Part shown: positions 1 to 64,000 of the stretch, piece by piece
Position numbering within the stretch: position 1 is the stretch's first letter
Layout of the letters: every line of letters begins with the position of its first letter
Source: Nitrosopumilaceae archaeon
GTDB taxonomy: Archaea > Thermoproteota > Nitrososphaeria > Nitrososphaerales > Nitrosopumilaceae
Length of the DNA stretch: 64,000 nucleotides
Assembly: GCA_965208905.1 (NCBI GenBank)
Contig: OZ242365.1
Span: forward strand, 480,001-544,000
Reading direction: 5' to 3'
The notes under the pieces: model-generated
What the model saw: the letters and a program-made list of their open reading frames with translations, nothing else
The model's database searches: none
Told to the model about the DNA's origin: nothing
Made by a program: the position numbers and the translations under genes

Positions 1-230
1 TGTATGGCATCGTCGGGGATTGGTGTTGCATGTGTGATATCATACCATGTATAGCGTATGGCCGGCAATGCCTTTACCTTGAGTGTATGGCTTAGTTCCG
101 GCGGCGAGGCGAATAGGTACCATTTGCTTCTGGTGTAGCCTAACCACCGATCATGTGAAACATACATGACTGCTGGGACATATCGGGCGGTTCCGTCTGC
201 ATGGGTTATGACGGCGGTTGTGGGTCCCAT
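1..230 (-). CDS. Hypothetical protein, truncated by window edge (virus-like block)
   Basis: Own translation: ATG at 230, open to position 1 (MGPTTAVITHADGTARYVPAVMYV...); 20 bp downstream of the ATPase stop. Confidence 0.5.
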   Translation of the reverse strand, partial: MGPTTAVITHADGTARYVPAVMYVSHDRWLGYTRSKWYLFASPPELSHTLKVKALPAIRYTWYDITHATPIPDDAI

Positions 231-250
231 TGATAAGACGGTTGGTGCGA

Positions 251-1366
251 TCATATGGTGATCTCCCTGTTGTCGCCACGGCGGCGGTCTGGCTGCTCGT
301 CCAGGTATCGCGCGACATGCTGTGTGGTTAGACCGGCTGATTCGAGTTTGTTTAGTTTGTTTAGGACCGCTCGAGCGTTGGTTGACACGTGCGACTTGTC
401 GCCACGCATGGCGCACCACCACCGCATAGTAGGTATTGCGTTTTTGACGTAGTTTGATTTTATGCCGTCTAACTGCTGATGCATGGCGGTATTTACGTCG
501 GGACTCCCATCGGGTGTTAATGGTGTATCATCCGGCCCAAAACCACAAACGCCACAACCATTAGGACTTAACCAGTCTCGTCGAGGGAATACGATATATC
601 TTATGCCGTCTGCCATTGCGTATAAGGCGGGCATAAACGGCTTCTTTGCCAAGTACATCTCTTTTCCGGCGTCCCTACCGCTTGGTATTGGCGGACCCCA
701 TCTACCGCCCAATTTGCGGGCCCTGGCTCTTATCCTTGCAAAGTCGCGCATGCGCTGCGGGGTGGCTCCGGGGACGACTTTGGCGAAGTTTGCGATTTCC
801 TCGTTCAAAACACCAGTGATCCACGTATTTTGAGCGCCGAGGCCACGGACAAAAGGAGAGAGTGATTTACTGTATTGAATCGAAAACCACAAAATCAGTC
901 TGACATCGCCAACAACGCCTTCACGGTGACGTATGCGTGTTAATTCGGCGAGTACGGTCTTGTATTGTTTTGGAGTTAAATCCGACTCCAAATAGGCAAC
1001 ATCGTCAAACATTATGATACTGTCCGTTGTTATCTCTTTGAGCTTCTCTTTGATGTTTGCCATGTCATACCGGTTTAACTCGTGATATTGTAGGTTTATG
1101 TTATATTTTGCGGTAAGCGTAGTGTGCAGCATATGAGAGACCGAACGGCCCAGGGTGGTTTTGCCCGTCCCCATTGAGCCGACAAGCAAGTGAGCCTGTA
1201 TGTCGTTGGCGACGGCATCCTCGGCCAACTCGTCTATAATTGGCTGAATTGCATTGCGCCTGTCCATCCATACATCTTGCCATTTTGTATACGGTATTTG
1301 TGTGCGTGTGTTTGTGCCAAGGTCCCTCTCGTCTACAACCACACCGTTTACGATTTTTATGCCCAT
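251..1366 (-). CDS. P-loop ATPase of virus/MGE type (possible packaging or morphogenesis ATPase)
   Basis: Walker A GSMGTGKTT, Walker B-like IIMFDD, downstream RIRH...SIQY segment; viral role inferred from context. Confidence 0.7.
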   Translation of the reverse strand: MGIKIVNGVVVDERDLGTNTRTQIPYTKWQDVWMDRRNAIQPIIDELAEDAVANDIQAHLLVGSMGTGKTTLGRSVSHMLHTTLTAKYNINLQYHELNRYDMANIKEKLKEITTDSIIMFDDVAYLESDLTPKQYKTVLAELTRIRHREGVVGDVRLILWFSIQYSKSLSPFVRGLGAQNTWITGVLNEEIANFAKVVPGATPQRMRDFARIRARARKLGGRWGPPIPSGRDAGKEMYLAKKPFMPALYAMADGIRYIVFPRRDWLSPNGCGVCGFGPDDTPLTPDGSPDVNTAMHQQLDGIKSNYVKNAIPTMRWWCAMRGDKSHVSTNARAVLNKLNKLESAGLTTQHVARYLDEQPDRRRGDNREITI

Positions 1367-1367
1367 A

Positions 1368-2078
1368 TTACGTCACACCACCTGAGCCGCCAAAATCGCC
1401 CACATCCTCCATCAAACCGTCTGCTATCATATTTCGTCTGTACTCGGCCAAGCCGGCCATTAACTCGACATTGTATTTCCCGAGCCATCGCAGCATCTGC
1501 CTTTCCCATCGATGGGTTGCATCGGATCCCTCCATGTCCTTGAGCAACGGCGGTCTTGGCACTACGCGCAGGCGTCTGGGTTCCACCTGCTCAATTTTAT
1601 GAATGTCTAAAACACGGCGGCCACGCAGATCGTGAGTATCGACTACATTACCGCATTTCCTTGCCGGACATGTCCAGGTATTCATGATCGTGAGGTGATC
1701 CTGTGGTGCGATATCCGAACGTCCCACATATTCAACAGGTAATACGGCCCTCTTGCCCAGTTGATCATCGCTATATTGTACAATACTACCACATTCCGGA
1801 CACTGTACTGTGTACACATCCTTGGTTTCACGCCTGTATGTATCGTCATGTATGATGACTTGGTAGCGTTTTAGCGGCGCCTTGTCCGGGTCCTCGTGCG
1901 GGTCGTCCGGCAACGTCCAACAGATGGCGTCCAACGCCTCAAAAGCGGACATCATATCGTTACGCTCCCTTGCCGCATGATAAGCGCGTATGTTCGCGCC
2001 GACCAAACGGGCAATATCGCCAACCTTCCTACCGTGGCCAACACCTGGAACTAAAGGCATGTCACTATATTGTAGCAT
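1368..2078 (-). CDS. Zn-ribbon hypothetical protein
   Basis: 236-aa ORF with CPEC and CPARKC motifs, 1 bp from the ATPase start. Confidence 0.65.
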   Translation of the reverse strand: MLQYSDMPLVPGVGHGRKVGDIARLVGANIRAYHAARERNDMMSAFEALDAICWTLPDDPHEDPDKAPLKRYQVIIHDDTYRRETKDVYTVQCPECGSIVQYSDDQLGKRAVLPVEYVGRSDIAPQDHLTIMNTWTCPARKCGNVVDTHDLRGRRVLDIHKIEQVEPRRLRVVPRPPLLKDMEGSDATHRWERQMLRWLGKYNVELMAGLAEYRRNMIADGLMEDVGDFGGSGGVT

Positions 2079-2350
2079 GTGTGATATAAACGATTTTTTC
2101 CAAAAGTGTGGGCCTGCACTATGTTGTATATTTGATACAGAGAAAATTGCTCACATATGTAGCAAAAAAATACAGGTATAAAGTAAGAGTTTTACGCTTG
2201 ACGTCTGATAAGACATAAGAAAAAACATCTTACTTTACATGCGTGGATGTTGGGTGTTTTAGTGTGAGGGTGCGTCAAAAAAGGTGGTATCTCTTACTTT
2301 ATGATGGGGTGTGGGGAGGTATATCGGCGTGATACCCTAGGGGTATTGGG

Positions 2351-2848
2351 CTAGATATTGCTGCGTCGGGTCCAACGTCGTATCGTAGACTCAGACCGGG
2401 TGGCCCTGTCTATTAAGGCGTGGTTGGTTAAATGGGCGGTCATACGCTCGGCCGGACCTGGGACTCCTGCAAAATACCTGTCCTGGTTGCGGCTACGTCG
2501 TGTGTGGTTTCGGTCTATACGGTTGAGTATGCGTTTTAGATCCCAATCATCGGGGTTGTGTTGTACAGGTGCGCCTCTGGGCGGGTCGGGGACACGGCCT
2601 ATCGTTATACACGCACATACAGCACACTGGTTATCTATCAGTGGGAGTCGTATAATGCTATGACATTTCGGGCATTGCGCGAGTGGCCAACGATATAGCC
2701 CAGTAGCGACGTTGAGTATGGGCGGTGCTGGACTCCAATTACACCATGCACCGCAAACACACACAGGGCATCTATTACCGAGTTTTTTGGCGGTGTCATA
2801 CGTAATGTCGCTGTGGCAGTGATTGCAGTGGGTATATTTTTCTGGCAT
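2351..2848 (-). CDS. Cys-rich multi-Zn-finger protein
   Basis: CNHC, CPVC, CPKC, CAVC pairs; likely start MPEKY at 2848, just after the upstream stop. Confidence 0.6.
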   Translation of the reverse strand: MPEKYTHCNHCHSDITYDTAKKLGNRCPVCVCGAWCNWSPAPPILNVATGLYRWPLAQCPKCHSIIRLPLIDNQCAVCACITIGRVPDPPRGAPVQHNPDDWDLKRILNRIDRNHTRRSRNQDRYFAGVPGPAERMTAHLTNHALIDRATRSESTIRRWTRRSNI

Positions 2849-2849
2849 G

Positions 2850-3119
2850 CTAGAATGATCCGTCCAGGGATGATCTGCGGGCTGTGGGGCGCCATCCATC
2901 CCTATACCCATACGGGTATTGGTTGGGCTTGGGGGTGTACATCTGGGCGGGCGTCATGCCGGCGATTTTCGGCTGTTTTTGCGGGGCAGCTGACATCATA
3001 TAGTCTTGGTTATATTTTGACATTATGCGCGTGGTGTTTGGCGGGGCAAAACCATCACGGAATAACGGCGGTGTATTGCCGCCATACGGCCAGTTGGCCA
3101 AATCACCAAGACGGCCCAT
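2850..3119 (-). CDS. Small hypothetical protein
   Basis: 89-aa ORF packed between neighbouring minus-strand ORFs. Confidence 0.5.
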   Translation of the reverse strand: MGRLGDLANWPYGGNTPPLFRDGFAPPNTTRIMSKYNQDYMMSAAPQKQPKIAGMTPAQMYTPKPNQYPYGYRDGWRPTARRSSLDGSF

Positions 3120-3121
3120 AA

Positions 3122-3256
3122 CTACCGACCTCGCTTCCTGGGATCTGCCGCCGGCCCGAACCGGCTTGGTCCGTACTGCGCGTCTGGATCGCGTGATATT
3201 TTGGCTAAGTGTCTGACTTGCTCATCTCGGCGGTATTTATCGTAAATGCTGGTCAT
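3122..3256 (-). CDS. 44-aa hypothetical protein (not in ORF track)
   Basis: MTSIYDKYRRDEQVRHLAKISRDPDAQYGPSRFGPAADPRKRGR; ATGA overlap with upstream stop, ends 2 bp before next ATG. Confidence 0.5.
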   Translation of the reverse strand: MTSIYDKYRRDEQVRHLAKISRDPDAQYGPSRFGPAADPRKRGR

Positions 3257-3513
3257 GTCTCTAACCTCGATATAATGACGTCCAGTTTGGACTCCATCCT
3301 ATCCATGCGCTTATCCATACCATCCATGCGCTTGGTTAGGTTTGCCTCAACAGAATCAATGCGCTTGGTTAGGTTTGCCTCAACAGAATCAATGCGCTTG
3401 GTTAACAGGTCGGCGGTCTTTGTTATTGAGGCTTGGATCTCCTTCACGCGAATATCCAGTATATCCTCTGTGATTGTGATATTACTCATGATGTACGTTA
3501 AACGAACATACAA
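3253..3513 (-). CDS. Coiled-coil protein with 11-aa repeats (TKRIDSVEANL)
   Basis: Hendecad repeats; start may be at 3489. Confidence 0.65.
   Translation of the reverse strand: MYVRLTYIMSNITITEDILDIRVKEIQASITKTADLLTKRIDSVEANLTKRIDSVEANLTKRMDGMDKRMDRMESKLDVIISRLET
3326..3404. repeat. 33-bp tandem repeat, ~2.4 copies (coding)
   Basis: atgcgcttggttaggtttgcctcaacagaatca at 3326 and 3359, partial at 3392. Confidence 0.9.
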
Positions 3514-3564
3514 AAAAATGTTATGTCACATACGCACCTAGTCAAGCCTGGGTATTGGGGGTGT

Positions 3565-3588
3565 GGGGAGTGCAGAGGGGAGAGGGGG
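3565..3588. repeat. 24-bp purine-rich dispersed repeat, copy 1 (copy 2 at 8576-8599)
   Basis: ggggagtgcagaggggagaggggg identical at both sites, each at the 3' end of a minus-strand gene. Confidence 0.85.
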
Positions 3589-3590
3589 TG

Positions 3591-4091
3591 TTACCTTCCC
3601 AGTCCACCGAACGCACCACCGGCCGCACGAACCGCATTTATTCCGGTGTGGCCGGCCTGCACTAAGGCGCGTATTGCTCCGGATATGGCCGGCATGTATG
3701 CTATCAAGCCGCGAATTAGTAGTATCGTATAGACGCCTTGTATAATTGCGGTTATGGGCCATGGGACTCCAAACACGGTTAGTATCTCAAAAGCCATTGT
3801 ACCGGACGCTAGTTTCAACATTTCTACTGACATCGACAACCATAACTCTAGTGATTGTATCGTTAATTGTAGAGAGTCGCCTTCTATTTCGCCTAAGGCT
3901 ATCATTTGTTGTTGTATGGTGTTATCCTGCATGGCTGCCCATATTGCAGAGATTTGCGGGCCGGCGGGGGTGATTCCGTCCATAGTCGTTATCGTAATGT
4001 TTAGTGGGCCGGCTATCAGTATGTCCACTGCGGCCAGCGAACCGGATAGAATATACATAAAAAGAAATACCCTTAACCAATTATCTTTCAT
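3591..4091 (-). CDS. Membrane protein, possible virion envelope/structural protein
   Basis: N-terminal and C-terminal hydrophobic segments; last gene of a coupled four-gene run. Confidence 0.65.
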   Translation of the reverse strand: MKDNWLRVFLFMYILSGSLAAVDILIAGPLNITITTMDGITPAGPQISAIWAAMQDNTIQQQMIALGEIEGDSLQLTIQSLELWLSMSVEMLKLASGTMAFEILTVFGVPWPITAIIQGVYTILLIRGLIAYMPAISGAIRALVQAGHTGINAVRAAGGAFGGLGR

Positions 4092-4258
4092 TGGCCGGCC
4101 TCCTGCATAGATACATGTTCCTGGTAATTATGCACGGCCTCAAGTATTCGGCGGTTATAGCCTTCTGCGTGATAATCATTCATTCTGCGTTTTGTATCTA
4201 TGCGCTCCTCTAGGTATTGCTCATAGTCTTTGAGGGTGGGTTCTATATGTTTGCTCAT
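4088..4258 (-). CDS. 56-aa hypothetical protein (not in ORF track)
   Basis: MSKHIEPTLKDYEQYLEERIDTKRRMNDYHAEGYNRRILEAVHNYQEHVSMQEAGQ; ATGA overlaps at both ends. Confidence 0.6.
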   Translation of the reverse strand: MSKHIEPTLKDYEQYLEERIDTKRRMNDYHAEGYNRRILEAVHNYQEHVSMQEAGQ

Positions 4259-4497
4259 GGTAACATACCTCTTACCTCATCTCTTAGTTGAGTTGACGTT
4301 AATGGCTTGAGTATTTTTTTGTATTTTATGGGGCGTCCATTAGATATACCTGATTTGGCCATCTCTATGACTGCGTATGATTGTAGTATGCTATCATGGT
4401 CTGATCTTGTACTGTCTGCGAGTGCATCAATGTATAATGCTTGTATCTTTTCGAGTTTTGTTAAGTCTCCATATATCTTGTCTGTTAGTTGTATCAT
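4255..4497 (-). CDS. 80-aa hypothetical protein
   Basis: ATGA overlaps with both neighbours. Confidence 0.6.
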   Translation of the reverse strand: MIQLTDKIYGDLTKLEKIQALYIDALADSTRSDHDSILQSYAVIEMAKSGISNGRPIKYKKILKPLTSTQLRDEVRGMLP

Positions 4498-4673
4498 GAT
4501 GTATTATCCTGTTTTGTGAGTGTGTTACTCTTTGGGGTTGTGAGTATGTCTAGATATTCAGTCATGGATATATCACGTTTTAATTCTACCGATTTCTCAC
4601 GGCGTCCTTGATTGAGTTTCTCGGACATTTGTTTTGTTACTCGGATTGTTGTTATTTCGTTTTTCTCTGTCAT
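4494..4673 (-). CDS. 59-aa ribbon-helix-helix-like DNA-binding protein (not in ORF track)
   Basis: MTEKNEITTIRVTKQMSEKLNQGRREKSVELKRDISMTEYLDILT...; TTIRV strand then helices; TTTATATA box ~25 bp upstream. Confidence 0.6.
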   Translation of the reverse strand: MTEKNEITTIRVTKQMSEKLNQGRREKSVELKRDISMTEYLDILTTPKSNTLTKQDNTS

Positions 4674-4769
4674 TGTATAATGTGTAATATATGCCGTATA
4701 TAAAATATATTCTATATTAATAAGAAGGTGTGGGTTTTGGAGTTTTCATGCCGTATTTGTGGCCGATAT

Positions 4770-4838
4770 GGGGGGGGGTATTTGGGGCATATTCGGCCTC
4801 GGCGCCATTACATGCCATGCTGCATGTTGCGGGTCTTG
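4770..4838. repeat. ~69-bp direct repeat, copy 1, starting with a G9 run
   Basis: G-run+tatttggggcatattcggcctcggcgccattacatgccatgctgcatgttgcgggtcttg; 1 mismatch to 7733-7801. Confidence 0.92.
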
Positions 4839-4895
4839 GGCTGTTCTGCATGATTTGATGTTCACCTTTACGGTTCTGGATAAATGAATGAATTA

Positions 4896-7649
4896 TTATT
4901 CCCTGGCCGCCAGTACTTCGGCTATCTGCGGCCACAGCGGGCTGCTGTATGTATTGGCGTTTGTTCTGGCCTCGGCTGCGGTCATTGGGTTGTCGTGTGT
5001 GGCTTCACCAAAGGCGGCCAGTACCCTGGTCCAGCGGTCGACATGGTCTGCGCCGTGCTGCGTCTGGGACGCCAACTCTTTGACGCTTGCAACAAGCGCG
5101 GGGTCTATTGTGGATTCTGTGGGCGGGTCCTGCGGCGGGTCCTGCGGCGGGTCCTGCGGCGGGTCCTGCGGCGGGTCCTGCGGCGGGTCCTGCGGCGGGT
5201 CCAGTTGCGGGGGGTCCTGTTCTGCCGCCGCTTCAAGTAGTGTCAATATGTCGGCTATCTGCGGCCACAGCGGGCTGCTGTATGTATTGGCGTTTGTTCT
5301 GGCCTCGGCTGCGGTCATTGGGTTGTCGTGTGTGGCTTCACCAAAGGCGGCCAGTACCCTGGTCCAGCGGTCGACATGGTCTGCGCCGTGCTGCGTCTGG
5401 GCGGCCAATGCGGTCACGTTGGCGACAAGCGCGGGGTCTACTGTGGGCGGGTCCTGCTTCAACGAGTTGGCGGTTAATTTCTGTGCGGCTCCGGCGTCCT
5501 GCACGTCTACGGTCCAGGTGGAGAACAGGCCTAACGTGTAGCCGTCGCCGGGGTTTATCGTGAGCGTTACGTTGTTGACGTCTATGATGTTGTCGTTTAT
5601 GGTCGGGACCTCAAGGGTGTACGAACCGATTGGGGGTATCTGTATGATGCGCCAGCCCATATCGGTGGCGTTTAGTATATCTCCAGTACCGGACAGCGTG
5701 ACGTTGACGGGTAGGGGCGCCTGTGGCGCCGGGGATGCGTTTATGCCGAATGATACGGGGTCGCCTTCCGAGCCGCCGCCGGATATGCCGATTGATACGG
5801 TTGGCGGCGGGGGCGGTGAATTGTTGGTGTGGGGACTGTCCGCTACCGTGATTGTCACGGTATCTGCGGATCCGACCCGGTAGCCGGTGCCCGGTTTTAG
5901 AGTCAGCGTGATGGTACCGGCTGGGTTGTCGTCGTTGCCGTTGGTCTGTGTGACGACGTTGCCTCCCGTATTCTGATAACCATCCTGTAAAATTTGCTTG
6001 TTGGAAACGAGGGTAATAGGATTACTGCTGAGGACACCTCCCGTGACGCTTATGCCTACGCCGGGATGGAGTGTAGTACAGGCCAAGTATTCTGATTTGA
6101 TCAGTCCGGCCAAGTTGACCGTGTCGCCTTCCGTCACCGTATCGGGAATGATGCTTTTGTCCAACCACAAGATAGGGCCGTCCGGATGCGGGCGGTGCTC
6201 GTTCGGCTGCATACGCTTGGTGGTCGGGGTGTTCTCCTTTATCTGGTAGCCGGGGCCGTCAATCAGCGTGACGTCTATCCAGTGGTTGCTGGCGGGGTCG
6301 CAGTCCCGTACCGTGTCCATTACGTAGAAGCCGGCACTGCCGGTCATGGCGAATGTTCTATCGTGTCTGTTGGGGCTGCTGAGTATGTGGCCGCTGTCGC
6401 TGGTGCGGAACTTTATTTTCAGAAAACTACCCGTATCCGCTGTCAGGAGGGTTTCTCCAGGCCTCAATGTCGATGCACCGGTATGCGGCGGGTCCACGTG
6501 CACCGAGACCATCACCTGGCGGCCCTCAAAGTTGTTAACCAGCTCACCCAGGGACACGCACGGGTTGTCTTTTGTGCATTCCTGGGGCGGTGGCGGTGGC
6601 GGTGGCGTGTCATGCGGGCCGGGGTCGTCGTCTTGGATTATGTGGGTGATTATCGACGGCTCGCCTATAATGTAGTCGTCGCCCGGCAGCAACTCAATGG
6701 TAAAGACGCCGTCGGGCTCGTCGTGCGAGTCGTCGTTCGTTAATATGTTGAACACAAAGGGTGGGTATACCCACTGCACACCAGAGGGCTTAAAGGCGCT
6801 GAATGACTCAATATAGCCTTGGGTTATGGTGGCGTTGTAGTCTACTCTAGGGAAGCCTCCGTAGGGTACGCCGGGGGATGCGAGTAACATATCAACACGG
6901 AAAAACCCACCCTCCGGCCCCAGATCGCCTGCCAGTTTGAGGTAGACAAGCGGCTTGAAACGTACGTCCGTGTCCGCTGCGGCGACCTCGAATATGGGGG
7001 ATATGCCGTAAGAATACCTGGCGGTCGGTTCGCCCTGGCCGTGCTCGTTTCTGCTGCCGGCAAGTTCACCCGGTATGTCGCCGGCGTAAAAGTCGTTATA
7101 GTTGTCGGCAATGCGGTCACCGCCAACCCAATATATGGGAATTCCCGTCCCCTCCGTATAGGTGTGGCTCCGGACGCCTTCGCGGTCAGAGGCGCTCCAT
7201 TTCAGTACACGGAAGTGATCAGCCATAGGGCGCAGCGGCGACTCCTCATTTATGGGATAATAACCCCTTGTGGTAGATAACGAAAAACAGTCAGTGCCAT
7301 CGGTATTCTGAATCTCGTTTTTCTTATCAAAGGTGACAAGTTGAAGGCGGTAATCAATCCCATTAACTATGCAGTTCCCATCTTCAAAATTATACATTCT
7401 GTACAGGGTTTGCAGCTTGTACTCGATCCGGATGGCATTTTTGATCATATCCTGTATGTCACCATCGTTAGGAAAACCACCCACGTCCGGCGTGAACAGC
7501 AGCCTAAACTGATCCCCAACATTCAGATCTGCCGGGGCATACTCCCAATCCTCCGGCACAGACCACACGTTATAGGCGTGCGCTTCATGGGGGGCCCATA
7601 CAGCAAGCGCCGCGATCGCCACAATAACCGTACATACAACGGCTTTCAT
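4896..7649 (-). CDS. Large secreted/surface protein with Calx-beta-like domains, Pro-rich linkers and a duplicated C-terminal helical domain
   Basis: Signal peptide ending AHA; repeated 'D...D...T(I/L)xLxPGxGY' Calx-beta-like motifs; poly-Pro linkers. Confidence 0.8.
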   Translation of the reverse strand: MKAVVCTVIVAIAALAVWAPHEAHAYNVWSVPEDWEYAPADLNVGDQFRLLFTPDVGGFPNDGDIQDMIKNAIRIEYKLQTLYRMYNFEDGNCIVNGIDYRLQLVTFDKKNEIQNTDGTDCFSLSTTRGYYPINEESPLRPMADHFRVLKWSASDREGVRSHTYTEGTGIPIYWVGGDRIADNYNDFYAGDIPGELAGSRNEHGQGEPTARYSYGISPIFEVAAADTDVRFKPLVYLKLAGDLGPEGGFFRVDMLLASPGVPYGGFPRVDYNATITQGYIESFSAFKPSGVQWVYPPFVFNILTNDDSHDEPDGVFTIELLPGDDYIIGEPSIITHIIQDDDPGPHDTPPPPPPPQECTKDNPCVSLGELVNNFEGRQVMVSVHVDPPHTGASTLRPGETLLTADTGSFLKIKFRTSDSGHILSSPNRHDRTFAMTGSAGFYVMDTVRDCDPASNHWIDVTLIDGPGYQIKENTPTTKRMQPNEHRPHPDGPILWLDKSIIPDTVTEGDTVNLAGLIKSEYLACTTLHPGVGISVTGGVLSSNPITLVSNKQILQDGYQNTGGNVVTQTNGNDDNPAGTITLTLKPGTGYRVGSADTVTITVADSPHTNNSPPPPPTVSIGISGGGSEGDPVSFGINASPAPQAPLPVNVTLSGTGDILNATDMGWRIIQIPPIGSYTLEVPTINDNIIDVNNVTLTINPGDGYTLGLFSTWTVDVQDAGAAQKLTANSLKQDPPTVDPALVANVTALAAQTQHGADHVDRWTRVLAAFGEATHDNPMTAAEARTNANTYSSPLWPQIADILTLLEAAAEQDPPQLDPPQDPPQDPPQDPPQDPPQDPPQDPPTESTIDPALVASVKELASQTQHGADHVDRWTRVLAAFGEATHDNPMTAAEARTNANTYSSPLWPQIAEVLAARE
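4918..5401. repeat. 151-bp identical duplication (4918-5068 / 5251-5401) separated by a 12-bp tandem array (5122-5202, DPPQ x~7)
   Basis: Direct comparison; array unit ggcgggtcctgc. Confidence 0.92.
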
Positions 7650-7732
7650 GTTTCATGGGGGGGGGGGCAACTATTTTAGTTTATCGGTTTACCGGTTTAG
7701 TATGCCATGCGTTGATCTGGCGTCAAATAGGG

Positions 7733-7801
7733 GGGGGGGGGTATTTGGGGCATATTCGGCCTCGGCGCCATTACATGCCGTGCTGCATGTTGCGGGTCTT
7801 G
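7733..7801. repeat. ~69-bp direct repeat, copy 2 (G12 run at 7730-7741)
   Basis: Matches 4770-4838. Confidence 0.92.
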
Positions 7802-8075
7802 ATGTATCGGCCTCGGCGGCCTGTGTTGTATCTTGTCGAGTTGGGATTGTGCAGGACGCGCCTTAGTGTCATCCTGACACACTCTCTGTATGCATCGGCT
7901 GACTTGTGTACCGGGTTGGGTCGTATGACGTTTTGTGTTTGGAGTACGTTTAGGACGTGGAAAATATACGACATGTATAGAACCGTATAATGAATACTAA
8001 TTTAGGTATGTCGTTGGCGTCATGAGTACGATTTGACCAAAAGTGATAATTACATTAGATTGCATATGACATGTC

Positions 8076-8309
8076 ATGCTTTCAATAGTTGAGCTTGTCA
8101 TACTGGGTGGGTTGTTGAGTGTGGGCAGTATCGAGGATCGCGATAAGGCGTTAAATGAATGTCAAAGTCTCGGACATATGCGATATAAGACAATCATAGA
8201 TATTGTACCTGGGAAGGGTAAAATTACAAAACGGACCGAGTTAGAAATAATACAGTATCGACTCGACACAATCCGAAAGGAGATAAAAGATTATCAAAAA
8301 TCAAAATGA
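8076..8309 (+). CDS. Small hypothetical protein
   Basis: 77-aa ORF with hydrophobic N-terminus. Confidence 0.5.
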   Translation: MLSIVELVILGGLLSVGSIEDRDKALNECQSLGHMRYKTIIDIVPGKGKITKRTELEIIQYRLDTIRKEIKDYQKSK

Positions 8310-8560
8310 AAGTTGAGTCGTGATCTGGCTGGCTTATGGTCTCTTAATAGTTGGTCATGGCGCTTAGGCCGGGTCTGTTCTCTGTGCATTCTGTAATAAG
8401 CGTGCATGTCCTGGTTATATTCGTCAATATATGAATCCGGCAATTACTCTCCGTCTCCAGTCTTACGCTTCTTCATACTGTTTTTGGCTCGAATGTATGG
8501 GTCGATCACTGCGGCCATGATTATGTTAGGATTGATTATGTATGTTTGATTTGTGGTTCT

Positions 8561-9244
8561 TTATGCGTGGGGGAGGGGGAGTGCAGAGGGGAGAGGGGGG
8601 ATTTCCTCGAATAATTCTACATACCTAAGATTTGTTGGGATTTTTACTGATATACCATCTAACTTATAATTATTACAAAAACCTAATCGCCGTCCTTCAT
8701 CCACACATTTGAAGCATCTTTTCCGTCTGTTTGGGTTTGGTAAGAATAACTTCCCACATATGTTATATCTATCTCCCACTCTGGCACCAATACACCGACG
8801 TGGTGTCACTATGAAGATGTTGGTAACGGTGTCTCTTTTCATACCTATTCTACAATTACACATTAATGCAGCCGCAACCATAACACCATTAGGCACATAC
8901 CTTGACTTAAAACCATCAACGCTTAACGACTCCGCCAGATGTTTTAACGTGTGGCTACCTATGCTACGTTTTGAGTGTTTACATAAAGCCAAAAATCTTA
9001 AAGCCGCACCTAAGGGACTGGTTGACATGTCTTCCTTTACATAACCCATCATTACGTTTTTTCTCTTTGTTGGTGTACCTAAGTATCCATAATTATTATA
9101 TGATACACCCTGCGGAAATATTCCTTCATAACATATGTTATACTTGTAAAGTACTAACCTCATAGACTTAAACCTCATATCAAAATCCACTAGTAACTCC
9201 TTAGCCATTATAGAAAGGTCGTACGGGTCTAACTCAATTCCCAT
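8561..9244 (-). CDS. Phage-type hypothetical protein
   Basis: 'SHTLKHLAE...YVPNG..VAAA' resembles, from recall, a S-x-x-L-K-H...Y-x-x-N-G motif of phage hypotheticals; Cys-rich C-terminus; AT-rich. Confidence 0.6.
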   Translation of the reverse strand: MGIELDPYDLSIMAKELLVDFDMRFKSMRLVLYKYNICYEGIFPQGVSYNNYGYLGTPTKRKNVMMGYVKEDMSTSPLGAALRFLALCKHSKRSIGSHTLKHLAESLSVDGFKSRYVPNGVMVAAALMCNCRIGMKRDTVTNIFIVTPRRCIGARVGDRYNICGKLFLPNPNRRKRCFKCVDEGRRLGFCNNYKLDGISVKIPTNLRYVELFEEIPPLPSALPLPHA

Positions 9245-9409
9245 ATGTTACACATACATCATTCTTATTTTTATAGTTGGTGAATTGGGATTCTAGATTT
9301 TCCTGGGTTGTGGTTGTTAAATTATATATTTTACATGGTAATAAAATATAGATGGTCATGCTAGTCATACCATACTAACTCTATTTATATTATATTTTTT
9401 TATATCTCC

Positions 9410-9580
9410 GGTTCTGGGAAATCAACGGGACATGACATGTAGTGGGAAATTAGGGACATAAAAAATGAGGGATTAAGATGTTGATTCTGCGGCTGCTCGA
9501 ATGAGGGTTAGGTACTTGCTATTGCCCTCGATAGTGATACCTGCGGCTTCCATGTCATGTCCCGTTGATTTCCCAGAACC
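9410..9580. mobile_element. 171-bp MITE with perfect 30-bp terminal inverted repeats (IS6-like GGTTCTG terminus)
   Basis: ggttctgggaaatcaacgggacatgacatg (9410-9439) and its exact reverse complement (9551-9580); no TSD. Confidence 0.8.
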
Positions 9581-9643
9581 TAACGAACATAATTTTCATA
9601 TAAAACAGAATACTATTCAATACAAAAAATTTTTAGGTGTCTA

Positions 9644-11929
9644 TTGGATAGTAATCAAATGCAAGTAGTTTGGATGCTACCCTTCATTGCGCTGTCTATC
9701 TTTGCTGTGAGTATAACCATGAATCCTGTGGCGTTTGCCGATGATACAGTTACCGAGGTTACCACTGCCCAGGGAGCTTCGGTAGTTGGCTGCGATGCCA
9801 CCAATACATGCTTTATGCCACATACAGTTACCATAAACATGGGGGACACTGTCAAATGGCCTAACAATGACACAACCATACACACTGCTGTCAGTGGGGT
9901 GCTGACCGAAGGCGGGCCGGATGGACGATTCCACAGTGGAGAGATAAGATCAAATCAAAGTTTCTCGTATACCTTTGAAGAAGCAGGAGAGTATCCATAC
10001 TACTGTGTCTTGCACACCTGGATGTCCGGACTTGTTATTGTCCAAGAAGCTGCAGGGGACGGTGGGGGGATTGAGCCGCATACGAAAAATGGGGATACAG
10101 TTATGCCTGCAGATGAGAGTTTGCAAGCGCAGATAGACGAGCTGACAGCTAAAATTGAAGAGCTAAAGGCGCAGATGCAGGAGGCAGATGACAGTATACA
10201 GTATGATGATGACCGCTTTGTCACCATATGGCAGACACAATCCCCTGGCGAGTCAATCACCATACCCGTAGGAGGGGCAACTGGCCAGTATACAGTAGAT
10301 TGGGGAGATGGTAGCATTACCACGCATGCAGAAGACGCCACTCATGTATATGGAACTCCTGGAAATCACACTGTGCAGATATATGGTAACTTTACCAGAA
10401 TACATTTGGGGGAAGATCACATTAGCGCTTCCAAGATACTCTCCATAGAGCAGTGGGGCACTACAAAGTGGGCCACAATGGAGTCGGCGTTTAAGGGCGC
10501 AGTTAGGATGGGATACAATGCAGAAGACGCACCTGACCTCTCGGAAGTCACAGATACATCCTCCATGTTCTCCAGTGCTTTTGCATTCAATGGGGATATT
10601 TCATCCTGGGATGTTTCATCTGTGACGGACATGTCATCTATGTTCCGCTTTGCCGTCGTGTTCAACCAGCCTCTGAATTCATGGGATGTGTCGTCGGTGA
10701 CGGACATGAACAACATGTTTACGGGCGCTGCCTCGTTCAACCAGCCTCTGAATTCATGGGATGTTTCATCTGTAAAAGATATGTCGTTCATGTTCTTTCG
10801 CGCCACATTCTTCAACGGTGATGTTTCAACCTGGGATACATCTTCTGTGACAGATATGGCATATACGTTTACTTATGCCTCCACATTCAACCAGCCTCTG
10901 GATTCATGGGATGTTTCATCTGTAAACGACATGTTCATTATGTTCAGTGGAGCATCGTCGTTCAACCAGCCTCTGAATTCATGGGATGTGTCGTCTGTGA
11001 CAAGTATGGAGCGCATGTTCAGCCATGCACACGCTTTCAACCAACCGCTCGATAACTGGGATGTCTCATCGGTGACAAGTATGGGGCGCATGTTTGGTGA
11101 TGCGCCCTCGTTCAACCAGCCTCTGAATTCCTGGGACACCTCGTCGGTGAGGGATATGGAGCGCATGTTCAATGGTGCTTCCTCGTTCAACCAACCCATT
11201 GATTCATGGGATGTGTCGTCGGTGACAGATATGGCGCGCATGTTCCATAACGCCGCCTCGTTCAACCAACCCATTGATTCATGGGATGTGTCGTCGGTGA
11301 CAGATATGGAGCGCATGTTCTTGTTTGCTGCAGCTTTCAATCAGCCTTTGGATTCATGGGATGTGTCGTCGGTGACAGATATGGAGCATATGTTTGCGCA
11401 TACAAATATCTTCAACCAACCTCTTAACTCTTGGGACACCTCGTCGGTGAGGGATATGAACAATATGTTTGCACTGGCATTATTCTTTAACCAACCTCTT
11501 GATTCCTGGGATGTGTCGTCGGTGAGGGATATGAACAATATGTTTGCGCATGCTTCCTTCTTCAACCAACCTCTTGATTCCTGGGATGTGTCGTCGGTGA
11601 GGGATATGTCGTATATGTTCCTCAGCGCCGATGCCTTCAACCAGCCTCTGAATTCATGGGATGTGTCGTCGGTGAGGGATATGGCATCCATGTTCTGGTT
11701 TGCCCACGCATTCAACCAACCTCTTGATTCCTGGGATGTGTCGTCGGTGACAGATATGGAGCGCATGTTTAATCATGCCTCCTCGTTCAACCAGCCTCTG
11801 GACTCATGGGATGTATCATCTGTGACCAACATGGAACGAATGTTCGACTTTGCTCATGCTTTTAACCAAGACCTGAGCAGTTGGTATACCACATCTAATG
11901 GTGATGAGTCCGGTAGCGACGACACGTAG
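9644..11929 (+). CDS. Surface protein: signal peptide + cupredoxin + PKD-like + BspA-type DUF285 leucine-rich repeats
   Basis: Type-1 Cu ligands H...YYCVLHTWM; [11 protein letters not shown] motif; 18 x 25-aa MxxMFxxAxxFNQPLxSWDVSSVxD repeats. Confidence 0.9.
10540..11885 (+). repeat. 75-bp coding tandem repeats (~18 copies)
   Basis: Recurring ttcaaccagcctctg.attcatgggatgtgtcgtcggtga with variable intervening codons. Confidence 0.9.
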
Positions 11930-11936
11930 ATGCACA

Positions 11937-12845
11937 TTATGACTCAATATAGTGAGAATGTAACTGTCTGGTCCCAATGTGACCTTGTGTTCCAGCACTA
12001 CCATCATCGCCAGTTATGCTATTGATGATATCGATTATTGCAGTTGTCTGTTCAGCAACCACCGATGGGGCTCCCTGTTGATTATACGCCGCATTAAGGG
12101 ACTTGTAGTGGCGGCTTAGATCATTGGAATCTTCTATATCCGACTTTATCTCATCAAATATCTCCCGAGACCGAATGACAAAGGCAGTGCCATCTTGTAG
12201 TTCGGCAAGATTAGTCAAGGAGCCGCCCTCAAAGGCCACACCATACTCCACTATGGATGTCTCAAGGAGTGACTTTATCAAGAGTAGTTTGAAGTTTGGA
12301 TCATTACTAAGAGTATCGCCGACCACCAAAGTACGCGCCTCCTCGACTAGCTCTATTGCATCATCAATCGCGGCCTGAGCTTGTGCTTTGGACACAGTAA
12401 CGGTTGCTTCATCTTTGAGATCACTGAGTGTATTAAAGAATCATTGATCAAATGCAGGGTCTGCGGCCTGCAGTTGGGGCTTCATGACATCATACAACTC
12501 GGCTATCGGGTGGGTTGCGTGAGTTACTGCCAGCTCGGCGTTATTCTCGTCTAGATTGAGCTCCAATGCCCAAAAGTGTCCGAGTGCCTCTTCAAGTCCA
12601 GCAGCAAAGGCCAAGTTTTCTTGAGTTATACCTCCTGTTATGATATCAATTCTGTCAATAAATCCATTTGTGAGATCTGCAACCGTAGCTGGTGAGACTG
12701 TGTTGGCGCATGCTGGCCAAAGACTTGCATAGATGCTTTCAATGTTGCTAGCATCACCGTCGCTAATCTCTGAGCTTATCTCGTTGAATATCTGTTGCGA
12801 CCTCCAGACAAAGGCAGAACCATCTTGGTCAGTCTCATCTTCAAG
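11937..12845 (-). pseudogene. Disrupted thaumarchaeal helical secreted protein (PEFG-CTERM-type family)
   Basis: Continuous frame DQDGSAFVWRSQQIF...ALGHFWALELNLDENNAELAVTHATHPIAELY...DQ*FFN... with in-frame TGA at 12441-12443; N-terminus missing. Confidence 0.65.
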
Positions 12846-13324
12846 TCAAGTCATTACTTTGTGTTTGGCGCGCACATTATAGAAAAACGGTTGCTGGTTA
12901 AGAGGAAGAAGCACAAAATTGTGGTACTTGATATGTTCGGCAGATCAAAGGTCTCATTGGATCATGGGGAGGTCCTTTGTGTGAACAAGACAACTGTTAC
13001 TGACACTCTAGATGGGTTCTTTAACTCGAAGCATTTTGGCATAATGTCCGAGTTTCCGGTAGCGGTGATGATGGCCGCATAGGCGCCCGGTCGGTGGACG
13101 CTGAGACTATGCTTATCTGGGTACCGTCGTTTATGGCAAACCGGTGCGAGTCGCCGTCGAACTTTATCAGATAGGCGAGGTTCTGTCCGTCCAAGAAGGC
13201 GTTCCGGGCGGACATGACTTGAATTGATGCAGATACGCAGCGGAGTGGAAAACCCCCAACGACTCACCGCAAGGAGGAGTCAATCCAAATTCTAATAGGT
13301 GGGAACATACCAACTGTTAGCTAC

Positions 13325-16183
13325 TTGCCCACAGACAGAGTTACTTTTCAGGTCCCACAGAAGAACCCACATGATAAAAGACTTTTACCTAATCAGTACG
13401 GGATACTGACATTGGGCTCTGTGCTCATGCTTGTGGCGGCCCTAGTCTTGATGGTGTCTATTGCAAGCCAAGCATATGCCCAATCAGACGAAAAATTGGT
13501 CAGGTTGGAGACAAGCCAGGGTGAGATAATCATAGAGCTCTTCGTACAAGACGCTCCCAATCACGTGGACAACTTTGTGTATTTGGTCGAGTCTGGGTTT
13601 TATGACGGAACAGTCTTTCACAGGGTGATCAACAATTTTTTGATCCAGGGAGGGGATCCGAATACAATTAGTGGCGATACTACAACTTGGGGAACAGGTG
13701 GCAGTGCAGAGACGATAGAATCCGAGTTTAACGACATCCGGCACCACCGCGGTATAGTTTCCATGACAAGGGCTGGCGACCCGAACAGCGCCAGTTCCCA
13801 GTTCTTTATAGTCCTGAAGGACGCAAACTTCCTCAACGGGCAGTATACGGTCTTTGGGAGGGTTGCTACCGAGGGAAGTTTCCAGACCTTAGAGGGCATA
13901 GCCACCACTCCGATAGGCGCCGAGGCCATACCGCTGGATCCGGAGCAGGCCAGAATCATAAGCGCTTCGGTCGTAAGCCGCTCTGAGGTGTCCGGTTTAC
14001 TTGATCTGCCTGAGCCCGAACGCACCCACTCGGTCATGGGCCCGCTCACTGATCGCCAGATACTTGAGAGCATCCCGTATGGTCTGGACTTTGATGCCAC
14101 CTCCCCCCAGTACCCAGGCTTGGGCGTGAAGGTGGAGGTTGTGGCAGAGAATCTAATCGTTCCTTGGAGCATCGACTGGACGCCGGACGGAACGGTGCTA
14201 TTCACTGAGAGGGGCGGCAACCTGCGGTACATCCAGAACGGAGTACTGGTACCAGAACCGTTACTGACCATCTCTGCCAATACCGTTGAGGGCGGACTGC
14301 TGGGGATCGCCGTGGATCCCAACTTCCAAGACAACAACTACATCTACCTCTACTACACATATGACAAGCCTGACTCTAACACCAACGCCAACAAGATCGT
14401 TCGCTACACGTTCATTGATGAGAATGTTGTCGAGAGTTTGGTGCTGATAGAAGATATTCCCGGGGGAGCCTTCCATGATGGAGGCCGCATACAGTTTGGG
14501 CCAGATGGCAAGCTCTACATAGCCACTGGAGATGGGGGCCATCCTGACTTGGCGCAGGATATAGACTCGCTGGCCGGAAAGATCCTCCGAATCAACCCGG
14601 ACGGGACGATTCCTGAGGACAACCCATTTGAGGGCTCACCGGTCTGGTCGCTGGGGCACAGGAATCCGCAGGGGATGGACTGGGACGAGTCAGGTAACTT
14701 AGTCATAACCGAGCATGGTCCCTCCGGATGGAAGGGGGTAGCTCACGACGAACTTAACCTGATAACCCCGGGTGCCAACTATGGCTGGCCGACCATCATC
14801 GGAGATGAGGCGGCTGCGGGCATGCAAACAGCCATCTTCAACACCGGCAATGACACTTGGGCGCCGTCGGGAGCCGAATTCTATGAGGGGGACAAGATAC
14901 CCCAGTGGACTGGCAAGTACTTTGTCGCCACCCTCCGGGGAAGCCACCTACATATGATCGACTTTGACCTGCAAGAGAATACCGTGGTCTCTCACTCAAG
15001 GCTCTTTCAGGACGAGTTCGGGCGGCTGCGGGATGTGCAGACAGGGCCGGACGGATACTTGTATCTCCTCACCAGCAACCGTGACGGCAGGGGAACTGCA
15101 AGCCCCACCGACGACAGGATTCTCAGGATAGTTCCGCTCTCAGAGTCGGATGTGTCCGGGGATATCTTTGAGGGCGGCATTGCCTCTTACGAGAGGACTA
15201 TAGTCGTGGACGGTACTGAATACTACATCGGGTACGAGATGACAGGAGGCGAATTGTTAGGGATAGTACCAGATGCCGATGCCAAGTCACTGATTGTCAG
15301 TGTTGATGCAACCTCCCATGGCTCGCTTACCTTGGCCATACCCAGAACGGTGGCCGATTCCAAGGTAGCAAGCGAGTACGGCGACTACCGTGTACCAGAA
15401 GGAATGCTGCAGTTTGGCCGCGACAGCGCCAGCCTCCTCAATGACCTTGACTATGTCATATTGGTGGACGACGAGATAGCCGACTTTGAGGAGACTGTAT
15501 CAGCAACGACGCGGACACTAACCATAGAGTTCTCTCCGAAGACAAAAGTCATCGAAATAGTTGGTACCTTCGTGCAGGCACCAGCTGACATCCTTGATGG
15601 TGAGAGTAGTCCTAGCGATACTGTCTCACTAATAATAGGCGGCGTGGATCTGAGTCAAGCATCGCCACGGCTTGGTAGCGCCGATGCATCCGTTACTATA
15701 ATCGAGTTTGGCGACTACCAATGTCCCAGATGCAAATCGTGGTTTGACAGCACAAAGCCTCAGATAGACTCCAACTATATCGACACCGGGATGGTCAACC
15801 TATACTATGTGGATGTCAAGTACATCGGAGGCGATTCTCATACTGCATCAATAGCTACCTATTGCGCCCAGGATCAGGGCAGGTACTGGGAGTACCACGA
15901 CATCCTATTCGAAAATCAAAGAGGCGTTCACAGTGGTTGGGCCAGTGCCAGCAACCTAGTAGGATTCGCTGAGGATATCGGCCTTGATACTACTGTGTTT
16001 GAGTCATGCCTACAGTCCAGTGAGCAGAGGGAACGGTTAGACTTCAATGCGGAACAGGGAACGGCACACGGAGTACGCGGCACCCCACACTTCATCATAG
16101 TAGGTCCAGAAGACTCGGTTCACATAAGAGGACCTCAGCCGTATAGCTCGTTTGATGCCACTATTCAAGAACTTTTGAACTGA
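13325..16183 (+). CDS. Secreted fusion: cyclophilin PPIase + PQQ-type glucose/sorbosone dehydrogenase propeller + PEFG-like domain + DsbA thioredoxin
   Basis: FYDGTVFHRVI..F.IQGGDP; HDGGRIQFGPDGKLY and GHRNPQG; DAKSLIVSV...LAIPR; EFGDYQCPRC...GTP; true start probably ~13412-13427. Confidence 0.88.
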   Translation: MPTDRVTFQVPQKNPHDKRLLPNQYGILTLGSVLMLVAALVLMVSIASQAYAQSDEKLVRLETSQGEIIIELFVQDAPNHVDNFVYLVESGFYDGTVFHRVINNFLIQGGDPNTISGDTTTWGTGGSAETIESEFNDIRHHRGIVSMTRAGDPNSASSQFFIVLKDANFLNGQYTVFGRVATEGSFQTLEGIATTPIGAEAIPLDPEQARIISASVVSRSEVSGLLDLPEPERTHSVMGPLTDRQILESIPYGLDFDATSPQYPGLGVKVEVVAENLIVPWSIDWTPDGTVLFTERGGNLRYIQNGVLVPEPLLTISANTVEGGLLGIAVDPNFQDNNYIYLYYTYDKPDSNTNANKIVRYTFIDENVVESLVLIEDIPGGAFHDGGRIQFGPDGKLYIATGDGGHPDLAQDIDSLAGKILRINPDGTIPEDNPFEGSPVWSLGHRNPQGMDWDESGNLVITEHGPSGWKGVAHDELNLITPGANYGWPTIIGDEAAAGMQTAIFNTGNDTWAPSGAEFYEGDKIPQWTGKYFVATLRGSHLHMIDFDLQENTVVSHSRLFQDEFGRLRDVQTGPDGYLYLLTSNRDGRGTASPTDDRILRIVPLSESDVSGDIFEGGIASYERTIVVDGTEYYIGYEMTGGELLGIVPDADAKSLIVSVDATSHGSLTLAIPRTVADSKVASEYGDYRVPEGMLQFGRDSASLLNDLDYVILVDDEIADFEETVSATTRTLTIEFSPKTKVIEIVGTFVQAPADILDGESSPSDTVSLIIGGVDLSQASPRLGSADASVTIIEFGDYQCPRCKSWFDSTKPQIDSNYIDTGMVNLYYVDVKYIGGDSHTASIATYCAQDQGRYWEYHDILFENQRGVHSGWASASNLVGFAEDIGLDTTVFESCLQSSEQRERLDFNAEQGTAHGVRGTPHFIIVGPEDSVHIRGPQPYSSFDATIQELLN

Positions 16184-16487
16184 ACCGGATAGTCTACAGG
16201 CTCAAAGATATCTGTCGATACCAGATAATGCACCGAACAGGTAGATTCTTGTGATGGTATGTAATAGTTCGGCCACTAACATGAAGCACCTGACAGGCAG
16301 TGGCAGACTGTTGGTTCTGCGTGTCTTGCCCAGGATGGGGTGACGCACACTTCTTCCCGGTGATGGGAAGGTGCGGCAGATCTGCTTCGGGTATGTGACC
16401 ACAAATCCGCATACGGTAAAGATTAGCAATAATCTCTGATCAAACCAACGTGTCTATAGATAGGTCCCAATAAAGTTGATTGTTAGA

Positions 16488-16561
16488 CGGGTCTAGAGGG
16501 ATTCGAACCCTCGACAGCCGGATTAAAAGTCCGGTGCGCTACCTGGCTGCGCTATAGACCC
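16488..16561 (-). tRNA. tRNA-Lys(TTT)
   Basis: GGGTCTATAGCGCAGCCAGGTAGCGCACCGGACTTTTAATCCGGCTGTCGAGGGTTCGAATCCCTCTAGACCCG folds as a cloverleaf; anticodon loop CT-TTT-AA. Confidence 0.95.
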
Positions 16562-16865
16562 TACCAAAAAAATGTATTGTGCGCAATTTAGTCTTTTAGA
16601 GAGGAGTATGACAATCGTTCAATATTTCCACAGTATGACATTGTCAGAGTGTATTTACCTATCCAAGGTGTATATGCCGTATATTACATAATTTGCACTG
16701 CCAAAGTAGAAGCCGATGGTTCCAAAGACAAGGACAACCTTCAGGACTAAAGGCCAGGTTAAAGTAGTATTATCTTTGGAGAGAACAACAACACGAAAAT
16801 AAAAGATTTGGTTCACTGGATAATTTTTCACAAAGATATAAAAATCGTGTATACTTATTTGACTC

Positions 16866-19052
16866 ATGGCAGGGCAGTCGCTGAATCTAAAGGTATTGGA
16901 GGCATACACACGAGATGTAGGAAGGGGAGTAGCCCGTATAGACTATGACTCCATGGATACGCTGAATGCGTCCACCGGAGATGTTATTGAGATTAAAGGA
17001 AAACGCAGAACGGTAGCCAAATGTCTTCCGTTATACCCATCAGATGAGGGTAAGGGTATAATACGTATTGATGGTTTGGGTAGAAACAACTCTGGAATAG
17101 CCATAGGTGATACCATATCGGTACGCAAGATAAAGGCAGTTCCCGCAGAAAAGGTAGCCGTAGCTCCTCTAGAGGCAATACCACCAATTGATGAGAGGTA
17201 TCTGGCCGATGCACTGGAGAGTGTTCCTCTTATAAAGGGAGACAATGTTATGGTGCCCTACTTTGGAGGCAGGCTAACATTTCAGGTTATTGGAGTAACG
17301 CCTGGATCAGATGCAGTCTTGGTGATGCAAAAGACAGTATTTCATATAGCTGAAAAGGGTGAGACGCTTCGTGGCGTGCCACAAGTAACATATGAGGATA
17401 TTGGTGGGCTGACTGATGAGATTAAAAAGGTTCGGGAGATGATCGAACTACCACTAAGACATCCTGAGATATTTGAAAAGTTAGGGATAGAGGCTCCCAA
17501 GGGCGTGCTGCTGTACGGCCCGCCAGGAACTGGTAAGACGCTACTAGCAAAGGCTGTAGCCAACGAGTCTAACGCTCACTTTATATCAATATCTGGTCCA
17601 GAGATAATGTCAAAGTTTTACGGCGAATCCGAAGCCCGACTGCGAGAGATATTCAAGGAGGCTAGAGAGAAGGCGCCCTCCATAATATTTATAGATGAGA
17701 TTGACTCTATAGCACCAAAACGTGAAGAGGTCACCGGTGAGGTAGAGAGACGTGTAGTATCTCAGATGCTCTCGTTGATGGATGGGCTTGAAGCTCGGGG
17801 CAAAGTTATAGTGATATCTGCCACCAACCGACCCAATGCCATAGATCCGGCCTTGAGACGTCCAGGACGATTCGACCGCGAGATCGAGATTCGAGTGCCT
17901 GATAAGAAGGGGCGCAAGGATATACTATCAATCCATACACGCAACATGCCTCTACTCTTGGACAAAGAGAGTAATGAGTTTGTGCAGCTGGACAGGGTGG
18001 CGGCGGTCAGTCACGGATATGTGGGTGCTGACTTAGAGTATCTCTGTAAAGAGGCTGCCATGAAATGCCTAAGGAGGCTTCTGCCAGAACTAAACTTGGA
18101 AGATGAAAAGATACCCAGCGAAACACTAGACAAACTTGTTGTTAACAACTCGGACTTTCAAAAGGCCCTAATTGAGGTGACCGCTTCGGGAATGCGGGAG
18201 GTATTCATTGAGAATCCTGATGTCAAATGGGACGATGTGGGCGGCCTGACCGATGTCAAGCGTGAACTACAAGAGGCAGTAGAGTGGCCCATGAAGCATC
18301 CTGGATTATACGATAAGTTAGGCCACCGTATGCCAAAAGGAATTCTATTACACGGTCCTAGTGGTACTGGCAAGACACTATTGGCAAAGGCAGTGGCTAC
18401 CGAGAGTGAGGCCAACTTTGTCTCAGTGCGCGGTCCAGAGTTGCTATCAAAATGGGTTGGTGAATCCGAGAGGGGTATTCGTGAGATATTTCGTCGTGCC
18501 CGACAAGGCTCCCCCTGTGTCATATTCTTTGATGAGATTGACTCGATAGCTCCTGTGCGCGGAGCCGGTGGTGAGACGGCAGTGACCGAGAGGGTGGTGA
18601 GTCAACTACTTACTGAACTAGACGGTATGGAGAATATGCATGGTGTTATTGTTTTGGCGGCCACCAACAGAGCAGACATAATAGATACCGCACTGTTGCG
18701 ACCCGGCAGATTTGATAAAATAATACAGATACCACTACCTGACAAGGATAGCCGGCGAAGCATCATAGAGATTCACTCCAAAGATATTGCAGCTGCCGAT
18801 GATGTCGATTTTGAAAAGTTATCAGAGATAACCGATGGCATGAGTGGGGCCGATACCGCCTCCATAGCCAACACTGCCGTATCATTAGTCATACATGAAT
18901 TCTTAGATGAGGACGTTGATGTCAAGGAGATTGAAAAGCGCTCTGCCGGTGCAAAAGTTACAATGAGTCACTTTGAAGAAGCAGTAAGAAAAGTTCGTGA
19001 ACAGAAAGACCTGAAACTACAAGAGACATTGGTGGCTCCATACTACCGTTAA
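16866..19052 (+). CDS. cdc48: CDC48/VCP family AAA ATPase
   Basis: CDC48 N-domain; two AAA modules ([16 protein letters not shown]). Confidence 0.97.
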
Positions 19053-19056
19053 CACC

Positions 19057-20334
19057 ATGTCATCCCGATTACTGGGATATCGTGGTCGAGCAGCAGAACT
19101 ATTACAAAAGTTCAATATATCTGTGGGCGACTACATAACCATAAAGTCTGATGCATCCCATATCGGAGTACTTATGCCCCGGTATCACTACTCGGATGAT
19201 ACACACATCATACTAAAGCTAGACAGTGGGTATAACGTGGGTATATCCATACAAAATGTTGATACTATAACACAGCATGACACGCCAAGCTTGCCAAAAG
19301 ATGACACAACATGCCCAAAGGCAGATGCCAGCCTGCCCAACATACTACTACTCTCTACAGGTGGCACGATTGCTAGCCGTATAGACTACAGAACAGGTGC
19401 AGTAACCCCCACACTAGATGCAGCAGACCTGAGTCAGTCAGTTCCCGAACTATACCGTATGGCAAACATACACCCCCAAGAGATACTATCCGAATACTCT
19501 GAGAACATAACTCCCGAAGACTGGTTGAAGGTGGCCATTCACATACACAATACAGGCGCCAAATACGATGGTGTCGTGGTGGCCCATGGTACAGATACAA
19601 TGCATTACACATCAGCCTTTCTCTCCTTTGCGTTGGCGGGATTTCCCGCCCCCATAATACTGACCGGCTCGCAACGGTCATCAGATAGAGCATCCTCGGA
19701 CGCAACACTAAACCTGATGGGAGCAGTCTCGGCGATACATAACAAAATACCCCGGGGAGTATACATTGCAATGCACAGTGGCACCAGTGATGATATAATA
19801 TCAGTACATGCAGGAACGCGTGTCAGAAAGCATCATACCAGCTCCCGGGGGGCATTCCGTACTATTGGTGGTGCGCCATTATACAGTGTACAGGAGAATC
19901 AAATATACGGAGATACACAGCACGACTATTACCATGATGTCTCGTATACGCCTAGAATAAACATCAGCAGGGATGTAGCTCTGATAAAGTATCATCCTGG
20001 ATTTGATGTATCCATACTGGAGAATTTAATCAGTTCATCATGTCGCGCTGTAATATTTGAGGGTACCGGTTTGGGGCATGTGGGCAGAGAGGCATATGAT
20101 ATAATAAAAAAGATGCGCCAGAGTAACATGTTTGTGGGAATGACATCTCAGTGTATAGATGGTCGTGTGGGCATGACCGTATATGAGAGTGGGCGAGACC
20201 TGTTGCAGTTGGGCATCACACCATTATACGATATGCTCGCAGAGACGGCTTTAGTAAAGATGATGTGGGTGTTAGGAAATGAGTTATCTTGGGATATAAT
20301 GAGTAGGCCGATAGCCTCGGAGATGAAGATATAA
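19057..20334 (+). CDS. gatD: Glu-tRNA(Gln) amidotransferase subunit D
   Basis: KLDSGYNVG, TGGTIASRIDYRTG, HGTDTM, GSQRSSDR; next to gatE. Confidence 0.95.
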   Translation: MSSRLLGYRGRAAELLQKFNISVGDYITIKSDASHIGVLMPRYHYSDDTHIILKLDSGYNVGISIQNVDTITQHDTPSLPKDDTTCPKADASLPNILLLSTGGTIASRIDYRTGAVTPTLDAADLSQSVPELYRMANIHPQEILSEYSENITPEDWLKVAIHIHNTGAKYDGVVVAHGTDTMHYTSAFLSFALAGFPAPIILTGSQRSSDRASSDATLNLMGAVSAIHNKIPRGVYIAMHSGTSDDIISVHAGTRVRKHHTSSRGAFRTIGGAPLYSVQENQIYGDTQHDYYHDVSYTPRINISRDVALIKYHPGFDVSILENLISSSCRAVIFEGTGLGHVGREAYDIIKKMRQSNMFVGMTSQCIDGRVGMTVYESGRDLLQLGITPLYDMLAETALVKMMWVLGNELSWDIMSRPIASEMKI

Positions 20335-22235
20335 TGGAGTTTTGCTTTGGTGATGCAGGTGTTCGGGTGGGTTTGGAGATACACCAACAACTAGACACCG
20401 GTCGAAAGCTCTTTTGTAGTTGTAGTGGCACGGCTCCACCTGGCAAGATGCAACAATTCACACGTAAACTTCGGCCTGTAAAGAGTGAGATGGGCAGGTA
20501 TGATCCAGCTGCGATCTTTGAAGGTAATAGAGACATGGAGATACTGTATCATGCAGATGCCAACAACAGTTGTCTAGTAGAGTGTGATGAGGAGCCGCCA
20601 CATGCGGTGGATACCAACTCCAAAGAGATATCACTGGTGGTGTCTGCCGCACTAAAGTCTACAATATATGAGGAAGTATACACCATGCGCAAGACTGTAA
20701 TAGATGGCTCCAACACCAGTGGTTTTCAGAGAACCATGCTGGTCTCTAGAGGCGGCGCTCTGAATGTAGGGGATATGTCAGTGGGCGTACAGTCGATCTG
20801 CCTTGAGGAAGACTCGGCGCGTGTACTTGGTGAAAGAGATGGCATAAAGGAGTATAATCTAGATAGACTAGGTATTCCACTGATAGAGATAGCACTAGAA
20901 CCCATATCTGGCACACCACGTCAGGTTCGTGTAGCCGCTGAAGGTTTAGGGCGATTACTACGGGGAATAAAGATGGTTGCCCGGGGCATAGGGACAATAC
21001 GTCAGGATGTCAACATATCCGTAAAAGATGGCATGGGGGTTGTAGAAATAAAAGGTTTGCAGCAGTTGGATCAATTGGAACATGTAGTGGAGTATGAGGC
21101 CCGTCGTCAGGCCGGATTGGTCCACATAGCTAAAATGTTAGGCGAGCGGGATATTAAAAGAATAACAGATAATGATATATTTGATATAACAAGTATTGCA
21201 AAAAAATATCAGTCTAAAATCATACAAAAGGCGATAAAACAGGGTCACACAATATCATGTATACGCATACGTAATTTTGCAGGTATTTTGGGATATGAGC
21301 CATACGAGGAGATACGTCTAGGTCGTGAGATAGGACAGTTGGTAAAATATTATGGTGTGGGGGGAATATTCCATACTGATGAGTTACCCAACTATGGTAT
21401 TACAGGGGAAGATGTCAAATTATTGTACAAACATATGGACATGACTACACAGGATGCATTTATCATGGTGGCAGCACCTGCCAAAAAGATGGCCCATGTT
21501 TTGGATTTTATATCGGATAGGATACATACAGCAACCAAAGGAGTCCCGTCTGAGACCAGACTTGCTGTGCCACACGGAAAGACGGTATTTCTGCGGCCTC
21601 GTCCTGGCTCATCGCGCATGTATCCAGAGACCGATATTCCGCCAATTATCATATCACAGGATGACATAATTAAAGCAGAAAAAAATATTCCAGAACCGTG
21701 GGAGCGCATACTGTCAGATACCGCCTCAAAATATCAGATAAACATACAACTGGCAGAACAGTTACTGGACTCGGATTATATGGATGTATTTACTGATATA
21801 ATAAAAGATACAGGCGTCTCACCTGTATTTGTGGCATCCACACTCTGCTCTACAATTACCGAATTAAGCCGAGAAGGACTAAATCCCAAATTATTAAATA
21901 ATAATATAATACTGGAGACGTTCAAACTGCTGCATTCTGGTACAATATCCAAAGAGTCTATTTTAATAATATTTCGTGATATTATGGCGGGTAACTCTAC
22001 TGATGTGCATACAGCAATTCAAAATACAGACACATCTTCACTGTCCGATACTGAAATAAATAATACTTTACAACGTATAATAGACGAAAATTCCTCCCTT
22101 ATACAGAACCAAAGGGAGCGCGCAATACGACCATTAATGGGAATGGCCATGTCAAAACTACGGGGTAAGGCATCTGGTCAAAAGATAAACAGCACACTAG
22201 TAAAGATGCTCAATGATATTATACATGATATCTAA
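20334..22235 (+). CDS. gatE: Glu-tRNA(Gln) amidotransferase subunit E
   Basis: GLEIHQQLDTGRKLFC, DGSNTSGFQRT, RPRPGSSRMYPETD. Confidence 0.96.
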   Translation: MEFCFGDAGVRVGLEIHQQLDTGRKLFCSCSGTAPPGKMQQFTRKLRPVKSEMGRYDPAAIFEGNRDMEILYHADANNSCLVECDEEPPHAVDTNSKEISLVVSAALKSTIYEEVYTMRKTVIDGSNTSGFQRTMLVSRGGALNVGDMSVGVQSICLEEDSARVLGERDGIKEYNLDRLGIPLIEIALEPISGTPRQVRVAAEGLGRLLRGIKMVARGIGTIRQDVNISVKDGMGVVEIKGLQQLDQLEHVVEYEARRQAGLVHIAKMLGERDIKRITDNDIFDITSIAKKYQSKIIQKAIKQGHTISCIRIRNFAGILGYEPYEEIRLGREIGQLVKYYGVGGIFHTDELPNYGITGEDVKLLYKHMDMTTQDAFIMVAAPAKKMAHVLDFISDRIHTATKGVPSETRLAVPHGKTVFLRPRPGSSRMYPETDIPPIIISQDDIIKAEKNIPEPWERILSDTASKYQINIQLAEQLLDSDYMDVFTDIIKDTGVSPVFVASTLCSTITELSREGLNPKLLNNNIILETFKLLHSGTISKESILIIFRDIMAGNSTDVHTAIQNTDTSSLSDTEINNTLQRIIDENSSLIQNQRERAIRPLMGMAMSKLRGKASGQKINSTLVKMLNDIIHDI

Positions 22236-22574
22236 TCATGAAATATTATTATAATCTTCATCAAATGTACTTACGACCCTCTACATTAAAGAGTATACAT
22301 AATGTGTAGGTTTAATTAATTTACAAAATAATTATACAAAATTACTCTATATATGACATACACATGTGATATAGACTAAAGCATAATTATGTACAAATTT
22401 TGTTATTGTCATCTTGGCACTGTATTGGCATTAAAATTCATCAATAATACAATACGTCAGGGATGATTTTGAGTGTGTTTTTTTGTGATTAAAATTACAC
22501 ATAACGGTCACAATAGTAGAGTCGAAAAAGTCACAATATACAATTACATTTGTGTATAATGGAGATAATTGAAT

Positions 22575-24239
22575 TTACATTACAGCTTGTGATGCCTGGT
22601 GGAACATCTGAGACTTGGCACATCCTGCAGCCAACTCGTCTCCAGCGCCACGTCTCATAAGGCCACGGTACAGGCCGTCTTCTAGTTTTACGCCTTCACG
22701 CTCTTCCCACTCTTCGACAGTGATAGAGTACTTTTTCTGTATGCGGTCTCTGTACCATTCGGGTATCACATTAAATGCGCAGAATGGTATTATACGTAAA
22801 TCTGGTGTCAAGTAATGAATGTCACATCTTTGTAGTCGTTCCAAATCCTCGTTGTACTTGTCCTGAAAGTGCATCATACCCAAGAATAGTCCCTTTACGT
22901 GCCATGAGCCCACTGAATCAAATGAGCGCTTCATCAGTATATTGGTAAACATCTTTGCCAAGTCTAAGCCTGCAGGTTGTTTCTTGGTGTCTACAAATGA
23001 CTTTAGTTTGCGGACCACCTCTAACATGGTATAGTACTTGTTCTTGCCAGAGCGAATCTCCTCTGACTTGTCTTCGAATAGTTCTAGCATGCCCTGTATG
23101 TCACAGAATTTTGTAATGGGAACAAACTTCTTTGTGTCTTGGTCCTCAAAGACGTATGTTCCGGCACCACATGCAAAGTGTATTGAGAGTTCATACTTTG
23201 GCTTGCTGGAGAACGCCTCTATTACGTTGGTAAGAGGCATGCAAGATGGCACTGGGAACCAATCATCTATGGTTACCTCACCATTTGTCTGCTCTTCAAT
23301 ACGCTGAATACAATCAGGAATGGTAATACGATACTTCTCTCTTTCTTGCTTGCCCATTCGGCCAGTTAGAGAGACAGGTTGAAAGTTTACTGCATGTACA
23401 ACGTCCATGTTCTTTTGGGCGTATCGTATAATGCCGCCTAGTTCATGATCGTTGATTGATTTTATTACTGTGGGAACAAACACAACTGTAGTTCCTGTCT
23501 TACGACAACTATCCAGTGCATATGGAATCTCCCAGTGGTTCTTTGGGTTTGTACGGGGTGTTACACCATCAAAACTCAAATACAGATTATTGCAGCCTGC
23601 AAGTCTGACCTCTCGGGCAGCTTCTGGGTCCATGGCGTGTCGTATTCCGTTGGTGTTCATTTGTATGTGATCTACACCCTCTTCTTTCATGATTTTAATG
23701 ACATCTGTAATGTCTTCTCTAAGCATGGGTTCGCCGCCCGTTATTTGTATGGAGTTACCGGCAATGGGCCTCTCTGCCTTTAATGTCTTCATCATTGCCC
23801 GTACTTGGTCGTGCTCTGGTTCGTACATGTAAGCACCCTCTAATCCTTTCTTGACGTAAAAGAAGCAATACCAGCATGTCAAGTCACATCTATTTGTAAC
23901 AATCATGTTGGCCAGACCACTATGTGAGAGGTGGTTGGAGCATAAGCCACAATTGTTTGGACAAGCGCACTTTTCAATCATTACATTGGGCGCATGTGCA
24001 CCCTTGCCATCCATCCAATACGTAGAGAACTTGTTATACATCTCATATGACCCAAAATACAGCTCTTCGCATTCACCATGACTGGGGCATGTCTTTGTCA
24101 TGTAGACGCGACCATCCCTTTCAAAGATCTCGGCATCAAGTATCATGTTACAGTCTGGACAAATGCTCTGTGTAAACCGAATAGTTGACTTCTTTGCCAG
24201 ATTCTTTACACTTTGATTGGATATCTGTATTAGAGACAT
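22575..24239 (-). CDS. tes: Tetraether lipid synthase (GDGT macrocyclising radical SAM enzyme)
   Basis: N-terminal TQSICPDC...KTCPSHG, CPNNCGLC, SAM motif CDLTCWYC, C-terminal RCDIHY...IPFC. Confidence 0.9.
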   Translation of the reverse strand: MSLIQISNQSVKNLAKKSTIRFTQSICPDCNMILDAEIFERDGRVYMTKTCPSHGECEELYFGSYEMYNKFSTYWMDGKGAHAPNVMIEKCACPNNCGLCSNHLSHSGLANMIVTNRCDLTCWYCFFYVKKGLEGAYMYEPEHDQVRAMMKTLKAERPIAGNSIQITGGEPMLREDITDVIKIMKEEGVDHIQMNTNGIRHAMDPEAAREVRLAGCNNLYLSFDGVTPRTNPKNHWEIPYALDSCRKTGTTVVFVPTVIKSINDHELGGIIRYAQKNMDVVHAVNFQPVSLTGRMGKQEREKYRITIPDCIQRIEEQTNGEVTIDDWFPVPSCMPLTNVIEAFSSKPKYELSIHFACGAGTYVFEDQDTKKFVPITKFCDIQGMLELFEDKSEEIRSGKNKYYTMLEVVRKLKSFVDTKKQPAGLDLAKMFTNILMKRSFDSVGSWHVKGLFLGMMHFQDKYNEDLERLQRCDIHYLTPDLRIIPFCAFNVIPEWYRDRIQKKYSITVEEWEEREGVKLEDGLYRGLMRRGAGDELAAGCAKSQMFHQASQAVM

Positions 24240-24930
24240 TAATCAAATAACATGTTGATTTGATATATAAGAAATATCCAACTTATAACACTCTGAAAAG
24301 TGGGTTCTGTCGCAAACGCCGTTGATGTGACATCATACACATCACCCTAAAGTTGAACTACACGTACCCTTACAGACACCACACCTTTGACTTTGGTCCA
24401 TGTTTGACGCTTTGCAGGATGTCCACCGATGACCGTACGGCTAACCATACGGTCAGTGGTGAGGCCACCCTCCACGTCCTGCTGCCCAATATCTGTGGCC
24501 GTGCCGATATAATCTGGCAATGTCTATAAACTCTTGATAAAACGTCGCGGTAGGCCGAGCTCCTTTCGACCTCGTTTTCGATATTGCGTTCCGCGTTGAT
24601 ATCTGCATGATGAATGAATCCGCATGAGATGCATCAGAATAGTCTACCACACCGACTATTCTAGTCTATATTGCAGACACAACGAACACATCTGGCTCGT
24701 GTATACCGGGTTGACACGTATCACCCCCACCCACCAACATGTATAAAGTATGGCGGCAAGCATACCCCAGCCCTGGTTCAGGATAGACTTGTTCAAGCCG
24801 CGCCTTTGCGCGACGTTTGTACCAGCCCAGTGACATCATAATACTGAATAGCAAACTCACCAATGAGTATACAGAGTTCTATAAACTATGTATATAATTC
24901 CCCCTTAAATATACAATATACGATATCATC

Positions 24931-25707
24931 ATGTTGAGCTTTTCAGATAAGACTTACAAAGCATTAAGCCAGGTGGGGTTGACCGACTCGGAGATTCGAG
25001 CGTATGCCGCACTGCTAAAGATAAAAGAGCCTACAGCTTCGGAGCTCAGTAAAAGTGCAAATATTCCATACTCAAAAGTGTACGATGTCCTATCATCACT
25101 GGAAGAGAAGGGGTGGGTGAGCTCCAACAATACCCGACCCACCAGATATATTGCCAAATCTCCATCTACTGGACTTGATACTACAAGACAGAGAAATGAT
25201 GATCGTTTTACCAAACAGCAGGCCATAATACTAAACGAGATAGGGCCACTGTATGAGTCCAGTGACTCCAGCGAGAAGCCAGATATACTGGTGTTGTCCG
25301 GTAGCGCAATTGAGGCCAAGATGTTAGAGGTGGCTCACTCATGTAGGCGCGAGGTTATGATTGCCATACCAGAGACAGGTCAAATGTTAGTACCTCGGGC
25401 CATGCCACGCCTCCAGGCGCTACATGACCGCGGAGTCAACATACGTGTTCTGGCACCTCAAAGTATGAATACAGAGTTTTTAAAGTCATTATCGCGTGTA
25501 TCAACCACAGTCAGGATAAAAAAAGATCTCTTTGGGGGCGGCATAATTTCGGATAATCAATACGTCATGATACTATTGGCGCCTGAACATGTGGGTGCAG
25601 AGGTATCAGATACTGTGGCCATCTGGGCGGATCATGCTGGACTGGCCAAGTTTGCCACCATGTACTTTGAATACTTATTTGAAGGCTCAGAGGCTATACA
25701 ATTATGA
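24931..25707 (+). CDS. TrmB family transcriptional regulator
   Basis: GLTDSE.RAY..L...TASELS...IPYSKVYDVL.SLEEKGWV HTH. Confidence 0.9.
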   Translation: MLSFSDKTYKALSQVGLTDSEIRAYAALLKIKEPTASELSKSANIPYSKVYDVLSSLEEKGWVSSNNTRPTRYIAKSPSTGLDTTRQRNDDRFTKQQAIILNEIGPLYESSDSSEKPDILVLSGSAIEAKMLEVAHSCRREVMIAIPETGQMLVPRAMPRLQALHDRGVNIRVLAPQSMNTEFLKSLSRVSTTVRIKKDLFGGGIISDNQYVMILLAPEHVGAEVSDTVAIWADHAGLAKFATMYFEYLFEGSEAIQL

Positions 25708-26141
25708 CTGATGAGAAGTTATTTGTCGGGACTGCAGAGGCCGAACATGTGGAGATGTACATCAAAGCCATTTGGCACATAACGGAGGCCGGTGAGGAGG
25801 TCAAAGTCAACAGTATTGCCAAAAAACTGAACGTTCGGCAACCAAGTGTTGTTCAGATGCTAAAGAAGTTAAAGGGCATGAATCTAGTTAACTACTCCAA
25901 GGTAGGCGTCAGCCTGACAGATGAGGGCAAAAAAATAGGCTCCAAGATGGTCAGAAATAGCCGTCTCTTGGAGGTGTTGATGGATAGCGCTTTGCGTATC
26001 GATATTGACGAGGAGATGGTGTGTGGTGTTGAACACCACATGAAGGCACAATTCACTGATGCCCTATGTACACTATTAAAACATCCTCGAGTGAGTCCGC
26101 ACGGAAAGATGATACCTCCGGGCAAGTGCTGCCCCAAATAA
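25704..26141 (+). CDS. DtxR/MntR family metal-dependent regulator
   Basis: EMYIKAIW, SVVQMLKKL, RLLE, CGVEHH, PHG.MIP. Confidence 0.9.
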   Translation: MTDEKLFVGTAEAEHVEMYIKAIWHITEAGEEVKVNSIAKKLNVRQPSVVQMLKKLKGMNLVNYSKVGVSLTDEGKKIGSKMVRNSRLLEVLMDSALRIDIDEEMVCGVEHHMKAQFTDALCTLLKHPRVSPHGKMIPPGKCCPK

Positions 26142-26635
26142 ATCGCAGGCTGGCCCACAAGGGTATATCATTAAGGATGTCATCAGGTTGTACTTGATGT
26201 TGTACTTGAGAGTTAATGCAAGAGTCCTCCAGACTTTTAGCATTGGTGCCCAGGAATTTTAACTGCAACATCCCAGATGGAGTGCAGCCTAAAACATAGA
26301 AAAGGTATAATGGGGAGTTATCGACATTATACAACATGGCCTGCTTTTGTGGATGTGACAAATACGTAAAGAATCCAGATGGTTACAGACTTGCCTGTGT
26401 TAATTGTGGTCATGGTCCCCAAAACCATGAAGATGAGTTCCGCATGTCTGCCCGAAAGAATGAGTCTGGTAGCCAAAAACGCGATGTCGATTTTGGCTGA
26501 TGGAGAATCATCCACAAATGTGGGAGGGCTCTGTACTCAAGATCCACATCATCACATCAGTGGGTAGCGTCATCATTGCCCGGTATACACTACACACAAT
26601 AAGCTTGATAAATGGCGCTCTGATATTTCTCAGAA

Positions 26636-27055
26636 ATGGTTGAAGTAGATGTGTCGTGTAGTTTGGAAAGTTTTAGGAGATTTGCCTTTGCCAGTACTTG
26701 TAGATCTTTTGCACCCAGAGTATACTTGAAAGATCCTCAAGTGTTTCCCGAGCGGGATGTGGGCGGCGTCATATACGTTGAGGCAGTGGACAAGGTCACC
26801 TTAAAGAAGATACGTACAATAACATTTGTGAACGTAGTGGATGTGTTAGGCGTCATATACAACTCAAATAGTGGCAGTACATCCATCAAATGGCGACAGA
26901 CTAAAGACTCTACGGGTCGAGCTACAGGGGAGGCATCTACCAACTCACTCAAACATTTGGCCGAGTCTGGCGTCTTGTCCATAGCAGAAGTAGAGACCTA
27001 CGTGGAGAAGTTGGCACAGGCCAAAAACCAGAGAGATGAAGACGCGCAAGATTGA
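26636..27055 (+). CDS. Conserved thaumarchaeal hypothetical protein
   Basis: 139-aa ORF overlapping the pelota start. Confidence 0.7.
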   Translation: MVEVDVSCSLESFRRFAFASTCRSFAPRVYLKDPQVFPERDVGGVIYVEAVDKVTLKKIRTITFVNVVDVLGVIYNSNSGSTSIKWRQTKDSTGRATGEASTNSLKHLAESGVLSIAEVETYVEKLAQAKNQRDEDAQD

Positions 27056-28061
27056 CGCGGACTCAGTAGCGGTTGTTCCTCAAGATGCACATGATATAAT
27101 GATCCTACGCCGAATAATAAGCAAGGGGGACCACATATCTGGCCATACACATTGGGTACTAAAACAAGATCGTGAATACTCTCGTCCCGACAAGGGTGAG
27201 CGTATCAAAGTTATGATGTCCATACATGTAGAGAGGCTATCCTTGGATGATACATTAGATCGACTTAGGATACACGGCCTTGTACATGAGTCTGATAATG
27301 AACACATACCACATGGCACTCACCATTCGTTGTTGGTAAGTATTGGTGATGCCATACGCATAACAAAAAAGATGTGGACACGTACGCACAGAGAGATGCT
27401 AAAGCCGTTGAATCGAGAGGGCTTTGTGTTGGTGGCGATCGATCGGACAGAGTGTGGAGTGGCTAGGTTGTATGGGACACATATACAACATACAGCCAAT
27501 ATAAGATCAGGATTTGGTGGTAAACAGTACCGGACCACATCTGATACCAAGCGATACTTTGGCGATATAGTACAAGCCATCAACACAGTATATCAAAAGG
27601 ATGATAGGGTGATACTGCTGGGACCTGGCCAAACAAAGAACCAGCTCTCCACATATATGAAAATCACCACAGTAATAATCGAGGGAGTTGATACTGGAGG
27701 TGCGGATGGCATACACCTATTCGCCAGATCAGAGTCCTTTAAAGATACGATGGCCGAGTCGCAACTAGTTCAGGCATTAAACATTCTAGATGAAGTGATG
27801 GTCATGGCCGGGCGGAGTAGCCGCCGCTTTACCACCGGTTTTAAGGAGACTGCTGCTGCGGTTAAACTGGGAGCCGTCAAGTCTTTGGCTTACTCCAATG
27901 GCATATTTGGCTCTGTGGATGAGGACTCGGTGGTGTCGCTCTTGAATGAGGCCGAACAGTCTGGCGTCCGGATATATGGTGTGGATTCCAGTACTGATGT
28001 GGGGTTGCGCATAAGCAACTTGGGCGGGGTCATCTCCATACTACGATATGCATTAAATTAA
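27036..28061 (+). CDS. pelA: Pelota/Dom34 ribosome rescue factor
   Basis: RLRIHG...HGTHHS; eRF1-like C-terminus NLGGVISILRY. Confidence 0.9.
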   Translation: MKTRKIDADSVAVVPQDAHDIMILRRIISKGDHISGHTHWVLKQDREYSRPDKGERIKVMMSIHVERLSLDDTLDRLRIHGLVHESDNEHIPHGTHHSLLVSIGDAIRITKKMWTRTHREMLKPLNREGFVLVAIDRTECGVARLYGTHIQHTANIRSGFGGKQYRTTSDTKRYFGDIVQAINTVYQKDDRVILLGPGQTKNQLSTYMKITTVIIEGVDTGGADGIHLFARSESFKDTMAESQLVQALNILDEVMVMAGRSSRRFTTGFKETAAAVKLGAVKSLAYSNGIFGSVDEDSVVSLLNEAEQSGVRIYGVDSSTDVGLRISNLGGVISILRYALN

Positions 28062-28387
28062 CGCGTCACATCAAGGAGCCATTCTGTGTAAGAGTCATTC
28101 ACAGACTCGGCGGGTATCTGCAGTATTTCAGGGGTCTCATATGGGTGATGTCTTTTTATATACTGTACCAAGTGGTCAACGCTCTCTGTGGTGGTTTTGT
28201 ATAGTACCATAAACTCTTGTGTATCCTCAACGTCTCCCTTCCACATGTATATGGATGAGACCTGCGTCACACTGGCACAGGCGGCCAGCTTCTCTTGTAT
28301 TATATCTGTAGAGATACTCTTGGCGGCACCCATATCAGAGAATGTGGATATCACTATAACCATATTGGCTCTGTTCTTTGCTGCCAT
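28058..28387 (-). CDS. cutA: Divalent-cation tolerance protein CutA
   Basis: KLAACA, SIYMWKG, HPYETPEI. Confidence 0.92.
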   Translation of the reverse strand: MAAKNRANMVIVISTFSDMGAAKSISTDIIQEKLAACASVTQVSSIYMWKGDVEDTQEFMVLYKTTTESVDHLVQYIKRHHPYETPEILQIPAESVNDSYTEWLLDVTR

Positions 28388-28463
28388 TCTGTGTTAAATT
28401 GTCTCATCCCATATATTTACATGGAAACTGATAAATGGCCTTTCATTAAAAATTCTACATATT

Positions 28464-29666
28464 GTGGAACTAGACTTTATCACCGAAAATGCCATCATAT
28501 ACGTACTGTTAGCCTGGGTCGTCATATTGGGGGCGGCAAAAGCGCTCAAACTGGAGAACCGGGGTGTGGAGTTGAAATTTTATAGCTTGGTATACAAAAA
28601 TAAAGGCATACAAGATGTCTTAGTTCGCATGTTGGCTAGGACCCGACGGGGCATAAGCGTCTTTGCCAACGTCAGTGTGGTGGCTGGCTTTCTAATGATG
28701 GGATTTGCCTTTTGGTTTTTGCTGAATAATGTAGCAAACTTCTTTGTTCAGCCTCAAAGTTTTGCCGAACTTACCGTATTGATACCTGGAGTCACGCTGA
28801 CCTCCTCGCACTCTATAATGTACTTTTTGCTCTCCATACCCATAGTGTTGGTGATGCATGAAGGTGCCCACGGCATAGTGGCGGCTCTGGAAAAAATAAG
28901 AATAAAGACTGGGGGTTTTGCCATCTTTATAGCAATGTTTGCTGGTTTTGTTGAGCCAGATGAGGATGAGTTCAACAAGGCCAAAAAGATATCCCGCTTA
29001 CGGGTTATAGGTGCGGGTGCCACATCAAATGTCATATTTGCACTGGCTTTAGGGCTCATACTACTCACAAATCCTCTGTTTGCTTTGGTGATGCCCGAGC
29101 CGCTCCTGGGTGTCTTCTATGAGACGCCTGATGGTGTCTTGGTGTTGTCAGTGATAGAGGGATCCGGGGCCGAGTTTGCTGGCATACAGGCAAATGATCT
29201 CATTACGCATGTGAATGGAGTGAGGACGTTCACCGTCATCGACTTTGCCACGTTGAATTTGGCGCCCGGAGATATCGTGCCCGTATCTGTTCTTCGAGAT
29301 GACCAGCCTATGGACTTTGTAGTCGAAATAATGGAGTCGCCAGATGAGCCGGGTCGCGGCCTGATTGGAATTATGCGGGATACAGCACTCTCATACAAAC
29401 CTGTCCTGAACTTTATCACATGGGATAATCATCAACTTTCGATGTTCTTGTTGTGGCTTTGGATGATATCCTTCTTTATTGGCATAATCAATATGCTACC
29501 GCTTCCCATACTAGATGGTGGAAAGTTTATTCATACCATAATTGAAGGACGAATCTCTGAGCAGGCGGTAACAGGAGTCATGTATGGCGTGTACATATTT
29601 ACATTCATACTCTTTGGACTAAATATAGCACTGTCATATCTCAAATCTGGCTGGTTCACCATATGA
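28464..29666 (+). CDS. Site-2 (M50) membrane metalloprotease with PDZ domain
   Basis: HEGAHG, NMLPLPILDGG, multiple TM segments. Confidence 0.92.
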   Translation: MELDFITENAIIYVLLAWVVILGAAKALKLENRGVELKFYSLVYKNKGIQDVLVRMLARTRRGISVFANVSVVAGFLMMGFAFWFLLNNVANFFVQPQSFAELTVLIPGVTLTSSHSIMYFLLSIPIVLVMHEGAHGIVAALEKIRIKTGGFAIFIAMFAGFVEPDEDEFNKAKKISRLRVIGAGATSNVIFALALGLILLTNPLFALVMPEPLLGVFYETPDGVLVLSVIEGSGAEFAGIQANDLITHVNGVRTFTVIDFATLNLAPGDIVPVSVLRDDQPMDFVVEIMESPDEPGRGLIGIMRDTALSYKPVLNFITWDNHQLSMFLLWLWMISFFIGIINMLPLPILDGGKFIHTIIEGRISEQAVTGVMYGVYIFTFILFGLNIALSYLKSGWFTI

Positions 29667-30277
29667 TGTATAATGTACCAGCATGACAATTACTATACTG
29701 GCCGCATGTAAGGCACGGTCCAACTCTTTGGTGGCTTGAGATACATATGCTGTTTCCTGACTTTGTTGTTGGTTTTTTGTGTACCTTGCGCATTGCGATG
29801 CCTGCTGTTTCGCGTACCCCTATCTTTTCGATTGCTGCATTGTGTCTCTCCTTGATGGCCGCCTTTCGTGCAGTACACTCCTTAACTACCGCCTTTTCTG
29901 TTGTTGATTTCACGGCAGCGCGCCTCTCAGTATCGTTCTTCTTTATCTCCACTTTCTGCGCGCGCTCCAATCGCGCAATGTCGCGCCCCCATCTGGTTCG
30001 GGTTGTGCATTCTCGTCTCCACACCGGCTCTCTTGTTGCGGAAGGCGTCACTGGTATCTCGCAGCTGTCCAATATTTGGCAAGTGCAGCTAGCCGGCGTT
30101 ATGCTCTTCTGCAGGATTGGTACGTGTTGGTTTGTGGCGCCGGCCTACCAGTTCTCACTGCGGCGGGTCACATGCTGCCCTGCACTCTGGTGCGGTCCGA
30201 CCATATGGGTGGATGCGCCGTGTGACGCTGCCCCGTTCTTGCAAGAGAACACATAAAGTGAAACGGTTTCATAGTGC

Positions 30278-30625
30278 TTGGTTTCATTTGCAAATCAGGA
30301 GAGGGTGAGATTGAACAGCTACGATCCAATCAAAAAGAAGGTTGAATCCATGGAGCAAGTAACGGCTAGGCCTATGTTTGGCTATCAATGTTTTTTGATA
30401 AAAAGGAAGTTTTTTGTTGGGTTTAGTAGCAAGAATAACCAGCAGATCATCGTTAGGCTTCCTAAGGTCCAGCAGGAAGTTGCAATAAAATCAAATGCAA
30501 TCAAACCGTTCTCGCACGGCGCCAAGATGGGGTGGATTGAGATCGACCCAAAGCTGACTACGATCGCCGACGCCATGAAGTGGATTCTCATAGGATATGA
30601 CAATGCTGCCAAGCTAGCCAAATAG
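30278..30625 (+). CDS. TfoX N-terminal-like small protein
   Basis: RPMFGYQC....KFF...IVRL...MGWIEI pattern; start may be TTG 30311. Confidence 0.6.
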   Translation: MVSFANQERVRLNSYDPIKKKVESMEQVTARPMFGYQCFLIKRKFFVGFSSKNNQQIIVRLPKVQQEVAIKSNAIKPFSHGAKMGWIEIDPKLTTIADAMKWILIGYDNAAKLAK

Positions 30626-30879
30626 AAAGGAACTGTATCTCACTCATATTTCAAGTGTCGGGTGTAACTGATCGGGTAGTGTGCGGCACCAACGACTGGG
30701 CTATCCGGAGATCATATCGCTTAGACGAAACTAATAACGCGCGGCGAGACTACAGCAGGCTACATGAATCGCACGAAAAGATGAAGCAGAAGCTTACGGG
30801 CAGGCTTAAGTGTTGGATTCTCGGTAACAACACAAGGATGTAGCCAAGATTAAATTACACGTAACATCCTGTGTATATT

Positions 30880-31674
30880 ATGTTAGATGATGTAGAGTTT
30901 CCCGCACCTGGAGAAGTCGTACTAGCAACCGTCGTCAAGATAATAGACCAGGGAGCATACGTCACTTTAGATGAGTACAACAACATACAAGGCTTTCTTC
31001 ACACACAAGAAATAGCTCCTGGCTGGATTAAGGCCATAAATCGCTACGTCAAAAAGGGTGAAAAGAAGGTACTTCGTGTCAAAAAAATTAATCCCGGGCG
31101 GGGAGATATAGATTTATCATTAAAGCAGATCACCAACGACCAACGAAAGAAGAAGCTTCGTGAGATAAAACGGTACGAAAAGGGGCAGACATTGCTAGCT
31201 AATGTGGCGGAGAGGGCATCCCTGACCGATGACCAAGTTGTAGAACTAGAGAACAGACTGTACAAGAGGTTCGACGCCATATATGATGCATTTTTGAATG
31301 TGGCCCAACAGGGTACTGATGCATTACAGGGTACAGAGATATCAAAAGACATTATTGATGCCATACAAGATGTATGCTCAAAGATAAAACTGCCAACAGT
31401 GGAGATTCGGGGAGTCATGGAGTTGACCTGTAACAAGTCTGATGGTGTGGTCAGAATCAAAGAGATACTTACAGATTTAGATAAACGATATGCTGGTAGT
31501 AATATCACATATCTGGGGGCTCCCAAGTACAGGGTGGCCATCACCGCGGGTGATTTTAAATTTGCCGAGAAGATGCTAAAGCCCATTATATCCGAGATAA
31601 AGGGCGGGATTGAAAAGAGTGGGGGAACTTTCTCATTCGCCCGCGAAGAGTCAAAGAAGAATCGGGAGGACTAA
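30880..31674 (+). CDS. eif2a: Translation initiation factor aIF2 alpha
   Basis: S1 domain GAYVTLDEY; YLGAPKYR; followed by nop10. Confidence 0.95.
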   Translation: MLDDVEFPAPGEVVLATVVKIIDQGAYVTLDEYNNIQGFLHTQEIAPGWIKAINRYVKKGEKKVLRVKKINPGRGDIDLSLKQITNDQRKKKLREIKRYEKGQTLLANVAERASLTDDQVVELENRLYKRFDAIYDAFLNVAQQGTDALQGTEISKDIIDAIQDVCSKIKLPTVEIRGVMELTCNKSDGVVRIKEILTDLDKRYAGSNITYLGAPKYRVAITAGDFKFAEKMLKPIISEIKGGIEKSGGTFSFAREESKKNRED

Positions 31675-31675
31675 G

Positions 31676-31837
31676 ATGCGGTTTCAGCTCAGGCGATGTA
31701 TTGAATGCTACATGTACACGATTAGAGGGAGCTGTTGCAACTGTGGGGGCGATGCGCCTCTTGCGCATCCTGCCAAATTCTCTCCTGATGACAAGTATCG
31801 TCGATACAGACTACCGTCTAGATACGATGATAGTTAG
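31676..31837 (+). CDS. nop10: H/ACA RNP protein Nop10
   Basis: CxxC...CxxC, HPAKFSPDDKYRRYR. Confidence 0.92.
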   Translation: MRFQLRRCIECYMYTIRGSCCNCGGDAPLAHPAKFSPDDKYRRYRLPSRYDDS

Positions 31838-31839
31838 TG

Positions 31840-33945
31840 TTATTCAGGGATATAGTCCTGATTTACCTCATAGATGAGAATTCCAAAGACTATACGGTCC
31901 ATGTCATTCTCAAAACTAGGTGACGCATAGGCCAATCTGAGGGGACCATCCCCATCTGCCGGATACTTTATGTTCTTTGTGTATATGGTGATTGTCCCGT
32001 CTATATACTCGGTGAATTGATTATTCGTGTTGGGATCCAGATACAGTACAGGTGAAAATGGCATCATCATGCCCAGCATTGTATTACTCCAGTAATAGTC
32101 GGTTCCACTAATACCATCTGAGAGTGTATATTTGGATACTGGCTCGCCAGCTATTCTCATAAACCACTGCTTCTTGGACTCATCGCCACCTCCCCCCAAG
32201 ACATAGAGGGGTTCACCATCGGTCTGTAACCTTTCGGCTGCAACAAATATCATTATGTAGTCTGCATACAGGTCTTTGAGCATGGCATGCGCCTCATCAG
32301 GATGGCTCAAAAACATGGTGGCTATATCTTCAATGCGTTCCTTACCGGTGGTGGCATTGTCTGCAATACTGGCCCGTTCGCCCAGAGTTTGAGTCCAGTA
32401 GCCATAGTCCCACCAGGATGCCACTACAGCATCCTTGGGAGTGTTATTTTTTACCCATTCGTACGCATGTAGCCAATCGTTGGTGGTTACACCAAATACT
32501 GTGGCACCACTCAGGATGCTGGGTGCGGACTGTGAGGCCGCTATGGTGTTGGTGTCCGGTATTATCAGAGGCAGAACCAATAGTATGGCCACGCCTGCAA
32601 CAAGACCCATTCGTATTGGTATGGTTGCCTGAGATCTGGAAGAGTCTGTCATGATACGTCTCACCAAGACCGATACTCCCAATGCTGAAAGTACTATCAC
32701 TGCGATGGACCCAAATACTTCTAGGCGAATAAAGGCTGAGCTGATATACACGCCAAATATACCCATCACCAAGGCAAATGCTATCATGTCTGAGTTTATC
32801 TTGTGGAACTCTTTGGCGCGTTTGTCCAGCAACAACCAGATACCTATACCGGCAAAGACCATCAGTACCGAGTGAAATAGGAACGACTGCATGATACTGG
32901 TCGTCTGGTGTTCGGATACCGAGTCGGTGAGGGGATCTGTGGCCACTAAGAAAGGATTTACCGCATTCAAATATCTGAAACTGGGCGTGGATATCACTCC
33001 CACCTCTGTGGCCAGTGGAATTGCTCCTGCACCTGCTACGATTATACCAATCAGTAGTAGCGCATAGTTGCGTCGGGCATTCTTGCCGTTGGTGACTTTA
33101 TGTATTGCAGAACATATAACCAAGAATATGGTGGGGCCCAGTATGGCTATGCCTCCAAATCCCAAGACAAAGCTCAAACCTGGACGCTCAAAGAGCATGC
33201 TTGTAGATAGTAGAGATACGGCAAAGAAGGGCACGGCCCAAATCAAAAATGATCTATCTTTACGTATGAATGGCAGACACATTATGAATACTCCTATGGG
33301 TATGACAAAGAACTGCGAACCGCCCCAGGCCGAGAGGGAGAATGATACAAACAAGGCACCAAAGAAGAGTTTTGCGGCAGCTATGGGGTATCGATCAGTC
33401 TTTATTCCACTCAAAAACAGATAAGTTCCCAACAGTCCATAGAATAACCCTAATGGCTCAGACTTGAACCATCCAGCAGTACCACGTATTATGATGGGTA
33501 GTGATACTGACATCAACATGGCTGCTATGAGGCCGGCGGTGGTTCCGCCTATAACCCGTACCAACGCAAAGATGACTATTACAGAGAGGGATCCAAATAC
33601 CACCGGAAACATTATGGTAAAGTCGTAGAGGGGCGAACCAAATCCAAATAAAGTATAAGTGACTGCTGCTGTCTGATGCAGCACCACCTGAGAAGAGGAG
33701 GATACATCGCGGCCATCCGGATACCAGCTTAGATCATCATTCCATGCATAGTATGCCTCCCAGCCATTATCCACTAGATATTGTGTGGCTCTATAGTTGA
33801 AGAATGGATCAAACTCGTGCAGTTCAAAGCCAAACTCCAAAGGCTGGGATCTTATTATAAATGCAGTACTGAACGCTAGGATCAGTATACCCACTATAAT
33901 TAAATGTCGTAACTCAAATCGTGTGCGTGTTTCAGACAATAACAA
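31840..33945 (-). CDS. aglB: Oligosaccharyltransferase AglB (STT3)
   Basis: EFDPFFNYR, SVSEH, SWWDYGY, ADNAT. Confidence 0.93.
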   Translation of the reverse strand: MLLSETRTRFELRHLIIVGILILAFSTAFIIRSQPLEFGFELHEFDPFFNYRATQYLVDNGWEAYYAWNDDLSWYPDGRDVSSSSQVVLHQTAAVTYTLFGFGSPLYDFTIMFPVVFGSLSVIVIFALVRVIGGTTAGLIAAMLMSVSLPIIIRGTAGWFKSEPLGLFYGLLGTYLFLSGIKTDRYPIAAAKLFFGALFVSFSLSAWGGSQFFVIPIGVFIMCLPFIRKDRSFLIWAVPFFAVSLLSTSMLFERPGLSFVLGFGGIAILGPTIFLVICSAIHKVTNGKNARRNYALLLIGIIVAGAGAIPLATEVGVISTPSFRYLNAVNPFLVATDPLTDSVSEHQTTSIMQSFLFHSVLMVFAGIGIWLLLDKRAKEFHKINSDMIAFALVMGIFGVYISSAFIRLEVFGSIAVIVLSALGVSVLVRRIMTDSSRSQATIPIRMGLVAGVAILLVLPLIIPDTNTIAASQSAPSILSGATVFGVTTNDWLHAYEWVKNNTPKDAVVASWWDYGYWTQTLGERASIADNATTGKERIEDIATMFLSHPDEAHAMLKDLYADYIMIFVAAERLQTDGEPLYVLGGGGDESKKQWFMRIAGEPVSKYTLSDGISGTDYYWSNTMLGMMMPFSPVLYLDPNTNNQFTEYIDGTITIYTKNIKYPADGDGPLRLAYASPSFENDMDRIVFGILIYEVNQDYIPE

Positions 33946-34021
33946 CTCTCTCTGTCTTGGCTTTATTACTATTTTGGGCCATATGGTTCACCGCCCGCAA
34001 GTTTGGATGATGATGTATGTT

Positions 34022-34492
34022 TTACTCGCTGGTTTTACGGTGTGCAATTGGGGCATATTTGCCTTTTAGTATGGCTGTATCAATCACATGCCCTTTCATG
34101 GCACTCCTCAACTCTTCCTTGGAGGAGCCTTCCTTTAGATTTAGTGATTTCGTCAAAGCGTATAGCTTAAAGAGGTATGTGTGCTGACCATCCGGTGGTG
34201 CCGGGCCACCATATTTAGTCTCATCAAAGTCCGTCTTGCCTTGCGTGGCCCCTGACGGTACGCGCCCTTCGGGTATCTCTGTCGTGTCCGCACTGATATT
34301 CCACATTAGCCAGTGCACCCAAATTTTGCCTGCTGGTTTTACGGCATCAGGGTCATCCATTATAAGCGCCAAGGATTTAGTATCATCAGGTACTTCAGAT
34401 ATGCTTAATGGCGGATTAACGTTCCTTGCTTTGTATCCGTATTTGCGGGGAATAGAGCGACCATTATCAAAAGCGGTCGACGCTAACTTCAT
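34022..34492 (-). CDS. YbhB/YbcL (PEBP/RKIP-like) protein
   Basis: DDPDA..WVHW, YGGPAPP..H.Y.F.LYAL. Confidence 0.92.
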   Translation of the reverse strand: MKLASTAFDNGRSIPRKYGYKARNVNPPLSISEVPDDTKSLALIMDDPDAVKPAGKIWVHWLMWNISADTTEIPEGRVPSGATQGKTDFDETKYGGPAPPDGQHTYLFKLYALTKSLNLKEGSSKEELRSAMKGHVIDTAILKGKYAPIAHRKTSE

Positions 34493-34572
34493 GTCTTGTA
34501 TATCATACAGGCCTATGTTAAACTTTTTGGGGAACTACATCTTTAAGTAGACATAACCACTCTTTCGGGTGA

Positions 34573-34944
34573 TCACTGTAGTACGATACTGTTGTTGTGT
34601 AGTGATATTACACTTTGGCCGGCGGCCTTTATGGCCTTCTTTAGCTGTTTATCGGTGGTGGCCACTATGCCCCCATGAGTCTTTACATAATCCAATAAGG
34701 CCCAGTCTGCATACTTCTTTCCCAGTTGTATATGCTGCATATTGCGTGCCAACTTTAAAGCGCCAGATGCATCATGACATTTGGCAGGATTCTTCATTAG
34801 GCCGTTTAGCTCAGATATGACCACATCTGGAACCACATATGTTGCAGAGTCAACTACATATTTCATATCTTGAATGCGTCCGGTGGCCATGTGGATTAAA
34901 AACCCCGTATCGCAGATTATTTTAAGCAACAGTACCTGCACCAA
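34573..34944 (-). CDS. PIN-domain protein (Fcf1-like)
   Basis: IICDTGFL, V..EL, AD.AL, VATTDKQL; usual position after eif2g. Confidence 0.85.
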   Translation of the reverse strand: MVQVLLLKIICDTGFLIHMATGRIQDMKYVVDSATYVVPDVVISELNGLMKNPAKCHDASGALKLARNMQHIQLGKKYADWALLDYVKTHGGIVATTDKQLKKAIKAAGQSVISLHNNSIVLQ

Positions 34945-36184
34945 TAAGCCGCCAACGATCAGCTATCCTTCTACTGATCGCCACATTCTCATCCTCAAAT
35001 ATACACGCTGGTCTCCTCAGGTCCAAATGAACTATTCCCTTCTTTATCTTTGTCACTTTACACAGTACGGGCGCCGTTCCTATGTTTAGTCGCAACATCT
35101 CACCCACCATTATAGGAGATACCTTTGTCTCATTGACAGCACCCACTGCCGAGTCGAACAGATTGGTTCGCATGCTTAATGTAGAAGAGTTCTCAGGTAG
35201 CGTTCCGGGCTTTCCTATCACCGAACCTATAAGCGAATCACTGTGTGTCATGGCCGGATCTAGTTTTGTTCCTATTGCCACCAGTCCTCCTGGCTTTACC
35301 TCATCAACAATTCCTGCTCCTGTCCCCAACGAGACTATCTCTGTATGTATGGACTCGTAGCCCTTCTTCTTGTTTCGTATTATACCTGGCTTGATCTCTA
35401 CTTCATCCCCTATACGAAATACTCCCTGCGTCAGACTGCCCCCTATCACACCCCCACGTATGTCTTTGATTGGAGTTCCAGGCTTGTTGACATCAAAGGA
35501 GCGTAACACATGCATGACCGTATCCTTGCTCTCATCTCGGGTGGGAGTCTGTATTGTGGACTCGATGGCGCCTATCATGGCATCTATATTCAATTTTGAC
35601 TGCGCCGATATTGGTATTATGGGTGAGGACTCGGCGGTGGTACCTTTCACAAATTTTTTTATGTCTTTATAGTTGGCAATGGCATCTTCATAGCCAATTA
35701 AATCCACCTTGTTTTGTAGTATTAGTACCTGTTTGATCCCCAATGTGTGTAGTGCCAGCATGTGTTCCTTTGTCTGGGGTCTGGGTACTTTTTCGTTGGC
35801 CGCCACCAGCAATAGTGCTCCATCCATCAAGGCCGAACCCGACAACATATTGGCCATCAAGCTCTCATGTCCCGGACTATCTACAAAGCTGACCACCCGA
35901 GATAGTTCGCAGTCTTTGTTGCAGTTGGGACAGTTAGGCTGTGTTGAATATCCTGTTGGTTCAGGACACGATTTACATTTGTAGAATGCTGCATCTGAGT
36001 ATCCTATGCGTATTGTAATACCGCGCTTTAACTCTTGACTATGTACGCTTGTCCACGACCCTGTAAGTGCTTGTATTAGAGTGGTCTTGCCATGATCCAC
36101 ATGACCAGCAGTACCTATGTTAACACAAGGCTGGTGTCCATACTTTTTTGTGTACCACTCAGGTAGCATATCTCGCCAGTGCAT
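34922..36184 (-). CDS. eif2g: Translation initiation factor aIF2 gamma
   Basis: GHVDHGKTT, RGITIRIGY, DSPGHE, NKVD, WRLIGAG. Confidence 0.97.
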   Translation of the reverse strand: MHWRDMLPEWYTKKYGHQPCVNIGTAGHVDHGKTTLIQALTGSWTSVHSQELKRGITIRIGYSDAAFYKCKSCPEPTGYSTQPNCPNCNKDCELSRVVSFVDSPGHESLMANMLSGSALMDGALLLVAANEKVPRPQTKEHMLALHTLGIKQVLILQNKVDLIGYEDAIANYKDIKKFVKGTTAESSPIIPISAQSKLNIDAMIGAIESTIQTPTRDESKDTVMHVLRSFDVNKPGTPIKDIRGGVIGGSLTQGVFRIGDEVEIKPGIIRNKKKGYESIHTEIVSLGTGAGIVDEVKPGGLVAIGTKLDPAMTHSDSLIGSVIGKPGTLPENSSTLSMRTNLFDSAVGAVNETKVSPIMVGEMLRLNIGTAPVLCKVTKIKKGIVHLDLRRPACIFEDENVAISRRIADRWRLIGAGTVA

Positions 36185-36220
36185 CTATAAACTCTTAACG
36201 TTTCACGTTCTTAAATTAAC

Positions 36221-36580
36221 CTATGTTTTGTCGGACTCCAGTATTCCATCGAATCTGCAGTTTATCTGATATATCTCTTCAGATATTGTGTTACCCCGCA
36301 TCAACTTTCTAAAACGTTGACCAGACTCGGCCTCTTGGAGTCCTACGCCCTTTGTCAATAAGACAGCCTTACGGGCTGCACCATGAATATCACGTCTCAT
36401 GGGTATTCCAGACTTGTCGCTGCCACCTGTAATGCGTATCTTGCCATCAAGGCCCATTATGGCAGCATCAGCTTCGTCTCCCAACTGTAGACCTAGTAGT
36501 GGGTTAGCATCACTGTCTTTCAACTCCCGGCTCATGGACTTTCCCTTTGTGTCAGATATTGTGATCTTGAAACTTGCCAA
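36221..36580 (-). CDS. rps6e: 30S ribosomal protein S6e
   Basis: ITGGSDKSGIPMR...RK.MRGN. Confidence 0.95.
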   Translation of the reverse strand: MASFKITISDTKGKSMSRELKDSDANPLLGLQLGDEADAAIMGLDGKIRITGGSDKSGIPMRRDIHGAARKAVLLTKGVGLQEAESGQRFRKLMRGNTISEEIYQINCRFDGILESDKT

Positions 36581-36697
36581 TAGTTACGTGCAATCTCTAA
36601 GCTCTAATTAACGTTTTGAAGGGTGGTGTAGAGAGTTATCATGCTACTACACATGACGAACGCATCACTCTCAGAACAGTGCGGGCGCGCCCTCACG

Positions 36698-39600
36698 CTA
36701 GTAGTCGTTGGCCACAATACGCCACGCGCCGTCCCGTACCACCCATGCCGCATAGTTGGTGTCTATTAGATCGCCGGCAGGATTAAGCTCGGTGGATCCT
36801 ATCAAACCCACATATCTGGAGGCAATGTCGGGCAGTACGTTCATCACGTCGACGGGGTCGGAGCTCCGAGCATACATGATAGACAGGCCCAAAAGCCACA
36901 CCGAATCGTACTCGTATACGGCGTACGGGCTTGGCTCCATCTCCAAGTATCCCCCGATTATCGAGTATATCCTCCCATCCAGTATGTCATCCGGAACCGA
37001 GGGCTGCACTACGGTAAACGTCACCTTCTCGGCGAATGCGGTGGCCTGCGGACTGTCCAGTACGTTGGGCTGCGCCGTGTTCTGGTCGGCTCCGAACCAC
37101 CGGACATCGCCCAGTATCTTGTGGCCGGATGCCGCATTCATGAATCCGGGCGCCCCGCCATATCCCACGTATAGCACGGCCACCTTGTCCAGCCGATTAT
37201 CCTCGTCCATGTCGATGACAGCTGTGGCCAAGGCTTCGGTGGCATCCTCAAATTCCGCGTTGGACTCATACGTGACTATATCCGCGGCGCTCCCGCCCAT
37301 CTCTATGAACGTGGCGGTTGCCGCATCCAGCAGATCTACAGACCAAGTCCCCTCTATTCCCACCGGAGCGATGGCCCTTACTCCTTCTTCGTGCATGAGG
37401 CGGGCGATGGCCTCTCCGTGTCTCTCCTGATCTGGCAGCAGGCGGAATAGTGAATCTCCCTCTATAGTCAGGGAGGGTGTCGAAGAGCAGCAGCTCATCA
37501 GCAGCATATCGTGATCATCGGCAAATCGGATTACCTCGTCGCTGACTATGTCGATGGCAGGTCCGTCCACTATGCCGATTCCCATCTCCTCGAACGTATG
37601 CAGTCGGTGCAGCAGCACCTCCGGATTGGTCATCGAATCGAACCTGACCATCTCCATACGCCACGGCTCGCCGCGCCTCTCTAGGTACTCGTTAAAGTCG
37701 GCCACGGCCAGTATCGATGCCTGGGTCACATCTGCCCCGTACCGGTCCGCCCCACCAGACAGCGGGGCCACCGAGCCGACCAGCACTGTCCCTCCGAAGT
37801 CTCCCAGATCAGCAAGCCAACTCCAGTGGCCAGGCTCAAACGGATAGGTATCATCATCAAAGGACACGGCGTGCAGCGTCCCGTTCTCCGGCCAGTACGC
37901 CTCCAGTTGGTACGGGCCATTGCCTATTACCGAGTGCCCGTTCTCGTTCATCCACGATATGGTGGAGTTATATCTGGACAGGGCGTACTCGGTGCCGTTT
38001 CCGGTGTGCCTCACCTGGACCGGCACGTATCCCTCGCGCACAAAGTCCTCCAGATATCCCCGGAGCAGTGTCGTATCGTCGGGATCCAGCATAGACAGCC
38101 AGCTTACACCGTGGTTCTGGGCATCAGCCACCCTGAATGCAGTACTCCCGTCCATGGCCGCCGCCTCCATGGCCGCGAGTAGGTCCCAAGGAATGTCTGT
38201 CCAGACAGAGGCAAATCTTACAATCCGATCTTGGTCGCGGTCCCAGTAGTCCGTGTACACCTCGACCGTATGGTCGTCTACGACCCTGATCCCGCGCAGA
38301 TTGTCCACGACGGCGTTGAACCGCGGTTCAACAGCCGTGTCGTGATCGTGGCCGTCATGGTGTGCCATATGCTCGATGACAAAGTACAGGTCGTACAGTA
38401 TATCGTTGATGTCCATGGGGGCACCGCTGTGCCAGTTGCCCAAGGCCAAATCAAACGTGACCTTGCTGGTGGCCCTGCTCCCGGGCGGAACGGTTTCCCA
38501 CTCGTGGGTGAACGGGTTCCAGATGATGGCATCCTCCGGCATGGCCATGCTGCCGTCCGGCCCGGCGGTATCCACCTGCCACTGTGCCCTGACAGGCATT
38601 AGGTCTCCGGTGAAGGGGTTGGAGGAATAGGCCGGATCTCTCATCATAGACCATATGGCGACGGCGTCCGTATCAGTGAAGCCTCCCACCGGATTCCACG
38701 CGCTCTGCGTTATGTACTTGGCACCGATGGTGAGATCCCCGTCCGGGGCCTGTACATTCAGGGTGTTGTACCTGCTGATCAGGCCCTTGCCCGGCGCATT
38801 TACCACGCCGACGACATCACCGTTTACCAGATAGCGCGAGTTCTCCACGGCGATTCCGAGGCGTACCGCATCGTTCATCCCCTCGCTCAGCGCTCCGCGG
38901 AGCAGACGCGCCCTCTCCTCGGTGGACTCGTGGTCCTCCAGATATATGGCGCGCGTGAGATCATCGAGCAGACGGTTCTCGTAGTTCCAGTAGTCCGGAT
39001 TTGCCCCGCCGGGCATGCGACCGGCCCATGGAGCATACAATACTGCTACCAAACCGTTGTTGGCTTTTTGGACGCTGAACCCTCCATACACTTCCACTAT
39101 CAGGTGCCACTCAAAGTCGGCGGGATCCGTCCCGTCAATCACGTTAAATGCATCTTCCAGATCGCCGAACCGGTGCTCTACCGCAAACCCGACACGCTCC
39201 AGCTCAAGCGTCAGCATCTCGCTCACCAGAACAGCCACCGGATACTCCAGTACGAACATGGTCACGGATATTGGGTTACCGTCATGGTACCATGTGCCGT
39301 CCACCTTGTATGCGCCCTGCGCCAAGAGCGCCTTTGTTATTGTCCTGTCCGCCAGTACCGGATCATACGATATGCCCAACTCGTCCAGCTGCCTGTATAC
39401 CAGCGGGAAGTCAGGATGCAGTGGATATACGACGGACGGTATGGCGGCACCATACCCGTATAACCCATCCCGTACCACGTTGTCACGGTCCAACAGATGG
39501 TTCATGGCGTAGCGAACCTCCCGTATGGAGAAGGGGTTGAACGGTTCACCCGCCGCGGGATTCAGATATAGCGTGTAGAGGGACGCCCCAGCGGCACCGT

Positions 39601-39838
39601 GGACCTGAAGATTAGGATCTCCCAAGGCTCGTTCCACCAGACCCAACGGAATCGGATCAGTGTGCAGGTCGAGTGTGCCGTTGCTCACCGCACTGAGCGC
39701 GTCCAGACCCCCAGGATACTCGGTGAATGTCAGGCTGTCCGAGTATGCGGCAGCAGATCCGACCACGCCTCCAGCCAACACGAACATAACCAGCGCCATA
39801 TGGGGTGGCAACATAGCCACGAACAGGCTTTTGGACAA
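36698..39838 (-). CDS. Fused solute-binding protein: family-5 (peptide/nickel) domain + LivJ-like class I domain
   Basis: NPFSIREVRYAMN.LLDR and GNGPY (family 5); GSVAPLSG...SCCSSTPSL....LFRLLPD (class I); visibly GC-richer than flanks. Confidence 0.85.
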   Translation of the reverse strand: MSKSLFVAMLPPHMALVMFVLAGGVVGSAAAYSDSLTFTEYPGGLDALSAVSNGTLDLHTDPIPLGLVERALGDPNLQVHGAAGASLYTLYLNPAAGEPFNPFSIREVRYAMNHLLDRDNVVRDGLYGYGAAIPSVVYPLHPDFPLVYRQLDELGISYDPVLADRTITKALLAQGAYKVDGTWYHDGNPISVTMFVLEYPVAVLVSEMLTLELERVGFAVEHRFGDLEDAFNVIDGTDPADFEWHLIVEVYGGFSVQKANNGLVAVLYAPWAGRMPGGANPDYWNYENRLLDDLTRAIYLEDHESTEERARLLRGALSEGMNDAVRLGIAVENSRYLVNGDVVGVVNAPGKGLISRYNTLNVQAPDGDLTIGAKYITQSAWNPVGGFTDTDAVAIWSMMRDPAYSSNPFTGDLMPVRAQWQVDTAGPDGSMAMPEDAIIWNPFTHEWETVPPGSRATSKVTFDLALGNWHSGAPMDINDILYDLYFVIEHMAHHDGHDHDTAVEPRFNAVVDNLRGIRVVDDHTVEVYTDYWDRDQDRIVRFASVWTDIPWDLLAAMEAAAMDGSTAFRVADAQNHGVSWLSMLDPDDTTLLRGYLEDFVREGYVPVQVRHTGNGTEYALSRYNSTISWMNENGHSVIGNGPYQLEAYWPENGTLHAVSFDDDTYPFEPGHWSWLADLGDFGGTVLVGSVAPLSGGADRYGADVTQASILAVADFNEYLERRGEPWRMEMVRFDSMTNPEVLLHRLHTFEEMGIGIVDGPAIDIVSDEVIRFADDHDMLLMSCCSSTPSLTIEGDSLFRLLPDQERHGEAIARLMHEEGVRAIAPVGIEGTWSVDLLDAATATFIEMGGSAADIVTYESNAEFEDATEALATAVIDMDEDNRLDKVAVLYVGYGGAPGFMNAASGHKILGDVRWFGADQNTAQPNVLDSPQATAFAEKVTFTVVQPSVPDDILDGRIYSIIGGYLEMEPSPYAVYEYDSVWLLGLSIMYARSSDPVDVMNVLPDIASRYVGLIGSTELNPAGDLIDTNYAAWVVRDGAWRIVANDY

Positions 39839-40141
39839 TATAAAGTGTTGATTTATCGGTTCTCGTGCAAACGCGGGCGTTATTCTAAACTTGCCCGCTT
39901 CAGTCCCCGGATCTTTGTCCAGAACGGCCGGATGGCTGTATAAACAGAGACATATCAGTCTCCCCGTATGGATTGTGTATTCTCAGCCCCATACTAACCC
40001 CCGCAGAATGATAAGCGTATAGTAACTAAATTAGGTAGTGGGATTCAGCCAGATACAAAATATACACTTGGTCTCATCTAACTGTACAATACAGAATCGT
40101 TCCATAAAGGATAATAGAATATAGTGGTAATTGTATACATT

Positions 40142-41152
40142 ATGATAAAGTTGGGAGAGGCCGAGCTGGCAAAGTATCCATTTTTAGCAGATGCAGGCCA
40201 GCATCTTCCTGAGTACGGATTTACTCTAGAACAGTTGGCCCAAGATCCGGACTTGGCTGTTGTGAGGGAGAAGGCATTTAATCGCATATACACCACAACT
40301 CAGACGGGAAAGATATACAAACCAAGCCCCAAAGGATCAACTGCCTTGCCATTAGAGGTGCTGTCGTTCATCTTGGCCATAGTACTACTAAAACAGAGTC
40401 GCGCTAACTTTTTAATTAAAAAATTTGCAATGCAGGAAGCCCGGGGAGCTGAGCGGTTCTTGGAGAGGGACTTGGGTCAGGGTACCACCGATATACAGAT
40501 AGAGACAACACGAAAGATAATCTGGGATTTGGCGCATATTGAGATATCCAAACGGGGCCGATACTTTGTAATTGCAGTACCGGATTATCTGCATCGGGCT
40601 GTACTGTTTCATGCTAGAGAGTGGAAGTTGATAAACCGACAGGTTAAAGATGGATGGGTATACCTTAATCCCCATGAGACTGTGAGGCTCATACGGCAGG
40701 AGCTTGTAAATTACATATCCGACAAAATATCTTCTGCCGCCACACCACCAGTGGTATCCGGCCTACAAGATATGGTGGACAAATTAATATTATTAAATAG
40801 TAAATTCCAGCCGCAAATTGCTTATTCTGACAAGAATCCGCCCTGTGTACAACATGCCATAGATACACTATCTGATGGAAAGAACCTCTCCCATGCAGGT
40901 CGGTTTATGCTGGCGACATATCTGCTGTCCCGTGGATATAATGTAAAAGAGATAGCACCCTACTTTAAGAATGCCCCAGACTATAATGAATCAATTACTC
41001 TGTATCAGCTAAATCATCTGGCAGGAAAGTCAGGTAATAACACCCAGTATGCCTGTCAATCTTGCGCAAAACTAAAGTCAGCGAACCTATGTTATGCCAC
41101 ATCAGAGTGTGAAGGAATACATAATCCCATGCAGTTTGGCGTTAAAAGATGA
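40142..41152 (+). CDS. priL: DNA primase large subunit
   Basis: AKYPFL, PPCV, NL.H.GRF.LATYL, Cys-rich C-terminus. Confidence 0.93.
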   Translation: MIKLGEAELAKYPFLADAGQHLPEYGFTLEQLAQDPDLAVVREKAFNRIYTTTQTGKIYKPSPKGSTALPLEVLSFILAIVLLKQSRANFLIKKFAMQEARGAERFLERDLGQGTTDIQIETTRKIIWDLAHIEISKRGRYFVIAVPDYLHRAVLFHAREWKLINRQVKDGWVYLNPHETVRLIRQELVNYISDKISSAATPPVVSGLQDMVDKLILLNSKFQPQIAYSDKNPPCVQHAIDTLSDGKNLSHAGRFMLATYLLSRGYNVKEIAPYFKNAPDYNESITLYQLNHLAGKSGNNTQYACQSCAKLKSANLCYATSECEGIHNPMQFGVKR

Positions 41153-42255
41153 ATTCGGCCGATGAAGAGTTTATCTCGCAGTGCTTGCGCAAGTACTATT
41201 ATGAGTATTTTGGAATAATTGACATTCCATCAAAATTAAACCGTCATGAGTTTGGGTACCAAAAACCCAACTCTCCAATGATACGACATATACAACTTCA
41301 GGATGCCGCCGAGCTGCGCAGCACACTGATGCAAGAGTTGCCTTTGGATGTCTTTCTCTCTTCGGCCCGCTACCTATTTCCTAGTCTACCAATGGCAGAG
41401 AAGGAGTGGCAGGATGCCGATTTAATCTTTGATATAGATGCCAAAGATTTGAATCTTGAGTGTCGTCCATCCCACACCGTCCAGATCTGCGCAACATGTG
41501 GTAAGGTAAATAATAAAGGGTGTGCGTGTGACTCTCCCCAAATTAAGGATGTGTCTGTAACATGTGACAGATGCATAAATGCATCAAAAAAAGAGGTAAA
41601 AAAATTACTTGACATATTATATGACGATATTGGAATAAAAGAGTCACAGACTGAGGTTTATTTTTCTGGCAATGATGGATTTCACATTCATGTGCACGAT
41701 TTAAAATTTTTAAATTTAAATTCTTTAGAGCGCTCTGAGCTGGTCGACTATGTAATGTGTAATGGCATACTTCCAGAGAGATTAGGGATGAAGAGGGAGG
41801 GTGCAACATCACTGCCACAGCTGACTGATGCAGGGTGGCCGGGTAGATTTGCCCGTCACATGTTCGGCTCAAAAACGGCACGCCCGAAAGAAATTAAAAA
41901 AATTACAGCAGACGGCTATGCACGATTTACAGACACATTAAAGAGACTCTCACATACATTAGGGGCTTGTATAGACTCTGGTGTGACTACGGATGTGCAT
42001 CGGATATTTCGCATGCCCGGAACCATAAACGGAAAGAGTGGTATGACAAAGATGGCCTGTCCGGATATAGCCAAATTTAATCCCTACAAGGATGCGGTTC
42101 TCATAAATGACAATAAAGTCACAGTAAACGCATTGTGCCCAATCCCGTTTAAATTAATGAATAAAAAATTTGGTCCGTATAATAATAAAGATGTAGACAT
42201 ACCCTCATACGCGGCCATGTACCTGATGTGTAAGGGGTTGGCGCACAGGGTGTAG
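41149..42255 (+). CDS. priS: DNA primase small subunit
   Basis: HEFG, DLIFDID, FSGNDGFH, RIFRMPGT. Confidence 0.93.
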   Translation: MNSADEEFISQCLRKYYYEYFGIIDIPSKLNRHEFGYQKPNSPMIRHIQLQDAAELRSTLMQELPLDVFLSSARYLFPSLPMAEKEWQDADLIFDIDAKDLNLECRPSHTVQICATCGKVNNKGCACDSPQIKDVSVTCDRCINASKKEVKKLLDILYDDIGIKESQTEVYFSGNDGFHIHVHDLKFLNLNSLERSELVDYVMCNGILPERLGMKREGATSLPQLTDAGWPGRFARHMFGSKTARPKEIKKITADGYARFTDTLKRLSHTLGACIDSGVTTDVHRIFRMPGTINGKSGMTKMACPDIAKFNPYKDAVLINDNKVTVNALCPIPFKLMNKKFGPYNNKDVDIPSYAAMYLMCKGLAHRV

Positions 42256-42260
42256 TGGTT

Positions 42261-43745
42261 TTATTTTTCGGAATTTTTTTTTATTTGCTCTATTATATCG
42301 TCTATTTTATTCCAGATTTTATATAATGCATCAGCGGGGTGGTCTTTATCCAACTTCACCTGTAAAAACGCAGACTCCAGCTCTTTACGCCTATCTTGAA
42401 TCATACGGCTCTGCTCTTTTGTGGATGTACTTCCCATGGAGCGGCGCTTGTACGCCGACTCTCGTGTGGTACACTGATTAAATATATTAAGTATTATTTT
42501 TGCATCCAAGGTCGTAGTACTCGCTATCTCCTCATGGGTAAGATCAATCAACTCTTTGTCCTGTGAACGTGCCACAGACACCAGCGCACCCACCTCCATA
42601 TGCGCCTGACGAAAAGGTATATTTTTTTCTACTAATTTTTCTGCAACGTCTAATGCCAATAGGTGGCCGGTCTTGGCGGATTTAAACATGCGATGTTTGT
42701 CTATATTCAGATTAATCAGTATTAGAAACATTGCTTGTAGTGCCCCCTGTGCACTACTTGATGCACTCCATACAGCCTCCTTTGTCTCTTGCAAGTCTCG
42801 ACCATATCCGGTTGCCAGTCCCTTCTGTATGGTTAGAACAGATGTCAAATATCCAATCGTACTGGCAGCCTTTCCCCGTATCAACTCTAACACATCAGGG
42901 TTTTTCTTCTGAGGCATTATACTGGATGGTGATGTTAATGCATCCTTTATTGTAATAAAAGAGAATTCACTACTAGACCATATTACAAAGTCTTCGGCCA
43001 TTCTGCTGAGGTTGACCATCATTATGGCCACACATGATGCAAACTCAGACATGTAGTCACGTGAACTAGTTGCATCTAGAGAGTTCTCCTGTATATCAGA
43101 GAATTCCAGTATGTTGGTTGTCACATCCCTGTCTATGGGAATATTGGTTCCTCCTACCGGCCCCGAACCCAATGGATTTGTATCTAAACGTTTGTACAAG
43201 CTCGAGAATCTTTCATAGTCTCTAAACAGCACATCTACATACGCCATAAAGTAATGTGATAGTACTCCCACCTGTGCATGTTGTAGGTGTGTATATAATG
43301 GAACGATGGTCTCTTTGTTGTCTGTGGCAAGCTCCAAAAGGACCTCTATTAGTTGTAGCGTAAACGTCTGTATTATGGTGGTGTCATGGCGCAGTTTCAT
43401 CTTTATAGCAGTCACCACCTGATCATTTCGTGAGCGCCCGGTCTGTATCTTTCCTCCGGTATCATCGCCCACCGTATCTGTGATGTACCCCTCCAGCACT
43501 TCATGCCAGTCTTCGGCTTTTTTACTGATGATACTGGCGTCAATTCCTTCCTGTTTCAGCTCTTTGAGGGTTGTCAGTATCTTGATGGTGTCGGACTTTG
43601 ATATTATTTTGGACTTGTATAGCATTATTGTGTGAGCTGCAGTTCCTGCAATATCAAAGGCGGCTATCTTTATGTCTGAACGTACTGAACTTACAAACTC
43701 CCGGGCTACATTATCTAAATCATCATCAAGGCTGCTTCTATACAT
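42261..43745 (-). CDS. argH: Argininosuccinate lyase
   Basis: GRSRNDQV, YTHLQHAQ, SSIMPQKKNPD; start MYRSS at 43745. Confidence 0.95.
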   Translation of the reverse strand: MYRSSLDDDLDNVAREFVSSVRSDIKIAAFDIAGTAAHTIMLYKSKIISKSDTIKILTTLKELKQEGIDASIISKKAEDWHEVLEGYITDTVGDDTGGKIQTGRSRNDQVVTAIKMKLRHDTTIIQTFTLQLIEVLLELATDNKETIVPLYTHLQHAQVGVLSHYFMAYVDVLFRDYERFSSLYKRLDTNPLGSGPVGGTNIPIDRDVTTNILEFSDIQENSLDATSSRDYMSEFASCVAIMMVNLSRMAEDFVIWSSSEFSFITIKDALTSPSSIMPQKKNPDVLELIRGKAASTIGYLTSVLTIQKGLATGYGRDLQETKEAVWSASSSAQGALQAMFLILINLNIDKHRMFKSAKTGHLLALDVAEKLVEKNIPFRQAHMEVGALVSVARSQDKELIDLTHEEIASTTTLDAKIILNIFNQCTTRESAYKRRSMGSTSTKEQSRMIQDRRKELESAFLQVKLDKDHPADALYKIWNKIDDIIEQIKKNSEK

Positions 43746-43846
43746 GCCATCTATAATTAATTGCCCAATATAGGCATTTGATTTTATTTTGGTATGGCAA
43801 CTTTTGTTTTTTGTATTAAATTTAGTTCGTTTATTGTACAGAAATA

Positions 43847-45169
43847 TCACAGATACTCTGATAGATGCACATTCTCAATGTTGGGTATACGGGCAACCTC
43901 AAAACCTTCGGGTCGACGGTCCAGTGGTATTGTGGCATCTATGCCCATCTTGGCTGTCTTGAGATTTTTTTGATCACTAGACGGATCCAGACTCGAGCCC
44001 CGCACATTCTGTTTTATTATTATGTCCTTGTCTGCCTGAAATCTGGTGGCCAGAGCGTACTCGACAGCTTCGGCATCATCGACATCTATATCATCATCCA
44101 CCACTGTTACGCACTTTAAGGACCTGTGCGCATCAAATGTCTTCTCTATTATCTCTCTTGCATCAGACTCGCTCCTCTTCTTTATACTTACTACTGCATG
44201 TAACCAGTTACAACCACCATTACTCAGGGATGCGGATGTGGCTATCGTACCGTCTAATGCACCATTTATCTTTGACTCCACAGGCATGCCCATCAACAAT
44301 CGGTGTTCTGCGTATCCGGATAGTACATCATGATATATTGGATCATCCTTTGTATGTACAGACTCGACCTCAAAGACAGGCTGCTGACGTTTGTAGTCGT
44401 ATGTCTGTAGCATCTCCACCATCCACTCTTCGTGTGTTACATCCTGCAGTATGCGCCCTTGTATGACTATCTCGGTCTTCTCGGGTACGTGCAGGCCTGA
44501 CCATTCCAATGGAGACATCTTTAGTGTGCCGCCGGTTATGGCATTGGCTATGCCCATCTCATCGCAGCCCCACTGGGCCTGATAGGCTCCAGCAATCAGT
44601 ATGGATGGATGCACCCCCACTGCTATGGCCACCCTCAAATCCTCGCCGTGCTCTTTGGCATATACATAACATCGGTGTAGATGCCGCCCATCCACCATTC
44701 GTATGGAAAAGTGCTTATCATCTATGGGCATCATTCTATGAACCGAAGAGTTTTGCTGGTGGGTGTCAGGGTTTGGTGCAAAGACCAACGAGGATGTTAT
44801 GAATGGTCCGGGCTCTTTCTCAAAGTGCGTTACTATGGGTAATACATCTGTGGTCTTGTATGTATTCTTCATAAAGTGGCCATGTCCTGTAACATCAGGT
44901 GGTGTTGCGCCACGGATGGCCATCATAATACGCTGGTGTATCTGAGTATCAGCAACACCGAGTGCTGCGGCAAACATCTGACGATTACCCACAATGTTGG
45001 TTACCAATCTACAGTCATCATATCCATCAATACTCTCAAAGAGTAGTGCTTTTTTGGTCTGGGCTGTCAATGCAGCAATCTCATACTTTACAGAGACATT
45101 ACGCTTTATTCGATGTAGTAGTCCTTTATCTTCTATATCACAGATGTGTCTTCGTATATCATCACTCAT
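43847..45169 (-). CDS. UbiD-family prFMN decarboxylase (possibly anhydromevalonate phosphate decarboxylase)
   Basis: N.S.HR, VDDDID, GSSLDPS, KMGIDAT. Confidence 0.88.
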   Translation of the reverse strand: MSDDIRRHICDIEDKGLLHRIKRNVSVKYEIAALTAQTKKALLFESIDGYDDCRLVTNIVGNRQMFAAALGVADTQIHQRIMMAIRGATPPDVTGHGHFMKNTYKTTDVLPIVTHFEKEPGPFITSSLVFAPNPDTHQQNSSVHRMMPIDDKHFSIRMVDGRHLHRCYVYAKEHGEDLRVAIAVGVHPSILIAGAYQAQWGCDEMGIANAITGGTLKMSPLEWSGLHVPEKTEIVIQGRILQDVTHEEWMVEMLQTYDYKRQQPVFEVESVHTKDDPIYHDVLSGYAEHRLLMGMPVESKINGALDGTIATSASLSNGGCNWLHAVVSIKKRSESDAREIIEKTFDAHRSLKCVTVVDDDIDVDDAEAVEYALATRFQADKDIIIKQNVRGSSLDPSSDQKNLKTAKMGIDATIPLDRRPEGFEVARIPNIENVHLSEYL

Positions 45170-45498
45170 AATGCCATCATATCGAGCTCACTCATAATAC
45201 CTTTTGCCATCTCTGCAGATATATTCTGTATGTTAGCCGACAATAACACGATACCGTTTAGTCGTGTAGCCAGTCGCTCTGCTGCCAGCCTCATAAATAA
45301 TGATTCGGACTTTGAGGGTATCACCTGAGTGGTGGTGGGTACAGACTTGTTATACAATGATGCCACAACCGCTCCTAACCGCTCCTCGCCTTCGGATATG
45401 GAGACGAAGCAACCGTTCTGAAACTGTAGTATTCGTAAAGAAAAAGTACGTCCCTCCACACAGACGGACTTTTCTCCAAGTCCGTGTGGAGGGTTCAA
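45166..45498 (-). CDS. Proteasome assembly chaperone 4-like protein
   Basis: F.NGCFVSISEG..RLG; LAAERLA. Confidence 0.6.
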   Translation of the reverse strand: MNPPHGLGEKSVCVEGRTFSLRILQFQNGCFVSISEGEERLGAVVASLYNKSVPTTTQVIPSKSESLFMRLAAERLATRLNGIVLLSANIQNISAEMAKGIMSELDMMAL

Positions 45499-45503
45499 TA
45501 CCC

Positions 45504-45749
45504 TTAAACCTGCGCAGCTAGAGACTCCACCTTTGAATCGGCTTCTGCCTCTACTCTGGCACGTAACTTAGCCTTGTACTTGAGGTTTCTAGGCTTTGTT
45601 CGTAGTCTGTAACCGCAACATGGACACCAGAGACCTTCCCATTTGATAAAGATCTCACATATCTGGCAACGACGTTGTCCTGATGCATATCTTCCGGTTC
45701 CAACCGGCTTTTGGGCTTTATGTCTTACGCATATTCCTTTGCATGTCAT
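45504..45749 (-). CDS. Conserved thaumarchaeal Zn-finger protein
   Basis: MTCKGICVRHKA...RCQIC...CPCCGYRLRTKPR. Confidence 0.85.
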   Translation of the reverse strand: MTCKGICVRHKAQKPVGTGRYASGQRRCQICEIFIKWEGLWCPCCGYRLRTKPRNLKYKAKLRARVEAEADSKVESLAAQV

Positions 45750-45932
45750 CTTTGTACTTATATTAGAATTACATGGTATTTAAAATTGAATTAGAAATTT
45801 TCACTGAATATGACAATATTTTTTACATATATTGGAAGTTATAAATTCACAAAAAAAAATAGTGCATGTAAAACCATCAAATTCTACATTTTTAACATCT
45901 TCCGTGGAGGCAAACAATTTGGTTATATAAAT

Positions 45933-46976
45933 CTACCTCTGATATAGTGTCTTTTCGATATTCAAGTTCAAAACAATCTCTGCTATGTCTACAGAGTACT
46001 CTGCTATACGTCGAATATTAGCTGCTATCTCGCGGGTCCGGAATACTATCTCACTATCCCATATGCCATCTGTTATCTTGTGCAGTTTTTTATCAAACTC
46101 GGATATCTGCGCAGCTTTGATGATGGTTGCCTCGGCCTGGTGGTAGTCGTCCTTGAAGAGTGCAAGACACGCATCATCTAGTACGGAGAGCGCAAATGTA
46201 TTCATATCTTGTAGTATGGCTATGGCTTCAGGATCTATCTTTTTATCGAATTCCAGGACATCTCTAGCTATCAATACGGCGTGGTCACCCATTCGTTCGA
46301 TACATTTTACTAGTATTCTGTATCCAAGGCAGCTTCGAGCGTTCTTGAATCCTATCTCCTTTAGTATATGATCGTTTTGTATAGCTATCTTTAGTTGTCG
46401 TATTATGTAAAAGCCGAATCGGTCTATCTCATCATCCATGTTGGTGACTTCGGTTGCTAGCTCCTTGTTGTTCTCCTGTACTGCTGATAGTGCATCCCGG
46501 GAGACAGACTTTGCCAAATGCACCATCCTCTTGAATGCGCCCTCAACTGTCAGCTCCAACAGGTTGATGAGTACCTGTATTGTAATTATTGTGGAAGAGT
46601 CAGATATTATCTCAGAGCCCATCAGAATTCTTCTTACTGACTCTTTGATGTGCAGACGCTGGTTTGGCCGCAGCCTATTGGTCTTTGGTTTGACATGTAT
46701 GGTTTTGAATCCCATAAAGTATAGTGATATGAGTTTGCGGGTTATGGATGGGGGCTTTTCGTTGGGATCAATCTCTATTGTGGCTGCCTCTGCGTGTGCG
46801 GTCTTTGGCTGGACGCTGGGCGGATATAGTATGAGGTTGGTCGAGCCACTCTTGGATATGCGAATTTGATCTCCCTGCTTTAGACCCAGCTCCAAAATCC
46901 AATGCTTTGGGAGTGATATTATATATGAGGATCTGCCGGTGTACTGTATCTTTCTAGTTTCGTACTTCTCCGTCAT
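45933..46976 (-). CDS. phoU: AbrB-domain phosphate uptake regulator, PhoU family
   Basis: RKIQYTGRSSYIISLPK.W; DDEIDRF; IERMGDHA. Confidence 0.9.
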   Translation of the reverse strand: MTEKYETRKIQYTGRSSYIISLPKHWILELGLKQGDQIRISKSGSTNLILYPPSVQPKTAHAEAATIEIDPNEKPPSITRKLISLYFMGFKTIHVKPKTNRLRPNQRLHIKESVRRILMGSEIISDSSTIITIQVLINLLELTVEGAFKRMVHLAKSVSRDALSAVQENNKELATEVTNMDDEIDRFGFYIIRQLKIAIQNDHILKEIGFKNARSCLGYRILVKCIERMGDHAVLIARDVLEFDKKIDPEAIAILQDMNTFALSVLDDACLALFKDDYHQAEATIIKAAQISEFDKKLHKITDGIWDSEIVFRTREIAANIRRIAEYSVDIAEIVLNLNIEKTLYQR

Positions 46977-47097
46977 TATACATGAATGTATATTGGTCTA
47001 TATAGAATAATCGGGTCTCCCACAAGTTTTGGTGATGTGTGGAAAGTTTGAATCTTTGATCTTTTATCACAATAGACATCACTACATTAGGAGGGTC

Positions 47098-48337
47098 ATG
47101 TATAGGAGTGACCAACATTATCCTCTAAGGATATTGGACGCAAAAAAACTGACCATTAAAGATCACCATCCCCCTACACTAAAACCCGTATGCCAAAATC
47201 AGATTCCTGCTACATTACATCACTATTCTAACCCCTCAAAACCTACGTGCCGTAAAATGATTCCCTGCGGTTCTCTGTACTGTAAGGCTTGCCGTCATGT
47301 CTGGTGTGCCCAAAAACGTGGCATTATATCCTATGGTGCTAATATACTGCAAGACTCTCAAGGATACTTTGTTACATTGACCATACAAGGCTCTAAAAAT
47401 ATGCTGAATCGTCTCATGGATGCCTACAGACAGTTCCGCAAAAACGTCCTGAATCGTTACTATAAAGGCTCATACTATGTTACCATGCTTGAATTCGGTA
47501 CAAAATCTACAAAACGTCCTCATCTACATTTATTGATATATCCGCTTAGTGACCTTCCCACCTGCGGTAAACGTTCTCTGTATTACAGAGTCTACATGGC
47601 AAAAAACCCTCTATCCGGATGCTTTACTGATGCAAAAACGAATAACTGGTTCTGGTCTTGGACGTGTCTTTCATATACAAAAACCCCGTCATGGCTCCGC
47701 TGGTGCTGTCTCCTATGTTGGTAAATACCTCTCAAAAGTCCCTCGTAAAACTGCTAAAATCAACCGTGCTAATACTCGAATGTTCAACTGCTCTAGGAAT
47801 TGGCCTCGCCTAAGACCGTTACCCATATTCTTCTACTCTAACTTAAAATTCGATAAGGGTCATGAGTATGATCATCTTCCCAGTACGCCTCCTCTACCTA
47901 ACTCTCCTCAAGAATTACTCTACATGCGTAAAAAATCCCTCAAAGTATGGACAAAACCCCTCTTTGATAAAATACCTCCTGAAAAACTCTTCTTGATGCT
48001 AAAACACTTCAAGTACTCTTACCAAAAATACTATTACGAAAAGCATAAAATTGAAAAATATGTCTATAAACAGGAAAAATTATACGATGCTCAACTTAAC
48101 GAGTGGCTCTCTGTGTTTAATATGTCTGGTTTGCTGTCTGCCTCTGTTATTGACTTGCCTAAGATTCCGTCTTCTATTGATGTTCTTCTTGCACTAACGC
48201 CTTTCTTGGATGAAAAAGATACTGCTCTTGATAACTTCCGTGAGTGTGGCTATTATGGTTCTGTTACTCTATTGCACTGGCTCTCAAAACGTGAGAACTT
48301 TGACTATGTACATAAACTCGTTTGTACTTCCTTATGA
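47098..48337 (+). pseudogene. Rolling-circle replication HUH endonuclease (Rep), split by a frameshift near 47575-47605
   Basis: CGSLYCKAC Zn motif, motif I YFVTLT and motif II RPHLHLLI in ORF 47029-47724; motif III YVGKYLSK in ORF 47549-48337. Confidence 0.85.
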
Positions 48338-48523
48338 TATACCGTGCTGAATGTTACGTTGCTTGGTCTGGCGTGTTCGCCTCTGTATGATATTAGTACA
48401 TGTGATACAACATTGTGTGTTACTCTCGATATACATCTTACATCGTTCACATCTCATTACACTATATGACGTTATACACTTGGTCATACATCTATGGATA
48501 AAAATAATAAAAATTTTTATCAA
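48332..48523 (-). CDS. Small Zn-finger protein
   Basis: RCERC...CCITC...RR; loosely like the Zn-finger at 45504. Confidence 0.5.
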   Translation of the reverse strand: MIKIFIIFIHRCMTKCITSYSVMRCERCKMYIESNTQCCITCTNIIQRRTRQTKQRNIQHGIS

Positions 48524-48528
48524 ATTAG

Positions 48529-49755
48529 TTATTTCCAGTATTCGCTTCTTACTATATGTGTTAGAATAGCAGATCTTATTTCAACAAGAATATCTTGTCT
48601 GTCGTCTTCTGGTGTGTTTGTCAGTATTGTTTGTAGTAATTCTAGGTACTCTGTGACTGTGGGATGTTTCATGAATTGATCTATGTCTATTGTTGTCGTT
48701 GTCGTGTTTGTTGTCAGAATAAGGTTTGTGTTGACTTGCTCTTTTGTATCAATATCTTTTGCAGAAGCACCGCCATAAACAATAGTATTATCAAACTTGT
48801 TTGTGTTATTTGTATCAATATCTTTTGTGTGGTCTATGTAGTCATTGTCCTTGCCTAATATTTTCTGCTCGTTTATTGGCTCTGTCATACGTGGCACATT
48901 GATGTTACGTGCCTCCCAATAATCTCTAACATCATTAGCGTGTACTGTGTTCATTATGTGGTCTGGGTCTATATGGTGTGGTAATCCTATAAGATGCCCA
49001 AATTCGTGGGCTATTGTGTATTCTATCGCTGGCGCGCTTAGTAGTGTCTGTTGCTTACCTACATTTACATCTGTAAATAGTTGAATTGTACATTGTTCCT
49101 CATCAAATAGGCATCCTGGAATAGCGTTCCCCATTTGTCTACCGTCTCCTATGTGTTGTTGGATTACTATGTCCGCCTGTAATCTACTGTCTGTATAACT
49201 GAATGTTATATTGTTGATGTCTGCCCATTTGTCAAAACCTGCCTCTACGCCTGTTGTTACTATATTTTTGTAATTTGGTGGTAATTCTCTGTCTCGTGGT
49301 AAGTCTATTATCGTATATTTGTACTCGTCTTGTACTGTATTTACGTACCAATATCCGCATAGGCATTCGTGATGGGCTTGATATTCTTCTTCTGTTTTAT
49401 TTATACTACTCTTTACATTGTTAAGATATCTTTCCTCAGTCTCTTTATTCCCACATTCATCTCTTCGTTGATTAAGGGCGTTTATTTCATTTATTTTTTC
49501 TACTGATGGTGCAGTCCAACCATGAGAAATCCTAAATAGTGTATTTATATCACATGTTAGCCAGTGGCTCTCTACAAAACCATCATACCTATAATGTGCT
49601 TCTATGTGGTCTTTTGCCTTTTGTGTTTCCATTACAAAATTTCCTTCTGCAGTCTCTATCCATATGTGATTGTCTATATGGTCAGCATAGGCTGTCATGA
49701 CTGTTGTTAGTGCTATTGTTGTTACCATTGCTATTGTTATTATTGTATTGTTCAT
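48529..49755 (-). CDS. Secreted matrixin-like (metzincin, M10-type) Zn metalloprotease
   Basis: Signal peptide ending AYA; HEFGHLIGLPH followed by Met-turn HIM. Confidence 0.88.
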   Translation of the reverse strand: MNNTIITIAMVTTIALTTVMTAYADHIDNHIWIETAEGNFVMETQKAKDHIEAHYRYDGFVESHWLTCDINTLFRISHGWTAPSVEKINEINALNQRRDECGNKETEERYLNNVKSSINKTEEEYQAHHECLCGYWYVNTVQDEYKYTIIDLPRDRELPPNYKNIVTTGVEAGFDKWADINNITFSYTDSRLQADIVIQQHIGDGRQMGNAIPGCLFDEEQCTIQLFTDVNVGKQQTLLSAPAIEYTIAHEFGHLIGLPHHIDPDHIMNTVHANDVRDYWEARNINVPRMTEPINEQKILGKDNDYIDHTKDIDTNNTNKFDNTIVYGGASAKDIDTKEQVNTNLILTTNTTTTTIDIDQFMKHPTVTEYLELLQTILTNTPEDDRQDILVEIRSAILTHIVRSEYWK

Positions 49756-50075
49756 TGTGGTCTCTCCTGTCCTTTTCCTTCTTTCATGTTTTTTTCTATA
49801 ATAAGTGCTCCCTTCATTAATCCAATTTCATGACTGTTGTCTATTGCTTCTTGGACTATACGTTCTGGGCTTATTCCTTTGTGCTTTCCTATCGCCTCTA
49901 CTTGTTTGTATAATTCGTTACTAATTTCTATAGGTTTGTATGTGCCGTATTCCGCTTTTATTCCTTCTCTGACTATGTCGTCTGTTTTTTTGTTGCCTTG
50001 TGCTTTGTATTCTTCTAGTGCTTTGTGTGTGTCTTCTGTTATCATTATCTCTCTTGTTGCTTTCTCTTTTGTCAT
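49752..50075 (-). CDS. Tandem ribbon-helix-helix-like regulator
   Basis: Two units (EIMITEDTHKALEEY..DDIVREGI; PIEISNELYKQVEAI..ERIVQEAI); ATGA overlap with the protease. Confidence 0.6.
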   Translation of the reverse strand: MTKEKATREIMITEDTHKALEEYKAQGNKKTDDIVREGIKAEYGTYKPIEISNELYKQVEAIGKHKGISPERIVQEAIDNSHEIGLMKGALIIEKNMKEGKGQERPQ

Positions 50076-50290
50076 TGTTGTTGCTTGTGCTTTGTGTGTA
50101 TTATGTTATTTGTCCTTCAAACTAATACCCACAGTCTCTAAATTCCTGTGCTTGTGGGGAGGGACCAGCAATCGTAAATATTGGGAATTATATACAAAAG
50201 TACACAACCCCAATTCTGAGAGTTAATGCCTGAACCACGGATCGCGTCCATACAACTCCCCTTAAATACTAGCATACCGTATTATATATC

Positions 50291-51642
50291 ATGATACGGG
50301 TAGTTAAGGTACCGCTACGGAGGGATGTGTTGTTTGCAGAGTGGGCGCACCGCACGAATCATGCGTCAAGATATGTGTACAACCGCGCCGTATCAGAGTA
50401 TTTGTTTGGTGGCGAATATAGGAGAGGGTGGTAGTGGACATCCTGCAGCCCTTCAAACTGCCGGGCAAGCTGGATTTTACATCAGGTATGCTGGACGATG
50501 ACTACCATACATATGATTTTGGGCCATCAAAGAATGTATTAAAGTACGGCATGTTCAAGCAGCTTACGGAGTGGCGCGCTGAACATGCATGGGTATCTGA
50601 CTTGCCTATGGTGTTTGGCAGGGGCGCCATACAAGATGCCTCTATCGCATGTAGAAGAGTTGTAGATGACAACTCCGGCCATGCGCCATACCGCCGCAAA
50701 GACGGCCGCATCATACTATACAGTGTAAATCCGCCTGTACGAAAAGGTGAGCACACCATACATATCCCCGGATATGGTATTGTAGAGACCGCCAAGCCCA
50801 TCGATGTATCGTGGGACATGCGGTCATTCAAGATAGTTGATGTCACCAAACGGGTGGACAAGCATACAAAGCCGTCAGACCACATGTTTGAGCTGCATAT
50901 TGCCGTGCGTGTACCGGTCGAGCCACACCATAATACAGGTGTAATGCGTGGCGTCGATGTGGGCGGCAAGCACCTGGCAGTTACTGTCGACACAAATGGC
51001 AATGTTACAATACACAACACCCGCCATAGAGCAATCCTGCGGGAGATTGACGCGCTAAAGAGTTTGCGCGACCGCAAGACACGGCATGGCCGGAAGTGGC
51101 ATATATTGAATGACCAAATAAAGCGGCTATACAGGAAGGCCAACAACATAGCCGCGAACACGATAAATCAGACGATTGCGCAGATAACTAGTGGTGTGGA
51201 CGCAGTCGTGGTCGAGTCGCTCTCCGTAAAGGACATGACCACACATGGTGGGAATTACAAACGCGCTATGAACCGTTCAATGCGGGAGAACCATGTTGGG
51301 GAGTTCCTGCGCAAGCTTGCGCAGTGGTGTGAGATACACAACATACCGCTGTTGGGGGCATCTGCCAAATACACGAGCCAGACGTGCCATGTGTGTGGTC
51401 ACGTAGACTCAGAGTCGCGTATATCACGCGACAAATTCATTTGCACAAATTGTACCAGGGTATTCCACGCGGATGTCAATGCCGCCTGGAATATTCTGTA
51501 TAGGGCGGCGGGGAACGTCGTCCTAAGACGGCCGGGGCACAAGGAGGGCTACAAGCCAACACCTTCTATGCTCCACTCCATACAACGAAGTCGTCAGAAA
51601 AGGCATGAGTGTACAGCCGAGGCTGTGTACTTTTGTATATAA
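50291..51642 (+). CDS. tnpB: RNA-guided endonuclease TnpB (~450 aa), 1-bp frameshift near 50420-50430
   Basis: N-terminal MIRVVKVPL...SRYVYNRAV from ATG 50291; in ORF 50428-51642 RuvC-I GVDVG, RuvC-II VVVESL, YTSQTCHVC...CTNC, RuvC-III HADVNAAWNIL. Confidence 0.9.
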
Positions 51643-51647
51643 TTCCC
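51495..51647 (+). ncRNA. Putative omegaRNA scaffold overlapping the tnpB 3' end
   Basis: Position between RuvC-III and element end, as in known TnpB loci; 9-bp hairpin with two G-U pairs at 51609-51630; boundaries inferred. Confidence 0.5.
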
Positions 51648-51676
51648 TAAATATTTGGGTGTATTACATATGAGTT

Positions 51677-52147
51677 GTGGACAGTCATCATAAAATCAAT
51701 TGTACTGTTGATGCACTATATGGTGCTGGCGCCTCGGCATACATCCCCTCAGATATAACAATGACGTATTATCGGACGGGTCGTATTCGTGAGGTGTATC
51801 ATAATGGCACGCTCTTGTGCACTCTGCGTATAGATGGGGGACTTGCCATCACTCTGGACTTTGCGCGTATACTACTGCAGTGTAAGGATTTTGATGAGTA
51901 CTGTATAGAAGTAGACGATGATGCAGCTCCCTTTGTTGCCGAAGGCAAGTCGGTCTTTGCATCACATGTAGTACGATGCGGCAAGTATGTCCGGATATCA
52001 TCAGATGTGCCTATATTGTATAACAATGATGTAATAGCCGTGGGGCGGGCGGTCTTGTCTGAACCAATGATTGCAGGGTCCCGTAGGGGCGTAGTGGTAC
52101 GAGTCAGGGATAGTTTAAAAAGAAGAGGCCGCATATTCTCAACATGA
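51677..52147 (+). CDS. PUA-domain protein (archaeosine TGT C-terminal-like)
   Basis: TGRIREV...LR.DGGL; GKSVFASHV; AVGRA. Confidence 0.88.
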   Translation: MDSHHKINCTVDALYGAGASAYIPSDITMTYYRTGRIREVYHNGTLLCTLRIDGGLAITLDFARILLQCKDFDEYCIEVDDDAAPFVAEGKSVFASHVVRCGKYVRISSDVPILYNNDVIAVGRAVLSEPMIAGSRRGVVVRVRDSLKRRGRIFST

Positions 52148-52485
52148 TGCGCTCGGGTAATCGCAATATGCGCCGGATGATGAACCGTATGGGTGTCAGT
52201 ATGGATGTCATAGATGATGTTCAGGAAGTCATAATTCGTACTTCCACCAAAGAGATAGTCATACAAAACCCTCAGGTAAACATGGCAGATGCCAAAGATT
52301 CCACGACATTTATTGTGGCTGCCGAAAGTTATGAAGAGCGAGAGTTGGAGGCTCCCGCATACTCAGAAGATGACATCGAGTTGTTGTGTCTGCACGCCAA
52401 TGTGGACCGGGATACAGCTATTTCCGCATTGAAAGATTGTGATGGCGAGGTGGCCACCGCCATGGTGCGCCTAAAATCTGACTAA
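52144..52485 (+). CDS. nac: Nascent polypeptide-associated complex protein
   Basis: MRRMMNRMG, EVIIRT...I.NP.V, C-terminal UBA domain. Confidence 0.9.
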   Translation: MMRSGNRNMRRMMNRMGVSMDVIDDVQEVIIRTSTKEIVIQNPQVNMADAKDSTTFIVAAESYEERELEAPAYSEDDIELLCLHANVDRDTAISALKDCDGEVATAMVRLKSD

Positions 52486-52649
52486 ATTACGACTTTATGT
52501 ATTATACAATAATGGTATTGCATGGTGTGCTACATGCTGCGTATATCACCCAAGGCAATCAAGCACGCTAGTTGCGCAGACTCATTTGACAGTACGATGC
52601 ATCTGCCACTGTATGATCTGGGGGCTTTAATAGCATTTAATTAACGGAT

Positions 52650-53000
52650 ATGCGAGCGATACAAGTGATGGCGGTTGCAGAGTCGCAGGTGAAGGGCATA
52701 ATCAGTGCTCTAAAGGATTTGGAGACAAGTATTGACTCTTTGGATGCAACCATATCCGAGATGAAGAGAGAGATGTCGTCTCTGGTTCAAAAAGAGATAG
52801 ACAGGCTATACGAAGAGACCCGTGCCATGGCGACGGTGGAGGCTGAGCAGATTGTCGAGGCGGCAAAAAAGTCTGCTGATAAGAAAGCCGCAAAGATAAC
52901 CAAAGATGCCAACGCCAGTCTAGAAAAACTACGTCAGGATATTGATTCTGGTTTCAAGGATGCAGTGGATGTGGCGGTAAATGCCATAATGAAGGCATAA
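52650..53000 (+). CDS. Coiled-coil protein (A/V-ATPase subunit H/G-like)
   Basis: All-helical, EAEQIVEAAKK pattern. Confidence 0.6.
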   Translation: MRAIQVMAVAESQVKGIISALKDLETSIDSLDATISEMKREMSSLVQKEIDRLYEETRAMATVEAEQIVEAAKKSADKKAAKITKDANASLEKLRQDIDSGFKDAVDVAVNAIMKA

Positions 53001-53062
53001 TTCACTAAAAATATTAACACCCATACAATACATGTATCATCAACGCAATAGAGAGATATCGT

Positions 53063-53659
53063 ATGGGAGTAGCAACGGCTCAAGGTAGGCCCTATTACTT
53101 ATTTACTCGCTGGTTGAGAGGTTTAAATATAAAATTCGATGTGCTAAAGCCCGACGAGATACCAAACTATACCGGTGATGTTATACTCACCACCAGAGAG
53201 GAGTTCCCATCAAAGAGCGATAAAATACTCTTGTATGACGATGAGATGAAGCATGGCTCCACCATCACTTTGGTGTTGTTACTACAAAGGTGCGGCATAA
53301 CAGGTGATGATTTGATAGTGGGTATAGACCCGGGCAGGCGCATAGGCCTGTCTGTCTTTTATGGCAGTGTAGAGATAGATAGACAGTTGTTCATATCCAT
53401 AGAGAGAATGTCATCGCACATACGTCACATATTCAAGTACATCAAGTCTACAAGGCATCTGATACGTATAGGTGATGGTGATATGACTACAGCATGGAGA
53501 ATATGTAGAATGTTGGATGTCATCGATACGCCGTATAGTCTTGAGTTTGTCAATGAATCCGGAACCAGTCCTAGAACCAGACACTGCAACAGTAGAGGTA
53601 AACAAGACATGTTGGCAGCAAGAGCCATAGCCCAGAGAGATCCGTGGGTGATGGCATAA
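53063..53659 (+). CDS. Conserved archaeal RNase H-fold protein
   Basis: [23 protein letters not shown]. Confidence 0.75.
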
Positions 53660-54726
53660 TAGACTCGGCCATACTGATTACCTATGATCGTCGTGATGCC
53701 ACTGATGAGGCAGTGGCATTGTGTGAGGCGGCCGGCTATACAATATCACATATAATAAAACAAAAATTTCTGAACCGACCAAAGTATGGTATTAGTGAAG
53801 ATATGCTGTTCAAATTAAAAGATCTGGCAAATACGTTAAATCCTGACGTTATCATATATGATGAGGTTCTCAGGCCCAGCCAAAACTACAATTTGGCATC
53901 AAGATTACATAGAAACGTACTGGACCGGGAGACGCTCATACTAGAGATATTTGAGCGGAGGGCGTCTAGTGCCGAATCACGCCTGCAGGTAAAGATGGCT
54001 CAGATGCGGTATGAATCCAATCGCGCTCGTGAGAAGGTTCGTCTGGCAAGGGCAGGAGAGCAACCTGGTTTTATGGGCATAGGCAAGTTTGAGGTGGATG
54101 TATACTACAATGACATACAACATAGAATGAACTCTGTGCGGCACAAGTTGGAGAAGGCCGGCAGACAGAGAAGACTTCACCGTCAGGGTCGAATACGAAT
54201 GGGGCTAAAGACAGTCTCACTGGCAGGTTACACCTCGGCGGGCAAGACTACTCTCTTTAATATTTTGACCGGTGAGAATAACAAGAGTAGTGATGTCTTG
54301 TTTACAACCCTGTCGACGACCACTAGGCGTTTTTATGCCAACAACGAGCCGTTCCTGCTATCCGACACTGTGGGTTTCATAAGCAAACTACCTGCCTACA
54401 TGATTGATGCATTCAGGTCCACACTTGAAGAGATGATTCACGCTGATGTGACGATAGTGGTACTAGATGCGGGCGATACTGAGGTTAACCTACTGCGCAA
54501 GTATCGCAGCTGTATGAGTACGCTGAATCGTTTGGGTGTGGAAGGTCATCGCTTGGTCTTTGCGCTAAATAAGTCTGATACAGTAACAGAGTCTGAGATG
54601 GCCTCTAGAGTTGATCGTCTAAATATACAGGACAAGAGGTGGGCGGCCGTATCTGCCCTTACTGGCCAAGACGTAGAGTCGTTACGTGAATTAATATTTG
54701 CAGCAGCTGGTACAAAATCAGTATAA
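53644..54726 (+). CDS. hflX: GTPase HflX
   Basis: [27 protein letters not shown]. Confidence 0.95.
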
Positions 54727-55247
54727 TGACGATAGAGGTGGTCCGTATAGGCCAGAGGTTGGTACGAGATGATCGTGTAACTACGCATGCAGCATTGGTC
54801 TCAAGAGCGTTTGGAGCTTCACGCATATACATGAATGAGACCAACTCAGAGATACTACAGGTTATAGACGGCATGAACAAGAGTTGGGGCGGTTCCTTTG
54901 AGGTGGCTCTAGAGGATAATTTAAAGGACATAATCAGACAGAAGAAGGACTCGGGTTACATGATAGTACACTTGACCATGTACGGGTATGCACTACATGA
55001 TTACCTGAAATTTAACACCGTACCAGAGAAGATACTGATTGTTATAGGTGCTAGCAAGGTTCCGCGGGAGATATACAGTATGGCCGACTACAATGTGTCA
55101 GTGGGGCTGCAACCACACTCGGAGATTGCAGCCTTGGCGGTATTTTTAGATCGCATACAGTGTGGAGAGCAATTCAAGAGGGAGTTTCCTGGAGCCAGTA
55201 AACGCATAATTCCCAGCCGAACGGGCAAATGTGTAAGTGATTTATAG
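54726..55247 (+). CDS. trm56: tRNA (cytidine56-2'-O)-methyltransferase
   Basis: RDDRVTTH, VHLTMYG, QPHSEIAALAVFLDR. Confidence 0.93.
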   Translation: MTIEVVRIGQRLVRDDRVTTHAALVSRAFGASRIYMNETNSEILQVIDGMNKSWGGSFEVALEDNLKDIIRQKKDSGYMIVHLTMYGYALHDYLKFNTVPEKILIVIGASKVPREIYSMADYNVSVGLQPHSEIAALAVFLDRIQCGEQFKREFPGASKRIIPSRTGKCVSDL

Positions 55248-55267
55248 CGGAAGATAGATTATATATT

Positions 55268-55783
55268 GTGATTCAAAAGTATGACGATCCATTCATTAGA
55301 ATATCCGCCATGATTGGGGGCGATGAATACCAAAAGGTAGCTCGCTCGCTTCTAAAGACTGAAGATGCAACAGATGAAGAGATTGCTAGCTCTACTGGAC
55401 TTCGAATAAACATAGTGCGTAAAGTCCTCTATGGACTGTTTGGTAAGTCGCTGATTACTGCCGTCCGTGTCAAGGATGAGAGGAAGGGTTGGTTTGTATA
55501 CAGATGGCGAACCCGACGCAACGAGGCAGAGTTATTCATAGAGAATCAGAAACGACAGGTGATGGAACGTCTACAACAACGTCTTGACTTTGAAAACTCT
55601 ACTCAGTTCTATCATTGCGGTAATGAGGACTGTCCTCGGGCCACCTTTGAAGAGACTTTGGGCGATATGTTCAAGTGCTCAAACTGTGGTGGTGTCATGA
55701 ATCCTAAAAACAATGATCGTATAAAGAAAGCCCTCAAAAAGAAGATAGACGTAATAGAGGCAGATATGCAGCAGACGTTCTAG
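55268..55783 (+). CDS. tfe: Transcription factor E
   Basis: TDEEIA...VRKVLY.L, GWFVYRW, FKCSNCG. Confidence 0.93.
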   Translation: MIQKYDDPFIRISAMIGGDEYQKVARSLLKTEDATDEEIASSTGLRINIVRKVLYGLFGKSLITAVRVKDERKGWFVYRWRTRRNEAELFIENQKRQVMERLQQRLDFENSTQFYHCGNEDCPRATFEETLGDMFKCSNCGGVMNPKNNDRIKKALKKKIDVIEADMQQTF

Positions 55784-56514
55784 ACTCTAAAGGGGTTTTT
55801 ATCATGAGGGTTTCTCTTGCCAAGTCTATTCATATCATCCAAACATAGTTGGTGAAATACAGTACAGCCGTTATGTTTGGCATCAGATATTATCCTAGAG
55901 ATATCATCATCCAGTAGTCCTTGCGCAGCCAAGAATGACTCATCGTCCAGCCCCAATGATTTATACGCATCAGTCCGGGCGGTAACGGCCTCTGAAAGGG
56001 AGGGATTTACAAGTAGCGCCTCATCATACCAGTGTATGGACTCTTGAAGTTTGCTCTGTCGGCGGAATATTAGTGCCATGTTCAGTAGTGCAGTCACATT
56101 ACGAGGGTCCTGTTTTAGTGCACGCTCAAAGTATTGTATGGCATCTTTGTATTCATCCAGCTCAGCGGATGCCAACCCCGCGCTGTTCAAGGCCCATGTA
56201 TCTGTGTTGTCCATATCCAATAATGTATTGCAACACTCCAGAACATCATCATATCGGTGGAGATTCTCCAGTGCGTATATTTTGTTGTGTAGGGCATATG
56301 CATCAGTATGATCACGCTTCAAGACCTCATCGCAGTATTGTATGGTTTTGGTGAACTCTTCTAAGTTTAGGCATGCCAGTGATATGTTTTGTAACGCCAG
56401 TATATCTGTGGGGTCTTTACTGAGTAGTGCTTGGCAGTAATGGTACAACTCCTCAAATCTCTTTGCGTTGTACAGTCGATTTATTACGTTGGATGGCTCC
56501 AATACATCTGACAT
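55780..56514 (-). CDS. Tetratricopeptide repeat protein
   Basis: Repeated 34-aa AL..K/N...Y.EA...Y..AL..DP units. Confidence 0.88.
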   Translation of the reverse strand: MSDVLEPSNVINRLYNAKRFEELYHYCQALLSKDPTDILALQNISLACLNLEEFTKTIQYCDEVLKRDHTDAYALHNKIYALENLHRYDDVLECCNTLLDMDNTDTWALNSAGLASAELDEYKDAIQYFERALKQDPRNVTALLNMALIFRRQSKLQESIHWYDEALLVNPSLSEAVTARTDAYKSLGLDDESFLAAQGLLDDDISRIISDAKHNGCTVFHQLCLDDMNRLGKRNPHDKNPFRV

Positions 56515-56540
56515 ATTGTGTTATGTTTGGTGGGCTGAAT

Positions 56541-57407
56541 TTAATTTTTGGATTCGGTTGCATTCAATACTGCGAGGGCCTGTTTGTAGTGTACCTCATC
56601 AATCATCCTGCCATCCAAAGTGGTAGCACCCTTTCCTGACTGTAATGTATGCTCGTACGTATCACAGACGCGCCGCGCCCAGTCCATCTCCGATGGTGTG
56701 GGGGCAAACAGGGTGTGTGTCGTGTCAATCTGCGCAGGGTGAATTAGTGACTTGCCAGAGTATCCCAAGCTACGGCCAAATTTGCAGTCGGCCTCAAAGC
56801 CCTCAACATCATGTATGTCCTGCCATATGCCGTCTATTGCCGCCACACCTGCTGCTGTAGCATCAACTGGTACCTTGGAGCGAGAGTAGATGGCGGTCTC
56901 TGTACTCTTTGTGTACTCAACGCCCATATCGTTTAGTAGGTCGAATATTCCAAACACTACGCTGCATACACGTTCACTGCACGCAATATCATGTGTATTC
57001 AGGACGCCAGCTGCCGACTCTATGGAGGGTAGCATCAGAGTCTTGCATCCCGCAGGCTCCAACTCTTTTGTTAAATCCAGTACTCTGTGCAGGTCTTTGG
57101 TGTCGTTCACTTTTGGAATTACAACTCCATCAGGGGGCGTTCCCTTCATTATATATTTGAGATCATCAATGTACAGACTTGTATTTGGGTTGTTTATTCG
57201 TACAAATACAGAGTTTGATCTGTCTTTGGACAACAAATCTGAGATTAGACGTCGGGCCTCGGACTTTTGGTTTAATGGAACAGAGTCCTCCAAGTCCAAA
57301 CATATTATGTCTGCATGTAGCATGAGAGATTTTGCAAGGAATTTAGGGTTATTTCCTGGTACAAAAATAAGACTACGAAAGAGATTTGGCATGGATTGAT
57401 TAAGCAC
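56541..57407 (-). CDS. CitE/HpcH family CoA-ester lyase
   Basis: RSLIFVPG, DLEDSVP, GYSGKSLIHPAQI. Confidence 0.9.
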   Translation of the reverse strand: MLNQSMPNLFRSLIFVPGNNPKFLAKSLMLHADIICLDLEDSVPLNQKSEARRLISDLLSKDRSNSVFVRINNPNTSLYIDDLKYIMKGTPPDGVVIPKVNDTKDLHRVLDLTKELEPAGCKTLMLPSIESAAGVLNTHDIACSERVCSVVFGIFDLLNDMGVEYTKSTETAIYSRSKVPVDATAAGVAAIDGIWQDIHDVEGFEADCKFGRSLGYSGKSLIHPAQIDTTHTLFAPTPSEMDWARRVCDTYEHTLQSGKGATTLDGRMIDEVHYKQALAVLNATESKN

Positions 57408-58479
57408 CCTCAGGTTTTAACAGTATCTTGCCAAACATACCTTTACCATTCAGCATTTTAGTGTGTGCCTCTGCGGCTTGCTCAAAGCTATACACAGAGT
57501 CAATGACAGACTTTATCTTGCCACGACCCATCCAAAAGAGTCCTTGCTCCAGCTCGGCTTTGGTTCCCTGTGTAGCACCTAGTATGTTTGTACCTTTGAA
57601 GAATATGTGACGTAGGTCGGTATGCGCATCGTAGCCGGTAGTGGCTCCGCACGATACCAAGGTGGCTCCGTACTTTAGCAGAGTGAGTTGTTTGTTCCAG
57701 TGGGTCTGTCCTATGTGATCAAATGAGAGATCAATTCCCGGCAGTGTACCCTTCTTTTTAGCTATCTCTTTACTAATGGCGCGTACCTCTTTATGCCAGT
57801 CATCCTTACGGTGATCCACTGCATAATCTGCTCCCAACGCCGTTAGTTGATCTAGTTTGTCTGGGCTGGCAGTAGCAATAACATCACAGTTGTATAGTTT
57901 TGCTATCTGAATTCCAAAGGAACCAACTCCGGATCCACCACCCATTATCAGAACGGTCTGGCCTGGAGTTATATTTGCTCGACCCACCAACATGTGCCAA
58001 GCCGTAAGGATTGTCATTGAGGCGGCGGCAGCGTCATCATATGAGACGCCTTCGGGTATCTTTGTAACGTTCACCTCAGGAAGATGTATGAGTTCGGCAT
58101 ATGCACCCCATACGGGACCGGTCTGGAAACCCCATATGGTCCTGCTGGAGCAGTCAAACTCTCTTCCGCTAGTACACTCTTGACACACTCGGCAAGTCAT
58201 ATTGGCATGGGAGACTACTCGATCTCCTACCTTGATGCGTTTTACATCCTCACCAACGGCAACCACATCACCAGCGGCATCTGAGCCAGATACATGGGGT
58301 AGTTTGACAGGTACGGGTGCTCCTCTCATACCCCAAATATCGTTGTAGTTTAGCGCCGCAGTTTTTAACTTAAAGATTACCTCATCAGGCTTTGGCTTTG
58401 GATCATCGAGATCTTCCACATTCAGTATTTTAGAGTAGTTATCATCAGGGGCGTATTCATGGTATACAACAGCTTTCAT
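57400..58479 (-). CDS. Zn-binding medium-chain dehydrogenase/reductase
   Basis: CRVCQEC...C structural Zn site, GGGSGVG, GKILL. Confidence 0.9.
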   Translation of the reverse strand: MKAVVYHEYAPDDNYSKILNVEDLDDPKPKPDEVIFKLKTAALNYNDIWGMRGAPVPVKLPHVSGSDAAGDVVAVGEDVKRIKVGDRVVSHANMTCRVCQECTSGREFDCSSRTIWGFQTGPVWGAYAELIHLPEVNVTKIPEGVSYDDAAAASMTILTAWHMLVGRANITPGQTVLIMGGGSGVGSFGIQIAKLYNCDVIATASPDKLDQLTALGADYAVDHRKDDWHKEVRAISKEIAKKKGTLPGIDLSFDHIGQTHWNKQLTLLKYGATLVSCGATTGYDAHTDLRHIFFKGTNILGATQGTKAELEQGLFWMGRGKIKSVIDSVYSFEQAAEAHTKMLNGKGMFGKILLKPEGA

Positions 58480-58539
58480 TAAGATGATTCTATACTACCC
58501 TTAATTATAGGTAGTGAGAATTTCCACCTAAAATCATTA

Positions 58540-59952
58540 TCATATAAAGTGTATATCCTGATGTATGTCATGTATGGCTCGTATGGCCTTGGGCAGATTA
58601 CTCTTAAAGTCTTCAATGATGATTATTATTCTTGAGGTCTCTTCCTGCGCATCCATGTTCAATATGTTGATGCCGGCCTCTCCCACTTGGAAGGCAATCT
58701 TGGATACTACATGTTGTACACGCCACATATCATCCCCAATCAGTGTGATTGCTCCTCGATTATACACTATGGTAGCGGTGGGATCAAACTTTAACAGGTA
58801 CTCTTCGTTTCGTCTAACATAGTTACCATCGCTGAATAATATTCGGGAGAACCACATGTTGTTCTTGGTGTATGGTGAGAGTGGTACGAACTCGTTGTAC
58901 CTCTTTACCTGTTCTAGTGAGTTTTGTAGATCTAAAAATTTACTGGACCTTAATCTCAGAATCGCACAGTTTCCCAGACCTGTGACTATCTTTATTGGAT
59001 GATTGTCATCGTTGTTCACGCTTCGTTGAATTATGGTGGTGTGGGATGAGTCTTGCATGTCGGTGATTTGGAGTGGTACGTAGACGTCATTATCCAGTAT
59101 ATCTTTGATGGCCATGGTGTCTAAAATCTTCATTCCAAACATTCCAGCCATTCTAGCCTCGTTGTACGAGAGATACTTTACTTCAAGCAATCCTGACTTT
59201 ACCATTTTGGGATCTGCAGATGCCACGGCTCGGTTCTTCTCCCAGACTATGCGGACATTATAATATCTTTGAAGTAAGATTCCCATATCAGCAGCAGTCC
59301 GGTCAGTACCACCTCGTTCATAAGTACTCATCTTTCCGGTCAGCGTCTTTCCAATAAATCCACCCATACATGTCACATCATACTCTTTGATTATGTCCAA
59401 TGTAGGTTGTAGTTGTTTCTTGGACTCGGCCGCTAAAAAGTTCGTATACTCGTAGGCTTCAGATGTAATTATGGGCCACTTCTCATATGGCACAAATGAT
59501 GACTTTATATCGTTACTCTGAAGTATGTAATTCATGACACAACTCATCAATAGTTCGCCCGAATAGCCCAATGCCTGGGCACGGTTGATGTCACTAAATT
59601 TACGTTCGTTGTAAGACCTTTCAAGTGCGTCTTGACATCTGGATAGAAAGGTTTTGATGGTATCTTGACACTCTTGGCGCAGACTCTCATCGACCATGAG
59701 GGATATATCATCGTATAACTTTCGTACAGGCTCCAAGTCTGGCGGTATGCCCCGTTCTGCATTGTAGCCCACCCACATTACCACATCGGTTATAGAGCGG
59801 CTCTCTCCCCGCTCCAAGACTAGAGGGGCAGAGAAGACTGCCATTACTTTGGAGTCAACAGATAGTTGTTTTATATTTTTTATTATATTTGGTATGTACT
59901 TGCCGCCATCACCAATTGTACTACCACCGTACTTGGCTACAACCAAATCCAT
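58540..59952 (-). CDS. lysC: Aspartate kinase
   Basis: VAKYGG, GGFIG, RGGTDRTA, ADPK, C-terminal ACT; start MDLVV at 59952. Confidence 0.88.
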   Translation of the reverse strand: MDLVVAKYGGSTIGDGGKYIPNIIKNIKQLSVDSKVMAVFSAPLVLERGESRSITDVVMWVGYNAERGIPPDLEPVRKLYDDISLMVDESLRQECQDTIKTFLSRCQDALERSYNERKFSDINRAQALGYSGELLMSCVMNYILQSNDIKSSFVPYEKWPIITSEAYEYTNFLAAESKKQLQPTLDIIKEYDVTCMGGFIGKTLTGKMSTYERGGTDRTAADMGILLQRYYNVRIVWEKNRAVASADPKMVKSGLLEVKYLSYNEARMAGMFGMKILDTMAIKDILDNDVYVPLQITDMQDSSHTTIIQRSVNNDDNHPIKIVTGLGNCAILRLRSSKFLDLQNSLEQVKRYNEFVPLSPYTKNNMWFSRILFSDGNYVRRNEEYLLKFDPTATIVYNRGAITLIGDDMWRVQHVVSKIAFQVGEAGINILNMDAQEETSRIIIIIEDFKSNLPKAIRAIHDIHQDIHFI

Positions 59953-59995
59953 AATTATACCCATACAGACCATTAAATTAAATATTGGGATATAA

Positions 59996-60350
59996 GGTTC
60001 CTCCCGCAAGGACGGATACTATGTGTCACATCTCAACTATCTTTTTAAACATGTAAACCGTACTGTACGCTAATGGTACTACGCACATACACATTCGGCG
60101 TTATATTCCGTAAAGGGTTCAAGAAGGAGATGTTGGCCAGACAGGCCAGCATGGACAGGTACGTGTATAACAAACTAGTGGAAACCTTCAAGGAAGAATA
60201 TCGTAGAACAGGTAGAGTAAATGCGACGCAGGGTACCCTGAGAAACGTCAAGCACAGACCGGGGAACGAGATGCTCTATGCACCGTCGTCCTCTGGCGTG
60301 ACGTGTGATGTATTGTGGATGCGGGAACCCCCGTGCTTGCAGTAGGAACC
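59996..60350 (+). mobile_element. 355-bp internally deleted tnpB element with 20-bp TIRs and 8-bp TSD
   Basis: Left ggttcctcccgcaaggacgg vs right reverse complement ggttcctactgcaagcacgg (17/20); flanks ggatataa (59988-59995) / ggatatga (60351-60358). Confidence 0.82.
60073..60345 (+). pseudogene. tnpB: Truncated tnpB (N-terminal helix region joined to the 3' end of the element)
   Basis: MVLRTYTF...LARQA..DRYVYNKLV matches the OrfB N-terminus; no RuvC motifs. Confidence 0.7.
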
Positions 60351-61340
60351 GGATATGAGTTGGGCTGCCTTCCCAGCCCCTGATGGAGTAGTGTTATGTG
60401 GACGGGGTTGCCGTAGTTTCTCTAGTACCAAATCATGTATATTATGAATATCTGCATGCGTGTAGCCAAATTGTTCTGCATTATCTTCTTGCTCAAAGTG
60501 ACCCGATATGGGTATGAATATACCTGGCGTGCCGTATGAGGTGGCTTCATCCATTGTGGATCGGCCAGCCAGAGACACTACTACATCTGCAGCATATATC
60601 ATCTGGTGTAGATTGGTAGTTGAATCTCCCAAGATGGGACCTCCTACAAATATTGTATCGGCTACATCTGTAATATCTGCTGCAACGGGTCTCATGGCAT
60701 CCAGAAGAAACTTGCCCGCCTCTGTACCGCCCACAGTGACCAAGACCGTCTTTCTACGCATATTGTACTTTTGCCGTAGGTACTCTCTAGGGTGGTGTAT
60801 CTGCCTCACTATTGGACCCACATTGTGGATGTTTTTATGATCAGATGTAATATTTGGTGTTATTACAGCGTCGCATTCGAGTATCATATCTGTCATTTTG
60901 TGATTTAGTCTTCTCTCCACCATGCCGGATATGCCTTTTGTAAAGCGGCTCTGTAGTACGTCGGTGATCAACACTTTACATCCTGTGTACATGGCCAGCG
61001 CTGCAAAGTCTTCATCTGATACTATCATCTTGGGATTGTATCGTTTGATCAAATCCAAGGATATACGGCGACACCTATAGTGATATTTCATGTAGCGAAT
61101 AAGCCATATGGTTTTGTGCCGCAGATGACCCGATACTATATCGAATTTAGGTGGCGTATACACATCAAGAACTGTATGGCCACATTTTGATAAAAAACTG
61201 GCAGCAACACCCCCGCTTACAAATATCACATCCACATCCTTGCGCAGCTGCTCGGCTATGGCCGAATCTCTACTGGCATGTCCCAATCCTATGGGACTGG
61301 TAAAGAATAGAATGGTTGTGTTATGTTTTGTACCCGCCAT
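60276..61340 (-). CDS. GT-B glycosyltransferase (GT28/MurG-like); C-terminus extended by the insertion
   Basis: IGLGHASRD, VTVGGT, AGRSTMDEA..YGTP.IFIPI.GHFEQ. Confidence 0.88.
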   Translation of the reverse strand: MAGTKHNTTILFFTSPIGLGHASRDSAIAEQLRKDVDVIFVSGGVAASFLSKCGHTVLDVYTPPKFDIVSGHLRHKTIWLIRYMKYHYRCRRISLDLIKRYNPKMIVSDEDFAALAMYTGCKVLITDVLQSRFTKGISGMVERRLNHKMTDMILECDAVITPNITSDHKNIHNVGPIVRQIHHPREYLRQKYNMRRKTVLVTVGGTEAGKFLLDAMRPVAADITDVADTIFVGGPILGDSTTNLHQMIYAADVVVSLAGRSTMDEATSYGTPGIFIPISGHFEQEDNAEQFGYTHADIHNIHDLVLEKLRQPRPHNTTPSGAGKAAQLISGSYCKHGGSRIHNTSHVTPEDDGA

Positions 61341-61378
61341 GCACCATAGTATATAGAAGCCATATTGACTATTATACA

Positions 61379-61981
61379 ATGTTGTTCACTGGTATAATTC
61401 AAGGAATCGGAAGGGTGCAGAGCATATCGCCCAGCGACAGACGTAGTGTGTTATGTATGGACATTGATCTGGGTGGTTGCGCAGAGGGTCTAGAGCAAGG
61501 CCACAGTGTGGCCATAAATGGTGTCTGTCTAACAGTTGTGGACATCCATGATACGCGTTGTACATTTGAGATGATACAAGAGACCGTGCAGACTACAGGG
61601 TTAAGATCGTTAAAAGCTGGCGACAGCGTCAATATAGAGCGAAGCCTTCGCGTGGGCGATAAGATAGAGGGACATTTTGTGTTGGGACATGTGGATGGAA
61701 CCGGTGTAATAGATGAGATTCAAGAACGCCCCGGCGAGGTCAGTATCAAGATTCGCGTACCAGAAACACTATCAAAGTATATAGTCAAGAAAGGGTCCAT
61801 AGCAATCGACGGTACAAGTTTGACCATTACGGATATACAAGACAATATGATACAGATATCATTAATACCACATACCATGGAGGTCACAAACTTTGGTACG
61901 CGCCAAGCAGGAGACATCATCAATATAGAGACGGACATACTGGGCAAATACGTTCTAAAGGAAGATAATATACAAGTATAA
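61379..61981 (+). CDS. ribC: Riboflavin synthase (alpha-chain type)
   Basis: MLFTGII, SVAINGVCLT, GHFVLGHVDG, KGSIAIDGTSLT. Confidence 0.95.
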   Translation: MLFTGIIQGIGRVQSISPSDRRSVLCMDIDLGGCAEGLEQGHSVAINGVCLTVVDIHDTRCTFEMIQETVQTTGLRSLKAGDSVNIERSLRVGDKIEGHFVLGHVDGTGVIDEIQERPGEVSIKIRVPETLSKYIVKKGSIAIDGTSLTITDIQDNMIQISLIPHTMEVTNFGTRQAGDIINIETDILGKYVLKEDNIQV

Positions 61982-62037
61982 TTGTACTTACCAAAAAATA
62001 TGTAAACTTTATAACATCATGACATATAGAAGAGACC

Positions 62038-62703
62038 ATGCCCATCCAAGATGCCATAAATGATCTGCAGAATGGTCGCTTTGTCATGATACATGATGCA
62101 GGTGAGCGCGAGAATGAGTACGACATGGTGATAGCTGCGCAGTTCATCAAACCCGAGCATATATCCAAGATGAGGGTTGATGCTGGAGGCCTACTATGCT
62201 TGGCCCTAGAACATAACTTTGCCATATCACTGGGACTAGAGTATATGCATCGCATACTTGAGGACTCTTCAATACCATCACAGATGATACTAGGACGGGC
62301 CAAGTATGGGGATCATCCCACATTCTCCATTGGAATAAATCACATAGATGCATACACAGGAATAACCGATATAGAGAGGGCGCACACCATACGCCAGATG
62401 TCTAGATTGTATGAAGCCGATGGTGATATGCGTTCAAAGTTTATACAGTCGTTTCAGACACCTGGCCATGTACCTCTTCTGATAGCTGCTGATGGACTGC
62501 TTTATACACGACAGGGCCACACCGAGATGTCTGTATATCTGGCTGGTATGGCAGAACTATTACCGATGGCAGCAATCTGCGAGATGATGGATTCGAAGAC
62601 GCATATGGCGTTAAAGGAGGATGAGGCGCACAAGTTTGCCCAAAAAAATTCTATAAAGATAGTCGAGTCGACTGAGTTGTTGGAGGAGCTCACAGTACAA
62701 TGA
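62038..62703 (+). CDS. ribB: 3,4-dihydroxy-2-butanone-4-phosphate synthase
   Basis: D..ERENE.D, TGITD..RA.T, PGHV, RQGHTE, ICEM. Confidence 0.95.
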   Translation: MPIQDAINDLQNGRFVMIHDAGERENEYDMVIAAQFIKPEHISKMRVDAGGLLCLALEHNFAISLGLEYMHRILEDSSIPSQMILGRAKYGDHPTFSIGINHIDAYTGITDIERAHTIRQMSRLYEADGDMRSKFIQSFQTPGHVPLLIAADGLLYTRQGHTEMSVYLAGMAELLPMAAICEMMDSKTHMALKEDEAHKFAQKNSIKIVESTELLEELTVQ

Positions 62704-63116
62704 AGATTGCCATTGTGGTCTCTGAATTTAACTTGGAGATTACAAGTCGTATGTTAGAGGCTGCGCAGGATAGGGCGGCTGAGATTGGTCTAGATATTGT
62801 AAAAGTCTGCCATGTTCCTGGCGCCTACGATATTCCATATATGGTAAATGTGTTGTTTGGTGGAGGCCAGATAGACGGTATAGCCACACTGGGCGCAGTA
62901 ATAAAAGGAAAGACAAAGCATGATGAGATAATATCACATGTTACAGCATCAACACTACAGAGTCTGTCTATAAAGTATGACAAGCCAGTATCATTGGGGG
63001 TTACCGGGCCCGGTATGACCGAACGGCAAGCCTATGCCCGAATAAGACCGGTTGCTCGACACGCCATAGAGTCTTTGGTATATCTACATAAGGAAGCGGC
63101 AAGGGTGAGATCATGA
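62700..63116 (+). CDS. ribH: 6,7-dimethyl-8-ribityllumazine synthase
   Basis: IAIVVSEFN, VPGAYDIP, LGAVIKG.T.H. Confidence 0.95.
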   Translation: MKIAIVVSEFNLEITSRMLEAAQDRAAEIGLDIVKVCHVPGAYDIPYMVNVLFGGGQIDGIATLGAVIKGKTKHDEIISHVTASTLQSLSIKYDKPVSLGVTGPGMTERQAYARIRPVARHAIESLVYLHKEAARVRS

Positions 63117-63835
63117 TGCAGGTTACAGTGGCCAACATACGCGGATACGGGCCTTGGACTTTAACACTGGGCCATGACCGGGAACACCACCTACAGATGC
63201 TACAAGCTTCGCTGTATCGCAAGACACAGCAGTTATTCTCAGAGAAGGGAGCATTGGTCTTTCCCAACAGATATGATGAATATATCATAGCGTCCAGTGG
63301 CATGGATGCTGAGGAGCACTCTAATATTTCAAATATAATATCAAACGAATTTCAGGTGAAATTGGATATGTATGTTGGTCACGGAGATACACCACAAAAA
63401 GCAGAGCAGTCTGCCCACATGCATCGCTCAGTGGATACAGCCAAAAAACATTCAGATGACATAGTAACTGTAATGCATATAGATGTGGACAACCTTACTG
63501 ATAGAACACATAGTGTCTCTCCCTATGGCATAAGCCAGATTATGCTAAAGTTACATTTAGAGATGTCAGAGTATTTTTTGGAACGGGAGTCACTCTCATT
63601 TTTTATGGGTGGAGATAATTTTATGGTGTTAGGGTCAGACCAGGGAAGAGATGCCAGTCAGGGATTTTTAGATAAGATAAAGCAAGGGATGGGAATAAAT
63701 CTAAACTGTGGGATTGGTGTAGCATCTACAGGCAGAGAGGCAGCCCGACGTGCAACAAAATCTCTTGATACAATAAGGGAGATTCGTGAATCAGGCGCAG
63801 AAGAGATACCGCGAATATATGAGGCAGATTGTTAA
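63113..63835 (+). CDS. gch3: GTP cyclohydrolase III (IIa)
   Basis: YGPWTLTLG.DREH.LQ.LQA, FFMGGDNF. Confidence 0.92.
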   Translation: MMQVTVANIRGYGPWTLTLGHDREHHLQMLQASLYRKTQQLFSEKGALVFPNRYDEYIIASSGMDAEEHSNISNIISNEFQVKLDMYVGHGDTPQKAEQSAHMHRSVDTAKKHSDDIVTVMHIDVDNLTDRTHSVSPYGISQIMLKLHLEMSEYFLERESLSFFMGGDNFMVLGSDQGRDASQGFLDKIKQGMGINLNCGIGVASTGREAARRATKSLDTIREIRESGAEEIPRIYEADC

Positions 63836-64000
63836 TACAGAATGTATCTGCCCTTTTAGGATTAGACTTAGAGTATAAAGAATCAGTAGACATACGTATG
63901 CAAAATGGCATATTCACAGATATAGGAGAGGGTTTGGATAGTATAGGCGAGAGCACATATGATGGCCAAGGGCTCTTGGCAGTGCCGGGTTTTGTAAACT
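63829..64000 (+). CDS. Amidohydrolase family protein, partial (runs off window)
   Basis: TTG start; MLIQNVSALLG...DGQGLLAVPGFVN precedes the expected HxH motif. Confidence 0.75.
   Translation, partial: MLIQNVSALLGLDLEYKESVDIRMQNGIFTDIGEGLDSIGESTYDGQGLLAVPGFVN

Follow-up and report, generated by a model that had tools for sequence, protein, structure and literature searches.

A broken rolling-circle Rep gene and a metalloprotease gene within a putative IS6-like shell in a Nitrosopumilaceae genome

Within the analyzed window, a stretch of 64,000 nucleotides from a Nitrosopumilaceae archaeon, an insert of 3153 bp (positions 47014-50166) separates phoU from a PUA gene. It encodes a two-tyrosine HUH Rep, convergent with an M10-like metalloprotease and an ORF showing weak RHH-like matches, and its ends are imperfect inverted repeats. 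The insert looks like small foreign DNA, resembling a tiny plasmid moved by a borrowed transposase. With a confidence falling just short of an even chance, it is tentatively interpreted as a defective integrated rolling-circle replicon in an IS6-like shell that was mobilized in trans. At this locus the Rep element is a relic; what counts is therefore the family with its mechanism, not activity here.

A foreign origin of the insert is indicated because the phoU-PUA spacer, which spans about 4.7 kb here, is far shorter in five congeners (93-595 bp) and because Rep is rare among relatives. Using ORF2 as query, Rep was detected in one of 61 relatives, and its profile was found in two of 401 genomes of the class. 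The plus strand is pyrimidine-rich over the whole insert and in both gene orientations (purine fraction 0.412). When set against 892 ORFs with 300 codons or more (mean 0.544, sd 0.028), the purine fraction of the Rep coding strand (0.454) ranks in the lowest 1.2%. The T-rich plus-strand skew proposed in the sequence-only reading was recovered over the minus-strand genes, but not over Rep, which is C-rich instead. The neighbor outside the insert is a TnpB-only IS on the plus strand (50175..51655 including flanks; IS proper 50183-51647), which belongs to a second family of terminal inverted repeats (TIRs) and carries the 8-bp target site duplication (TSD) TAAATATT on either side. This IS is a later insertion than the Rep element; it is missing from the 97%-identical relative G005, and one contig of run X6 bypasses it with eight ambiguous bases at the joint.

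The Rep gene is present as a single, broken copy on the plus strand. Its N-terminal part (47098..47586, frame 1 from an ATG at 47098) encodes a Cys cluster (47248-47307), HUH motif I FVTLT (47368-47382) and motif II HLHLLIY (47521-47541), while its C-terminal part (47588..48337, frame 2, stop at 48337) encodes motif III YVGKYLSK with both tyrosines (47714-47737), an SRNWP motif and a helical C-terminal domain. The frameshift between them was placed at 47586..47588 by alignment with homologues. The order of motif II (HUH) and motif III with its catalytic Tyr is that of the HUH superfamily. The N-terminal ORF matched PF23343 (REP_ORF2-G2P) with an E-value of 3.9e-7 and 30.7 bits (gathering cut-off 27.8), as did five of five Rep homologues (28.9-49.2 bits), and the original assignment as a two-tyrosine HUH Rep with motifs I, II and III and an N-terminal Cys cluster is thereby borne out. 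Both pieces are colinear with ten homologues (261-479 aa) that are complete or nearly so, and residues H138, H140, Y203 and Y207 are nearly invariant across 12 alignment rows. Regarding the frameshift, runs X1 and X5 agree with the window and run X6 has no cover there; one metagenome contig of run X7 (depth 2.2) carries 'AA' added behind 47586, and these two extra bases would put Rep back in frame. Contigs of run X7 also showed loose ends at 47009, 48071 and 48504. In our reading, the N-terminus of homologue P0003 would be consistent with translation from an alternative TTG start (47134-47136).

A structure was predicted for P0003 (pLDDT 85.1), a homologue of the window's broken Rep. Residues 62-214 of this model gave as top VIA match 2x3g_A (SIRV1 ORF119; Z 8.6, rmsd 2.9, 112 of 116 residues), an entry that bears the title 'hypothetical protein' and that we take to be a Rep protein. 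On this homologue model an HUH fold is predicted; Foldseek matches of the model to HUH domains were weak (best E 0.012) and included a Helitron transposase (E 0.013). No match for Rep was obtained in a sequence-profile search against PDB chains, PHROGs provided nothing useful for Rep or the protease, and no named family matched either the N-terminal Cys cluster or the helical C-terminal domain of roughly 170 aa. Moreover, no origin of replication was identified for Rep: the left arm (z -0.99) and the Rep-protease intergenic region fold no better than shuffles. A promoter and terminator scan remained at chance level.

On the minus strand, the protease gene (48529-49755) is intact and matched Peptidase_M10 (PF00413) with an E-value of 7e-7 and 29.7 bits (cut-off 24). 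Its zinc site HExxHxxGxxH, represented by HEFGHLIGLPHH, is located at 48973-49008, and both features place the protein among the M10 (matrixin)/metzincin peptidases. The N-terminus is hydrophobic and, in our reading, signal-peptide-like, and the enzyme is probably secreted. A paralogue is present in the host chromosome, and in a quick protease tree from an unfinished run, in which no groups were cleanly separated, the Rep-linked proteases were not gathered into a clade distinct from the chromosomal proteases. The 107-aa RHH-like ORF (49752-50075, minus strand) showed weak matches to the Pfam family 56B_RHH (0.047) and to PHROGs repressor families (6e-4 to 0.035), and a word-based search returned no relative but itself. 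A further minus-strand entry of the ORF list, 63 aa long (48332-48523), is Cys-rich in our reading and had no family match in NCBIfam. Of the RHH-like/matrixin/Zn-finger operon that had been described as converging with Rep, the matrixin is thus confirmed above its cut-off, while the RHH component shows weak matches only and the 'Zn-finger' has no family match.

Among 1.84 billion representative proteins, Rep had 14 matches at E<=0.001, seven of them at <=1e-10; P0009 (1527 aa, seven stretches) and P0011 (2099 aa) were left unexamined and P0007 was kept out of the alignments. Close relatives of the single Rep pieces were found neither by word-based protein search nor in viral or genome contigs, and the profile of alignment A3 matched nothing in genome or viral contigs; in metagenome contigs it retrieved a single remote relative (L040, 26% identity). 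All protein-atlas neighbors of Rep are PF23343 clusters. Eight of the 15 contigs carrying Rep homologues are 2.7-3.9 kb in size and at least five exceed 9 kb; the latter hint at recurrent integration and hence at a regular mechanism. The longer contigs include those of P0006 (121720 bp), P0017 (52235 bp), P0008 (28073 bp), P0019 (15058 bp) and P0012 (9008 bp). The ENA contigs that encode protease homologues P0036, P0031 and P0034 measure 121720, 15058 and 3534 bp, and these lengths and their source equal those recorded for Rep homologues P0006, P0019 and P0020, respectively. Given this agreement in three cases, Rep and protease look like a conserved module. Furthermore, a second remnant in G005 encodes a Rep C-terminus convergent with a protease C-terminus.

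Each end of the element is within two edits of the core GGTTCCTCCC[AG]CAAG; shell-type inverted ends of this kind are abbreviated GGTYCCTCCCRCAAG. The left TIR core, GGTCTCCCACAAG (47014..47026, plus strand; scored from 47013 as GGGTCTCCCACAAG), is preceded by the putative 8-bp TSD AATAATCG (47006..47013), and the right core, CTTGTGGGGAGGGACC (50151..50166, minus strand; reverse complement GGTCCCTCCCCACAAG), is followed by AGCAATCG (50167..50174). A blastn alignment to congener G006 ends at 47013. Three claims of the sequence-only reading hold at this level: the flanks agree at six of eight positions, the left end is an imperfect inverted copy of the right end in that both are close to the common core, and the right end resembles that of the mini-tnpB element (59996..60350, plus strand, right end at 60330-60350), both being ends of one TIR family. 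The mini-tnpB element, 355 bp long, arose by deletion from the 1.5-kb type of TnpB element and has flanks GGATATAA/GGATATGA (7/8). Weaker inverted similarity of the left to the right end, for which no null was computed, extends to about 47051, and the bases CACAGG just inside the right end are similar to those at the right end of the 1.5-kb TnpB elements. Beyond the terminal bases, local alignments of 150-base ends with those of TnpB elements did not clearly exceed shuffles; the best one, between the Rep left end and the A-type left end, scored 40, equal to the null maximum.

Sites within two edits of the core number 80 in this genome, both ends of the Rep element included, versus 9, 20 and 12 in three Markov-1 simulated genomes. 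By our rough arithmetic, chance pairs spaced in this way whose flanks agree at 6/8 are expected at about 1e-3 per genome. The core bounds 18 TSD-flanked elements here, namely TnpB-only elements, mini elements and a decayed DDE IS, with sizes of 355-585, 1513-1644 and 3058 bp; their 8-bp flanks agree at all positions in 15 cases and at seven in three. The 3058-bp case consists of two abutting elements with a perfect outer TSD, and units of such size can therefore move. The core was also found in nine of ten genomes of the genus, including the Rep-element variants GGTCCC... and GGGTCC.... Counting against the preferred reading, the TIRs of the Rep element contain indels, and its 6/8 flanks fall below the 7 or 8 of 8 seen in all 18 reference pairs.

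The transposase of the shell family is an IS6/IS240-like DDE enzyme, intact in a congener and frameshifted in this genome. In congener G009, a DDE ORF of 387 aa (PF13610, 34.1 bits, cut-off 27) adjoins such an end, and a frameshifted homologue of it fills the element at 926302-927837 of the present genome. No intact DDE gene was found inside an A/B-ended copy of this genome, and no A/B-type ends were found near the five IS1595-like loci checked. The ends of the Rep element are accordingly placed in an IS6/IS240-like TIR shell with a cognate DDE transposase, whose activity on these ends is predicted. The Rep element itself carries no transposase gene, and the break of the cognate enzyme in this genome likewise counts against the preferred reading.

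Comparison of the same site in relatives bears on how the cassette arrived. In G005, a 176-bp mini element bearing the two ends of the Rep element occupies the same phoU-PUA site, and the intergenic regions of congeners G001 and G004 (104 and 93 bp) are without the ends. The positions 47014 and 50166 proposed in the sequence-only reading therefore stand as boundaries of the shell; the G005 site, however, is not empty, and the breakpoints of the cassette relative to its mini element lie inside the shell, at 47124 and 50151. The mini element agrees with the left arm (47027..47124, plus strand, comprising the Rep upstream region and the first nine codons) at 87% identity over 124 bases, and at its right end only the outer 16 bases are common with the window. 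As the cassette differs from the mini element between the two breakpoints, movement with the shell and landing inside it are both compatible with the comparison. The earlier proposal that a replicon-like cassette was moved by the same TIR system is accordingly retained in part: the cassette with its rolling-circle Rep, the TIR family and the TSD length agree with it, and the internal breakpoints fit either course. According to an account that is unlikely but a serious possibility, the shell came first: the 176-bp mini element would already have resided at phoU-PUA, and a circular replicon (~47125-50150, 3026 bp) would have recombined into it, replacing about 48 bases, so that TIRs and TSD would be uninformative on how the replicon travels. 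The breakpoints favor this order, as does a contig of run X6 holding the same joint as G005. By our count, moreover, the two ends of G005 match further inward than those of the window: the next 11 bases of its right end match its left end at 8 of 11 positions, better than the window's right end does, a pattern that fits entry of the cassette into a resident mini element. In addition, a 51-base stretch specific to G005 had no match, and hence no source, in the window's element or in the genome, and the TTG start, if used, would leave Rep entirely on the right-hand side of the breakpoint. On the other hand, each of the two genomes has one copy of the mini element, which is thus unlike the usual multicopy MITE, nothing that could carry out such an insertion, such as an integrase, is present, the CACAGG motif still resembles the right end of the family, and the at least five long Rep-homologue contigs hint at regular integration.

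Two further explanations received little weight. It appears highly improbable that Rep integrated the element on its own, the ends being halves of a palindromic origin nicked and joined by the HUH enzyme and their likeness to IS ends coincidental. HUH enzymes can catalyse strand transfer, as in IS91, Helitrons and IS200/IS605, and the ends joined head to tail would form an imperfect 30-bp palindrome; yet they fall within the 80-site family that is associated with TnpB or DDE genes and 8-bp TSDs, and to our knowledge HUH transposons make no such duplication. The same account covers the earlier idea of a new HUH-Rep transposon, which found no support: the shell makes 8-bp TSDs with its own DDE enzyme and has 15 elements with perfect TSDs, while Rep is single-copy and broken, and in searches with four homologues up to E 10, PF23343 was the one HUH family matched, with none of IS91 type. 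Very little probability is likewise assigned to a remnant of a small ssDNA virus, i.e. a microvirus-like provirus instead of a plasmid. The nearest named atlas clusters are Phixviricota Reps, weak tblastn matches to microvirus VP4/replication initiators were obtained (best E 8e-3), and a 4152-bp contig encodes a distant Rep relative along with ORFs that are, in our reading, phage-tail-like. Against it, neither a capsid gene nor any other gene for virion proteins was seen, four ORFs (both Rep parts, protease and RHH-like) matched no structural family in Pfam or PHROGs and the Cys-rich ORF none in NCBIfam, and no Rep relative was found among 2.9 million viral contigs.

In the preferred reading of a replicon mobilized in trans, the core of the replicon family would consist of a phiX/microvirus-type two-tyrosine HUH Rep and a secreted M10-like metalloprotease, and an IS6/IS240-like family common in the genus would supply the shell of TIRs and 8-bp duplications. 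The unit would have been put between phoU and PUA by the DDE transposase in trans, and the same route would account for the TnpB-only and mini elements that share these ends. The natural donor would be a free, circular rolling-circle form with both ends abutted. The insertion would be older than the split from G005, where only the 176-bp mini version would remain, and in the present genome Rep was later broken by the frameshift while the protease ORF is intact. One copy of an insert combining these ends with Rep, that of the window, was inspected. No circular joint or extra depth was found in the contigs of four runs (X1, X5, X6 and X7), a comparison made at contig level that says nothing on rare forms, and no RNA runs are on record among the listed sequencing runs holding the locus. 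As a broader conjecture, which is conceivable although we rather doubt it, archaeal rolling-circle replicons of ~3-4 kb with a microvirus-type Rep and a secreted metzincin would carry IS6-like ends of the host; their circle would double as transposition donor, and these plasmid-transposon hybrids would enter chromosomes via a transposase not their own, as an alternative cargo beside TnpB in one shell. They would represent the first small rolling-circle replicon family described for the lineage, with a protease for host interaction as a core and not an accessory gene.

Should the preferred reading be correct, integrase-less rolling-circle replicons would have a route into chromosomes by wearing resident IS ends, and a single transposon shell would accommodate cargoes as different as TnpB, the DDE enzyme and the module of Rep and protease. 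Furthermore, a rare Rep lineage is added to the very short list of replicons of ammonia-oxidizing archaea. A secreted metalloprotease staying linked to Rep would be unusual for such small elements and is a candidate host or symbiosis factor.

Compared with known systems, the Rep resembles PF23343 Reps, the phiX174/microvirus-type superfamily-I HUH initiators, in HUH motifs I-III and the Y-x-x-K-Y pair. It differs from them as a rare lineage with a conserved N-terminal Cys cluster and a helical C-terminal domain of no named family, by the missing capsid gene and by its archaeal host. With IS91, ISCR and Helitron elements it shares the two-tyrosine HUH enzyme; we know of no TIRs or TSDs in these elements. 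Unlike them, the Rep element is bounded by TIRs and by 8-bp flanks that agree at 6/8, shows no Pfam match to these groups, and its Rep is not needed for mobility of the family. At 3153 bp, with three ORFs and a single copy, the insert does not qualify as a MITE.

For the IS6/IS26 family, GG tips, '...GCAAA' in short inverted repeats, 8-bp target repeats, MITEs and, in longer members, an N-terminal zinc finger are described, as is movement through cointegrates, in the part of the article that was available (PMC7986276). The shell is alike in its GG tips, GCAAA-type motif, 8-bp repeats, MITE derivatives and a cognate DDE enzyme above the PF13610 cut-off. The Rep element departs from this family by its lack of a transposase, its replication-module cargo, its ends with indels and its single inverted ends. 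Solo TnpB elements with inverted ends of DDE transposons are reported in the accessible portion of Altae-Tran et al. 2023 (PMC10691335), and the Rep element is similar to them in that inverted terminal repeats are common to transposase-bearing and cargo-only units. Such packaging occurs in this genome in both the A/B shell and the C shell (IS1595-like). The cargo differs, however, being a rolling-circle Rep with a protease, of which no case was found in that portion of the article. The earlier statement that few small rolling-circle replicons are known from Thaumarchaeota agrees with the excerpt of Krupovic et al. 2019 (PMC6563490) that was at hand, in which NitAQ6f-E2 is the sole thaumarchaeal cryptic integrated element with a rolling-circle Rep, from an ammonia-oxidizing host, its Rep being SNJ1/IS91-like; neither borders nor a protease module are mentioned there for this element. 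Judged by this excerpt, the present Rep belongs to another family, and both elements are integrated with a rolling-circle initiator.

In the complete 2.21-Mb genome of this Nitrosopumilaceae archaeon (G000), of which the window covers C1:480001-544000, the spacer between a phoU-like gene (45933-46976, minus strand) and a divergent PUA-domain gene (51677-52147, plus strand), the right neighbour of the inserts, extends over ~4.7 kb, compared with 93-595 bp in five congeners. It is made up of two adjoining inserts, the Rep element (47014-50166) and a TnpB-only insertion sequence (IS) at 50183-51647. The sequence-only reading had described the former as a cassette of an HUH Rep and a metalloprotease, and this gene content was recovered with matches to PF23343 and PF00413, HUH motifs I-III and a Cys cluster. 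The Rep gene (plus strand) extends from an ATG at 47098 to 48337, is broken into two frames behind 47586, and encodes the Cys cluster (47248-47307) as well as motifs I (FVTLT), II (HLHLLIY) and III (YVGKYLSK). Encoded on the minus strand are a 408-aa M10-like metalloprotease (48529-49755; PF00413, 7e-7) containing HEFGHLIGLPHH, a 107-aa ORF (49752-50075) with weak RHH or repressor matches only, and a 63-aa Cys-rich ORF matching no family. Moreover, the AT content of the element exceeds that of its flanks, and its plus strand is pyrimidine-rich across both gene orientations; the purine fraction of the Rep coding strand (0.454) ranks in the bottom 1.2% among 892 long ORFs. This bias may hint at a history of strand-asymmetric replication.

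Family and fold of the Rep were established by profile, alignment and structure comparisons. Its N-terminal ORF scored above the PF23343 gathering cut-off, the same family was matched by all five of the closest homologues, and no other HUH family was found for the homologues even at E up to 10. Rep homologues are scarce: an exhaustive phmmer search of 1.84 billion representative proteins yielded 14 matches at E<=0.001 (7 of them <=1e-10), including the 208-aa fragment annotated in G000 itself. Both Rep pieces are colinear with ten homologues of 261-479 aa, and near-invariant columns of this alignment include three Cys, both HUH His and two Tyr. In the AlphaFold model of homologue P0003 (pLDDT 85.1), residues 62-214 were superimposed on the SIRV1 ORF119 structure with a Z score of 8.6 and an rmsd of 2.9 over 112/116 residues; we take ORF119 to be a Rep protein, its structure entry being titled hypothetical. 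Foldseek matches of the model to HUH proteins were weak (best E 0.012), and its C-terminal third is helical with unspecific structural matches. In a protein atlas, the neighbours of the Rep family are Phixviricota and bacterial PF23343 clusters. A 4152-bp metagenome contig (L040) encodes a Rep relative of distant similarity (26% identity), and its neighbouring ORFs read like tail-fibre or collar proteins of phages; virus-like contexts would thus also be found in the wider lineage of this Rep.

The Rep frameshift is likewise established, the homologue alignment placing the break between KRSLYY and ESTWQ. Contigs of the public sequencing runs X1 and X5 read as the window at this site, which is without cover in run X6. 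One X7 contig carries 'AA' inserted behind 47586, a possible error given a single contig of depth 2.2, below 5. By our own reading, the two extra bases would restore the frame of ESTWQ..., and for this reason the window Rep is most simply regarded as a pseudogene with a 2-base deletion. X7 contigs also depart from the window sequence at 47009, 48071 and 48504, which hints at strains with another left junction and another Rep-3'/spacer segment.

Ends, duplication length and transposase family of the shell enclosing the cassette are established as well. G000 contains a large element family with ends GGTTCCTCCCGCAA[AG]G. A genome scan identified 18 inverted pairs with matching 8-base flanks (15 at 8/8, 3 at 7/8). 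They comprise TnpB-encoding units of 1513-1644 bp (two TnpB types, 406 and 523 aa; PF07282), minis of 355-585 bp, and one 3058-bp unit in which two elements abut inside a perfect outer duplication. The mini-tnpB element at 59996-60350, to which the Rep element had been likened from sequence inspection, is one of these minis. The ends of the Rep element, GGTCTCCCACAAG on the left and GGTCCCTCCCCACAAG (reverse-complemented) on the right, are both within two edits of the family core; 80 such sites occur in G000 versus 9, 20 and 12 in simulated genomes. The flanks, AATAATCG and AGCAATCG, match at 6/8, over the length of the target-site duplication (TSD) of the shell family. The core was found in 9/10 genomes of the genus (reversed control, 0-4 matches), with variants including GGTCCC... 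and GGGTCC.... At G000:C1:924780-927837, a TnpB unit and a decayed DDE IS abut with 8 bases between them; neither has its own TSD and both share the perfect outer TSD TTAAACTC, which suggests transposition of a 3-kb composite by way of the outer ends.

A candidate transposase is encoded in the congener G009, where a 387-aa ORF scored 34.1 bits on PF13610 (DDE_Tnp_IS240). Its N-terminus appears SWIM-like by our own reading, and it adjoins an inverted arm of 80 bases that carries the family core at its tip. The two arms are 5.1 kb apart and their flanks are unmatched, so this stretch does not form a clean unit of its own. A frameshifted homologue of this transposase in three pieces (52-83% identity) makes up the 1.5-kb element at 926302-927837 in G000, and the 485-bp mini at 646148-646632 of that genome retains an N-terminal fragment.

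A second G000 shell, with tip GGGAATTATATAC and 77 sites, works alike. Two IS1595-like autonomous units (G000:C1:1043578-1046414, 2837 bp; 1770047-1772736, 2690 bp) possess GGGAATTATATAC tips and perfect 8-bp TSDs, and one reads as if it also carried a DNA methyltransferase gene. Sites with this tip fall in several size classes (1419, 1465-1471 and 1475 bp), the TnpB-only units measuring 1465-1471 bp. Among the latter is the IS at 50183-51647 (with flanks 50175-51655), which lies directly beside the right flank of the Rep element, has the perfect 8-bp TSD TAAATATT and contains a tnpB frame that looks split near its start. Since this IS is missing from the nearest relative, G005, and from one X6 contig, its insertion postdates the Rep element.

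The insertion of the Rep element's shell is common to G005 and older than the adjoining TnpB IS. Flanks in G005 are ~97.6% identical to the window, and the aligned blocks (44001-47124, 50151-50183 and 51648 onward) indicate that G005 is without the TnpB IS and without 47125-50150. Both ends are present there, 176 bp apart within the same flanks, as a mini element that is single-copy in G005 and G000; in run X6, one contig has the G005-type joint and another the IS-empty joint. The left 124 bases of the G005 mini are 87% identical to the window, which by our estimate is compatible with neutral divergence, and for ~48 internal bases no counterpart was found in the window's element or the G000 genome. 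At its right end, the mirroring of the left end extends over 11 further bases (8/11, counted by hand), which is not the case for the right end in the window. In the more distant G001 and G004, the spacers are short and the ends absent. The left boundary is backed by TATATAGAA..ATCG, conserved towards phoU. The alignment to G006 ends at 47013. As shell boundaries, the positions 47014/50166 proposed from sequence alone held in this comparison; the G005 site, expected to be empty, is occupied by the 176-bp mini, and the cassette edges lie at 47124/50151. In G006, the 595-bp phoU-PUA spacer (L021, ~3860-4340) contains a GGGGAATTATATACCAAAGTACAC end, indicating insertion of another shell element between these two genes; the region may be a preferred target. 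Furthermore, ~260 extra bases in G005 (L019, 4925-5185, versus window 53220-53227) that share a perfectly matching 24-mer with the end of the TnpB IS probably represent a mini element absent from the window.

On sequence grounds, the pairing of Rep and protease is conserved. A search with one Rep piece (ORF2) did not find Rep elsewhere in 61 related genomes, and a profile search across the class (401 genomes) located it in G000 and G005 only. The G005 match is a remnant at another locus, in which a C-terminal Rep fragment converges on a C-terminal protease fragment across an AT-rich spacer, an architecture as in the window. This second G005 remnant (L025, G005:C1:1817000-1833000, ~7060-8210 and onward) lies at the edge of a stretch without megablast match in G000, which starts with a cysteine-desulfurase-like ORF and a 1077-aa ORF and may be a defence island. 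A word-based search retrieved 42 protease homologues. Three of them (P0036, P0031 and P0034; 42-44% identical) originate from ENA contigs of 121720, 15058 and 3534 bp; the records of the Rep homologues P0006, P0019 and P0020 give exactly these lengths and this source, which was taken to mean that both proteins share contigs. Among 15 contigs with Rep homologues, eight measure 2.7-3.9 kb, near the 3153 bp of the Rep element, and at least five exceed 9 kb. A chromosomal paralogue in G000 (L028, G000:C1:1266960-1269600), 57% identical over the catalytic part, has a C-terminal cupredoxin/plastocyanin-like fusion and is disrupted by an IS3-like insertion whose two ORFs encode 96 and 344 aa. G002 encodes a full-length copy (55% identical), and protease matches were obtained in 7/9 congeners; a quick tree from an unfinished run gave no separation of Rep-linked and chromosomal proteases.

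Most likely, the locus is what remains of a small rolling-circle replicon enclosed by an IS6-like shell. A DDE transposase would have inserted the whole unit in trans, as must be the case for cargo-only TnpB units, from a circular donor with abutted ends; the free form would replicate from a Rep-nicked origin, and the protease would be secreted, judging from a hydrophobic N-terminus followed by AYA|DH in our own reading. The main rival, a replicon that landed in a resident mini element, retains all of this except the link between shell and cassette, and the G005 comparison would fit cassette insertion into a resident G000 mini as well as cassette deletion in G005.

Integration mediated by the Rep and a microvirus-like provirus are both less likely. 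The evidence for a shell-wrapped replicon comes from a single inspectable, decayed copy.

The ingredients, namely PF23343 Reps, IS6-like shells, cargo-only units and metzincins, are all known; their combination was not found in the article texts covered by a literature search. The earlier remark that few rolling-circle replicons are known from Thaumarchaeota agrees with the consulted text of PMC6563490, in which one RCR-Rep element, of another Rep family, is reported. For TnpB, the sections available of PMC10691335 report inverted terminal repeats at DDE-associated loci, as in both G000 shells, and solo TnpB genes flanked by ends that are nearly identical. The IS6 family, as far as described in the corresponding part of PMC7986276, is characterized by GG-tipped ends, a GCAAA motif, repeats of 8 bp, MITEs and longer members with a zinc finger, and the shell family of the Rep element agrees with this description.

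Follow-up and report, generated by a model that had tools for sequence, protein, structure and literature searches.

Introduction

In the usual account, TnpB earns its keep by cutting again the scarless joint that HUH and serine transposases leave at the donor site. Other housings are on record as well: Bao and Jurka reportedly described, in 2013, Fanzor, the eukaryotic homologues of TnpB, in DDE transposons, and Siguier et al. are said to have described, in 2009, transposase-less cassettes of the IS1595 family and an ISNwi1 group with passenger genes.

Elements of the IS200/IS605 family have neither TIRs nor TSDs (PMC13565253, section 5.1). For prokaryotes, the main text of Altae-Tran et al. 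[quoted passage not shown]" A first-pass annotation of the locus described here had held the capture of TnpB by DDE transposons to be mainly eukaryotic, which, given these six branches, overstates the rarity of the arrangement. A 2026 review (PMC13565253) names ISL2, IS630, and IS1031 in its main text, calls the association between TnpB and DDE transposons rare, and poses as a question (section 6.2) how TnpB could benefit a DDE transposon, which leaves a break behind. The term IS1595 is absent from the main texts of PMC10691335 and PMC13565253, and the supplements of the former may list such cases; a search of titles and abstracts for TnpB with IS1595, and for ISNwi1, found no description of such elements. 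Within the IS1595 family, ISApl4 is described as making A/T-rich 8-bp repeats (PMC12561309).

Results

Anatomy of the element

The window (the whole stretch of 64,000 nucleotides analyzed here) belongs to a Nitrosopumilaceae genome, G000 below, assembled as a single contig of 2.21 Mb (99.6% complete). It holds an element of 1465 bp whose sole gene between the ends is tnpB, with no transposase gene in a survey of its ORFs and Pfam domains. The perfect 24-bp TIRs and the 8-bp direct repeat given in the first-pass annotation are correct to the base, and the chance of meeting a perfect 24-nt inverted repeat together with an 8-nt direct repeat in 1.5 kb is estimated at <1e-8. The features are as follows:

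50171..50174, strand +: ATCG adjoining the left TSD on its 5' side; G 50174 is the candidate last TAM base, a putative role (G in 23 of 27 cassettes, and also in the G005 empty site)
50175..50182, strand.: left TSD copy TAAATATT, read directly; single copy in empty sites
50183..50206, strand +: left TIR GGGAATTATATACAAAAGTACACA, 24 bp, the exact reverse complement of 51624-51647
50262..50268, strand +: TTAAATA, TATA-box-like, ~26 nt ahead of the ATG at 50291; kept in 15 of 15 aligned copies
50291..50434, strand +: N-terminal 47 codons of tnpB (MIRVVKVPL...), severed by a 1-bp deletion
50428..51642, strand +: main tnpB frame, 404 aa, RuvC triad and zinc finger intact; TAA at 51640-51642 inside the right TIR
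51408..51647, strand +: structured and conserved 3' region, candidate omegaRNA scaffold, into which the tnpB 3' end and the right TIR both fall
51609..51630, strand +: 9-bp hairpin GUGUACAGC-CGAG-GCUGUGUAC, its 3' arm within the right TIR
51624..51647, strand -: right TIR, 24 bp, encoding the last TnpB residues VYFCI and the stop
51648..51655, strand.: right TSD copy TAAATATT, ~26 nt ahead of the start of a PUA-domain gene (51677)

The outer 13 bp of the left TIR, GGGAATTATATAC, are common to IS1595 transposase elements, and when extended by a repeat finder the inverted repeat reaches 32 nt at 91%. From general knowledge of archaeal promoters, TTAAATA at 50262-50268 is a putative promoter. The G+C content is ~0.50 in the element versus ~0.36 in the left flank.

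The tnpB gene

That the element carries a tnpB with three RuvC motifs and no transposase, as the first-pass annotation had claimed, is upheld by Pfam and by an alignment of six lineages, in all of which D223, E309, and D395 of RuvC and the four zinc-finger cysteines (CxxC..CxxC) are invariant; the ORF list likewise places the stop codon inside the right TIR. The window ORF scores 38.8 bits with OrfB_IS605 and 59.7 bits with Cas12f1-like_TNB, and an intact paralogue scores 113.9 bits with NF040570 guided_TnpB (cut-off 100). What that reading overlooked is that the carried gene is broken: one T is missing after 50420 (GAATATA-GGAG versus GAATATATGGAG in all 14 other full-length copies), so that the N-terminus is absent from the 404-aa ORF. 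Contigs from DNA runs carry the extra T and may derive from paralogues that are identical across that stretch, and the deletion may be a true frameshift or an assembly error. Because of the frameshift the window copy is probably dead for TnpB.

The gene is intact in 14 of the 15 full-length copies of the family, for example in the one at 728475-729950 of G000. Across 91 paralogue pairs, dN averages 0.094 and dS 0.483 and the median dN/dS is 0.21, values for which purifying selection on the intact copies for a working nuclease appears to be the best explanation; a ratio of 0.2 implies that TnpB matters to the element.

The last 240 nt of the element have a consensus fold of 51 pairs (15 sequences, four genomes), in which 12 of the 51 pairs carry double-sided changes versus 5.5 ± 1.7 in shuffles (0 of 500 shuffles reach 12, and 1-4 are found with the partners slid), statistics that overstate the case for an omegaRNA since the sequences are coding and related. 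In the last 80 tnpB codons dS is 0.33 versus 0.54 before. The covarying fold and the lowered dS match the expectation for an overlapping candidate omegaRNA; the hairpin at 51609-51630 is preserved in variants despite G-U and loop changes, copies in genome G006 have an analogous stem of different sequence, and an Rfam search of the element gave no credible match. One metatranscriptome contig (X1) terminates at 51647 and another runs from the tnpB 3' end through the right TIR into the flank of the copy at 1972621-1975198, contigs of a kind that cannot show the ends or the strand of an RNA and may hold DNA. The hairpin, followed by UUUUG before the end of the TIR, may act as a terminator, and in that case there would be no guide. 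A further joint, of 50201 to 51629 (X5), was set aside as a TIR-to-TIR assembly effect.

Empty sites and copies

A 47-kb contig from DNA run X9 joins 50174 to 51648, skipping 1473 bases, with eight letters that could belong to either side; compared with the window over 453 positions, its right flank has 3 differences. In G005, the representative of a sister species, the site reads ..CAGCAATCG TAAATATT GAGGCAC.. (the preceding flank is also given as GGGACCAGCAATCG), with homology over 1353 bases at 96.7% in the right flank and over only 32 bases in the left. Both thus hold the single TAAATATT that the first-pass annotation had proposed looking for, and such empty sites in X9 and G005 imply that the insertion was precise and is younger than those splits. 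The proposal that the element moved recently is borne out in so far as near-identical DNA without the insertion exists, but the closest paralogue of the window copy is only 94.5% identical.

G000 contains 15 full-length copies of the window's family (family A; 79-100% identity), plus fragments, and a search of the genome with the TIR returned 57 matches at ≤5 mismatches, so that the TIR and tnpB do recur at other loci with different TSDs, as had been anticipated. Eleven of the 15 copies have perfect 8-bp TSDs, all different, one has a TSD with one mismatch, and in three no TSD is present; one more copy, the sixteenth, is interrupted by another IS and likewise has a perfect 8-bp TSD. Family-A TSDs are 85% A+T versus 54% A+T for the genome. 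No family-A pair is more than 98.2% identical, and this lack of near-identical pairs would fit conservative cut-and-paste movement or import.

The same housing is found around other TnpBs. Lineage Y (1420 bp), lineage X (1639 bp), and a single cassette at 913845-915398 encode proteins 25-30% identical to the window TnpB, open with the same 13 bases at their ends, and end their reading frame within the right repeat or just inside it; MITEs of 115-430 bp (e.g., 341419-341790, 658457-658571, and 759618-760047) have the same terminus. About 70 ORFs of G000, fragments included, match a TnpB profile. Within the family, 14 of 151 genomes contain the 13-mer terminus (a reversed control is near zero), with several to tens of copies in eight of nine genomes of the same genus and in G015 and G126. 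Cassettes of the same layout are present in G006, G001, G015, G126, G007, G002, and G005, and close homologues in other species keep the same ends, the first-pass annotation having named ordinary IS605/IS607 ends as the alternative. At E ≤1e-25, relatives came up in 9 of the 251 genomes of the class, all from two genera, and a search with a four-sequence alignment returned seven loci, all in Nitrosopumilaceae.

Partner transposases

The DDE transposase with the same terminus that had been suggested as a check is present, and it is of the IS1595 family, in keeping with the IS1595-like ends of the earlier reading. There are four strong DDE_Tnp_IS1595 (PF12762) genes in G000, all in elements of 2131-2837 bp with GGGAATTATA at both ends and 8-bp duplications, one of which lies at 1770047-1772736. 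All four, and the elements of G005 and G008 as well, share the outer 10-13 bp (GGGAATTATA/GGGAATTATATAC) without a difference, and PF12762 genes occur in five of five other genomes bearing the terminus. A partner transposase of 313 aa scores 176.7 bits with NF033547 transpos_IS1595 (cut-off 75) and 138.3 bits with PF12762; its zinc ribbon, Zn_ribbon_IS1595 (PF12760), reaches 24.8 bits, just under the 25.4-bit cut-off. The second gene of the inspected transposase elements in G000 and G005 encodes an N6/N4 DNA methylase with a fused HNH nuclease, and a cassette with the methylase alone is present in G005. None of the four IS1595 transposase elements of G000, nor of the four examined in G005, contains a TnpB ORF, and profiles for Y1 TnpA (PF01797) and serine recombinase (PF00239), both positive in control genomes, have no match in G000. 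Recognition of the cassette by the partner transposase is assumed, because only the outer 13 of the 24 TIR bases are common to both, and since the cassette encodes no transposase it can be filed only as a dependent IS1595 cassette. The GGGAATTAT ends may fit the end consensus of the ISNwi1 group.

Shell types and the TnpB tree

In a quick tree of 75 TnpBs, those with GGGAATTAT shells require seven label changes, six of them forced by well-supported branches; two rows were labeled from one end only and are doubtful, and five well-separated GGGAATTAT-shelled clades remain. Scoring by an exact-seed TIR scan left 21 TnpBs as "noTIR," a label that was rejected when copy alignment revealed imperfect TIRs in all three families re-examined. 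Because the intervening lineages have TIRs too, the tree records switching between shell types, not TIR-bearing elements versus IS605, and it speaks for what would be repeated exchange between TnpB modules and shell types.

A second shell type has GGTTCC ends (~20 end pairs) and also makes 8-bp duplications; the TnpB at 28035-29550 of G000 is housed in it. No transposase for this shell was found, the weaker PF12762 matches in G000 having no such ends nearby. An apparent case of tnpB in cis with an rve-transposase between GGTTCC ends (G000, 805876-808440) was rejected as a nested IS: there is no TSD, the transposase has 14 further copies of ≥98% identity, and reading through from the cassette accounts for its first 49 residues. 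Twelve-mer patterns for TGGGCTG ends at three mismatches were too unspecific.

A one-sided flank motif

For flank counts, cassettes were oriented by tnpB and only those with perfect 8-bp TSDs were used, which left 27 cassettes, drawn from eight genomes and belonging to several lineages of TnpB. In 23 of the 27 a G stands directly 5' of the left TSD, and the mirror C on the right is found in 4 of 27 (Fisher p 3e-7). All 13 counted family-A copies of G000 have G at -1; the cassettes that lack it are two of the three of lineage Y, L056, and L111, and of the three family-A copies without TSD, two lack the G. Non-tnpB elements with the same termini (n = 15) have G/C on 11 of 30 sides (p 3e-4 versus the cassettes), that is, on 37% of sides versus a background of 23% (p 0.06). 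Cassettes with the GGTTCC shell have T in 10 of 12, T in 12 of 12, and R (A/G) in 12 of 12 at positions -3 to -1, on the tnpB-upstream side only, and a 355-bp GGTTCC deletion derivative within the window has TTG at its flank.

In the empty site the motif directly precedes the TSD and the right flank, and we read it as a putative TAM beside the guide target; the TSD is variable and so cannot itself be the TAM. We infer that the one-sided motif is the TAM of TnpB, and part of the signal may come from the transposase. Known TAMs have 4-5 bases, whereas here there is one strong base.

Discussion

We conclude, with a probability of about 0.85-0.9, that we are dealing with a non-autonomous IS1595-family cassette that has tnpB with a candidate guide-RNA scaffold as its only cargo and is most likely moved in trans by IS1595 transposases encoded elsewhere in the genome via the shared GGGAATTATATAC termini and with 8-bp staggered cuts in A/T-rich DNA. 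In the scheme that we propose for the nuclease, the TnpB RNA would be read out across the right TIR, giving a guide that consists of the TSD and the right flank. The target of such a guide would be uninterrupted only in the empty site, directly after the short motif (..W-N-G in the window lineage), and the filled site, which would pair with the first eight guide bases only, would be spared. TnpB might then cut empty or vacated sites, with recombination with the filled copy restoring the element, a step for which we put the odds a little short of even. The anatomy, the copies with their TSDs, the partner transposases, the empty site, the selection on tnpB, the conserved 3' structure, and the asymmetry of the flanks are observed, and we infer the acting transposase, the RNA ends, the TAM function, and homing. 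Taken as a whole, a cassette moved in trans with tnpB as its cargo is the best explanation, and one that we consider likely.

The alternative that deserves most weight is that the flank motif reflects target-site choice by the transposase, with ends that differ inside the 24-bp TIR orienting the complex, and that TnpB is mere cargo or has some other role. The slightly raised G/C beside the non-tnpB elements points that way, as do the presence of G/C on at least one side in 9 of those 15 elements and the fact that two shells, presumably served by two transposases, have two motifs, so that the motif goes with the shell no less than with the lineage of TnpB. However, 6 of the 15 non-tnpB elements have G/C on neither side versus 4 of 27 cassettes without the left G, lineage Y lacks the G in two of three cases in spite of having the same 13-bp terminus, the TIRs are perfectly symmetric across 24 bp, and a dN/dS of 0.2 is at odds with mere cargo; we regard transposase choice as a plausible but, on balance, less likely account of the motif.

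Other readings concern the origin of the cassette and the enzyme that moves it. The cassettes might be moved by TnpB itself or by an unrecognized enzyme, the shared terminus reflecting common descent with no present function, and it is true that only 13 of the 24 TIR bases are common with the transposase elements, that no transposase has been identified for the GGTTCC shell family, and that the rve-type transposase beside one copy is a nested insertion. We nevertheless find this quite unlikely, given the identical TSD length, a terminus that stays constant in cassettes, MITEs, and methylase cassettes alike despite variation in the inner TIR, and the co-occurrence of PF12762 with the terminus in five of five genomes; TnpB is not known to have transposase activity. 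It is barely credible, on the other hand, that an IS200/IS605-type (IS1341-group) tnpB element inserted once into a pre-existing MITE that owned the TIRs and the TSD: MITEs with the same terminus do exist, but none matches the cassette past its terminal ~18 nt, tnpB sits at the same place in all 15 copies and has its stop inside the right TIR, the layout is common to five TnpB lineages only 25-30% identical, and Y1 TnpA is absent from G000.

A broader and more tentative reading, to which we would give somewhat poorer odds than to the cutting of empty sites, is that the whole TnpB population of this archaeal lineage has left HUH and serine transposons for DDE shells and is functionally coupled to them: the guide would consist of the TSD and the right flank, the TAM of each lineage would lie outside the TSD (..G for GGGAATTAT shells, TTR for GGTTCC), and only empty or vacated sites would be cut, by which TnpB would restore or spread a cut-and-paste element. 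Were this true, it would be a prokaryotic answer to how OMEGA nucleases serve DDE transposons. G000 amounts to a natural experiment in this respect: its independent insertions run to dozens, one of its shell types houses no fewer than five TnpB lineages, and other shell types occur beside it. It has no TnpA, it offers transposase-bearing and cargo-free elements of the same termini as controls, and some of its close relatives have the site empty. The flank motifs predict both the identity of the TAM and the position of the guide, and, should the TAM prediction fail, the locus would be a well-documented case of an architecture published in 2023.

How, then, does the locus compare with known systems? 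The cassette resembles the IS200/IS605 elements of the IS1341 group in that tnpB is the only gene, copies are many, and a transposase is needed in trans; it differs from IS200/IS605 and IS607 elements in having TIRs and a TSD and in residing in a genome without Y1 or serine TnpA. With Fanzor it shares an RNA-guided nuclease in a TIR/TSD transposon, a guide expected to run over the TIR, and a TAM expected to relate to the insertion site, as that system is presented in the main text of PMC13565253, and it differs in being prokaryotic and in that the candidate motif lies just outside the TSD. The likeness to the IS1595 family (e.g., ISApl4, as described in PMC12561309) is that the partners have DDE_Tnp_IS1595 and a zinc ribbon, short perfect TIRs starting with GG, A/T-rich 8-bp TSDs, and passenger genes, here the DNA methylase-HNH gene, whereas the window cassette lacks a transposase and carries an RNA-guided nuclease instead of such passengers. 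Closest of all are the DDE-associated TnpBs in the main text of PMC10691335, where TnpB likewise lies between the inverted repeats of a DDE transposon and the gene's 3' end comes close to the end of the element, and where the solo TnpBs have ends shared with transposase-bearing elements and are taken to move in trans, a form that the window element fits. Unlike in those cases, tnpB was never seen here in cis with a transposase and the host is a member of the Nitrosopumilaceae without any TnpA, and the position of a flank motif relative to the TSD is not discussed for prokaryotes in that main text. The architecture as such is therefore already published, DDE-housed TnpB having been known since 2023; here it is found in an IS1595 shell in an archaeal host, the new point is the one-sided flank motif, and G000 is unusually informative on how TnpB could serve a DDE transposon.

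Insertion site of the tnpB cassette and remnants of its family

The target TAAATATT that was duplicated at the main insertion (window 51648-51677 region) resembles a TATA box for the PUA/TGT_C2-domain gene whose GTG start lies at 51677, about 26 nt downstream of TAAATATT; because the insertion duplicated this sequence, the gene retains a TATA-like box. TATA-like target-site duplications (TSDs) are common in the cassette family, with many others besides TAAATATT. When the flanks were compared with locus L114 in the representative genome of the sister species (G005), the right flank aligned over 1353 nt at 96.7% identity, whereas on the left (window 49752-50150) homology reaches only 32 nt out from the insertion site. 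Either the genome of the window or G005 has a rearrangement or replacement of the region with the small ORF at 49752-50075.

Elsewhere in the genome that contains the window (G000), three right ends of the element, 165-205 nt long, survive on their own:

1493807-1494010, right-end remnant
2197132-2197329, right-end remnant
1694379-1694542, right-end remnant

Each consists of the structured 3' region and the right terminal inverted repeat (TIR) and lacks the left TIR, and their starts lie close together, at element positions 1274-1310. Possible readings are relics of stand-alone guide RNAs and simple truncation.

Other cassettes and insertion sequences

A second family of tnpB cassettes, with GGTTCCTCCCGCAAG-type ends, is represented in the window by a deletion derivative:

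window 59996-60350, 355-bp derivative

What the derivative retains is the 5' region at the left and ~110 nt at the right; its TSD is GGATATAA/GGATATGA, with one mismatch, and is directly preceded by TTG. About 20 pairs of such ends, spaced 1.5-1.6 kb apart, occur in G000, and 12 of them enclose tnpB and are flanked by a perfect 8-bp TSD; a transposase for them was not identified.

Two other groups of elements were located in G000:

807230-808393 and 13 other places, rve-type insertion sequence (HTH_21 + rve + rve_3)
1455264-1456902 and 2049469-2051107, two mutually identical 1639-bp cassettes of TnpB lineage X

The 14 rve-type copies share 98-100% protein identity and have therefore been very active recently; one is nested in a tnpB cassette. 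Neither of the 1639-bp cassettes has matching TSDs, and both abut TIR-like sequence from other elements, a sign of nesting or of recombination among elements.

IS1595 elements with a passenger gene, and further TnpB cassettes, were located as follows:

G000 1043578-1046414 and 1770047-1772736, IS1595 elements with passenger
G005 loci L074 and L075, the same; L077, methylase-only cassette
G000 250699-252021, 2209868-2211190 and 376983-378293, further TnpB cassettes, ends TGGGCTG..., TSDs of 8 bp

The passenger combines a DNA methylase (N6_N4_Mtase) and an HNH nuclease in one fusion; its copy at 1770047-1772736 appears split into two frames. The L077 cassette has the same ends as the IS1595 elements and the TSD AAAGTTTT. 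Among the TGGGCTG-ended cassettes, TSDs include GTTCAGAG and TAGACTAA, and the TGGGCTG terminus resembles the GGGGCTG end of ISApl4, of the IS1595 family (PMC12561309).

Follow-up and report, generated by a model that had tools for sequence, protein, structure and literature searches.

A probable internally deleted tnpB insertion sequence with IS6-type terminal inverted repeats in a Nitrosopumilaceae archaeon

A short element with the ends of a longer tnpB family

We analysed a stretch of 64,000 nucleotides (hereafter the window) from a Nitrosopumilaceae archaeon (assembly GCA_965208905.1, contig OZ242365.1, positions 480,001 to 544,000). It contains, at 59996-60350, a 355-bp element that is very probably a non-autonomous copy, shortened by an internal deletion, of a 1.5-kb insertion sequence that carries only tnpB between IS6-type terminal inverted repeats (TIRs). 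The initial annotation of this DNA had proposed an element of this length bounded by TIRs and a target site duplication (TSD). Re-reading the sequence gave the same result: the left and right TIRs agree at 17 of 20 positions, and the flanking 8-bp TSD copies at seven of eight. These ends are not a chance arrangement, because longer copies in the genome share them and because the flanks abut without the element in a relative. In the latter, the same-genus genome G005, the two flanks (96-98% identical) overlap by one 8-mer and the element is absent; the boundaries of the empty site are exactly those predicted. Two other insertions of the family are also empty in G005, with an 8-bp overlap each, and the flanks of a further copy (A1677) were not found in that genome. 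In the DNA run X15 the site of the remnant is occupied, and the contigs break inside the repeat.

The element begins after the left TSD copy (GGATATAA, 59988-59995; the empty site of G005 holds the single 8-mer GTATATTA) with the left TIR (59996-60015, plus strand). The promoter-like box described earlier is present as the TATA-box-like TTTTTAAA (60042-60049, plus strand), about 27 nt before the tnpB ATG at 60073. The 16-mer around it is identical in all eight full-length copies and in the remnant, and the tnpB transcript would be leaderless. The first 54 tnpB codons follow (60073-60235, plus strand), including the RYVYN that had been noted in a piece estimated at about 50 codons. The open reading frame extends to 60345 and encodes 90 aa, the parental frame being lost after the 54 codons. 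The remainder is the last 115 nt of the parent (60236-60350, plus strand), the 3' portion of a conserved structured omegaRNA-like region; the 3' piece is thus present as claimed, and its length is 115 bp rather than about 120 bp. It ends in the right TIR (60331-60350, minus strand), recognised from the sequence and from the parental copies, which is followed by the right TSD copy (GGATATGA, 60351-60358).

Two genes flank the insertion. An aspartokinase-like gene (58540-59952, minus strand; AA_kinase, 2.8e-16) has its likely ATG at 59952, 43 nt from the left end of the element. On the other side, the last 25 codons of a glycosyltransferase gene (60276-61379, minus strand) are now derived from the element, and two to three more lie within the TSD copy. 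In the empty allele of G005 the glycosyltransferase stops a few codons past the insertion point (read by eye).

The parents of the remnant and the deletion

Searching with the remnant recovered its parents in the same genome, as had been anticipated: they are 1.5-kb elements that carry tnpB only. The family includes eight plain full-length copies of this size, one interrupted copy of 2,565 bp, and the 355-bp remnant. The remnant has 22 matches in its own genome, of which one is itself, eight cover positions 1-240/226 at 88-90% identity, and ten cover positions 241-355 at 85-97%. All ten copies of the family have the 20-nt TIR in common. Their TSDs are perfect (8/8) in four copies, match at 7/8 positions in three, and are absent in the other three.

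When read in register against the full copies, the remnant consists of two parental pieces, nucleotides 1-240 and the last 115 nt, with a blunt join between them. The junction lies at 60235/60236, shows no microhomology, and corresponds to about 1,160 bp of missing parental sequence. The shared parental ends, this junction, and the empty site all agree with the earlier proposal of an internally deleted tnpB element. The palindrome CAGGGTACCCTG (60229-60240) had been regarded as an inherited feature of the 3' end, which the comparison contradicts: parental positions ~234-240 supplied its left half and a site 115 nt from the right end supplied the other, two distant places that the deletion brought together. 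Because it straddles the junction (60235|60236), we class it as a by-product of that event. No second match spanning the junction was found in the genome itself or in 40 relatives. The remnant resembles MITEs, which are small non-coding elements with TIRs and a TSD, in its 355 bp and its imperfect TIRs and TSD, and as a single copy it lacks MITE-style amplification. A deletion copy of another tnpB family keeps a similar right end, of 123 nt.

Judged by its sequence, the protein of the parents is a genuine TnpB. The 464-aa product of the parent has three Pfam domains, all above the cut-offs: Cas12f1-like_TNB (6.8e-15, 55.4 bits), OrfB_IS605 (3.2e-8, 34.2 bits), and HTH_OrfB_IS605 (1e-5, 25.3 bits). 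It aligns with the solved structures of ISDra2 TnpB over residues 4-402 (E 1.3e-12), and the D/E/D catalytic and zinc-finger motifs are found in all six full-length open reading frames of the family. The 90-aa reading frame of the remnant matches HTH_OrfB_IS605 with E 4.2e-4 and 20.2 bits, just below the 21-bit cut-off. The assignment of its N-terminal peptide to TnpB is supported by the DNA, which is 90% identical over 240 nt to parents with TnpB domains.

Terminal repeats and transposase partners

The IS6-type character of the ends can be traced to elements that encode a transposase. In the same-genus genome G009, a 1,453-bp element (L067) with an 8/8 TSD contains an intact 388-aa DDE_Tnp_IS240 transposase (PF13610, 30.4 bits for a cut-off of 27), and its left TIR matches that of the remnant at 19 of 20 positions. 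TSDs of 8/8 were found at seven of the 11 loci of autonomous IS6-type relatives that we examined. In the genome of the remnant itself, only one element combines cognate TIRs with a transposase (C1:926302-927837). It is frameshifted, with stops in every frame, and three reading-frame fragments of the broken gene gave no match in Pfam. The other IS240-type genes of the genome are 22-27% identical. Thirteen strong IS240-type genes were considered as partners and rejected, since searches for exact 12-mer TIRs and for repeats gave no convincing TIRs in their vicinity. We propose that an IS6-family DDE transposase acting in trans inserted the remnant, a staggered 8-bp cut giving rise to the TSD. As the sole cognate copy of the transposase is frameshifted, the remnant is now probably immobile in its genome.

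The window contains another tnpB element (50183-51647, plus strand), with a TIR of the IS1595 type (GGGAATTATATAC...) and the TSD TAAATATT. Its TIRs are also found on elements with an IS1595-type transposase and, as the initial annotation had stated, they are unrelated to those of the remnant. The further suggestion that the link is systematic is supported too, tnpB being associated with at least two unrelated TIR families, one IS6-type and one IS1595-type. The genome has 77 matches to the TnpB domain, of which 74 were taken into a scan for TIRs and TSDs, three being left out because they scored below the cut-off. This crude scan identified a TIR pair with a TSD of at least 7/8 around 29 of the 74 matches and resolves no ends for the other 45.

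A one-sided motif next to the target site duplication

The target DNA outside the element has a TAM-like ATTG (59984-59987, plus strand) directly 5' of the left TSD copy, and this motif is kept in the empty allele of G005. It recurs within the family. In the family of the remnant (family 1), TT is found at positions -3/-2 in all nine usable left flanks, and in one of seven on the mirrored downstream side, for a genome-wide TT frequency of 0.068. Family 3 has TA in 10 of 11 upstream flanks (11 of 11 when one 9-bp TSD is allowed), and in family 2, 12 of 14 upstream flanks carry G at -1, with no downstream signal although the TIRs of this family are perfectly symmetrical. The TIRs of families 1 and 3 agree over their outer 14 nt, but the flanks differ at position -1 (G versus A). 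These flanks provide a new lead: almost all of the surviving insertions have a TnpB-family-specific motif (NTTG, WTA, ATNG) directly 5' of the TSD, at the position that a TAM must occupy.

One possible reading, to which we give slightly less than even odds, is that TnpB has moved wholesale onto DDE transposons in this archaeal lineage, on elements with IS6- and IS1595-type ends and a variable TSD of 8-9 bp. The position of the motif is what one would expect if it were the TAM, if the right TSD copy provided the first 8 nt of the guide, and if TnpB cut the precisely emptied site. The part assigned to the right TSD copy (GGATATGA in the remnant) follows an analogy with IS605 omegaRNAs, in which case the guide would be read through the right end of the element. 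Under such a model, insertions would persist or be driven through the population only where they had happened to land at a distance of 8 bp downstream from a TAM. The remnant occupies a site flanked in this way and could still supply its own guide.

Alternatively, the motif might show which targets the DDE transposase prefers, in which case it would not be a TAM and TnpB would have no site-specific relation to the insertions. The autonomous IS6-type elements of G009 and G004 lend some weight to this explanation, because they have TT at -3/-2 in three of seven upstream and two of seven downstream flanks (counted by eye), which exceeds the genome frequency. ATAG occurs in one of four autonomous IS1595-type elements, as it does in the tnpB family sharing that TIR, and the TSDs of both kinds of element are AT-rich. 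However, the motif is strictly one-sided in the tnpB elements, in family 2 in spite of its symmetrical TIRs, families 1 and 3 differ at -1 in spite of their shared outer TIR sequence, and the motif lies exactly where the homing model requires a TAM. We therefore find an explanation by transposase preference rather unlikely.

Is the remnant a relic or a guide carrier?

The remnant is most likely a decaying relic. The alignment of the family reveals a conserved 3' structure of five helices with 38 pairs, four of which show a compensatory change; the share of paired alignment cells is 96.4%, compared with 41-50% after sliding the partners. The remnant keeps helix 5 (18 pairs, about 60245-60311) and the terminal hairpin (about 60320-60335). 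The other helices are lost or halved: 2 and 3 are gone, and 1 and 4 are represented by their 3' strand only. Folding 60236-60370 as a single sequence gave a result no better than shuffles (z -0.15), so the evidence for the structure comes from the alignment. Rfam returned no family at E ≤ 1 for the remnant and one parent. The 3' half of the ISDra2 omegaRNA reportedly suffices.

The RNA data are assembled library contigs, from which strand, ends, and level are not readable, and one of the three RNA runs covers the remnant. In that run (X2) a single 228-nt contig extends over 60118-60346, junction included, with seven mismatches and three gaps; it ends 4 nt short of the right end of the remnant, and no contig covers the adjacent glycosyltransferase gene. 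In the two others, X1 and X3, contigs fall on the aspartokinase gene and none on the remnant. Given that the TATA-like box of the family is kept, transcription probably starts at 60073 and runs past the right end of the remnant into the adjoining DNA. The product would contain helix 5 together with the terminal hairpin and, behind them, the right TSD copy with flanking sequence. TnpB from any of the six intact parents could in principle load it and would then cleave the element's own empty site, i.e., ATTG followed by the 8-mer and the flank.

Some observations fit a relic less well. Helix 5 has no disruptive change, and the differences from the nearest parent (111/115 identical) fall in a variable loop, which could be a sign of constraint. 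The deletion copy of the other tnpB family has retained its right end as well, and the X2 contig crosses the junction while the glycosyltransferase gene is uncovered. That the remnant works as a guide in trans is a minor possibility, though one to be taken seriously. In its full form, this alternative is unlikely. The remnant would be a maintained stand-alone guide carrier: trimming of its transcript would yield a short omegaRNA, which the TnpB of a full-length copy would take up in trans, and the resulting cut of the empty allele (ATTG, GGATATGA, and flank) would restore or spread the insertion by recombination. Such a role is consistent with the undamaged state of the promoter box, helix 5, terminal hairpin, and right TIR, with ATTG at the TAM position, with six parents having full reading frames and catalytic motifs, with the contig that crosses the junction, and with published reports of trans-acting stand-alone omegaRNAs (PMC10691335). 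It is harder to reconcile with the loss or halving of helices 1-4, with a single copy, with a contig that shows neither RNA end nor strand and differs by seven letters and three gaps, and with the unexceptional single-sequence fold and the lack of an Rfam family. We retain the decaying relic as the preferred interpretation.

Comparison with known systems

Classically, tnpB is a gene of IS200/IS605. The idea that the family belongs there (in the IS1341 group) and is moved by a Y1 TnpA, its TIRs and TSDs being incidental, has the Pfam names of the TnpB domains in its favour but is refuted by TIRs in all ten copies, 8-bp TSDs in seven of them, three empty sites with an exact 8-bp duplication each, and a search for Y1_Tnp (PF01797) that gave 0 matches in this 99.57%-complete genome and was positive in six of 14 control genomes. 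Like the elements of the IS1341 group, those studied here have a single tnpB of about 400-460 aa and a structured RNA that overlaps its 3' end and reaches the right end. IS200/IS605 elements are described as having neither TIRs nor TSD and as dependent on Y1 TnpA (PMC13565253), whereas our family has both and Y1 TnpA was not found.

The presence of TnpB within DDE-type inverted-repeat elements has already been published (Altae-Tran et al. 2023, PMC10691335). The DDE-associated and solo TnpBs described there resemble ours in the position of tnpB inside inverted terminal repeats and in the distance of no more than 250 bp between the 3' end of tnpB and the end of the element. For the solo TnpBs, as here, the ends are almost the same as in elements that carry a transposase, which points to mobilisation in trans. 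The transposase partners named in these sources include IS630 (PMC10691335) and ISL2, IS630, and IS1031 (PMC13565253); the ends found here are of IS6 and IS1595 type, in a Nitrosopumilaceae-like archaeon. Our literature search found no paper linking TnpB with the IS1595 or IS6 family, although the supplement of PMC10691335 may list such links, and none joining TnpB with Nitrosopumil-. The relevant passages of PMC10691335 make no mention of a TAM-like motif that adjoins an 8-bp TSD of variable sequence, a feature of our families.

In a recent review, the TnpB-DDE association has been called rare and hard to rationalise, because the known role of TnpB is to restore IS605 and IS607 elements that were excised scarlessly (PMC13565253). 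The remnant itself is ordinary; the family to which it belongs is a clear-cut natural example of TnpB on target-duplicating DDE transposons in archaea. The one-sided motif next to the TSD leads to a testable model for TnpB homing with a variable duplication, and the motifs provide three compact archaeal TnpB families with candidate TAMs.

Deletions that spare the ends are known from other elements: ISHwa23, of 1,500 bp, was reduced to a PATE of 52 bp (PMC3119063). In stand-alone omegaRNAs and core-deleted remnants of this kind, as in our element, the ends are spared and the 3' RNA-coding end may stay. In contrast to such core-deleted remnants, ours keeps its TIRs and TSD with only part of the RNA structure; it occurs once, and nothing suggests that it was mobilised as a mini-element. 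Finally, Fanzors (the TnpBs of eukaryotes) in DDE transposons with TIRs are, like TnpB here, RNA-guided nucleases carried as passengers, with a TAM near the 5' TSD (PMC13565253). According to the same source, Fanzor1 has a fixed TSD that belongs to its TAM, and a 3' TSD located within the scaffold. Here, by contrast, the TSD varies, the motif precedes it, and the guide would start with the 3' TSD copy.

Origin of the remnant element

The 355-bp element at 59996–60350 has 20-nt ends that form inverted repeats agreeing at 17/20 positions, direct 8-bp flanks that agree at seven positions (GGATATAA and GGATATGA), and a promoter-like box (TTTTTAAA, 60042–60049), as described in the initial annotation. 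It carries an ORF of 90 aa starting at the ATG at 60073. Searching the 2.21-Mb genome of the same archaeon with this sequence returned 22 matches: the remnant itself, 8 at its left end (first 240 or 226 nt; 88–90% identity), 10 at its right end (last 115 nt; 85–97% identity), 2 weaker left-end matches, and a marginal one. The left- and right-end matches pair into 8 full-length, tnpB-bearing copies of 1,513–1,519 bp, which are the parents that such a search had been proposed to recover, and one interrupted copy of 2,565 bp. Hence, the remnant consists of parental nucleotides 1–240 and the last 115, and lacks about 1,160 bp. With the copies read in register, the deletion junction (60235|60236) is blunt and devoid of microhomology. 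The palindrome CAGGGTACCCTG, previously regarded as part of the 3' end, instead arises where the two sides of the junction meet. The frame of the remnant ORF departs from that of the parent beyond codon 54, and the ORF scores 20.2 bits against HTH_OrfB_IS605 (cut-off 21 bits). In summary, the remnant derives by deletion from a tnpB passenger of IS6-type ends and is present in a single copy.

The ORF of one parent copy (L002, 464 aa) matches Cas12f1-like_TNB (6.8e-15), OrfB_IS605 (3.2e-8), and HTH_OrfB_IS605 (1e-5), all above the Pfam cut-offs, and residues 4–402 of the parent protein align with the solved ISDra2 TnpB (E 1.3e-12). The ORF is uninterrupted (464–479 aa) in 6 of the 8 full-length copies and broken in the others (239 aa and 58 aa). 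None of the six intact ORFs has lost the RuvC D, E, or D position or the CxxC...CxxC finger. In a record titled as a Rhodothermales bacterium MAG (L090–L096), a TnpB sharing 31% identity with the archaeal protein across residues 17–416 occurs at least 5 times.

Other remnants of tnpB are found in this genome. Three are likewise deletion derivatives of tnpB elements: one of 585 bp (C1:999540-1000124; left 172 and right 432 nt, TSD 8/8), one of 641 bp (C1:2089312-2089952; left 526 and right 123 nt), and a chimera of 789 bp (C1:1047821-1048609) joining transposase remnants to a tnpB 3' end. Right-end pieces of similar length, 115 and 123 nt, occur in two unrelated tnpB families. In the window, two overlapping TNB matches on the minus strand at 24580–24754, with stops (two TGA and one TAG; one TAG), look like a decayed tnpB remnant.

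Insertion sites and empty alleles

All 10 copies of the remnant's family share two TIR variants. Their 8-bp flanks agree fully in 4 copies, at 7/8 positions in 3 (including the remnant), and do not match in 3. One of the latter has a second element 8 bp away, and the direct repeat TTAAACTC encloses the pair. This 3,058-bp pair (L024, C1:924780-927837, outside the window) consists of a full-length tnpB copy and a frameshifted IS6-type transposase element placed head to head, with the 8-bp repeat outside, as if moved as a single unit by the outer TIRs.

As anticipated, a relative has the empty site. In G005, a genome of the same genus, the remnant's flanks (98% and 96% identity) meet at a single 8-mer, lacking the element and agreeing with its boundaries; the site reads ...ATTG GTATATTA GTTGGG.... 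The sites of two other copies of the family, E28 and G441, are also empty there, each with an 8-bp overlap. These empty sites indicate that the boundaries and the duplication are real products of transposition. No flanks of a fourth copy were found in G005. All three testable sites were thus empty, with flanks 94–98% identical, and copies within the genome differ from each other by 5–12.6% (87.4–95.0% identical). This divergence may reflect either an already-diverse source pool or elements evolving faster than their mostly coding flanks. The insertion separates by 355 bp the glycosyltransferase and aspartokinase genes, close neighbours in the empty allele. The former (minus strand, 60276–60358) lost its final few codons to the insertion and now ends 25 codons within the element.

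Two types of probable transposase partners

We found no match to the Y1 transposase family of IS200/IS605 in the genome (99.57% complete), and 77 stretches matching the TnpB TNB domain, 74 of them above the cut-off. A crude scan of these 74 loci found a TIR pair with a TSD of at least 7/8 at 29. The remnant's TIR type is also on one 1,536-bp element (C1:926302-927837) with a zinc-finger/HTH/DDE reading frame that has stops in every frame. Intact relatives of this frame occur in other genomes of the genus. In G009, a 388-aa ORF matches DDE_Tnp_IS240 (30.4 bits, cut-off 27); the 1,453-bp element around it agrees with the remnant at 19/20 positions of the left TIR and has a TSD of 8/8. The TSD is 8/8 at 7 of the 11 examined loci of IS6-type transposase elements. 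Hence, the remnant's family is a non-autonomous passenger of IS6-type ends, and the cognate transposase is broken in this genome. A third tnpB family (about 1,616 bp, encoding a 523-aa TNB-positive protein) has IS6-type TIRs at both ends. Another IS of 1,247 bp looks currently active, with 14 copies 99.7–100% identical (e.g., C1:1377383-1378629) and a 373-aa frame weakly matching DDE_Tnp_IS240 (E 0.0046).

The other tnpB element of the window (50183–51647) is a member of a roughly 1,466-bp family whose TIR, GGGAATTATATAC..., is also on four elements encoding an IS1595-type transposase (one of which was scored on Pfam: DDE_Tnp_IS1595, 2.9e-40). The proposed link of tnpB to two TIR families in one genome therefore holds, with IS6-type and IS1595-type ends. 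Two of these four elements carry a DNA methylase-HNH passenger, confirmed by Pfam in one. They (L038, C1:1770047-1772736, and L039, C1:1043578-1046414) have perfect or near-perfect 30-nt TIRs and 8-bp TSDs, and the passenger is an N6/N4 DNA methylase fused with an HNH nuclease domain, split in two ORFs in L038.

A one-sided motif next to the duplication

We oriented the flanks by tnpB before comparing families. Upstream of the left TSD copy, the remnant's family has TT at −3/−2 in all nine usable flanks (TTG in 6, TTA in 2, TTT in 1; one TTA site is ATTG in the G005 empty allele), and the mirrored downstream side has it in 1/7. Given a genome-wide TT frequency of 0.068, the binomial p is 3e-11. 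The 1,616-bp family has TA at −2/−1 in 10/11 flanks (11/11 allowing one 9-bp TSD) and, by eye, in 1/8 on the mirrored side. The IS1595-type family, whose TIRs are symmetrical, has G at −1 in 12/14 and A at −4 and T at −3 in 10/14 each, with no signal on the mirrored side. Inspection by eye of relatives gave TTG, TTC, TTG, and TTG in the G001/G006 subfamilies (9-bp TSD in 3/4), TTA three times in G005, and TCA twice in G009. The motif precedes insertion, being present in the three empty alleles. Among autonomous elements, in small controls, it is weaker and two-sided: for IS6-type, TT occurs in 3/7 flanks upstream and in 2/7 on the mirrored side; for IS1595-type, G at −1 occurs in 2/4 and 1/4, respectively.

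We infer that this geometry would be the one needed by the IS605 homing model, with a TSD added. If the element were lost precisely together with one TSD copy, the remaining site would consist of motif, 8-mer, and right flank; a transcript extending past the right end would have the same 8-mer and right flank as its guide. This pattern of a putative TAM beside a TSD is a lead worth testing.

The 3' RNA region and its possible expression

An alignment of the final 215 nt was built from 17 copies (9 in this genome; 8 in G001, G005, G006, and G009). In these relatives, identity to the query over the whole element drops to 65–69%, far below the conservation of this region. The aligned sequences form a fold of five helices, 38 pairs in all: 96.4% of the cells are paired, versus 41–50% when partners are slid by 1–3 columns, and 4 pairs have changes on both sides, a number reached by 1/500 shuffles. 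A short hairpin just within the right TIR differs in letters between subfamilies and is kept in each (by eye). Since TnpB homology stops about 230 nt short of the right end, the overlap of the RNA region with the ORF is confined to the non-homologous tail, as is usual for omegaRNAs of IS605 TnpB. Rfam has no family matching the remnant or a parent (E ≤ 1).

The 3' piece of the remnant starts within the 3' strand of helix 4. It retains the whole of helix 5 (18 pairs), the terminal hairpin, and the 3' strands of helices 1 and 4, and has lost helices 2 and 3. It is identical to its nearest parent at 111/115 positions, and the 4 differences fall in the variable loop. The single-sequence fold is uninformative (z −0.15). 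In the assembled contigs of three public RNA libraries (X1–X3), the aspartokinase gene is present in all and the glycosyltransferase gene in none. One 228-nt contig of X2 covers 60118–60346 across the deletion junction, with 7 differing letters and 3 gaps, and gives no strand, ends, or locus; it weakly hints that some copy of this deleted type is transcribed somewhere in that community. A role as a guide carrier, as suggested for the remnant, is possible.

Comparison with known systems

Among the papers retrieved by our search, none was found to tie TnpB to IS6-type or IS1595-type ends, or to Nitrosopumilaceae. A passage of a 2026 review (PMC13565253) names ISL2, IS630, and IS1031 as DDE partners of TnpB and calls the association rare. 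Passages of Altae-Tran et al. 2023 (PMC10691335) describe six branches of TnpB associated with DDE transposases, each having inverted terminal repeats, as well as solo TnpBs, mobilised in trans, that have near-identical ends, and stand-alone omegaRNAs active in trans.
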